A DNA stretch of 6,504 nucleotides from a virus (lineage: Duplodnaviria > Heunggongvirae > Uroviricota > Caudoviricetes). The translations under genes were made by a program, and so were the position numbers. How positions within the stretch are numbered: position 1 is the stretch's first letter; every line of letters begins with the position of its first letter. Where the stretch lies: the IMG/VR virus record IMGVR_UViG_2529293063_000012, positions 1-6,504 of that record. One strand, 5' to 3'. Of the stretch, positions 1-6,504 are shown one piece after another. The notes beneath the pieces were generated by a model that was given only the letters and a program-made list of their open reading frames with translations, was not told the origin of the DNA and made no database searches.

Positions 1-1
1 C

Positions 2-1090
2 GGTGATGATAGTCCTGAAGCTCGGCGTATCACCCGCCGATGGGGTATAACTGAAGTAGCAGATTTAATTGGTGTAACTCCTCAAGCAATTAGAGATGCT
101 GAAAAGAGCGGGCGTTTACCTGCACCTGACTTTGAAATGAGAGGAAGAATTGAACGTCGTGCTGGTTATACCATAGATCAAATCAACAGTATGCGAGCAG
201 TTTTTGGCAACCCAAACCAACGACCACAAGATAAAAACCCTGTTGTGCTTGCCGTTATGTCACACAAAGGCGGCGTTTATAAAACATCGTCTGCGGTGCA
301 TCAAGCTCAATGGTTAGCATTACAAGGTCATCGTGTTCTTTTGGTTGAAGGTAACGATCCTCAAGGCACGGCCTCTATGTATCACGGTTATGTTCCTGAT
401 TTACATATCCATGCCGAGGATACTTTACTGCCATTTTACTTAGGAGAACGCGATAACGCTGAATATGCTATAAAGCCAACATGTTGGCCTGGGCTAGACA
501 TTATCCCTAGCTGCCTAGCTTTACATCGTATAGAAACAGATCTCATGCAATATCATGCTCAGGGTAAATTGCCTCATCCTCCACACCTTATGCTACGCGC
601 AGCTATTGAATCAGTTTGGGATAACTACGATGTTATCGTTATAGATAGTGCTCCGAACCTCGGTACAGGAACCATTAACGTTGTTTGTGCCGCTGACGTT
701 ATTGTTGTTGCTACACCTGCAGAATTATTTGATTACGCTTCTGTTCTGCAGTTTTTCACAATGCTTCTCGATCTATTGGAAAGCGTTGACCTAGGTGGAT
801 TTGAGCCAACCGTTCGCTTACTTCTGACTAAATATAGTCTCACTACAGGGAATCAATCACGATGGATGGAAGAACAAATAAGAAATACATGGGGATCAAT
901 GGTATTACGTCAGGTTGTACGCGTTACCGATGAAGTAGGTAAAGGCCAGATAAAAATGAGAACAGTATTTGAACAAGCAGCAAACCAACGTTCAACATTG
1001 AATGCATGGAGAAATGCTGTTTCTATATGGGACCCTGTTTGCCGAGAAATTTTTGATGATCTAATAAAACCTCGCTGGGAGAACGAATAA
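2..1090 (+). CDS. sopA: Partition ATPase SopA/ParA (type Ia Walker-type), 5'-partial: reading frame is open from position 2 with no stop, so the true start lies upstream of the window
   Basis: Translation from position 2 gives GDDSPEARRITRRWGITEVADLIGVTPQAIRDAEKSGRLPAPDFEMRGRIERRAGYTIDQ..., which continues into the ORF-track protein. It contains the deviant Walker A box (SHKGGVYKTS) and long stretches that match F-plasmid SopA as I recall it (e.g. VLLVEGNDPQGTASMYHG, KPTCWPGLDIIPSCLALHRIE, DVIVIDSAPNLG). The Met at 137 in the ORF track is internal. Confidence 0.9.
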   Translation, partial: GDDSPEARRITRRWGITEVADLIGVTPQAIRDAEKSGRLPAPDFEMRGRIERRAGYTIDQINSMRAVFGNPNQRPQDKNPVVLAVMSHKGGVYKTSSAVHQAQWLALQGHRVLLVEGNDPQGTASMYHGYVPDLHIHAEDTLLPFYLGERDNAEYAIKPTCWPGLDIIPSCLALHRIETDLMQYHAQGKLPHPPHLMLRAAIESVWDNYDVIVIDSAPNLGTGTINVVCAADVIVVATPAELFDYASVLQFFTMLLDLLESVDLGGFEPTVRLLLTKYSLTTGNQSRWMEEQIRNTWGSMVLRQVVRVTDEVGKGQIKMRTVFEQAANQRSTLNAWRNAVSIWDPVCREIFDDLIKPRWENE

Positions 1091-2055
1091 TGAAACAGCG
1101 CTCTCTTCTGAAAAATGCTCCAGATATTAATCGCATTATGAGTAATAATCATCATGCCCCTGAACATCAGCCCGTATCACCTATGGTTGGTGATTTAAAA
1201 CGTCAACTGAGCTCATTAACCGGTAACAGCATAACTTTGCCAGTATGCGGACGTAATGTTAACTTTAAGTTAGAGACAATTCCCGCAGATAAAGTTGAAA
1301 TGGCAACAATGGTATGGCTAGGTAATGAACGCGATCAAGATTTATTAAATGAATCCTCTCTAGCCGATTTAATCCCATCTTTTCTAACGTCTGGACAACA
1401 AAATCCAGCTTTCGCCAGAAAAGTATCTGGAATCGTTGAAGTCGCTGACGGCTCACGTAGAAGAAAAGCAGCGATATTAACAGGATGTGACTATCGCGTC
1501 TTAATTGGTGATCTCGACGATGAACAGATGCATTGGTTATCCCAAATTGGTAACGATTATAGGCCTATTAGTGCATACGAAAGAGGAAAGAGATACTTAC
1601 GCAAGCTAAATGACTTTGATGGTAACGTTAAAGCATTAGCCGAGGCTGAAAATATAGATAGAAATATTATCACTCGCTGTATCAATACAGCTGGTCTACC
1701 AAAAGATATATTAGCTATCTTCAATCATCCAGGAGAACTGTCAGCTCGTGCTGGAGATTCTTTGTTTAAGGTTTACAAAAAAAACATGGCTGCCATGAGC
1801 AATGCTGCTCATCATCTTCTGGCAATTAAAAAAAACGGCGAGGATTTAGAATCTTCACGGATTATACAAATATTATCTGACTCTGTTCTGGTTGGCGACG
1901 AGGAAAAAACAAAAGACGAGAAAAAATATGGGGAAGGGATCACTGCTAGATATAAAGGTAATTTTGTAACTATAAAAATTGATAGCCGCAAAATATCTAA
2001 AGAAATACTAAGCAGAATTGAGTTGTTACTAGAGGAACAATCTACTGATACTTAA
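1090..2055 (+). CDS. sopB: Partition centromere-binding protein SopB/ParB
   Basis: 321-aa ORF whose ATG overlaps the sopA stop by 1 nt (TAATG at 1088..1092), with GGAG about 9 nt upstream. Motifs match F SopB as I recall it (ITLPVCGR, WLGNERDQDLL, DLIPSFLTSGQQNPAF, VSGIVEVADGSRRRKAA, LSQIGNDYRPISAYERG, IITRCINTAGLPK, FNHPGELSARAGD). Confidence 0.9.
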   Translation: MKQRSLLKNAPDINRIMSNNHHAPEHQPVSPMVGDLKRQLSSLTGNSITLPVCGRNVNFKLETIPADKVEMATMVWLGNERDQDLLNESSLADLIPSFLTSGQQNPAFARKVSGIVEVADGSRRRKAAILTGCDYRVLIGDLDDEQMHWLSQIGNDYRPISAYERGKRYLRKLNDFDGNVKALAEAENIDRNIITRCINTAGLPKDILAIFNHPGELSARAGDSLFKVYKKNMAAMSNAAHHLLAIKKNGEDLESSRIIQILSDSVLVGDEEKTKDEKKYGEGITARYKGNFVTIKIDSRKISKEILSRIELLLEEQSTDT

Positions 2056-2059
2056 GAAG

Positions 2060-2082
2060 TATCCCCTGCATTGCAGGGGATA
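2060..2082. terminator. Perfect palindrome (11-bp arms, 1-nt centre) between convergent sopB and invertase genes; probable bidirectional intrinsic terminator, alternatively a protein-binding site
   Basis: TATCCCCTGCA-T-TGCAGGGGATA read directly at 2060..2082. It lies 5 nt after the sopB stop and about 22 nt from the invertase stop, with a T-rich stretch (TATTGATTTA) following on the + strand. Confidence 0.4.
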
Positions 2083-2104
2083 TTGATTTATGGTTGTACT
2101 CCAG

Positions 2105-2659
2105 TCAATGATTCCCAGCCGGAAACCTGCGGTAAAGCGTGGATAAAGCAACATCGAAGATAATCGCTATCTGTTTACGTGAAACACCATTCACAATAAG
2201 CCTTCCGACCTGTTCCCATTGCTCGGGTGCCAGTTTTGAGCGGCGCCCCCCTATCCTACCGTTAGCCCTTGCCACCGCTAATCCTGCACGCGTTCTTTCA
2301 ATAATATTTTCCCGCTCCATCTCTGCGACCGCACTCAGCATTGTGTAGGCAAAGCGGCCAATTGATGTGCTAATTTTTATTCCTTCTGTAACAGAAATAA
2401 ATTCAATGTTGTTTGATAAAAAATAGTTAAGCAATTCAACAAGATGAATCAGAGAACGCCCCATTCTGTCCAGCTTCCAGACAATAACCGTATCACCCGG
2501 TCGTAACGCTTTTATCAGCTTATCCAGTCCTGGTCGTTTTGACTTCGCGCCAGATATTTTATCTTCAAAAATCCGGTCACATCCTGAACTCCTGAGCGCT
2601 TCCAGTTGTAACTCCAAATTCTGGTCAAAAGTTGACACTCTCGCATAGCCGTATTGCAT
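2105..2659 (-). CDS. Serine-recombinase DNA invertase of the Gin/Cin/Hin/Pin family
   Basis: 184 aa with N-terminal catalytic motif YARVSTFDQ (Ser9), resolvase-domain motifs VWKLDRMGRS and AEMERENIIERT, and a C-terminal HTH (RKQIAIIFDVALSTLYRRFP) closely resembling Gin/Hin. Size and position next to a crossover site fit the family. Confidence 0.9.
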   Translation of the reverse strand: MQYGYARVSTFDQNLELQLEALRSSGCDRIFEDKISGAKSKRPGLDKLIKALRPGDTVIVWKLDRMGRSLIHLVELLNYFLSNNIEFISVTEGIKISTSIGRFAYTMLSAVAEMERENIIERTRAGLAVARANGRIGGRRSKLAPEQWEQVGRLIVNGVSRKQIAIIFDVALSTLYRRFPAGNH

Positions 2660-2694
2660 ACTTTCTAACCTGCAATTGTTGCTGAAAGCGGGAA

Positions 2695-2723
2695 AAAATA
2701 TCGTTCAGACGACACGGAGGCAA
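2695..2723 (-). promoter_or_regulatory. Candidate sigma70 promoter for the invertase gene (-35 TTGCCT, 17-nt spacer, -10 TATTTT on the minus strand), abutting cixL
   Basis: Read on the reverse complement of 2660..2730: TTGCCT-(17 nt)-TATTTT, about 35 nt upstream of the invertase ATG, with AGG..GAAAG before the ATG. The match to consensus is weak (4/6 and 4/6). Confidence 0.25.
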
Positions 2724-2749
2724 TTCTCAAAAACCTCGGTTTGCAGGAA
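2724..2749. repeat. cix/gix-like 26-bp inversion crossover site, left (cixL)
   Basis: TTCTCAAAAACCTCGGTTTGCAGGAA. Its reverse complement matches the site at 5974..5999 at 22 of 26 positions and resembles the Mu gix sequence as I recall it (TTCCTGTAAACCGAGGTTTTGGATAA). It lies between the invertase gene and the Sv cassette. Confidence 0.75.
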
Positions 2750-3898
2750 ACGGTAAATAAGGCTTCTGGCGCATTACAGAAAAACCAGAACGGCGCAGAT
2801 ATTCCCGATAAAAAACTATTCCTGCGTAATATCGGCACAACAAATTCAACAACCATGTCTTTTAGTGGTGGTGCTGGATGGTTCAAACTGGCAACTGTAA
2901 CAATGCCACAAGCCAGTTCCGTGGTTTACATAAGCCTGATTGGTGGCGCAGGGTATAACGTTGGCTCCTCGCATCAAGCAGGCATCTCTGAGCTGGTTCT
3001 GCGTGCCGGAAATGGGAATCCAAAAGGTATTACTGGTGCATTATGGCGACGGACCTCGGTTGGATTTACTCATTTTGCATGGGTGAATACATCCGGTGAT
3101 ACCTATGACATTTATGTAGAAATAGGTAATTACGCCACAGGTGTTAATATTCAGTGGGATTATACCAGTAACGCCAGCGTAACGATTCATACATCACCAA
3201 CTTATACAGCGAATAAACCAACAGGCCTGACAGATGGAACTGTATATGTAATTTACAGTTCGCACATTAAACCGACTGCTGCTGAGGTTGGGGCGTTGTC
3301 ATTATCTGGCGGTCAATTGAATGGTGCACTGGGCATCGGAACATCCAGTGTTCTTGGCGGTAACTCGATTGTTTTGGGGGATAATGATACTGGTTTCAAA
3401 CAGAACGGCGATGGCCTTCTTGATGTTTATGCTAATAGTCAGCATGTATTCCGTTTCCAGAATGGCGTGGCTATTGCTTTAAAAAACATTCAGGCCGGAG
3501 ATGGTAAAAAACTCTCGCTATCAAGCTCCAACAACTCCACAAAGAATGCAAGGTTTAATTTATGGGGTAATTCATCCCGCCCCGTAGTTGCAGAACTTGG
3601 TGATGATTCAGGTTGGCATTTTTATAGTCAAAGAAATACAGATAATTCAGTATTGTTCTCCGTTAACGGTCAGATAAACCCCAACAACTGGAGTAACTTT
3701 GATTCTCGTTATGTGAGAGATGTCCGACTTGGTACACGTGTTGTTCAGACTATGCAAAAAGGCGTGATGTATGAGAAATCAGGTCATGCAATTACGGGGC
3801 TTGGCATTATTGGCGCTGTTGATGGCGATGATCCGGCTGTATTCAGACCAATACAAAAATACATCAATGGCACATGGTATAACGTCGCACAGGTATAA
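2741..3898 (+). CDS. Tail-fibre variable C-terminal cassette Sv; silent in this orientation (no ATG; the TTG at 2741 in the ORF track is probably not a real start)
   Basis: The frame is open back to a TAA at 2666..2668 with no ATG between 2669 and 2740. The N-terminus encodes GLQETVNKA, the same junction peptide as in the expressed fibre (GLQETVNRA). The protein is Gly/Ser/Thr/Asn-rich and its C-terminus (NFDSRYVRDVRLG..., PIQKYINGTWYNV) parallels the Sv' C-terminus. Confidence 0.8.
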   Translation: MQETVNKASGALQKNQNGADIPDKKLFLRNIGTTNSTTMSFSGGAGWFKLATVTMPQASSVVYISLIGGAGYNVGSSHQAGISELVLRAGNGNPKGITGALWRRTSVGFTHFAWVNTSGDTYDIYVEIGNYATGVNIQWDYTSNASVTIHTSPTYTANKPTGLTDGTVYVIYSSHIKPTAAEVGALSLSGGQLNGALGIGTSSVLGGNSIVLGDNDTGFKQNGDGLLDVYANSQHVFRFQNGVAIALKNIQAGDGKKLSLSSSNNSTKNARFNLWGNSSRPVVAELGDDSGWHFYSQRNTDNSVLFSVNGQINPNNWSNFDSRYVRDVRLGTRVVQTMQKGVMYEKSGHAITGLGIIGAVDGDDPAVFRPIQKYINGTWYNVAQV

Positions 3899-3901
3899 TT
3901 T

Positions 3902-4045
3902 ATGCAGCATTTAAAAAATATTACTGCAGGTAATCCCAAAACTATCGAACAGTATCAACTTACAAAAGAATTTGATGTTATCTGGTTATGGTCCGAAGAC
4001 GGAAAAAACTGGTATGAGGAAGTGAAAAACTTTCAGCCAGACACA
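3902..4045 (+). repeat. Internal inverted repeat, arm 1 (5' end of U), ~88% nt identity to the reverse complement of 4848..4991
   Basis: Manual alignment of 3902..4045 against the reverse complement of 4848..4991 gives a 22-nt and a 48-nt perfect block (AATCCCAAAACTATCGAACAGTATCAACTTACAAAAGAATTTGATGTT) plus scattered mismatches. Identity starts exactly at the ATG. Confidence 0.8.
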
Positions 4046-4429
4046 ATAAAGATTGTTTACGATGCAAATAATATTATTGTCGCCATCACCAAAGATGCCT
4101 CCACGCTTAACCCTGAAGGTTATAGCGTCGTTGAGGTTCCAGATATTACAGCCAACCGCCGCGCTGATGATTCCGGTAAGTGGATGTTTAGGGACGGAGC
4201 TGTGGTTAAACGGATTTATACGGCAGACGAGCAACAACAACAGGCCGAATCACAAAAGGCCGCGTTGCTTTCTGAAGCTGAAAGCGTTATTCAGCCACTG
4301 GAACGCGCTGTCAGGCTGAATATGGCGACGGATGAGGAGCGTACACGACTGGAGTCATGGGAACGCTACAGCGTTCTGGTCAACCGTGTGGATACAGCAA
4401 AGCCCGAATGGCCACAAAAGCCTGAATAA
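3902..4429 (+). CDS. Tail-fibre assembly chaperone (U/Tfa family) cognate to Sv
   Basis: 175 aa starting 4 nt after the Sv stop (TAATTTATG). The N-terminal ~45 aa are nearly identical to the minus-strand paralogue ([26 protein letters not shown].WLWSE.GKNWYEE). Position directly downstream of a fibre tip is typical for Mu U and P2 G. Confidence 0.85.
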
Positions 4430-4434
4430 AAATT

Positions 4435-4454
4435 AAGGCCCGCTATCGGGCCTT
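4435..4454. terminator. Bidirectional rho-independent terminator hairpin between convergent U and U'
   Basis: AAGGCCCG-CTAT-CGGGCCTT, a GC-rich 8-bp stem with a 4-nt loop, sits in the 28-bp gap between the U stop (4427..4429) and the U' stop (4458..4460). Confidence 0.6.
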
Positions 4455-4457
4455 GTC

Positions 4458-4991
4458 TCATTCAGGTTGTTCGGGAAATATTACTGGCAGGCTGGAGGTG
4501 TCTGTAGATTCGACTTTCTGCGCATAGAGCATCCACTCGGTTAATTTTTGTTTATTCTCGTCGGAAATGATGCCCAGCCGTAGCTGTGAGTCCCATAGCT
4601 GTGTTTTATCCCTGACGAGCTGTAGCAGGCTTTGCTTTTCATTTTCCGCTTGTTGCCTCTGCTCTTCCTCGGTATAAGTTCGCTTTATCACTACGCCATC
4701 TTTGAACATCCAGTTGCCGGAAATATCAGCGCGTCGGTTTGCCGTAATATTGGGTAACTCAACCACACTCATTCCCTCTGGATTAATCAGGGATACATCT
4801 TTCTCAATACAGCAAATAACACCCTCCTGGTTATATGCCACTTTTAACGTGTCAGGCTGGAAATTTTTCTGTTCCTCATACCAGTTCTTACCTTCTTCCG
4901 ACCATAACCAGACAACATCAAATTCTTTTGTAAGTTGATACTGTTCGATAGTTTTGGGATTTCCTGCTTTAATATTTTTTAAATGCTGCAT
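4458..4991 (-). CDS. Tail-fibre assembly chaperone (U'/Tfa family) cognate to Sv'; start placed at the ATG at 4991 (the ORF track extends to a GTG at 5000)
   Basis: The protein from MQHLKNIKAGNPK... parallels U. The ATG at 4991..4989 follows the Sv' stop (4995..4993) in a TAATATG arrangement, with AGGA about 10 nt upstream. The C-terminal half diverges from U. Confidence 0.85.
   Translation of the reverse strand: MQHLKNIKAGNPKTIEQYQLTKEFDVVWLWSEEGKNWYEEQKNFQPDTLKVAYNQEGVICCIEKDVSLINPEGMSVVELPNITANRRADISGNWMFKDGVVIKRTYTEEEQRQQAENEKQSLLQLVRDKTQLWDSQLRLGIISDENKQKLTEWMLYAQKVESTDTSSLPVIFPEQPE
4848..4991 (-). repeat. Internal inverted repeat, arm 2 (5' end of U')
   Basis: Reverse complement aligns to 3902..4045 at ~88% identity (see arm 1). 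Confidence 0.8.
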
Positions 4992-4992
4992 A

Positions 4993-6504
4993 TTAAGCAC
5001 GTCCTACATTGTACCAATGACCATTAATATATTTCTGAACAGGAGCGTAGACAGGCCATTCTCTCGAATCATCAAAGTTGCCACCTGTCAGAACGTATCC
5101 GGCTGGAACCGTTCCGCCATCACCACCCCAGACAATCCCACTCTGGTTAGCACCCATGCGAACGTCACGAACATAGCGTGAGTCAAAATTACCATAATTG
5201 CCGGGAATAATTTGCGAGCCGCAAAGCCAATTCCCGTTATTATCCATGTACGCCTGACCATCGGTGCCATTGTCTGTCCTTGAGTTATTAATCATGTAGA
5301 TGCCAAATTCCCTATTCCCCAGTCCACCAATCATAAATTTGCGGTCAGCATGGTCCTGACGTAGCAATGCCTGGGCGCTATCAGTTTTAACTATATTTCT
5401 CCCAAAGATAGCGTTGTTATCGCGCATCTGAATCCACATACCATTACTGCTGTTAATAGCAAAACGGTTTGCAAATATATCCCCTGTAACATCAAGACCA
5501 TGCCCCATGCTTATCCGACCAGTTCTAAGATTAAGCGTAAAGGGGCGTAGTGGCCCTATATCACCATTTTCTCCCTCATTCTCTCGTGTAGGGATGATAT
5601 GCAGGCATTCTTCAGAACGACGAAAAATAGCACCAAAAGATGAATTAAATATCCTCAGTGCATTGACTGTCGATATTTTTACTTCACTGCTGAAAAGGGC
5701 TTTAACAAGGACAGACAAAGCATCCCATTTAAGATTCATCAGGTCTTTTGTTGTGGTGCTCTGGCGGCTTCTCCATTTGAAATATTCATTGCCGTTGTCG
5801 CCTGTTTCAAACCACATGTATGAATCAGTGTCACCATCAGCATCATTTTTAAATCCAATCTTCGCCCAGTCAGTATTTCGAATCCAGGCAAGGATAGAGT
5901 CGTTTTCAAAAGTAAGCCCACCGGACAAGGTATCGCCATTCTTTTGCACGGCGTTCCTGGCCCTGTTTACCGTTTCCTGTAAACCGAGGTATTCGATAAC
6001 GGCAGCAACGGTCGATTTCGCAAGAATATCCCGCCCGACTTTTGTCAGGGTTGCCAGGCTGGCGACATCATTCCCCGTAAAATACGGAAACCTGTCTGCC
6101 GCAGTAGCAAGCCCGGCCAGCGCCGTCAGGGTGGCATCTTTCGGTTGCTTACCCGCAAGCGCGTTAGTCATGGTGGTCGCAAAATTCGGGTCGTTGCCCA
6201 GCGCCGCCGCTAACTCGTTCAGCGTATTCAGTGCGTCAGGCGACGAGTCTACAAGGGCGGCAATCGCGGCCATCACATAAGCCGTACTTGCGATCTGAGT
6301 ATTATTAGTACCTTTTGGCGCAGTTGGCGTTGTTGGCGTTCCGGTCAGTGCAGGACTATTTAAGGGCGCTTTCTTGTTCGTTTCATCCATTACCGCCTTA
6401 ACCGCTTTTGGTGTCGCAGCCAGCGTTTCAGACGGGCTGTTAGTGGCGCTACTGAGCTGAACTATCCCTTTTCGTGCCGTCGTTGCGTCCTGAGCGGTAT
6501 ATTT
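4993..6504 (-). CDS. Tail fibre protein: constant N-terminal part (Sc, entering from the right window edge, 5'-partial) fused in frame to the variable tip Sv' (about 5973..4993); this is the expressed fibre in this orientation
   Basis: The minus-strand frame is open from 6504 through the ATG at 6390 with no stop (upstream peptide KYTAQDATTARKGIVQLSSATNSPSETLAATPKAVKAV-MDETNKK...). This region and PDALNTLNELAAALGNDP are typical of the conserved tail-fibre domain in Mu S / P2 H-like fibres. The crossover site lies inside the coding sequence at the GLQETVN junction. The C-terminus (NFDSRYVRDVRMG..., PVQKYINGHWYNV) parallels Sv. Confidence 0.85.
   Translation of the reverse strand, partial: KYTAQDATTARKGIVQLSSATNSPSETLAATPKAVKAVMDETNKKAPLNSPALTGTPTTPTAPKGTNNTQIASTAYVMAAIAALVDSSPDALNTLNELAAALGNDPNFATTMTNALAGKQPKDATLTALAGLATAADRFPYFTGNDVASLATLTKVGRDILAKSTVAAVIEYLGLQETVNRARNAVQKNGDTLSGGLTFENDSILAWIRNTDWAKIGFKNDADGDTDSYMWFETGDNGNEYFKWRSRQSTTTKDLMNLKWDALSVLVKALFSSEVKISTVNALRIFNSSFGAIFRRSEECLHIIPTRENEGENGDIGPLRPFTLNLRTGRISMGHGLDVTGDIFANRFAINSSNGMWIQMRDNNAIFGRNIVKTDSAQALLRQDHADRKFMIGGLGNREFGIYMINNSRTDNGTDGQAYMDNNGNWLCGSQIIPGNYGNFDSRYVRDVRMGANQSGIVWGGDGGTVPAGYVLTGGNFDDSREWPVYAPVQKYINGHWYNVGRA
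5974..5999. repeat. cix/gix-like 26-bp inversion crossover site, right (cixR), embedded in the tail-fibre coding sequence
   Basis: TTCCTGTAAACCGAGGTATTCGATAA matches the reverse complement of 2724..2749 at 22 of 26 positions, with homology extending about 8 nt further into the segment (TTTACCGT). It is very close to the Mu gix sequence as I recall it. Confidence 0.75.

Follow-up and report, generated by a model that had tools for sequence, protein, structure and literature searches.

What kind of element carries a plasmid partition module directly beside a phage tail-fibre inversion module is the question raised by this locus. The window, meaning the whole stretch of DNA that was analysed (6,504 nucleotides), is the entire contig APZB01000145.1 of assembly GCA_000358735.1. 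Its gene set comprises sopA, sopB, a serine invertase of the Gin family that converges on sopB across a hairpin-bearing spacer, and two alternative fibre C-termini, each paired with a chaperone. All parts listed in the initial annotation were found at approximately the positions given there, and the E-values rule out a chance origin of the domain matches. The window is, with high probability, the end of an N15-type linear plasmid-prophage, in which the usual partition genes adjoin a Mu-type flip-switch that swaps tail-fibre tips. Within the 6.5-kb window itself there is neither a protelomerase gene nor a telomere, nor is there a gene for replication or a centromere site, and the proposed N15-like identity is based on near-identical relatives rather than on the same molecule.

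Partition genes and the sopB-invertase spacer

The sopA gene (2–1090, plus strand) encodes a type Ia ParA ATPase whose first 26 codons are missing at the contig end. The product was matched to the SopA equivalog NF010259 of NCBIfam (E = 7e-209, 693.5 bits, profile positions 27–387 of 388), with a score that falls under the 725-bit cutoff solely because those codons are cut off; complete copies of 388 aa are found in the relatives. SopA contains AAA_31 and CbiA domains and a deviant Walker A motif (KGGVYKTS), and shares 94% amino-acid identity with its N15 counterpart and 75% with that of F. The start of sopB (1090–2055, plus strand) overlaps the sopA stop codon at position 1090, and the gene encodes a ParB-type centromere-binding protein of 321 aa. 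This protein scored 407 bits against NF010252 (cutoff 274) and matched the Pfam domain SoPB_HTH (E = 7e-25). Its best solved relative is the SopB of F (3MKY, E = 7e-38), and its identity amounts to 72% with N15 and 49.5% with F.

Judged from these sequence matches, sopA and sopB constitute a type Ia ParAB partition system of the F/N15 Sop subgroup. The pair would be active in partition, with a predicted role in the segregation of the plasmid prophage, and SopB is predicted to target N15-type centromere palindromes (GTGCGACCNNGGTCGCAC) scattered elsewhere in the genome. The palindrome sequence was taken as listed in Table 4 of PMC7205306. A pattern scan retrieved four such palindromes in the complete relative L001, all outside the region homologous to the window, as well as three perfect ones in N15 and none in the window, where neither F-type nor N15-type sites appeared even with three mismatches allowed. 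An N15-style arrangement of dispersed centromeres would hold for the element as a whole, outside the window. The F plasmid sopABC locus shares the type Ia partition family and the operon structure with the window. Unlike the window, F carries nine tandem repeats with TGGGACCACGGTCCCA directly downstream of sopB, as found by exact pattern scan, whereas the family of the window's element uses dispersed TGCGACCNNGGTCGCA sites.

The initial annotation had placed the F-like SopAB system some 50 bp from a Mu/P1-type invertase and fibre cassette, which agrees with the 49-bp spacer (2056–2104) found between the convergent sopB and invertase genes. Within it, a terminator-like scan returned a hairpin with a 12-bp stem at 2058–2084 (−20.8 kcal/mol, z = −3.97). 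This hairpin is probably a bidirectional terminator, which would keep the convergent sop and invertase transcripts apart. It is single-copy in L001 and therefore not a repeated centromere site. N15 likewise has a terminator hairpin just downstream of sopB, annotated as a stem-loop at the equivalent position (22085–22113).

Behind the hairpin lies a remnant of the tfa 3'-end on the minus strand (2089–2097), consisting of the stop codon and two codons (TTATGGTTG) and recognised from the limits of homology to N15-like plasmids. Homology to those plasmids that carry tfa beside sopB (~97–99% identity) stops at ~2097–2100, and homology to the invertase module of the ATCC 25922 type extends from 2098 onward. 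A recombination breakpoint was accordingly positioned at 2098–2100, directly after the tfa remnant, where the invertase cassette starts. The invertase-fibre cassette would have taken the place of the tfa end in an ancestral fibre region of the N15-like kind.

The invertase and its tail-fibre segment

The invertase gene (2105–2659, minus strand) encodes a 184-aa serine DNA invertase of the Gin/Cin/Pin family, with Resolvase (E = 3e-45) and HTH_7 domains and a predicted catalytic serine, Ser9, in the motif YARVSTFDQ. Among solved structures its best match is Gin (3UJ3), with an alignment over the full length (E = 2e-62). Identity was 54% to Gin, 57% to Cin and 60% to PinE, which are 75–82% identical among themselves, and 94% to the invertase of the ATCC 25922 plasmid. 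Like gin, the gene borders the invertible segment from the outside and points away from it; 64 bp separate its start codon from the left crossover site. The recombinational enhancer in the P1 record spans nt 19–90 of cin; the equivalent stretch of the window is 61–64% identical to cin and gin, and all three genes have a G-N13-C site at the same position (nt 71–85). A strict Fis motif was not found in the window's invertase gene, in cin or in gin; inversion may depend on Fis.

A repeat scan placed the inverted repeats that flank the segment at 2724–2763 and 5960–5999. They contain a left 26-bp crossover site on the plus strand (2724–2749; TTCTCAAAAACC-TC-GGTTTGCAGGAA, core dinucleotide 2736–2737) and a right 26-bp site on the minus strand (5974–5999; read on that strand, TTATCGAATACC-TC-GGTTTACAGGAA, core 5986–5987). 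The two sites stand in inverted orientation, match at 20 of 26 positions, and both have the TC core; they also match the annotated inverted repeats of D108, TTATC(C/T)AAAAC(G/C)-TC-GGTTTACAGGAA. The invertible segment bounded by these gix-like sites measures ~3.25 kb.

Inversion of this segment is real, since public assemblies contain the same element in both orientations. Two of them, L009 and L010, have identical flanks, but the 3,264 bp in between run in opposite directions (99.9% identity after reverse complementation), with the inversion breakpoints within the crossover-site repeats. The orientation of the window is opposite to that of L009 (98.5% identity), and the alternative junction is also present at the right end of the contig L011. 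The Gin-family invertase would recombine the two inverted 26-bp TC-core sites and so flip the 3.25 kb between them.

The constant part of the fibre, Sc (5986–6504, minus strand), is of the lambda Stf side-tail-fibre type and contains a Phage_fiber_2 repeat. In the expressed orientation it is fused in one continuous ORF to the variable C-terminal part Sv (4993–5985, minus strand). The Sc-Sv frame (6504–4993, minus strand) is open at the contig end, beyond which lies the N-terminal part of Sc; fibres of the relatives comprise 945–1057 aa, have a phage_tail_N (Stf N-terminal) domain and follow directly after J and lom. Sv contains a Gp34_trimer domain and is 66–69% identical to the variable part of the S proteins of D108 and P1. 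The chaperone of the currently expressed orientation is U (4458–4991, minus strand; Caudo_TAP, E = 9e-36), which counts 177 aa from its ATG, as in the call of the source record, and is 88% identical to U' of D108.

The silent alternative is encoded on the opposite strand. Sv' (2738–3898, plus strand) is an ORF for a fibre C-terminal part whose terminal 60 residues share 95% identity with the S tip of Mu/D108, and its paired chaperone U' (3902–4429, plus strand; Caudo_TAP, E = 3e-37) is 95% identical to U of D108 and 94% to U of P1. A GC-rich hairpin at 4435–4454, another terminator-like scan match, separates the convergent U' and U genes. This hairpin, too, is probably a bidirectional terminator, and terminators are annotated at the same place in D108, between U and U'. 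The reading frame at both crossover sites is CTC GGT TT(G/A) CAG, and Sc is in frame with Sv' after inversion, giving the predicted fusion ...AVIEYL|GLQETVNKASG. The layout is that of the alternative cassettes of the Mu G and P1 C type, with a constant part outside and two opposed variable C-termini with their chaperones. Inversion thus joins Sc in frame either to Sv, with U as its chaperone, or to Sv', with U', and this exchange of partners should switch receptor specificity, with a likely consequence for host range.

Telomere-bearing relatives and alternative origins of the window

Telomere and protelomerase are present in near-identical relatives. L010 is 99.3% identical across the whole window and L011 99.98% over 5,990 bp, and both start in the tel palindrome ATTATACGCGCGTATAATGG common to N15 telRL, 466 bp upstream of sopA. 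Short-read contigs of relatives end at the palindrome centre, and L015 contains a 6.58-kb fold-back centred exactly on it, as would be expected for a hairpin end. The contigs L006, L014, L016, L020 and L021 run on into a TelK-family protelomerase. Where a contig encodes the same SopB or invertase protein as the window, a protelomerase of the TelK type and a RepA of 1331 aa are also present. L001 and two 46-kb contigs, L014 and L018, each combine an N15-type RepA with lambda-like genes for head and tail on one replicon.

A complete RefSeq plasmid, pZ1323HEC0355-3 (NZ_CP148365.1), is 98.2% identical over window positions 1–2732, and no other record among 72,556 PLSDB plasmids and 5,426 complete Escherichia coli genomes has this junction. 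It encodes a protelomerase, a CyRepA1 RepA and a CB/Cro/Q regulatory region, and its lambda-like head and tail genes are followed by J, lom, stf, tfa, tfa', invertase, sopB and sopA. The TelN, RepA, TerL, portal, MCP and SopA proteins of N15 are 76–93% identical to those of the plasmid. Its architecture and sopB-hairpin-invertase junction are the same as in the window, and all its genes are annotated, the plasmid itself being uncharacterised. Its invertase allele is 94.6% identical to that of the window and 99.5% to the ATCC 25922 type, and, unlike the window, it carries other Sv and Sv' cassettes.

Three other origins of the window were weighed against the N15-type assignment. The window might be a fragment, partition genes included, of the circular myovirus-type family of the 48.5-kb ATCC 25922 plasmid and Yersinia phage vB_YpM_44, in which positions 2098–6504 find their best complete-record DNA matches (~90% identity over the invertase-fibre module) and whose invertase protein is 94% identical. 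In that family, however, the invertase is followed by the repA initiator rather than by sopB, the fibre comes after P2-like baseplate genes, and the homology begins only at 2098, whereas window positions 1–2100 are 99% identical to protelomerase-bearing plasmids and the exact invertase allele of the window occurs in contigs with a protelomerase. This origin is therefore considered highly improbable, and the ATCC 25922/vB_YpM_44 elements are a circular myovirus-type phage-plasmid family unrelated to the window's element. Equally little probability was assigned to a defective prophage in the chromosome, or to a conjugative plasmid of the F-like type, that acquired an invertible-fibre fragment and in which the sop genes would be inactive or would belong to an ordinary plasmid. 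Chromosomal prophages do often carry invertible fibre cassettes, e14 with PinE being an example, and 3,322 of the 3,837 window-matching places in complete E. coli genomes are chromosomal, but all of these match through the fibre and chaperone part. The sopB-invertase junction region matched at 47 places in the 5,426 complete E. coli genomes, all of them on plasmids and none chromosomal; the matching plasmids are nearly all typed as non-mobilizable and measure ~46–49 kb. Moreover, sopB is intact, sopA is cut by the contig end alone, and SopA is closer to N15 than to F. The reading as a chromosomal defective prophage with inactivated sop genes, which the initial annotation had named as an outcome that would overturn its proposal, is thus strongly disfavoured.

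An assembly chimera, with plasmid and prophage contigs joined via a short repeat, was also considered, given that the window is a short draft contig with both ends inside genes and that fold-backs at the inverted repeats do occur in assemblies of this region, L011 having one at its right end. Against this, the exact 40-mer across the junction recurs in at least 13 retrieved loci besides the window's own contig, which stem from different samples and include one complete plasmid and one long-read assembly, and it is also present in one metagenome contig. A chimeric junction is accordingly regarded as extremely improbable, and the N15-type plasmid-prophage is retained as the favoured origin of the window.

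The locus among known systems and its probable place in the N15 family

N15 (Ravinvirus N15), the classical linear plasmid-prophage of E. coli, has an F-like sopA-sopB pair, as in the window. Its record gives the order tail fibre gp25, gp26, terminator, sopB, sopA, telRL and protelomerase, so that the sop genes close the left arm, with the fibre end of the late operon on one side and telRL/protelomerase on the other; judged by its near-identical relatives, the window's element shares this layout. N15 also has dispersed centromere palindromes and no adjacent sopC array, as does the element family of the window, and its TelN, RepA, CB repressor, TerL, portal and MCP proteins are 76–90% identical to those of the window's close relatives. 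Unlike the window, it carries the gp25 fibre and the UmuD-like gp26 beside sopB, and neither an invertase nor an invertible segment. In place of gp25/gp26, the window has a fibre of the lambda Stf type whose C-termini alternate, together with a Mu-like invertible segment and its invertase. The J protein is only 34% identical to that of N15, and the fibre is without detectable similarity to gp25.

The G segment of Mu/D108 resembles the window in its 26-bp TC-core crossover sites of the same sequence type, in a Gin gene that lies outside the segment and reads away from it, in the order Sc / Sv-U, U'-Sv', and in chaperones that are 88–95% identical. It differs in that the window belongs to a plasmid-prophage of siphovirus type, equipped with partition genes, rather than to a transposable myovirus, and in that the window's fibre has a lambda Stf-type constant part. 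The C segment of the P1/P7/D6 phage-plasmids, served by Cin, likewise combines an invertible S/U fibre segment with a serine invertase, and the P1 U proteins are 86–94% identical to those of the window; in P1, however, cin reads toward the segment and overlaps cixL. P1 is circular and has its own ParAB-parS system. The e14 element of E. coli K-12 is also lambdoid, and its P segment holds invertible stf and tfa genes next to a Pin invertase gene (PinE), as in the window, but e14 is chromosomal, defective and without partition genes.

The view that the locus is neither Mu nor P1 therefore holds, as does its description as an extrachromosomal prophage or mosaic element, given that junction matches in the complete E. 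coli genomes were confined to plasmids. The phage-plasmid reading was correct but missed the match to phage N15. The arrangement is not an anomaly, since the N15 sop genes already directly follow the tail-fibre end of the structural operon, beside the telomere. Telomere phages are described as having SopA, SopB and protelomerase for their hallmark genes (PMC12042878); together with the N15 gene order, this makes F-type partition genes beside tail-fibre genes the normal layout of the family. Two independent modules, for partition and for host-range switching, abut here because of that layout, and the window's element is an ordinary mosaic representative of the known N15-type phage-plasmid family. 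The suggestion that the gene order may be under-described holds only within narrow bounds: the exact junction is annotated in the RefSeq record of pZ1323HEC0355-3, which goes some way towards the well-characterised, already annotated element that could have undone the proposal. The literature search nevertheless retrieved no account of an N15-like phage whose tail fibre is invertible, and no paper in the searchable literature linking protelomerase phages with an invertase.

Two invertase alleles occur in the N15-like background, one of them 99.5% identical to the ATCC 25922-type allele, and for this reason transfer of the cassette between the linear siphovirus phage-plasmid and the unrelated circular myovirus one seems to have occurred more than once. 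We consider the chances about even that these elements represent an undescribed sub-lineage of N15-like telomere phages, which would have captured a Mu-type programmed host-range switch, driven by a divergent branch of the Gin/Cin/Pin invertases (54–60% identical to the studied enzymes), in a cassette mobilised repeatedly.

Gene layout and partition module

The window corresponds exactly to contig APZB01000145.1 (6,504 bp, taken in full) of NCBI assembly GCA_000358735.1. ORF listing, HMM scans and an inverted-repeat search confirmed each of the parts described in the initial annotation. The sopA gene (2–1090, plus strand) matched the SopA equivalog NF010259 (E = 7e-209) over profile positions 27–387 of 388, with its first 26 codons lying beyond the contig end. 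It was followed by sopB (1090–2055, plus strand; NF010252, 407 bits, with a SoPB_HTH domain), for whose product F SopB (3MKY) was the best solved relative. A 49-bp spacer, carrying a 12-bp-stem hairpin at 2058–2084 (−20.8 kcal/mol, z = −4), separates sopB from the convergent gene of a 184-aa serine recombinase with Resolvase and HTH_7 domains (2659–2105, minus strand), which aligned over its full length with Gin (structure 3UJ3; E = 2e-62). The tail-fibre cassette comprises Sv' (2738–3898, plus strand), U' (3902–4429, plus strand), U (4991–4458, minus strand) and Sc-Sv (6504–4993, minus strand, running open to the contig end), where Sc is the constant fibre part, Sv and Sv' are alternative variable C-termini, and U and U' are the paired chaperones. 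It is flanked on both sides by a 40-nt inverted repeat (2724–2763 and 5960–5999). A 257-aa ORF antisense to the tail-fibre gene (5507–6280, plus strand) lacked any independent support and is in all likelihood spurious. Rfam and tRNA scans of the window returned no match, and a sigma-70 promoter scan gave matches rarer than in shuffled sequence, none of them convincing for the invertase; inspection by eye of the gap separating the invertase start from the left crossover site showed only a weak TTGCCT-N17-TATTTT.

SopA was 94% identical to that of N15 and 75% to that of F, and SopB 72% and 49.5%, respectively, with the published N15–F SopB identity also being 49% (PMC7205306). By these identities, the partition module is classified as N15-type. 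In F, sopC repeats (TGGGACCACGGTCCCA) lie directly 3' of sopB, whereas the window has none, which ruled out an F-type array at this position. In N15, four dispersed palindromes, GTGCGACCNNGGTCGCAC, make up the centromere (PMC7205306, Table 4), and no such site was found in the window, even at 3 mismatches. Perfect copies numbered three in N15, and four copies were present in the complete E. coli plasmid pZ1323HEC0355-3 (NZ_CP148365.1), all of them outside the stretch homologous to the window. The spacer hairpin was rejected as a centromere or SopB site, as it occurs once in this plasmid, with the N15-type palindromes elsewhere. Given this single copy and the terminator annotated at the equivalent position in N15, it was read as a bidirectional terminator.

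Assignment to the N15-like telomere phage-plasmids

The initial annotation had taken an F-like SopAB system abutting a Mu/P1-type inversion module as the signature of a phage-plasmid. That inference was right: judged from its relatives, the element belongs to the well-characterised N15-like telomere phage-plasmids. The assignment rests on near-identical relatives because the window itself carries no telomere, protelomerase or replication gene. No record in three BLAST collections covered at least 80% of the window, which splits into two homology parts at 2098–2100. Positions 1–2100 were 99% identical to non-mobilizable plasmids of E. coli and E. albertii, mostly of ~46–50 kb; in pAH01-1 (NZ_CP055252.1), the only one whose flank was examined, a protelomerase gene precedes sopA. 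Positions 1–2732 were 98.2% identical to pZ1323HEC0355-3, in which a protelomerase gene is followed by a CyRepA1-type RepA, a CB-like repressor, Cro, Q, lysis genes, a lambda-like terminase, head and tail genes, J, lom, stf, tfa, tfa', the invertase, sopB and sopA. Its TelN, RepA, CB, TerL, portal, MCP and SopA were 76–93% identical to those of N15, and 54% of the plasmid showed DNA homology to that phage. At the equivalent end, N15 has tail fibre gp25, UmuD-like gp26, a terminator, sopB, sopA, telRL and the protelomerase gene; its record shows the same layout, so that for N15 it is normal to have partition genes adjoining tail-fibre genes. The genes for SopA, SopB and protelomerase have been described as hallmarks of telomere phages (PMC12042878), and a survey of N15-like elements in clinical Escherichia, Shigella and Salmonella found the layout conserved and the tail genes most variable (bioRxiv 10.1101/2025.09.12.675607).

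Exact-protein look-ups with SopB and the invertase retrieved numerous contigs, draft or metagenomic, in which sopA, sopB, the invertase gene and the fibre cassette follow one another in this order; the longer ones run on into genes for a TelK-family protelomerase and for a RepA of 1331 aa. The close relatives were all from Escherichia, among them L010 (99.3% identity across the entire window) and L011 (99.98% across 5,990 bp). These two and L009, all independent short-read contigs, start at the same base inside a telomere palindrome, ATTATACGCGCGTATAATGG. This sequence, the telRL palindrome core of N15, lies 466 bp upstream of sopA. Just such contig starts would be expected when short reads of a hairpin-ended linear plasmid are assembled, and they offer a simple signature for finding hairpin-ended replicons in draft assemblies. 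A further related contig, L015 (GCA_013363225.1, WUUG01000004.1), whose invertase protein is identical to that of the window, contains at 8325–14876 a 6.58-kb inverted duplication of 99% identity centred exactly on an N15-type palindrome, CCCCATTATACGCGCGTATAATGGGG. This duplication, with the fragmented gene calls typical of long-read errors, resembles the product of an assembly that ran round the hairpin terminus of the linear prophage.

Other identities were weighed against this assignment. A P1-, Mu- or D6-type identity was rejected, as the matches to those phages (85–91%) are confined to the chaperone/fibre-tip region at ~3695–4996. A chromosomal prophage, raised at the outset as an alternative, found no counterpart among 5,426 complete E. 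coli genomes, in which all 47 places matching the junction region were plasmid-borne.

Inversion module and fibre–chaperone pairing

The left 26-bp crossover site (2724–2749) reads TTCTCAAAAACC-TC-GGTTTGCAGGAA and the right one (5999–5974, on the minus strand) TTATCGAATACC-TC-GGTTTACAGGAA; both closely match the annotated inverted repeats of D108, a match that takes in the TC core as well as an inward extension, ACGGTAAA. The start of the invertase gene is 64 bp from the left site, on its outer side, and the gene is transcribed away from the segment, as is gin, whereas P1 cin is transcribed towards it. The P1 record annotates a Fis enhancer at nt 19–90 of cin; the corresponding part of the window's gene is a possible enhancer, with no strict Fis motif detected in this gene, cin or gin. 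As the invertase was 54% identical to Gin, 57% to Cin and 60% to PinE, compared with 75–82% among those three, it is placed as a divergent member of the Gin/Cin/Pin family.

Both sites are read in the frame CTC GGT TT(G/A) CAG, such that the predicted post-inversion Sc-Sv' fusion is in frame (...AVIEYL/GLQETVNKASG, with the slash at the fusion point). In the orientation of the window, Sc-Sv and U are predicted to be expressed and Sv'-U' to be silent. L009 and L010, from two runs of one series, have identical flanks and a 3,264-bp segment that is reverse-complemented between them at 99.9% identity, and the segment is likewise flipped between the window and L009 (98.5% identity). L011 (GCA_000356365.2, APXB01000010.1) runs on after the right crossover site for a final 157 bp (6503–6659), which are the reverse complement of window positions 2607–2763, on the invertase side. 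This is the junction expected for the opposite orientation, so that both orientations were probably present in the culture that was sequenced. Inversion really happens in nature.

The Sv and Sv' cassettes vary widely among N15-like relatives. In the window, U' was 95% identical to Mu U, and the tip of its partner Sv' 95% identical to the Mu S tip. U was 88% identical to Mu U', and the Sv paired with it has a body 66% identical to Mu S and a divergent tip, ~38–40% identical to either Mu tip. The fibre–chaperone pairing is mosaic (4458–5985 versus 2738–4429).

Origin and significance of the sopB–invertase junction

In other N15-like relatives, a tail-fibre-assembly gene directly adjoins sopB, as in pAH01-1, the relative of this type examined, with the order stf, macro-domain gene, tfa, hairpin, sopB. 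The macro-domain protein gene (6701–7591 of locus L005, from pAH01-1, which has no invertase) is an unusual passenger of a tail-fibre operon. Homology to this type stops at ~2097–2100, leaving in the window a tfa remnant of only a stop codon and two codons (TTATGGTTG, within 2089–2100), which has the terminator hairpin on one side and the invertase stop codon on the other. From 2098 on, the invertase and fibre DNA is ~90% identical to the module of a different phage-plasmid family, which includes the 48.5-kb ATCC 25922 plasmid and Yersinia phage vB_YpM_44. There, P2-like baseplate genes precede the module, and repA, not sopB, comes after it. Because the two tracts of homology share just 3 bp (2098–2100), illegitimate or microhomology-mediated recombination is suggested as the source of the junction.

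The junction 40-mer was identical in 13 fetched loci besides the window's own contig and matched one JGI metagenome contig, which suggests a single origin; it had no exact match in GTDB species-representative genomes or IMG/VR. Among 72,556 PLSDB plasmids only 1 had the junction, as did only 1 of the 5,426 complete E. coli genomes. Two invertase alleles of 94–95% protein identity occur in the N15-like background (loci compared: window 2105–2659; L001, from pZ1323HEC0355-3, 74–628; L003 6008–6562). That of pZ1323HEC0355-3 is 99.5% identical to the ATCC 25922-type allele, which hints that the cassette may have been exchanged repeatedly between the two families.

The suggestion that the gene order is under-described held only in a narrow sense. 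Literature searches turned up no paper that reports an invertase for an N15-like or protelomerase phage, and the Gin-type invertible tail-fibre switch is the only feature absent both from N15 and from the papers that could be searched; the switch itself, however, is a classical mechanism, already annotated at the same junction in the RefSeq plasmid. The finding raises no new question. The main practical gain is in annotation: a short contig in an Escherichia or Shigella draft that combines sopAB with an invertase and tail-fibre genes should be named an N15-like telomere phage-plasmid, being neither an F-like plasmid nor a Mu or P1 fragment. It is known that tail-fibre modules are exchanged more than any other part of phage-plasmids, and the sharing of the switch fits this picture. 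The biological addition is modest: an active invertible fibre switch, shared with other phage families, is present in some N15-like phages and would give such plasmids a built-in means to alternate host range.

Follow-up and report, generated by a model that had tools for sequence, protein, structure and literature searches.

The sopAB operon studied here raises the question of where its centromere lies. We analysed a 6,504-bp stretch of viral DNA (hereafter the window), identical in sequence to the entire contig APZB01000145.1 (L014) of the E. coli draft assembly GCA_000358735.1. The initial annotation had reported a gap of 49 bp between sopB and a convergent invertase gene, a single 23-bp palindrome in this gap and no sopC-type array adjoining sopB. 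It had therefore placed the centromere elsewhere: dispersed as in N15, upstream of sopA, or in the palindrome itself. The gap proved to be exactly as described and the palindrome is present at 2060-2082; of the three options, the first held up and the other two did not. The genes concerned are the following.

1..1090, plus strand: sopA, a type Ia ParA-family partition ATPase (Pfam AAA_31 and CbiA)
1090..2055, plus strand: sopB, a ParB-type centromere-binding protein of 321 aa (Pfam SoPB_HTH, E = 7e-25)
2056..2104, no strand: gap between sopB and the convergent invertase gene, exactly 49 bp
2105..2659, minus strand: serine DNA invertase of the Cin/Gin/Hin type, 184 aa (Pfam Resolvase and HTH_7)

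The sopA gene is truncated by the contig start, with 362 of 388 codons left, the first being about codon 27 (SopA of relatives is annotated as 388 aa). The sopB stop is a TAA at 2053-2055 and that of the invertase, at 2105-2107, reads TCA on the plus strand; matching records annotate the latter gene as hin or recombinase. Across positions 1-2100, the window shares 99% identity with sop modules from many Escherichia "non-mobilizable plasmids" of 46-50 kb, and the nucleotide identity of sopA to numerous N15-like plasmids is about 99%. The SopB protein has 73% identity with its N15 counterpart and 50% with that of F.

Tandem Repeats Finder detected no sopC-like array in the window, where its sole row was a 9-nt unit repeated 2.9 times at 6315-6340. 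In a positive control, the same program recovered the F sopC array (43 bp x 10.7) directly after F sopB. The 43-bp array directly downstream of sopB that characterizes an F-type SopABC system is thus missing from the window, as first noted, and neither F-type nor N15-type SopB sites occur in the window at up to three mismatches. Since the window begins within sopA, the upstream region could be examined in related contigs only. That a tandem sopC-like array sits just upstream of sopA might be entertained because the window opens inside the gene and its own upstream region is unseen, but we consider this exceedingly unlikely. In L008, a contig encoding exactly the window's SopB, telN and sopA are separated by 649 bp that include the telRL palindrome, the promoter region and short repeats of TTGTGTTCT. 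This interval contains no tandem array (the one Tandem Repeats Finder row is 7 nt x 2.7) and neither an IR nor a sopC-like site. The array upstream of sopA that the initial annotation had named as a refuting condition is accordingly absent from this contig. Moreover, six contigs with the same SopB (L009, L011-L013, L016 and L017) start at the centre of telRL, about 467 bp upstream of sopA, which leaves no room for an upstream array between the gene and the hairpin telomere.

These contig ends also bear on the nature of the replicon. Next to sopAB, L008 encodes a TelK-family protelomerase and has repA, with the telRL palindrome CCCATTATACGCGCGTATAATGGG at 8366-8389. The six contigs break in the middle of telRL, between TATACGCG and CGTATA, and contig starts at this point are the assembly signature of hairpin telomeres. 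A protelomerase gene and telRL are therefore found next to sopAB in contigs with an identical SopB, as features that lie outside the window itself. To the right of telRL, the TTGTGTTCT repeats mirror AGAACACAA repeats on its left; both sets are probably the binding repeats (tos) of the protelomerase. The database entries for two relatives, PhiR46_1 and a plasmid of E. fergusonii, describe linear molecules in which sopAB is terminal.

The best complete match to the window is NZ_CP148365.1 (L001), with 98.2% identity over positions 1-2732. Its SopB and that of the window share 320 of 321 residues, and the HTH is wholly identical. L001 encodes a protelomerase, a CyRepA1-type RepA of 1331 aa, cB/cro/Q-like regulators and a lambda-like set of head and tail proteins; this gene content is the N15 genome plan. 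The window falls into a group of linear, N15-like phage-plasmids that is common in Escherichia, and the ends of its draft contig are best read as consequences of the telomere and of an invertible segment described below. The suggestion that the DNA derives from a prophage replicating as a plasmid is well supported, as the replicons whose SopB is identical or almost identical are phage-plasmids of this kind. A missing sopC array beside sopAB can be taken as a reliable hint of such an N15-like lifestyle.

N15 has been cited as an example of a replicon with dispersed centromere sites (PMC3235114). Its four sites, IR1-IR4, all contain GTGCGACCNNGGTCGCAC (PMC7205306, Table 4) and have the 18-bp form GTGCGACC-NN-GGTCGCAC (PMC7205306). 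Our search of the N15 genome recovered four IR sites (one imperfect, within repA). In L001, four copies of GTGCGACCNNGGTCGCAC were found against 0.19 expected at up to three mismatches; they lie inside repA, after Q, before a methylase gene and after a DUF4406 gene, and all four are syntenic with IR1-IR4 of N15. Between four and seven IR sites were present in each of N15 and the related replicons L003, L005, L006 and L007, in no case near sopAB. At up to one mismatch, pAH01-1, PhiR46_1 and the E. fergusonii plasmid have five each and the Klebsiella phage Kpn_R1 seven; a sixth site appears in pAH01-1 at up to two mismatches. The negative control was the phage-plasmid of ATCC 25922 (L004), an unrelated phage-plasmid of the myovirus type that shares only the invertase/tail-fibre module, and it yielded no IR sites.

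In the relatives, the sites occur within repA, behind Q, ahead of the methylase gene and close to the lysis genes or cos, and the linear map places them 25-38 kb away from sopAB; in PhiR46_1, for example, they span 7.9-18.0 kb and sopAB lies at 43.7-45.8 kb. Some IR sites are paired, 50-220 bp apart, at 32480-32717 in L003, 17793-18030 in L005, and 34787-34959 and 38189-38253 in L007. These pairs, and totals of up to seven sites compared with the four well-separated ones of N15, indicate that the number of centromere sites varies within the group. Taken together, the relatives strongly support a dispersed centromere of the N15 type as the predicted arrangement in the window's replicon, and we infer from them that this replicon carries IR sites of its own. 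Every related complete replicon, L001 with its almost identical SopB among them, has 4-7 of these sites. For annotation, the centromere would be expected as GTGCGACCNNGGTCGCAC sites in the arm running from repA to cos.

Can the window's SopB be expected to recognize these sites? Site specificity is set by 22 residues of SopB (N15 residues 179-200; PMC2910045), and N15 SopB has been reported to show relaxed specificity towards F sopC (PMC7205306). The 22 residues are identical among the window, L001 and pAH01-1; between the window and N15, 18 of the 22 are identical and four differ. The recognition helix reads IDRNIITRCIN in the window and IDRNIVNRCMN in N15, and around the key Arg (D-R-N) the window's protein resembles that of N15. 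The recognition region GNVKALAEAENIDRNIITRCIN, encoded at 1621-1686 (SopB residues 178-199), looks composite, with an N15-like DRN and an F-like IITRCIN. As four of the 22 residues depart from N15, an identical IR specificity is predicted only from co-occurrence with N15-type IRs. SopB would thus be expected to bind the dispersed IR sites.

The palindrome after sopB remains to be explained. It consists of two 11-nt arms around one central base, TATCCCCTGCA-T-TGCAGGGGATA, and is the longest in the window; when the entire 6.5-kb window was simulated 300 times under a first-order Markov model, only two simulations reached an arm of 11 nt anywhere. Intrinsic terminators stand at the end of operons and have a GC-rich hairpin with a loop of 3-8 nt followed by a U-rich tract. 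The following element has this terminator-like anatomy.

2058..2094, plus strand: probable rho-independent sopAB terminator, a hairpin that includes the palindrome at 2060-2082, then a T-rich tail, ATTGATTTATGG

A terminator scan matched 2058-2084 on the plus strand, with 12 pairs (six of them GC), a 3-nt loop and a tail with at least five T in eight positions. The RNA has a folding energy of -19.9 kcal/mol; its z-score is -4.6 for the plus strand, compared with -2.9 for the minus strand. An Rfam scan of the window gave no matches. The N15 GenBank record labels that phage's own post-sopB hairpin a putative rho-independent terminator.

The palindrome is single-copy in all carriers, 23 sequences besides the window's, and always starts 4 nt after the sopB stop; the carriers include three complete replicons, ten contigs with the exact SopB (L014 included) and eight IMG/VR contigs. 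No second copy was found in related replicons, either at up to five mismatches or as exact half-sites, and the scan of IMG/VR returned its eight contigs with one copy each, always after a 99%-identical sopB and in no second context. The proposed search for further copies across replicons thus recovered solely the one behind sopB. N15 and PhiR46_1 lack the palindrome and have another GC-rich hairpin with a T-run at the same position (GCCCCAC..GTGGGGC followed by TTTTCGCTTTTT in N15, and GACCCCATC..GATGGGGTC followed by TTAATTTTATT in PhiR46_1); the E. fergusonii plasmid has a variant with a changed loop base and a cleaner T-run. Structure and position are therefore kept and sequence is not, which fits a terminator and not a cognate protein-binding site. 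The post-sopB palindrome is most likely the intrinsic terminator of sopAB, termination being predicted from these features, and the hairpin may also stop the convergent invertase transcript on the minus strand. Termination is possibly inefficient, since the T-tract ATTGATTTATGG is interrupted. We propose that 2058-2094 be labelled the sopAB terminator.

An alternative casts the palindrome as the centromere to which SopB binds, or as an additional centromere or regulatory element, directly behind sopB like the sopC of F. It draws on the perfect 11-nt arms at the very position where F has sopC, and on the conservation of 21-23 of the palindrome's 23 positions in all close relatives of the sop module, with which it moves. 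This conservation does not exceed that of the flanking 99%-identical DNA, however, and the palindrome is single-copy and bears no resemblance to the SopB sites of N15 (the IR) or F. It is also missing from N15, PhiR46_1 and Kpn_R1 despite their similar SopB HTH and their same IR sites, and replicons with an identical HTH already possess 4-6 canonical IR sites. We therefore regard a centromeric role as very improbable, and this option of the initial annotation as unsupported. There is a slight chance, a shade better, that the hairpin has a second role in addition to termination, either as a weak or auxiliary binding site (for SopB or another protein) that would mark where SopB spreading or silencing ends, or as a preferred breakpoint at which N15-like phage-plasmids exchange the neighbouring tail-fibre modules.

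The second of these roles touches on the mosaic structure of the region, in which the gap holds a further feature.

2088..2096, minus strand: remnant of a tail-fibre assembly gene, its 3' end (..Q-P-stop), recognized by alignment with L003, L006 and L004

The sequence TTATGGTTG at 2088-2096 is the 3' end of the convergent tail-fibre assembly gene that follows sopB in L003 and L006. Sequences related through the sop module align with the window up to and including 2096, and those related through the invertase module align from 2098 onwards; BLAST breakpoints fall at 2096-2100 and 2098, placing the mosaic joint at about 2097. The hairpin is thus part of the sop module, with the join to the invertase cassette about 15 bp further on. 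From 2098, the window matches at about 90% the invertase module of the ATCC 25922 plasmid and of Yersinia phage vB_YpM_44, which represent an unrelated family of myovirus-type phage-plasmids.

Three different downstream modules (the invertase cassette, a tail-fibre assembly gene and, in PhiR46_1, other genes) have been joined within about 15 bp downstream of the palindrome. This could be read as a sign that the palindrome is mainly a recombination hotspot, a module-boundary element or an invertase site rather than a terminator. Such a reading strikes us as highly improbable, because the actual joint at about 2097 lies within the assembly gene remnant, outside the palindrome, and because the invertase recombines unrelated repeats. 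In mosaic phages, module joints are commonly found at gene ends, and joints there need no special site. The preferred interpretation of 2058-2094 as a terminator is the one retained below.

The remainder of the window is occupied by an invertible tail-fibre module.

2724..2763, no strand: left crossover site (cix/gix-like), a 40-nt inverted repeat (I2) 85% complementary to 5960-5999
5960..5999, no strand: right crossover site, the inverted repeat partner of 2724-2763
2741..3898, plus strand: silent alternative tail-fibre C-terminal segment, an ORF that together with the next one matches the S-U regions of P1, Mu and D108
3902..4429, plus strand: assembly chaperone of the silent segment, an ORF with a Caudo_TAP match
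4458..5000, minus strand: assembly chaperone of the expressed tail fibre (Caudo_TAP)
4993 (stop) to 6504, off the contig end, minus strand: expressed tail-fibre gene (Phage_fiber_2 and Gp34_trimer)

Crossover sites of the cix/gix/hix class are imperfect palindromes of about 26 bp related to TTATCCAAAACCTCGGTTTACAGGAA, and stand as an inverted pair on either side of the segment. The palindrome at 2060-2082 was considered as such a site and rejected: it is single-copy, and the true pair, unrelated to it, is 2724-2763 with 5960-5999. A 3.26-kb segment (window 2733-5999) is inverted between L011 (3276-6539) and L012 (3267-6530), which come from the sister read sets SRR33799529 and SRR33799527 and are otherwise 99.9% identical. 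These opposite orientations indicate that the invertase switch is active in this group of phage-plasmids. A second GC-rich palindrome, AAGGCCCG-CTAT-CGGGCCTT, occupies 4435-4454, in the interval where the two tail-fibre assembly genes converge; read on the minus strand it resembles a terminator, and it is conserved in L001.

The explanation that we favour, with considerable confidence, is that the window represents one piece of a linear, N15-like plasmid-prophage from E. coli with a dispersed IR centromere, and that the palindrome after sopB is the predicted sopAB terminator. SopA and SopB would then carry out partition as they do in N15. Dimers of SopB would bind several 18-bp inverted repeats, GTGCGACC-NN-GGTCGCAC, on the other arm of the replicon, and SopA would then segregate the SopB-IR complexes. 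The palindrome at 2060-2082 would have no part in the centromere and would act as an intrinsic terminator of the sopAB transcript, possibly also of the convergent one. This amounts to known biology, as N15-like phage-plasmids and dispersed centromeres were described in 1999-2001 and the sop module is common to hundreds of PLSDB and RefSeq records, and its significance reaches little beyond annotation. The Sop system of N15, with sopA, sopB and the dispersed sites IR1-IR4, was reportedly described by Ravin and Lane in 1999 and by Grigoriev and Lobocka in 2001.

How does this locus compare with the systems that it resembles? The invertase module, with its two inverted crossover sites and alternative S-U segments, is like the Cin/Gin/Hin/Pin switches of P1, Mu, D108 and e14, and its tail-fibre segments have 85-91% nucleotide identity to P1/D108/Mu-like regions. 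It differs from these switches in its setting, being here a flanking module, with no role in partition, in an N15-like phage-plasmid of the siphovirus type. F is likened to the window by its homologous SopA and SopB, the latter at the 50% identity given above, and is set apart by the tandem array of 43-bp repeats (x 10.7) after its sopB, since the window has neither an array nor an F-type site. The F SopB site belongs to the same class as that of N15, being an inverted repeat of 16-18 bp that differs from the N15 type by one base per half-site (PMC2910045).

The comparison with N15 is the closest. Differences are confined in our list to four of the 22 specificity residues in the SopB HTH, the sequence of the terminator hairpin, the number of IRs (4-7 in the relatives and exactly four in N15) and the neighbour of sopB, an invertase gene in the window and the umuD-like gene 26 in N15. 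Against these stand the gene order, with sopA-sopB some 460 bp from telRL and in convergent orientation to the end of the tail gene cluster; the lack of an adjacent repeat array and the putative hairpin terminator after sopB; and, in the relatives, an identical IR core, GTGCGACCNNGGTCGCAC, at syntenic positions. The window's own proteins have the type Ia ParA SopA and the SopB HTH domain of that system. By the criteria that sequence can address, the locus is most probably a member of the N15 Sop system.

What the first reader, a model, noticed from the sequence alone, without database searches (positions are those of the whole stretch)
2666..2760. Sv cassette has no start codon and shares a junction peptide with the expressed fibre
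The Sv frame is open from 2669 with no ATG, and encodes GLQETVN across cixL, as the expressed fibre does across cixR. The crossover site is therefore under dual constraint, as recombination site and as coding sequence, and the TTG start at 2741 is probably not a real start. It also shows that the protein fusion is seamless after inversion.
Basis: seen in the sequence. Interest (0 to 1): 0.45.

Follow-up and report, generated by a model that had tools for sequence, protein, structure and literature searches.

The report
Promoterless tail-fibre cassette of a Mu-type DNA switch
This is the silent half of a flip-flop DNA switch, as in phage Mu: a spare tail-fibre tip with no start of its own that is read only after inversion fuses it in frame to the constant part of the fibre gene; this is a long-known mechanism, seen here in a plasmid-like prophage of E. 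coli.

Summary
TAA lies at 2666-2668. The + frame is open from 2669 and has no ATG or GTG before TTG 2741. Both ends of a 3.25-kb segment encode LGLQETVN across a 26-bp recombination site (2724-2749 and 5974-5999, cores TC and GA). In-silico inversion gives an uninterrupted Sc-Sv' fibre.

The sites, the 34-bp repeat and both junction peptides are those of the phage Mu G segment. The invertase reads away from the segment as gin does, not as P1 cin does, so the "cix" labels are misapplied. The element resembles an N15-like telomere phage-plasmid.

TTG 2741 is not a conserved start. It is TTA in about half of the relatives and in the window's other cassette, and it has no Shine-Dalgarno sequence. 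NCBI's annotation pipeline (PGAP) marks the equivalent cassette in relatives as lacking its N-terminus. An E. coli prophage carries exactly the predicted fusion as a 1057-aa fibre.

One correction: the 23 open codons before Gly 2738 mean nothing. That length is expected by chance in 25-37% of cases, and in one group of relatives (about 78-83% invertase identity) an in-frame TAA sits inside the invertase-side half-site. That half-site is never translated.

New member of a known kind; low interest.

The parts
2105..2659 (-). Serine DNA invertase, 184 aa, Gin/Cin/Hin/Pin type. Its 5' end faces the invertible segment and it is transcribed away from it.
   Evidence: ORF. Pfam Resolvase (E 2.9e-45) plus HTH_7 (E 1e-13). 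Best solved-structure match is Gin 3UJ3, E 1.8e-62, against 1.7e-31 for gamma-delta resolvase. 54.3% identical to Gin and 56.5% to Cin; the N-terminus reads GYARVSTFDQ, with Ser9 aligned to the catalytic serine of Gin.
2570..2641 (.). Candidate Fis-dependent recombinational enhancer inside the 5' part of the invertase gene (positions +19 to +90).
   Evidence: G-N13-C motifs at +22 (GTGTCAACTTTTGAC) and +71 (GTTCAGGATGTGACC). gin has motifs at both positions; cin has one at +71 only. Both positions fall inside the enhancer annotated in P1 cin at +19..+90. Confounded by protein conservation, so this is an inference.
2660..2723 (-). 64-nt spacer between the invertase ATG and the site; probably the invertase promoter and leader. 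On the + strand this is the meaningless 'open frame' upstream of the site.
   Evidence: Best promoter-like match on the - strand is TTGCCT-17-TATTTT (8 of 12) at 2723..2695, abutting the site. The same geometry is found in L002 and L088, and TTGCCC-17-TAACTT at the same place in L096. It falls below the threshold of the standard scan. Inference.
2666..2668 (+). TAA that closes the Sv' frame upstream.
2724..2749 (.). Left 26-bp gix-like recombination site TTCTCAAAAACC-TC-GGTTTGCAGGAA, with the crossover dinucleotide TC at 2736-2737. The outer half (2724-2735) is never translated; the inner half encodes G-L-Q-E.
   Evidence: 27.1 bits. A site lies 64-65 nt from the invertase ATG in 17 relatives. 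23 of 26 positions match Mu gix TTATCCAAAACCTCGGTTTACAGGAA.
2741..2743 (+). TTG: a Leu codon of the junction peptide, not an initiation codon.
   Evidence: TTA in 9 of 19 sites next to the invertase and in the window's right arm. No Shine-Dalgarno sequence.
2738..3898 (+). Silent variable cassette (Sv'-like): 386 codons plus stop, with no promoter and no start of its own. It begins like Mu S'.
   Evidence: 94% nucleotide identity to Mu S' over 2723-2805. 90.7% protein identity to the C-terminal 386 aa of the expressed fibre WP_000268769.1.
3902..4429 (+). Silent tail-fibre assembly gene (U'-like), 175 aa.
   Evidence: Pfam Caudo_TAP, E 2.8e-37.
4435..4454 (.). G+C-rich hairpin between the convergent U' and U genes; terminator of the expressed operon.
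4458..4991 (-). Expressed tail-fibre assembly gene (U-like), 177 aa. Its ATG lies 1 nt after the fibre stop codon.
   Evidence: Pfam Caudo_TAP, E 8.5e-36. Its first 150 nt form a 90% inverted repeat with U' (I1).
4993..5985 (-). Variable cassette now in the expressed position (Sv-like). It begins like Mu S.
   Evidence: 94.4% nucleotide identity to Mu S over 5695-5999.
5974..5999 (.). Right 26-bp site, TTCCTGTAAACC-GA-GGTATTCGATAA on the + strand, core GA at 5986-5987, inverted relative to the left site. Both halves are coding.
   Evidence: 21.8 bits.
5988..6504 (-). Constant part of the fibre gene (Sc-like). It runs off the window; the last 173 codons before the crossover are in view.
   Evidence: The frame is open to the window edge. 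Pfam Phage_fiber_2. 98.3% identical to residues 499-671 of a lambdoid-prophage fibre.

Best explanation
The finding sits at the invertase-proximal end of a 3.25-kb invertible tail-fibre segment (crossover to crossover, 2736-5987). The segment works like the G segment of phage Mu.

The fibre gene has one promoter, one start codon and a constant 5' part (Sc), all outside the segment on the - strand. The reading frame runs through the right recombination site into whichever variable cassette faces it.

The other cassette, now 2738-3898, followed by its own assembly gene U', faces the invertase gene. It has neither promoter nor start codon and is silent.

The serine invertase (2105-2659) binds the two inverted 26-bp sites and cuts at the 2-bp core. 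The core forms codon positions 2 and 3 of a Leu CTC codon in both arms. The invertase then rotates and rejoins the ends, so inversion replaces Sv-U by Sv'-U' without any change of frame.

Because the frame passes through them, the Sc-side half-site and both inner half-sites must serve both as invertase-binding DNA and as the peptide ...L-G-L-Q-E. The fourth half-site, next to the invertase gene, is DNA signal only. TTG 2741 is the second Leu of that peptide.

Shown here: the anatomy, the in-frame fusion, comparative loss of the TTG, a natural fused homologue, and membership of the invertase family.

Inferred: that this copy actually inverts, Fis and enhancer dependence, the invertase promoter in the spacer, and the change of host range.
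For: - In-silico inversion gives an uninterrupted 559-aa frame from the window edge.
- Both arms read L-G-L-Q-E-T-V-N, and the core dinucleotides are TC and GA, that is, inverted.
- Mu has gixL and gixR = TTATCCAAAACCTCGGTTTACAGGAA, with junctions IQNLGLQETVNRARNAVQKNGD (S) and IQNLGLQETVNQASGALQQNQNGADIP (S'). The window's two cassettes begin the same way. gin starts 67 nt beyond the G-segment boundary and reads away from it.
- The GenBank records of Mu and P1 already annotate Sc as encoding the amino-terminal end and Sv' as encoding the carboxy-terminal end of the alternative fibre.
- The invertase has Resolvase and HTH_7 domains, and its best solved relative is Gin.
- In relatives the site keeps its distance from the invertase ATG while the Leu codon alternates between TTG and TTA. 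In 11 relatives a TAA lies two codons before Gly.
- WP_000268769.1 is the natural Sc+Sv' fusion.
- In plasmid pZ1323HEC0355-3, whose backbone is 98% identical, the Mu-S-type cassette sits in the silent position, opposite to the window.
- PGAP marks the silent cassette in relatives as N-terminally incomplete.
Against: - No direct evidence that this copy inverts. No record in the three collections carries the same segment at high identity in the other orientation; the best match is 77% coverage at 92.7% identity.
- The Shine-Dalgarno argument is weak on its own, because real genes here also have poor Shine-Dalgarno sequences: -3.2 kcal/mol for the invertase and -3.8 for U'.
- The enhancer and promoter assignments rest on weak motifs, and the enhancer motifs are confounded by coding conservation.
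- The half-site asymmetry counts are not phylogenetically independent.
Confidence: 0.93

Rival explanations
1. TTG 2741 is a genuine initiation codon, and the cassette makes an independent 385-aa protein in the orientation shown.
For: The mechanical ORF list reports a 385-aa ORF from TTG 2741. Automatic annotation of some phage records calls an independent CDS in the equivalent cassette: Mu Mup52 'Predicted by GeneMark', and vB_YpM_44 P44_00027.
Against: - The codon is TTA in 9 of 19 sites next to the invertase and in the window's other cassette.
- Anti-Shine-Dalgarno pairing is at the background median.
- No promoter-like site lies upstream on the + strand, and the only upstream + strand transcription unit ends at the terminator at 2058-2084.
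- The gene callers choose a different start in each record, as expected for artefacts.
- A fibre tip without the constant part would lack the Sc domains, including the Phage_fiber_2 repeats.
Confidence: 0.03
2. The switch is dead: the silent cassette is a relic, and the segment is frozen in the present orientation.
For: Frozen relatives exist. In E. coli 504239 the invertase is reduced to a 64-aa fragment. No inversion isomer of this exact segment was found.
Against: - The invertase here is full length, with both domains and the serine aligned to the catalytic serine of Gin.
- Both sites score far above background, and their cores are identical.
- The silent cassette and U' are intact ORFs, 90.7% identical to an expressed homologue.
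- A plasmid with a 98% identical backbone carries the cassette types the other way round.
Confidence: 0.05
3. The open frame from 2669 is a vestige or alternative N-terminal extension of the cassette, so the whole of 2669-3898 is a coding unit.
For: The frame is open for 23 codons, and the peptide AILKNL resembles AVIEYL at the other arm.
Against: - The open length is expected by chance in 25-37% of cases.
- The resemblance is confined to the 12-nt half-site, so it follows from the DNA repeat.
- In 11 relatives with about 78-83% invertase identity, a TAA lies inside the half-site, leaving only 2 open codons.
- There is no start codon in the stretch.
- The stretch is the divergent upstream region of the invertase gene.
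Confidence: 0.01

Closest known systems
G segment and Gin of bacteriophage Mu (gixL/gixR, Sc-Sv-U / U'-Sv')
   Same: - Two-site segment of about 3 kb with the same gene order.
- The invertase lies outside the segment, about 65 nt from the site, and reads away from it.
- 26-bp sites match at 23-24 of 26 positions, the 34-bp repeat ends at ...ACGGTAAA, and the core is TC.
- The junction peptide NLGLQETVN and the first residues of both cassettes are the same (RARNAVQKNGD / [Q/K]ASGALQ.NQNGADIP).
- Nucleotide identity is 94% just inside each site.

   Different: - The invertase is only 54% identical to Gin, whereas Gin and Cin are 75% identical to each other.
- Apart from one weak 88-nt match (76%) far upstream in Sc, nucleotide similarity to Mu stops at the outer edge of the sites. 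The constant part is a lambdoid/N15-type side tail fibre with Phage_fiber_2 repeats, not Mu S.
- The distal parts of the cassettes are mosaic.
- The host element is a plasmid prophage with SopA/ParB, not a transposable phage.

   Same: Same family of invertase (56% identity). Same principle: a constant Sc fused in frame to Sv or Sv' across the crossover site (P1 reads LGLRE). The U and U' genes are 84% identical at nucleotide level.
   Different: - P1 cin reads towards the segment, and its 3' end overlaps cixL.
- The C segment is 4.2 kb.
- The cix core is TT, and the junction reads IQYLGLRELGTSGEK.
- No nucleotide similarity at the sites.
The labels cixL and cixR are therefore analogies, not identities.
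Invertible side-tail-fibre regions of E. coli prophages and plasmids (e14 Pin/P region, p15B Min; recalled from the literature, not tested here) and the lambdoid prophage of E. coli 504239
   Same: A lambdoid-type constant fibre part is joined to exchangeable C-terminal cassettes plus assembly genes. The 504239 fibre has the same Sc (98.3%) and the same Sv' (90.7%), joined at the same site.
   Different: In 504239 the invertase is truncated. p15B Min has six crossover sites; the window has only two. Comparison with Pin and Min sequences was not made.

Membership tests
Gin/Cin/Hin/Pin (Din) serine DNA-invertase systems | Small serine recombinase with an N-terminal catalytic domain (active-site Ser9/10) and a C-terminal helix-turn-helix domain | tested here: met
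   Pfam Resolvase E 2.9e-45 and HTH_7 E 1e-13. GYARVSTFDQ aligns with Gin GYVRVSTNDQ. Best solved relative is Gin, E 1.8e-62.
Gin/Cin/Hin/Pin (Din) serine DNA-invertase systems | Two 26-bp imperfectly palindromic sites in inverted orientation with identical 2-bp cores, flanking the segment | tested here: met
   Sites at 2724-2749 and 5974-5999, cores TC and GA, scoring 27.1 and 21.8 bits against a shuffle maximum of 18.5 bits. There is no third site.
Gin/Cin/Hin/Pin (Din) serine DNA-invertase systems | Fis-bound recombinational enhancer, usually inside the 5' part of the invertase gene | tested here: inconclusive
   G-N13-C motifs at +22 and +71, inside the span annotated as enhancer in P1 cin; gin has motifs at both positions, cin at +71 only. 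These positions are also constrained by the protein sequence. Fis binding cannot be tested here.
Gin/Cin/Hin/Pin (Din) serine DNA-invertase systems | The segment actually inverts (both isomers occur in a population) | not testable with these tools
   Only one sequence is available. The indirect evidence is a plasmid with a 98% identical backbone that carries the cassette types in the opposite arrangement.
Mu G-type tail-fibre switch (constant Sc plus alternative Sv cassettes) | The crossover site lies inside the fibre ORF, and both cassettes are in frame with Sc | tested here: met
   The core is codon positions 2-3 of Leu CTC in both arms. The inverted isomer translates without interruption.
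Mu G-type tail-fibre switch (constant Sc plus alternative Sv cassettes) | The silent cassette lacks its own promoter and start codon | tested here: met
   No ATG or GTG occurs between 2669 and 2741. The TTG is not conserved. No promoter-like site was found. Expression itself was not measured.
Mu G-type tail-fibre switch (constant Sc plus alternative Sv cassettes) | Each cassette is followed by its own tail-fibre assembly gene, and the two sets converge | tested here: met
   U' 3902-4429 (+) and U 4458-4991 (-), both Caudo_TAP, with a hairpin between them.
   Here the 5' end of the invertase gene faces the site at 64 nt, the core is TC, and the segment is 3.25 kb.

The most novel reading that the evidence does not exclude
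The most novel reading not excluded: the gix-bounded segment is a mobile cassette that moves between unrelated phage types (Mu-like transposable phages, P1-like and N15-like plasmid prophages, lambdoid prophages) by invertase-mediated recombination at the sites themselves. Nucleotide similarity to Mu begins at the outer edge of each 26-bp site, and the site stays nearly identical although the invertase is only 54% identical to Gin. The in-frame LGLQETVN junction would then be a universal splice adaptor for fibre tips. The idea of fibre-module exchange at these sites is old (work of Sandmeier, Iida and Arber in the 1990s; from memory). What would be new is a demonstration that it happens across invertase lineages.
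Probability: 0.3. Interest if true: 0.35.

Novelty: new member of a known kind. Interest (0 to 1): 0.12.

Why it matters
It matters little as a discovery. Since the 1980s it has been known for Mu and P1 that a promoterless, startless fibre cassette is fused in frame through the recombination site, and the reference GenBank records annotate it that way.

Practical value:
1. Annotation. ORF 2741-3898 should be recorded as the alternative 3' part of the fibre gene, not as a gene or a decayed pseudogene. Gene callers treat such cassettes inconsistently.
2. Host range. A prophage of this kind can make two fibre tips, so predicting host range from one assembly is incomplete.
3. Site evolution. The set of relatives separates DNA-level from protein-level constraint on the four half-sites.

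Tried and rejected
1. Search for an inversion isomer of this exact segment. Megablast of the whole window and of 2738-5985 against phages, plasmids and complete E. coli genomes found no record with at least 80% coverage. Inversion of this copy therefore remains unshown.

2. An apparent homology breakpoint at 2732 in plasmid NZ_CP148365.1. This is an artefact: the circular record is linearised at that point. After joining the two ends, the match runs to 2764.

3. A possible third site at 4734-4747 (direct repeat D18). It does not appear among the ten best site scores, so I take it as chance. The system has two sites, not several as in p15B Min.

4. The genome-contig scan with the invertase returned mostly distant resolvase-like loci at 40-50% identity. 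Only L004 was useful.

5. The standard promoter scan found nothing on either strand in 1900-3100. A relaxed search gave only an 8-of-12 candidate for the invertase.

6. Shine-Dalgarno energies discriminate poorly here, because genuine genes also score weakly.

7. The P1 genome paper could not be retrieved. I used the P1 and Mu GenBank annotations instead.
Full report
**What is in the window.**
- The window carries the 3' part of a ParA/SopA gene, in the frame that ends at 1090. The longest listed ORF in that frame is 137-1090.
- ParB follows at 1090-2055 (Pfam SoPB_HTH), then a terminator hairpin at 2058-2084.
- A 184-aa serine recombinase lies on the - strand at 2105-2659.
- On the + strand come a 385-aa ORF from TTG 2741 to 3898 and a tail-fibre assembly gene at 3902-4429.
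- On the - strand, converging on these, are a second assembly gene (4458-4991) and a long fibre ORF. The fibre ORF ends at 4993 and is open to the window edge at 6504.

**Check of the observation.**
- TAA is at 2666-2668. The frame is open from 2669 and reads PAIVAESGKKYRSDDTEAILKNLGLQETVNKASG.... Its first ATG, GTG or TTG is TTG 2741.
- The - strand fibre reads ...AKSTVAAVIEYLGLQETVNRARNAVQKNGD. The shared peptide LGLQETVN is real.
- It lies in a 40-nt inverted repeat, 2724-2763 / 5960-5999, 85% complementary.
- The repeat contains two 26-bp sites, TTCTCAAAAACC-TC-GGTTTGCAGGAA and (reverse-complemented) TTATCGAATACC-TC-GGTTTACAGGAA. Their cores are TC at 2736-2737 and GA at 5986-5987.
- I built a half-site weight matrix from 20 distinct half-sites of the window, Mu and relatives. 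The two sites score 27.1 and 21.8 bits. The next independent position scores 4.8 bits. The maximum over 300 shuffles averaged 7.1 bits (sd 2.9), with a highest value of 18.5 bits. The matrix includes these sites' own half-sites, so the scores are somewhat favoured.
- The repeat is therefore not a chance feature, and there are only two sites.
- The open stretch upstream is unremarkable. It is 23 codons from 2669 to the Gly codon at 2738. In the window, 37% of all positions and frames have at least that many open codons behind them, and 25% of composition-matched shuffles stay open.

**In-silico inversion.**
- Reverse-complementing 2736-5987 leaves the - strand frame uninterrupted. It runs 559 aa from the window edge and is identical to the present protein for 180 aa, through ...VIEYLGLQETVN. 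It then continues KASGALQKNQNGADIP... to the Sv' stop.
- The core dinucleotide forms positions 2 and 3 of a Leu CTC codon in both arms, so the exchange cannot shift the frame.
- In the inverted isomer the cassette that becomes silent carries TTA where the present one has TTG. Its first start-like codon would be GTG 2774.

**What it is.**
- The recombinase has Pfam Resolvase and HTH_7 domains.
- Its best solved relative is the Mu invertase Gin (3UJ3, E 1.8e-62), well ahead of gamma-delta resolvase (1.7e-31).
- It is 54.3% identical to Gin and 56.5% to P1 Cin, which are 74.7% identical to each other. The serine of GYARVSTFDQ aligns with the catalytic Ser9 of Gin (the Ser9 role is from PMC3575834).
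- Mu has gixL and gixR = TTATCCAAAACCTCGGTTTACAGGAA. Its junction peptides are LFIQNLGLQETVNRARNAVQKNGDTLSGGLT for S and IIQNLGLQETVNQASGALQQNQNGADIPGKD for S'. gin starts 67 nt beyond the G-segment boundary and reads away from it.
- The window matches this on every point. The site lies 64 nt from the invertase ATG, and the invertase reads away from the segment. The expressed cassette begins RARNAVQKNGDTLSGGLT, like Mu S. The silent cassette begins KASGALQKNQNGADIP, like Mu S'. The repeat extends 8 nt beyond the 26-bp site to ...ACGGTAAA, as in the 34-bp repeats reported for Mu and SfMu (PMC4406740).
- P1 is organised differently. cin reads towards the C segment and its 3' end overlaps cixL, the segment is 4.2 kb, the core is TT, and the junction reads IQYLGLRELGTSGEK.
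The locus is of the Mu G/gin type.

**Host element.**
- The backbone is 98% identical over 1-2764 to plasmid pZ1323HEC0355-3 (NZ_CP148365.1).
- That plasmid has a protelomerase, SopA/ParB and a CyRepA1 replication protein on one side. On the other side it has host-specificity protein J, Lom and a 'prophage tail fiber N-terminal domain' protein.
- That plasmid therefore looks like an N15-like telomere phage-plasmid, and the fibre is a lambdoid-type side tail fibre.
- The partition genes also match Klebsiella phage Kpn_R1 at 77%, which I take to be the N15-like phage described in PMC12029707.
- I found no mention of invertases or inversion in a recent survey of telomere phages (PMC12042878).

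**Comparative tests of the interpretation.** I oriented 24 invertase-bearing loci like the window: 21 viral contigs, one genome contig and two annotated plasmids.
- In 17 of them a recognisable site lies 64-65 nt from the invertase ATG, and in one more at 108 nt.
- (a) Counting the window, the codon equivalent to TTG 2741 is TTG at 10 sites and TTA at 9. These are synonymous Leu codons, and TTA cannot initiate.
- (b) In the relatives with 91-95% invertase identity the upstream stretch is open, but it is simply the same conserved DNA. In 11 loci with about 78-83% invertase identity the half-site reads A[TC][CA]TATAAAAC[GC]. An in-frame TAA there lies two codons before Gly. The invertase-side half-site and everything upstream are therefore not coding.
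- (c) The resemblance of AILKNL to AVIEYL comes from the half-site repeat (..TT.TC.AA.ACC). It is not evidence of translation.
- (d) All 10 distinct inner (coding) half-sites have C or T at half-site position 7, which gives Leu TTR. All 8 distinct invertase-side half-sites have A there, which in the coding arm would give Phe TTT. The counts are not phylogenetically independent, but they fit a protein-level constraint laid over the DNA signal.
- (e) Within the shared peptide the two arms of the window differ only at two synonymous third positions, TTG/TTA and AAT/AAC.

**A natural fusion.**
- The best matches to the silent cassette in complete E. coli genomes lie inside long fibre genes.
- In E. 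coli 504239 the annotated 1057-aa fibre WP_000268769.1 is 98.3% identical to the window's Sc over 173 aa. It is 90.7% identical to all 386 aa of the silent cassette. The two parts are joined at ...AAVIEYLGLQETVNQASGALQKKQNGADIPDKKLFLRNIGTTNSTTM.
- This is the protein predicted for the inverted isomer.
- In pZ1323HEC0355-3 the Mu-S-type cassette sits next to the invertase, in the silent position, which is the reverse of the window.
- PGAP annotates the silent cassette in relatives as 'phage tail protein; incomplete; missing N-terminus'.
- The P1 and Mu reference records describe Sv' as encoding the carboxy-terminal part of the alternative fibre.
- Other annotations call an independent CDS there, with a different start each time: Mu Mup52, whose GTG start lies outside the G segment, and vB_YpM_44 P44_00027. 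I read these as gene-caller artefacts.

**Translation and transcription signals.**
- The 20 nt before TTG 2741 pair with the anti-Shine-Dalgarno sequence at -2.3 kcal/mol. This is at the 47th percentile of all 626 start-like triplets in the window.
- This argument is weak alone, because the invertase (-3.2) and U' (-3.8) also score poorly.
- No sigma-70-like site is found on either strand in 1900-3100.
- A relaxed search finds TTGCCT-17-TATTTT on the - strand at 2723-2695, abutting the site. The same geometry is present in relatives.
- I infer that 2660-2723 is the promoter and leader of the invertase gene, which would explain why it is conserved. This is not shown.
- Two G-N13-C motifs at +22 and +71 of the invertase gene (gin has both, cin the one at +71) fall inside the enhancer annotated in P1 at +19..+90. 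This makes 2570-2641 a candidate Fis enhancer. Coding conservation confounds the argument.

**Mosaic structure.**
- Nucleotide similarity to Mu is 94% over 2723-2805 and 5695-5999. Apart from one weak 88-nt match (76%) far upstream in Sc, it stops at the outer edges of the sites.
- U and U' are about 84-85% identical to those of Mu, P1 and D6. The distal parts of the cassettes match other prophages.
- No record in the three collections has the whole segment.
- This fits the known modular exchange of fibre parts. It leaves open the modestly novel idea that the sites themselves serve as exchange points between phage lineages.

**Verdict.**
- The mechanism is the textbook Mu G-segment switch. The locus is a new, somewhat divergent member in a phage-plasmid with N15-like relatives.
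- Not shown here: that this copy inverts, that it depends on Fis, and that the two fibres give different host ranges.

Noticed in passing
window 1-2084; L001 and L128 (NZ_CP148365.1): The partition genes and the invertase region are 98% identical to a 45.9-kb E. coli plasmid that carries a protelomerase, CyRepA1, J, Lom and a side tail fibre. That plasmid thus looks like an N15-like telomere phage-plasmid, not P1 or Mu. In it the invertible fibre segment sits between the tail genes and parB. The record is deposited as circular, and its origin falls inside the recombination site.
   Followed up: partly
window 3901-4050 and 4843-4992: A 150-nt inverted repeat, 90% complementary, formed by the 5' ends of the two assembly genes U' and U. 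It is much longer than the invertase sites. It could support homologous recombination that inverts the 792-nt piece between the two repeat arms independently of the invertase.
   Followed up: no
window 6395-6504; L002 8217-8558; L127 7319-7528: The last 110 nt of the window, in the constant fibre part (Phage_fiber_2 region), match two to four successive places in relatives, spaced 132 nt apart. This suggests a tandem coding repeat whose copy number varies between fibres. The window is cut before this can be seen here.
   Followed up: no
L126 (Mu NC_000929.1) 3568-4554: RefSeq Mu annotates S' (Mup52, 'Predicted by GeneMark') as an independent CDS that starts at a GTG 29 nt outside the G segment. 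In Mu that frame happens to stay open for 97 codons further upstream, antisense to gin.
   Followed up: partly
L129 (E. coli 504239 chromosome) 6782-6976: In this lambdoid prophage both gix-like sites are present (3493 and 6708), but the recombinase gene is reduced to a 64-aa fragment. The switch there is probably frozen with the Sv'-type cassette expressed.
   Followed up: partly
window 4989-4995 and 3896-3904: The assembly genes start 1 nt (U) and 3 nt (U') after the stop codon of the preceding fibre cassette, and both have weak Shine-Dalgarno sequences. This suggests translational coupling. The ORF list's GTG 5000 start for U is probably wrong; ATG 4991 matches the U' start MQHLKNI.
   Followed up: no
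L094, L097, L099 (viral contigs): Three relatives with 78-82% invertase identity lack a recognisable gix-like site at the usual distance. L094 and L097 show a divergent GTTCGTTT[AG]GGAGC motif there instead. These may be variant site types.
   Followed up: no

Follow-up and report, generated by a model that had tools for sequence, protein, structure and literature searches.

A probable Gin-type tail-fibre inversion switch in an N15-like linear phage-plasmid of Escherichia coli

Introduction

The 6,504-nt stretch of DNA analysed here (the window, to the whole of which all coordinates refer) raises the question of whether it holds a working switch that alternates the receptor-binding tip of a tail fibre, as the initial annotation had proposed for positions 2724–5999, and, if so, which enzyme would turn it and what kind of element carries it. 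We consider it very likely that the side tail-fibre gene of an N15-like linear phage-plasmid carries here a Gin-type switch with two states, set by site-specific inversion. The features identified are listed in Table 1.

Table 1. Features of the window, in order of position
Feature	Position	Strand	Properties and basis
sopA 3′ part and parB/sopB (1090–2055)	1..2055	+	Partition operon, N15-like phage-plasmid backbone; context only
12-pair hairpin	2058..2084	.	Between converging parB and invertase genes; candidate terminator (terminator-like scan)
DNA invertase, 184 aa, Gin/Cin/Pin/Hin family	2105..2659	-	Intact ORF; Resolvase and HTH_7
Candidate recombinational enhancer (Fis-binding region)	2570..2641	-	Homology to annotated P1 cin enhancer
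Left crossover site, invertase side, gix-like	2724..2749	+	26 bp; TTCTCAAAAACC-TC-GGTTTGCAGGAA; core TC at 2736–2737
Silent cassette Sv, 382 codons	2750..3898	+	Own start absent; in frame with left site
U, tail-fibre assembly chaperone of silent cassette	3902..4429	+	Caudo_TAP, E=2.8e-37
G+C-rich hairpin	4435..4454	.	Between converging U and U′; candidate bidirectional terminator
U′, chaperone of fibre-joined cassette	4458..4991	-	Caudo_TAP, E=8.9e-36
Sv′, cassette now fused to fibre, 326 codons	4993..5973	-	Shaft like Mu S, P1 S and P2 H; tip distinct
Right crossover site, fibre side	5974..5999	-	26 bp; TTATCGAATACC-TC-GGTTTACAGGAA; core is GA on + strand, 5986–5987
Constant fibre part (Sc), last ~168 codons	6000..6504	-	ORF open to window edge; Phage_fiber_2 repeat

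The invertase and its control

The invertase gene is present, as claimed, and is intact. It lies outside the interval 2724–5999, and its transcription points away from the invertible segment. The Pfam matches are to Resolvase (E=2.9e-45) and HTH_7 (E=1e-13), and the protein matches the Gin structures 3UJ3 and 4M6F over its full length (E=1.8e-62, 213 bits; residues 2–181 for 3UJ3), against 112 bits for gamma-delta resolvase. In an NCBIfam scan, no specific invertase or fibre model was found at its cut-off. The protein shares 100 of 181 residues with Gin (55%) and 104 of 181 with Cin (57%), and its catalytic residues are intact: R7, S9 (the nucleophile), D64, R65 and R68 are retained in the alignment with both. 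M114 is likewise kept. A Thr residue aligns with His106 of Gin, and regulation may differ from that of Gin at this point. A public assembly collection has this exact protein indexed in 146 blocks. Shufflons of the R64 Rci type, in which a tyrosine recombinase works on the 19-bp sfx repeats of a pilus-tip gene, were ruled out: here a serine recombinase has a phage fibre as its target.

DNA-inversion systems of the Din group (Gin, Cin, Pin and Hin) depend on Fis and negative supercoiling, and their enzymes can stand in for one another; a cis-acting enhancer with two Fis sites lies in the 5′ part of the invertase gene. The P1 record has an enhancer annotated at nt 19–90 of cin, and the window invertase gene contains GTGTCAACTTTTGAC at nt 22–36, as well as CAGGATGTGA at nt 74–83, which is common to cin and gin. 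The enhancer assigned here is a candidate, placed by its position relative to that of P1. A simple G-N13-C scan for Fis-like sites found plausible G...C 15-mers in the candidate enhancer, but these are not diagnostic, and synonymous sites in this region are no more conserved than in the rest of the gene when cin, gin and the ATCC 25922 gene are compared. No candidate sigma-70 promoter for the invertase passed the scan; the best found by eye is TTGCCT-17-TATTTT (8/12 matches), just inside the left site.

The crossover sites

Both crossover sites are present and are inverted, not direct, with 22 of 26 bases in common and the same TC core, each on its own strand. They form the ends of inverted repeat arms (2724–2763 and 5960–5999; 40 nt, 85% complementary) that coincide exactly with the ends of the segment as first annotated. 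A degenerate site pattern allowing ≤3 mismatches occurs in exactly two places in the window, where none is expected (200 shuffles), and the AAACCNNGGTTT centre with ≤2 mismatches has 6 matches against 3.6 expected by chance. A Min-like multi-site system was ruled out, as neither scan revealed extra crossover sites. The name cix given to the sites in the initial annotation should be dropped: their alignment shows them to be gix-like, near-identical to the gix sites of D108 (e.g. TTATCTAAAACCTCGGTTTACAGGAA), and not like the cix sites of P1. The right site encodes part of a conserved ...EYLGLQETVN... linker.

The fibre and its two cassettes

On the minus strand, the fibre frame is unbroken from 6504 through the right site to a stop at 4993. 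The claim that the constant part runs in frame into Sv′ (4993 to ~5973) therefore stands, whereas the fibre N-terminus, also claimed, is not within the window. The start of the gene lies outside because the ORF is open to 6504; Met6390 was considered as the start and rejected, as the frame is open upstream of it to the window edge and the Met is internal. The window fibre aligns to residues 499–1008 of the 1011-aa fibre of L005, one of the relatives described below, which has a phage_tail_N N-terminus. Relatives have a lambda-Stf-like fibre of roughly 1,000 aa with a constant part of ~680 aa. Of the claim that Sv′ is expressed, the in-frame join to the fibre is confirmed, while expression itself is not readable from DNA and the fibre promoter is outside the window.

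Inversion of 2738–5985 in silico keeps the frame and gives an uninterrupted fibre-Sv fusion, in agreement with the prediction that inversion would fuse the fibre to Sv/U. Measured from the window edge, the two fusions give open frames of 503 aa and 559 aa, and a naturally fused fibre, that of L006, matches the in-silico Sc-Sv product at 94% identity over 559 aa.

Both cassettes are present, as annotated, and were found to be intact and convergent, each with its own Caudo_TAP gene after it. The silent cassette is without a start codon or promoter of its own, and it and its chaperone contain no stops or frameshifts. At the amino acid level, U is 95% identical to D108 U and 94% to P1 U, and U′ is 88% identical to D108 U′, 86% to P1 U′ and 58% to U. 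In phage D108, terminators are annotated at the place between U and U′ where the window has its G+C-rich hairpin. The last 89 aa of Sv are 80% identical to the Mu/D108 S tip. Sv′ matches residues 175–503 of the Mu tail fibre S structure 5YVQ (E=1.5e-142). Its identity with D108 S is 66% and with P1 S 69%; with S′, over the final ~60 aa, it is just 39%. Such tail fibres are trimers. The labels Sv and Sv′ hold for the chaperones and the silent tip only, and elsewhere the cassettes are mosaic; the distinction is only partly meaningful because the shaft of the fused cassette is itself of the Mu S/P1 S/P2 H type.

The host element

In the window, sopA runs off the left edge, and the partition genes carry Pfam AAA_31/CbiA and SoPB_HTH domains. 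Positions 1–2763 share 98–99.9% nucleotide identity with plasmids in which genes for a protelomerase and a CyRepA1-family replication protein adjoin, and the relatives of this part encode the protelomerase, the CyRepA1 family replication protein, J, Lom and Stf. In L005, an N15-type palindrome (CCCCATTATACGC/GCGTATAATGGGG) lies 437 nt upstream of sopA. The features of an N15-like telomere phage-plasmid, namely a protelomerase with a telRL palindrome, SopAB, a RepA-type primase/helicase and a lambda-like tail module, are all found in relatives, and the window itself includes sopA/parB only. Judged from this gene content, the carrier of the switch is an N15-like linear telomere phage-plasmid of E. 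coli. No record in the plasmid, phage and E. coli collections covers ≥80% of the window, because the window is mosaic, and an Rfam scan of the window gave no matches.

Both orientations among relatives

The main copies compared (L005, L006, L007, L011, L012, L013 and the window) carry a 100%-identical invertase. The invertase is joined to Sv in the window, L012, L013 and L007, and to Sv′ in L011, L006 and the second arm of L005, so that L005 has both states within one contig. In every case, the swap takes in the cassette and the inner half-site and leaves the outer half-site as it is; at the left site, the outer half always stays with the invertase and the inner half moves with the adjacent cassette. 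The cassette in the silent slot of L011 is the fused cassette of the window (318/318 aa, 100%), and L006 carries the Sc-Sv fusion naturally. Some relatives have a fixed Stf-macro-domain-Tfa arrangement at the same place instead of a switch. Contig breaks occur near the segment, and similar fibre sequences in other prophages could also cause them.

A sister switch is found in a phage-plasmid of strain ATCC 25922, where 173 of the 184 invertase residues (94%) are identical. One clean inversion of 3,071 bp, at 99.97% identity, separates the ATCC 25922 records CP009073 and CP158444. An A/G marker within the inner half-site travels with the segment and so maps the exchange to ACC-TC-GGTTT. CP032086 comprises two plasmid units, one per state. 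Among complete E. coli records at full length, nine have the invertase|Sv-type junction and eight the invertase|Sv′-type. The refuting outcome set beforehand, absence of the flipped orientation, did not occur: that orientation is found in L011, L006, L005 and the sister switch. The view of the locus as a working phase-variation switch is supported by evidence that is comparative and not from the window's own molecule.

Comparison with known systems

The closest layout is that of the G segment of Mu and D108 with Gin: Sc, site, Sv U, U′ Sv′, site, invertase. There too, gin is transcribed away from the segment, the 26-bp TC-core sites are near-identical, and identity reaches 95% for U, 88% for U′ and, between the silent tip and the Mu S tip, 80%. 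However, the window invertase is only 55% identical to Gin, with Thr in place of His106, and in the fused cassette a Mu-S-like shaft is paired with a different tip and a U′-type chaperone. The constant part is ~680 aa and belongs to a lambda-Stf-type, siphovirus-type tail module, whereas Mu Sc is ~170 aa, and the carrier is a linear plasmid prophage, whereas Mu is a transposable phage. The C segment of P1 with Cin is likewise on a plasmid prophage, with an invertase of the same family (57% identical), U/U′ proteins that are 94%/86% identical and an enhancer annotated in the 5′ part of the recombinase gene. It differs in its cix sites, which have a TT core and other half-sites, in the direction of cin, which runs toward the segment and overlaps cixL, and in that P1 is a myovirus with a circular plasmid.

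The Min system of p15B is also plasmid-borne, with a Gin-family invertase and tail-fibre cassettes. It has six crossover sites and many cassette permutations, whereas the window has exactly two sites. The e14 element, unlike that of the window, is a defective chromosomal prophage. Its P segment with Pin, like the related prophage Pin systems of E. coli, is alike by description, in that a serine invertase of similar size (~184 aa) inverts the C-terminal part of a lambda-Stf-type side fibre and, with it, the Tfa chaperones (PMC12529663).

The 48.5-kb P2-like phage-plasmid of ATCC 25922 (CP009073/CP158444/CP032086) has, in addition to the 94%-identical invertase, the same fibre-side half-site, the same A/G polymorphism in the inner half, similar cassettes (90–95% nucleotide identity) and both orientations in one strain. 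Its backbone is unrelated, with a RepA replicon, P2-like baseplate genes of a contractile tail and a fibre of 800 aa, whereas the window module adjoins the parB/sopA genes of a telomere phage.

Alternative explanations

Near-identical copies in both states, with junctions precise to the site, speak against a frozen relic in which all parts are intact but nothing flips, the invertase being silent or the enhancer lost, and the orientation is permanent. Such a relic would be in keeping with the lack of a convincing invertase promoter, with enhancer conservation that is not demonstrable and with the replacement of Gin His106 by Thr. However, in cultures of ATCC 25922 flipping does occur with an invertase that is 94% identical and also has this Thr, the invertase protein is unchanged in many assemblies (100% identity), and the silent cassette and chaperone are free of stops and frameshifts. 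We therefore consider a relic very unlikely. Both orientations could also have arisen by general homologous recombination between inverted repeats, or be assembly artefacts, given that the 5′ ends of U and U′ form a second, longer inverted repeat (3901–4050/4843–4992; 150 nt, 90%) and that short-read assemblers can mis-orient segments flanked by inverted repeats. Either is extremely unlikely, as breakpoints fall within the 26-bp sites and not in the 150-nt repeat, those in ATCC 25922 are confined to a ~10-bp interval around the TC core, and the repeat at the crossover, only 40 nt at 85%, is a poor RecA substrate. The ATCC 25922 assemblies compared are, moreover, complete plasmid records with the inversion as their only difference.

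The remaining alternative concerns function, namely that the main role is in the lysogen, where a chimeric fibre would alter the host surface and block other phages. There is a precedent in e14, where inversion-generated Stf chimeras (PinQ/StfE2) are reported to block T2 adsorption (PMC12529663), and the element here is a stably maintained plasmid prophage. Yet each cassette forms a full-length tip and brings its own assembly chaperone, in relatives the two end an intact tail module (J, Lom, Stf), as a virion host-range switch needs, and no indication of fibre expression in lysogens was seen here. We regard this as the main role to be highly unlikely.

Proposed mechanism

In the Gin-type switch that we favour, invertase dimers would bind the two gix-like sites and synapse them, probably with the help of a Fis-bound enhancer situated early in the invertase gene itself, as happens in Mu, P1 and Salmonella. 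The invertase would then cut both sites at the central TC, rotate a half-complex by 180 degrees and religate, turning over the 3.25-kb segment. This would leave the constant fibre part joined either to Sv′ and then U′, the state of the window, or to Sv and then U; either join is possible because the two sites fall within the fibre frame, at the EYLGLQETVN linker. Since the fibre joins one of two cassettes and the silent one has no start or promoter, a lysogen population would release virions with two receptor-binding tips, spreading risk over hosts. We infer dependence on Fis and the enhancer, as we do the flipping rate and the receptors of the two tips.

Significance

The mechanism is the textbook Mu/P1 paradigm, and the only unusual part is the N15-like host element. 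A literature search on DNA invertases or invertible fibres in telomere or N15-like phages found no paper describing such a switch. With this locus, a Gin-type tail-fibre switch is shown to be possible on N15-type telomere phage-plasmids of E. coli.

An identical invertase protein occurs on two phage-plasmid backbones that are unrelated to each other, one that of an N15-like telomere siphovirus and the other that of a P2-like myovirus with RepA. The boundaries of homology with other elements fall at the crossover sites (2719–2732) or at the end of the invertase gene (2098–2100). The invertase and its sites could form a portable host-range module that is not a fixed part of one phage. We think this unlikely, but if it were true, invertase-mediated intermolecular exchange at gix-like sites could be a route for tips to move between phages, and the Thr that this clade has at the position of Gin His106 might relax Fis control.

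The switch accounts for assembly differences among records of the reference strain ATCC 25922. Anyone who predicts host range, or employs such phage-plasmids as vectors, sees only one of the two fibre states in a given genome sequence and has to count the silent cassette, with its U chaperone and Mu-S-type tip, as well.

Structure of the fibre segment

The initial annotation described a complete invertible tail-fibre switch at 2724-5999, and these bounds are exactly the outer ends of a 40-nt inverted repeat. The features found are listed in the table. Sv with U and Sv' with U' are two alternative cassettes, each made up of a fibre tip frame and a chaperone gene, and the constant part of the fibre is referred to as Sc.

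Features of the window, with positions in nucleotides
Feature	Position	Strand	Source
sopA (3' part) and parB	1-2055	+	ORF listing
Recombinase gene, 184 aa	2105-2659	-	ORF listing
Inverted repeat arms, 40 nt	2724-2763 and 5960-5999		Repeat search
Sv, open frame of 382 codons without its own start	2750-3898	+	ORF listing
U, chaperone gene, 175 aa	3902-4429	+	ORF listing
G+C-rich hairpin between converging U and U'	4435-4454		
U', chaperone gene, 177 aa	4458-4991	-	ORF listing
Sv', frame of 326 codons, extends upstream through the right repeat arm	4993-5973	-	ORF listing

Each repeat arm contains one 26-bp crossover site, TTCTCAAAAACC-TC-GGTTTGCAGGAA at the left and TTATCGAATACC-TC-GGTTTACAGGAA (minus-strand sequence) at the right. 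The two sites share 22 of 26 bases and a central TC, and re-examination of both confirmed that they are in inverted and not direct orientation. They are much closer to the D108/Mu gix site (TTATCTAAAACC-TC-GGTTTACAGGAA) than to the P1 cix site, which has TT as its core, and the name cix originally given to them is not appropriate. As a degenerate site pattern with 3 mismatches allowed matched at these two places only (0 expected, 200 shuffles), this is a two-site system and not one of multiple inversion like Min. A shufflon was rejected because the recombinase is of the serine type and the target is a phage fibre. The crossover site encodes part of the fibre linker, EYLGLQETVN.

Two further repeats were seen. 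An inverted repeat of 150 nt, 3901-4050 and 4843-4992 (90% identical), corresponds to the 5' ends of U and U'. Homologous recombination might act on this repeat, and would then swap the C-termini of the chaperones and leave the fibre untouched. Between the parB and invertase stop codons is a 12-pair palindromic hairpin (2058-2084, AGTATCCCCTGCA-TTG-CAGGGGATATT), which may act as a terminator in both directions or may bind a protein, e.g. as a partition site. In D108, terminators are annotated between the chaperone genes, at the position that matches the hairpin between U and U'.

Fibre reading frame

On the minus strand, the fibre frame enters at the last base of the window (…KYTAQDATTARKGIVQLSSATNSPSETLAATPKAVKAVMDETNKK…), crosses the right site and is uninterrupted until its stop at 4993. 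Hence, the ATG at 6390, listed as the fibre start by the ORF lister, is ruled out as such and codes for a methionine within the protein; the start of the gene is beyond the window. The constant part does run in frame across the right site into Sv', as had been proposed, but the fibre N-terminus is not in the window. In L005, a close relative in a public assembly, the whole fibre is 1011 aa long with a lambda-Stf-type N-terminus (phage_tail_N), and the 503 fibre residues in the window align to its residues 499-1008. Inversion of 2738-5985 in silico, with both sites cut at the core, kept the frame, and the product, counted from the window edge, is 559 aa long, in line with the earlier prediction that inversion would fuse the fibre to Sv. 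The right end of the window (6395-6504) is one unit of a tandem repeat of ~132 nt in the constant part of the fibre (Pfam Phage_fiber_2, ...ATTARKGIVQLSSATNS...), and the fibre gene of a further locus, L002, has three successive matches to this unit (L002:10194-10458).

Both orientations are found among relatives

The exact invertase protein was looked up in public assemblies and ten loci were compared with the window. All share 98.8-99.9% identity with window positions 1-2763, and therefore have the backbone of the window and the same invertase. The invertase is joined to Sv in the window, L012, L013 and L007, and to Sv' in L011, L006 and the second arm of L005. The outer half-site (TTCTCAAAAACC) beside the invertase is constant throughout, and the inner half-site and cassette are swapped. 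The silent cassette of L011 is the fibre-fused cassette of the window (318/318 aa identical), and L006 has Sc naturally fused to Sv, with 94% identity to the in silico flip. L005 is one contig around a telomere hairpin, with opposite segment states on its two arms.

A sister switch is present in the 48.5-kb phage-plasmid of Escherichia coli ATCC 25922, which encodes an invertase identical to that of the window at 173 of 184 positions. Two assemblies of this strain, CP009073 and CP158444, are 99.97% identical apart from one clean 3,071-bp inversion. The inner half-sites differ by an A/G change that travels with the segment while the outer halves are fixed, and exchange is therefore confined to ACC-TC-GGTTT. 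A third record, NZ_CP032086.1 (94,204 bp), consists of about two head-to-tail units of the phage-plasmid with the fibre segment in opposite orientation in each; several genes are frameshifted in one of the two units. Among full-length junctions in complete E. coli records, nine are of the invertase-Sv type and eight of the invertase-Sv' type.

The earlier claim of a working switch, for which the inverted orientation should exist, is thus supported by both states among the relatives with the same invertase and among the ATCC 25922 assemblies. Judged from these assemblies, the family of switches that includes the lineage of the window and the ATCC 25922 sister is active, and no sign that the switch is disabled was found in the window copy. 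That the window contains a frozen relic, which flips no longer, is unlikely because the invertase is conserved, the silent cassette is intact and near-identical copies occur in both states. Breakpoints so close to the site core (within about 10 bp) are not accounted for by homologous recombination or by assembly error. A role on the lysogen side like that of PinQ/StfE2 (PMC12529663) is unlikely, with nothing in the present analysis in its favour.

Invertase and candidate enhancer

The recombinase contains Resolvase and HTH_7 domains. Its match to solved structures of Gin, the Mu invertase, spans the whole protein and scores 213 bits (E=1.8e-62), against 112 bits for gamma-delta resolvase. Sequence identity is 55% to Gin and 57% to Cin, the P1 invertase. 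The position of Gin His106, also a site of Fis-independent mutations, is His in both Gin and Cin but Thr in the window invertase and also in the ATCC 25922 invertase, which demonstrably flips. Residues 70-110 are the most diverged stretch of the protein (about 40% nucleotide identity to gin and cin). R7, S9, D64, R65, R68 and M114 are retained; in Gin, an M114V change leads to Fis-independence (PMC3575834).

The invertase gene is oriented away from the segment, as is gin in Mu, whereas cin of P1 is oriented toward its segment. In the P1 record, an enhancer is annotated at nt 19-90 of cin, and at this position the window has GTGTCAACTTTTGAC (nt 22-36 of the invertase gene) and the shared CAGGATGTGA (nt 74-83). 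This match in position makes the 5' part of the invertase gene a candidate for the enhancer. The candidate region shows no excess of conservation at synonymous positions over the remainder of the gene.

Mosaic cassettes

The cassettes are mosaic. The fibre-fused cassette matches the Mu tail fibre S (5YVQ residues 175-503, E=1.5e-142) and is 66-69% identical to S of D108 and P1, but its last ~60 residues are unlike both S and S', and the chaperone that goes with it is U'-like (88% identical). In the silent cassette, resemblance to Mu S is confined to the last 89 residues (80%), and the chaperone is U (95%). As the affinities of shaft, tip and chaperone differ between the cassettes, the Sv and Sv' labels fit only in part, namely for the chaperones and the silent tip, and not for the Mu S-like shaft of the fused cassette.

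Host element

The SopA/ParB operon of N15-like phage-plasmids, which are about 46-48 kb in size, makes up the left third of the window. The neighbours of the operon in relatives are, on one side, genes for a protelomerase, Icd-like and BRO proteins and a CyRepA1-family replication protein and, on the other, a tail module like that of lambda (J, Lom, Stf, Tfa). A perfect 2x51-nt palindrome (L005:11121-11222, CCCCATTATACGC/GCGTATAATGGGG at its centre) is centred about 437 nt upstream of the sopA start, outside the window, and its centre matches the N15 telomere site. Beyond the palindrome, the L005 contig is its own reverse complement, as expected if the assembly had passed round a covalently closed hairpin end. 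The longest contig with the exact invertase is only 2-5 kb in 94 of 146 collection blocks, and about 3.2 kb separate the left crossover site from the telomere palindrome; hence, assemblies from short reads may typically be interrupted both at the invertible segment and at the hairpin end.

Other members of the same backbone lack the switch, making it a variable module. In these, J-Lom-Stf-macro-domain-Tfa is directly beside parB, and in pAH01-1 (NZ_CP055252.1, L018:6117-10986) the macro-domain gene is between the gene for a 1132-aa side fibre and the chaperone gene. Similarity to other elements starts or ends at the crossover sites (2719-2732) or the end of the invertase gene (2098-2100). In many N15-like plasmids a 99% match ends at 2100 and is followed by a tail-fibre assembly gene, without an invertase, and in chromosomal prophages similarity starts only at 2719-2724. 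The same invertase protein (WP_001199266.1) is also found in a RepA, P2-like phage-plasmid with a contractile tail.

Phage tail fibres are included in general surveys of programmed inversions (e.g. within PMC9881135), but in our literature search neither a DNA invertase nor an invertible fibre was described for telomere or N15-like phages. The mechanism and parts are those of the Mu G, P1 C and e14 P type of switch, the defining features of which, among those tested and the enhancer aside, were found here. What is new is the telomere phage-plasmid as the host of such a switch and the combination of cassettes.

Follow-up and report, generated by a model that had tools for sequence, protein, structure and literature searches.

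The tail fibre assembly genes U and U' of the viral DNA analysed here form a long inverted repeat with their 5' ends, and this repeat is nested inside an invertible segment. This raises the question of whether the repeat is a working device, by which an inner segment of about 0.8 kb could be inverted, or the remnant of past exchange between the two genes. In the present analysis, the repeat is best explained as an evolutionary footprint that contains a short patch converted from U' to U, and not as a device or a second switch. We assign this explanation a probability of about 85%.

Overall organization

The window, i.e. the whole stretch of DNA that was analysed, has a length of 6,504 nt and is the entire contig APZB01000145.1 of the Escherichia coli draft assembly GCA_000358735.1. 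The proteins matching the window genes carry the source names E. coli P0302308.4 and 179550. The genes for ParA (137-1090) and ParB (1090-2055) are followed by the gene for a serine DNA invertase of the Cin/Gin/Hin type on the minus strand (2105-2659; PF00239, 2.9e-45; PF02796, 1e-13). Two cix-like crossover sites of 26 bp, the left one at 2724-2749 (plus strand) and the right one at 5974-5999 (minus strand), bound the invertible segment. This outer pair is also detected as the 40-nt inverted repeat I2, the second-longest repeat of the window. Sv, the silent alternative C-terminal part of the fibre with the tip ...YNVAQV (2741-3898, plus strand), is located upstream of U (3902-4429, plus strand), which encodes a tail fibre assembly protein of 175 aa. 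U' (4458-4991, minus strand) encodes a tail fibre assembly protein of 177 aa; its 5' end is U-like, and the allele goes together with the ...NVGRA tip. Both proteins match PF02413 (Caudo_TAP), U with 128.2 bits (2.8e-37) and U' with 123.4 bits, where the curated cut-off is 22.1. U is also matched end to end, over all 175 residues, by chain B of PDB entry 5YVQ, the Tfa protein (gpU) of phage Mu (E 1.9e-104). Between the convergent U and U' genes, a G+C-rich hairpin (4435-4454, minus strand) is terminator-like for the U' transcript, and in D108 terminators are annotated at the homologous place. The S gene (4993-6504, minus strand) consists of the constant part fused at cix to Sv' (tip ...YNVGRA), and runs off the window end. 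The constant part of S and Sv' are the expressed set in the orientation of the window.

According to the ORF map and the homology with P1 and D108, the constant fibre part lies outside the segment and the two variable parts lie inside, each followed by its own tfa gene. The G segment of Mu and D108 and the C segment of P1 have the same gene order (Sc, Sv, U, U', Sv'), with a serine invertase beside the segment and two inverted 26-bp sites. They likewise combine a constant fibre part with one of two tips, and their convergent tfa genes are split by a hairpin. The window is 87-91% identical to P1 and D108 over 3695-4886. It differs from Mu and P1 in the ...NVGRA tip of Sv', in the U-like 5' end of U' together with the patch in U, and in ParA and ParB beside the invertase. 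In the cin gene of P1, a Fis-dependent recombinational enhancer is annotated within the gene. Both orientations of the whole segment were found in the assemblies. In the locus L099 the segment is flipped relative to Sc, and contig L100 terminates in a junction between the Sv' side and the flank with the invertase, which corresponds to the opposite orientation of the whole segment. It is this inversion of the entire segment, at the outer pair of cix sites, that acts as the functional switch.

The inverted repeat

The inverted repeat I1 has two arms of 150 nt, which are 90% complementary and 792 nt apart. Arm A (3901-4050, plus strand) covers the 5' end of U (gene nt 1-149), and arm B (4843-4992, minus strand) covers the 5' end of U'. 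In the repeat search, I1 was by far the longest repeat of the window. An in-frame comparison of U and U' gives 134 identities over the initial 150 nt, with perfect runs at gene nt 1-22, 31-78, 80-92 and 106-120. The second of these is the 48-nt perfect block (3932-3979 in U and 4914-4961 in U'). The sequence-only reading had described an inverted repeat of about 140 bp and about 88% identity with a 48-nt perfect block, and the recomputation by software agrees with this description. Its estimate that the conserved C-terminal motifs of Sv and Sv' are only about 70% identical in nucleotides is also borne out (24/36 for the motif NFDSRYVRDVR, and 35/57 for the last 18 codons and the stop).

The identical sequence with identical arms is present in four independent draft assemblies. 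Thus, the repeat is not an assembly artefact. When the region 3890-5003 was folded as single-stranded DNA, the arms simply paired, as expected, and the fold is uninformative on function. Perfect inverted blocks of such a size break short-read assemblies, and one contig of the lineage ends inside the 48-nt block.

Comparison with related U/U' pairs

The sources of the survey were P1, D108, six plasmid and phage relatives, four E. coli prophages and plasmids, and 160 viral-contig loci, which yielded 86 distinct convergent U/U' pairs. The relatives were picked by their similarity to U and U', and the sample consists mostly of E. coli prophages. Over the first 99 nt, U and U' share 65-79 identities in 78 of the 86 pairs, and at least 80 in only 8. 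The pair of the window has 93/99 identities, the fourth highest value of the 86. Over the first 150 nt, the U/U' 5' ends of Mu/D108 and P1 are only 70-75% identical, with 105/150 identities in P1 and 113/150 in D108, in contrast to 134/150 in the window. The synonymous sites of the region are saturated in P1, D108, C311 and E. coli W; in codons 1-33, pS is 0.76-1.09 for P1 and D108, compared with 0.14 for the window.

The likeness could in principle be kept purely by codon- or RNA-level selection on the first 50 codons of both genes. Codons 34-50 are indeed strongly constrained, with a pN of 0.07 and a pS of 0.875. Within the 5' region of tfa, conservation is highest in AAAAACTGGTATGAGGAA, which encodes K-N-W-Y-E-E at gene nt 103-120 (4004-4021 on the plus strand in U, and 4872-4889 on the minus strand in U'), and it is the longest run of positions conserved at 95% or more among 150 distinct tfa genes. 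From the codon comparison, the likeness at nt 100-150 is amino-acid conservation (GKNWYEE.KNFQPDT) with saturated synonymous sites. Against selection alone, the synonymous sites of the relatives are saturated and most of their pairs share far fewer identities, as described above; the perfect block is also missing from sister elements with the same U' allele. The high U/U' identity is limited to a few pairs and synonymous sites are saturated elsewhere, which indicates that it is lineage-specific and not imposed by the protein. Selection as the sole cause is therefore highly improbable.

The excess of identity is confined to one interval. In the window, pS is 0.09 for gene nt 25-78, 0.51 for nt 79-120 and 0.94 for nt 121-150, and the latter two values are as in related elements. 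In codons 9-26, the pair of the window is identical at 53/54 positions (pS 0.09), whereas the sister loci L183-L185, which carry the same U' module, show 43/54 identities and a pS of 0.48-0.59. Outside codons 9-26, the pair of the window equals these carriers in every interval. Judging from the synonymous sites, the recently homogenised share of the '140 bp' is about a third. The sequence-only reading had considered that identity maintained by codon-level constraint, with no excess synonymous identity, would speak against conversion. No excess over related elements is found at nt 79-150, and for nt 25-78 such constraint is contradicted by the comparisons.

The conversion patch in U

The nearest orthologue of U is found in L007 and L009. 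Over 528 sites, 16 differences separate it from U of the window, and all but one of them, i.e. 15, are clustered within nt 23-69 (Fisher p 2.6e-16). U has the state of the window's own U' at 12 of these 15 clustered sites, and the state of U' of L183 at 11 of them. The patch in U extends over gene nt 25-78 (3926-3979, plus strand; minimum tract nt 25-69) and holds the 48-nt block. The corresponding donor stretch in U' (gene nt 25-78; 4914-4967, minus strand) contains the tract ACTATCGAACAGTATCAACTTACAAAAGAA, which is native to this U' allele.

In order to decide which gene was changed, the contexts of the U' allele are important. The cluster of the window U' at 90% contains 17 proteins, and all those read start with MQHL[K/R]NIKAGNPKTI[E/K]QYQLTKEF. 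The contexts of the allele were taken from contigs that encode P0017, a 98% identical representative of the window U'. The allele is always located behind the same fibre tip (...VQKYINGQWYNVGRA) and always has the tract ACTATCGAACAGTATCAACTTACAAAAGAA. This tract is present in every U' of the allele family, on five different backbones, and in no other U. The cassette of the ...NVGRA tip and U' was found in P2-like, P1-like, Mu-like, lambdoid and IncFII-plasmid backbones. The U genes paired with it in the other carriers begin like any ordinary U, and their identities with U' amount to 83-84/99 and 123-125/150. All U' genes of the allele have the tract and the U partners elsewhere are ordinary; thus, the tract belongs natively to U', and U of the window is the changed gene. 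From the comparison of carriers, the U-like 5' end of this U' allele is shown to be an older, shared trait that predates the patch of the window. This U-like 5' end had made the opposite direction, with U as the donor and U' as the recipient, a candidate; this direction was rejected, as the P0017 allele has the tract in all of its contexts.

The allele itself changes from the U-like 5' part to the U'-type body between gene nt 85 and 122, and the megablast match of D108 ends at position 4886 of the window. In the phage and plasmid collections, no sequence exceeds 54% amino-acid identity to the ...NVGRA tip of Sv'. A search of the viral contigs with the exact 41-nt pattern of the U' tract gave no match. 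When the native cassette was compared with the complete E. coli genomes, no record exceeded 87% identity over 80% of the length, and thus the cassette combination is absent from the complete E. coli genomes. A scan of genome contigs for U' gave only two loci, one of them in a Vagococcus assembly, and neither is informative.

The donor may have been the resident U' or a copy on another element. A C at gene nt 36 is common only to U and U' of the window, and all other U' copies of the allele have A. This private C indicates the resident U' as the donor, and it argues against the import of the patch from another phage or prophage, for example by a phage Rad52-like recombinase at co-infection. The nearest possible donor is also only 0.9 kb away on the same molecule. 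Import would be helped by the range of backbones that carry the ...NVGRA and U' module, so that donors are common in E. coli, and by the ability of phage recombinases to exchange short diverged stretches (PMC3945230). Furthermore, the bases at gene nt 23, 24 and 30, at the left patch edge, differ from both the U' donor and the U orthologues. Considering the private C, we regard import, which would require an external donor with C36 outside the sample of relatives, as unlikely. The three non-parental edge sites indicate that the patch is not a single clean copy, or that later changes occurred.

According to these comparisons of alleles and orthologues, about 45-54 nt of U are shown to have been overwritten with U' sequence, non-reciprocally and in this lineage only. 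The proposal of a gene conversion between the chaperone 5' ends thus holds as to the process, as seen from the clustered U' states in U, and has to be reduced in extent from about 140 nt to about 45-54 nt. As in other gene conversions between inverted paralogues, the differences are clustered with the states of the paralogue, the flanks are orthologous, and tracts of varied length recur in the family. The present case stands out by its short tract of about 50 nt, which is unusual, and by the fact that donor and recipient can both be named. No paper on the homogenisation of U and U' was found in the literature search. As far as the literature shows, this short-patch conversion from U' to U is a specific and previously undescribed instance, and the process itself is known.

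The patch lies in the N-terminal part of U. In residues 9-23, it changed U to the U' states A9, I15 and E23, and residue 8 became T. The AlphaFold model of U is confident only in the C-terminal helices, and the pLDDT of the N-terminal domain is about 40-60. The patch stretch may tentatively be placed over the first helix of this predicted model (residues 15-24 of U).

From these results, three layers of likeness can be distinguished. U and U' are paralogous tail fibre assembly genes arranged tail to tail in a host-range segment of the Cin/Gin type. In the first layer, nt 100-150 are alike via the conserved residues, with saturated synonymous sites. In the second layer, U' of the mobile ...NVGRA module is already U-type over its 5' 85-120 nt, which gives about 83% identity to any partner U. 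In the third layer, a copy of about 45-54 nt (nt 25-78) from the resident U' to U produced the 48-nt block and raised the identity from about 124/150 up to 134/150. The copying may have been carried out by heteroduplex repair, when the inverted copies, 0.9 kb apart, were paired by RecA or a phage recombinase. Template switching at a replication fork would be an alternative, and sequence alone cannot separate it from heteroduplex repair.

The inner segment

As an alternative to gene conversion, the sequence-only reading had proposed that the repeat is a substrate for RecA-dependent inversion of the inner segment (4046..4847), which could yield mismatched pairs of fibre and chaperone or new chimeras. 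If the repeat were working in this way, the inversion of 4051-4842 would form a second layer of switching that pairs the tips anew with the chaperone bodies. The 48-nt block exceeds the minimal length for efficient pairing, which is 31-34 bp for RecA and 23-27 bp for Red-beta (PMC3945230). Outside the block, however, the arms show 10% divergence, a degree that strongly depresses host recombination (PMC3945230). The orientation of the inner segment was compared among the contigs. It is the same in 4/4 contigs of the lineage and in 8/8 related contigs (L183-L192, both genes complete, same U' module), where these are consensus assemblies in which rare isomers are missed. The eight chimeric proteins predicted from a crossover in the arms were searched for in 15 billion proteins; none of the eight was found, and the native U and U' were present.

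A synthetic query, in which 4051-4842 was flipped within 3500-5400, matched some records of complete E. coli genomes over 81-93% of its length. These matches were candidates for inner isomers, and four of them (L003-L006) were inspected. They are 84-88% identical and have other tip combinations, and were rejected as isomers. L003 and L004 were also examined closely as inversion products, and the replacement of one tip explains them better. The ...NVAQV tip persists in nature with both kinds of body, which would fit an inner inversion: the adjoining body is of the U type in P1, D108 and the window, and of the U' type in L003, L004 and L006. With one orientation in all contigs compared, none of the eight chimeras in the protein collection and no invertase site in the arms, the proposed inversion is very unlikely as a working switch. 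Nothing indicates that it occurs at a detectable rate or is used; a rare inversion in a cell population is possible.

Plasmid p15B has a multiple-inversion system, Min, with several crossover sites inside the fibre genes. The repeat of the window is nested in an invertase-controlled fibre region in the same way, and its arms might be regarded as extra crossover sites of the serine invertase. The search for cix-like sites was performed with a degenerate 26-bp pattern derived from the window's own two sites (0.03 chance matches expected), which a divergent site could escape. The pattern matched only 2724-2749 and 5974-5999. With up to 3 mismatches, it matched neither the arms (3901-4050 and 4843-4992) nor any other place in 2750-5973, in contrast to the Min system with its additional sites. 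We give extra crossover sites next to no chance.

Homogenised and chimeric genes in the family

Homogenised U/U' tracts of various lengths recur among the relatives. In the Yersinia phage vB_YpM_44 (L094), a perfect tract of 172 nt reaches 56 nt into the fibre genes. The U/U' 5' ends of L016 and L161 are identical at 141/150 positions, and in the P2-like prophage L006 about 500 nt are perfect, including both fibre tips. From the varied tracts in these alignments, homogenised U/U' 5' ends are shown to arise repeatedly and independently in the family.

In L003, L004, L006, L016, L078 and others, there are chimeric genes in which a U-type 5' part is joined to a U'-type body. The expectation of chimeric U/U' genes in related elements was thus confirmed. 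The chimeras always adjoin ...NV[AS]QV tips, and look like fibre-tip replacements and not inner inversions. Their junctions are located at nt 85-122 (the allele of the window), near nt 172-181 and near nt 290-299 (L006). The idea that all junctions lie at the invariant KNWYEE block holds only in part, as the interval of nt 85-122 includes this block and the other two do not.

In 152 distinct tip-plus-tfa units, the tfa type assigned from the first 99 nt tracks the type of the adjacent tip more closely than that of the body, with an adjusted mutual information of 0.76 versus 0.41. In passages of two papers that cite North et al. 2019 (PMC9608196 and PMC7291167), Mu Tfa is described as binding the fibre with its N-terminal domain and as trimerising through its conserved C-terminal helical domain. 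The 'C-terminal specificity domains' of the sequence-only reading are the opposite of the model given in these passages. The association of the tip with the tfa 5' end fits a fibre-binding N-terminal domain of Tfa. Co-adaptation may be suggested on this basis, and plain physical linkage gives the same pattern.

The nested repeat might also provide a slow, second, homology-driven freedom, in which rare crossovers or patches at the U/U' 5' ends re-pair tips and bodies and move fibre-contacting N-terminal residues. The occurrence of ...NVAQV in both pairings, the mutual information values and the 8/86 homogenised pairs are compatible with such a freedom, and none of them demonstrates it. We consider it quite improbable. 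If it is true, one element would explore at least four combinations of tip and chaperone instead of two.

Biological implications

The mosaic evolution of phage tail-fibre genes was reportedly described by Haggard-Ljungquist et al. in 1992 and by Sandmeier et al. in 1992 and 1994. Homology-driven mosaicism is known in phages (PMC3945230). The patch of the window is ordinary, as both the process and the kind of system in which it occurred are known. It provides a clean and datable case of short-patch conversion between inverted paralogues in a well-known host-range switch, and alone it matters little. Among about 150 tfa genes, the initial 100-300 nt go with the adjacent tip rather than with the remaining part of the chaperone gene, which suggests natural junctions for cassette swaps. 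The cassette of the ...NVGRA tip and U' is carried by at least five backbones of unrelated phages and plasmids. Both observations may help to engineer or classify receptor-binding modules.

Results and discussion

The orientation of the segment between the outer cix-like sites (2724–2749, + strand; 5974–5999, − strand) was compared with that in other assemblies of the same lineage, using the window stretches 2607–2763 and 5966–6504. In one of them (L099, 4318–7667), another assembly of the same element, the whole segment lies in the opposite orientation. At the end of a second (L100, 6503–6659), the Sv′ side adjoins the invertase flank. As L099 is flipped and L100 carries this junction, they give direct evidence that inversion at the outer cix sites is active. 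The L099 segment lies beside genes for a P2-like baseplate and tail, at the end of a contig of 442 kb.

Another contig of the lineage (L102), of 1,861 nt, corresponds to window 3083–4943, and its end falls within the U′-arm copy of the 48-nt perfect block (4914–4961). In the same strains, several U′ proteins are likewise incomplete, being cut off where a contig ends. Short-read assemblies probably break at the inverted block.

The ParA–ParB–invertase flank (window 1–2732) is 98% identical to that of the 45.9-kb plasmid pZ1323HEC0355-3, the tail genes of which are lambdoid (gpJ, Lom and the Stf N-terminal domain). In other relatives, repA occupies this position, together with P2-like tail genes. 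Thus, the invertible cassette and its flank occur on differing backbones. The Sv′ tip (4993–5170) is the cassette partner of U′ (4458–4991). As a cassette, the tip ending ...NVGRA and this U′ allele are found in P2-like, P1-like, Mu-like, lambdoid (gpJ/Lom/Stf) and IncFII-repA plasmid-phage backbones (related loci L183–L192). In the phage and plasmid collections, the ...NVGRA tip shows at most 54% amino-acid identity to any entry, and no near match to its DNA was found in complete E. coli genomes. An enterobacterial-type U′ with 76% identity, the fibre tip of which ends in ...NVASV, is present in an assembly labelled Vagococcus sp. WN89Y (NZ_JBQPOM010000071.1). Vagococcus is a Gram-positive genus, and this match may reflect contamination or mislabelling.

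The closest orthologue of the window U differs from it by 16 nt and lies 3′ of a single fibre gene of 1,320 aa (L009). No second tfa (chaperone) gene is present in this locus (35–4528), and the arrangement is non-invertible. At the left edge of the conversion patch (window 3924–3931), codons 8–10 of the window U are ACT GCA GGT; they are AAA GCA GGA in the U′ donor and AAG TCT GGA in the U orthologues. Nucleotides 23, 24 and 30 of the gene match neither candidate source. Codon 8, ACT, is the state of the canonical Mu-type U′.

A 172-nt perfect homogenised tract in Yersinia phage vB_YpM_44 (L094, 3277–4366) is an independent case; it takes in the final 56 nt of each fibre gene and the initial 116 nt of each tfa gene. 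In the P2-like prophage of E. coli Z0117EC0013 (L006, 3063–6981), the two alternative fibre tips do not differ in their last 70 amino acids, and a perfect inverted repeat of about 500 nt covers positions −210 to about +290, counted from the tfa start. Therefore, a flip of this segment would alter the chaperone body, not the tip.

In P1, Mu/D108 and the window, the partner of the ...NVAQV fibre tip is a U-type chaperone. In two other loci (L003, 3063–4992; L004, 609–2859), the chaperone that follows this tip has a U′-type body. Thus, the pairing of the tip with the chaperone body is not fixed in nature.
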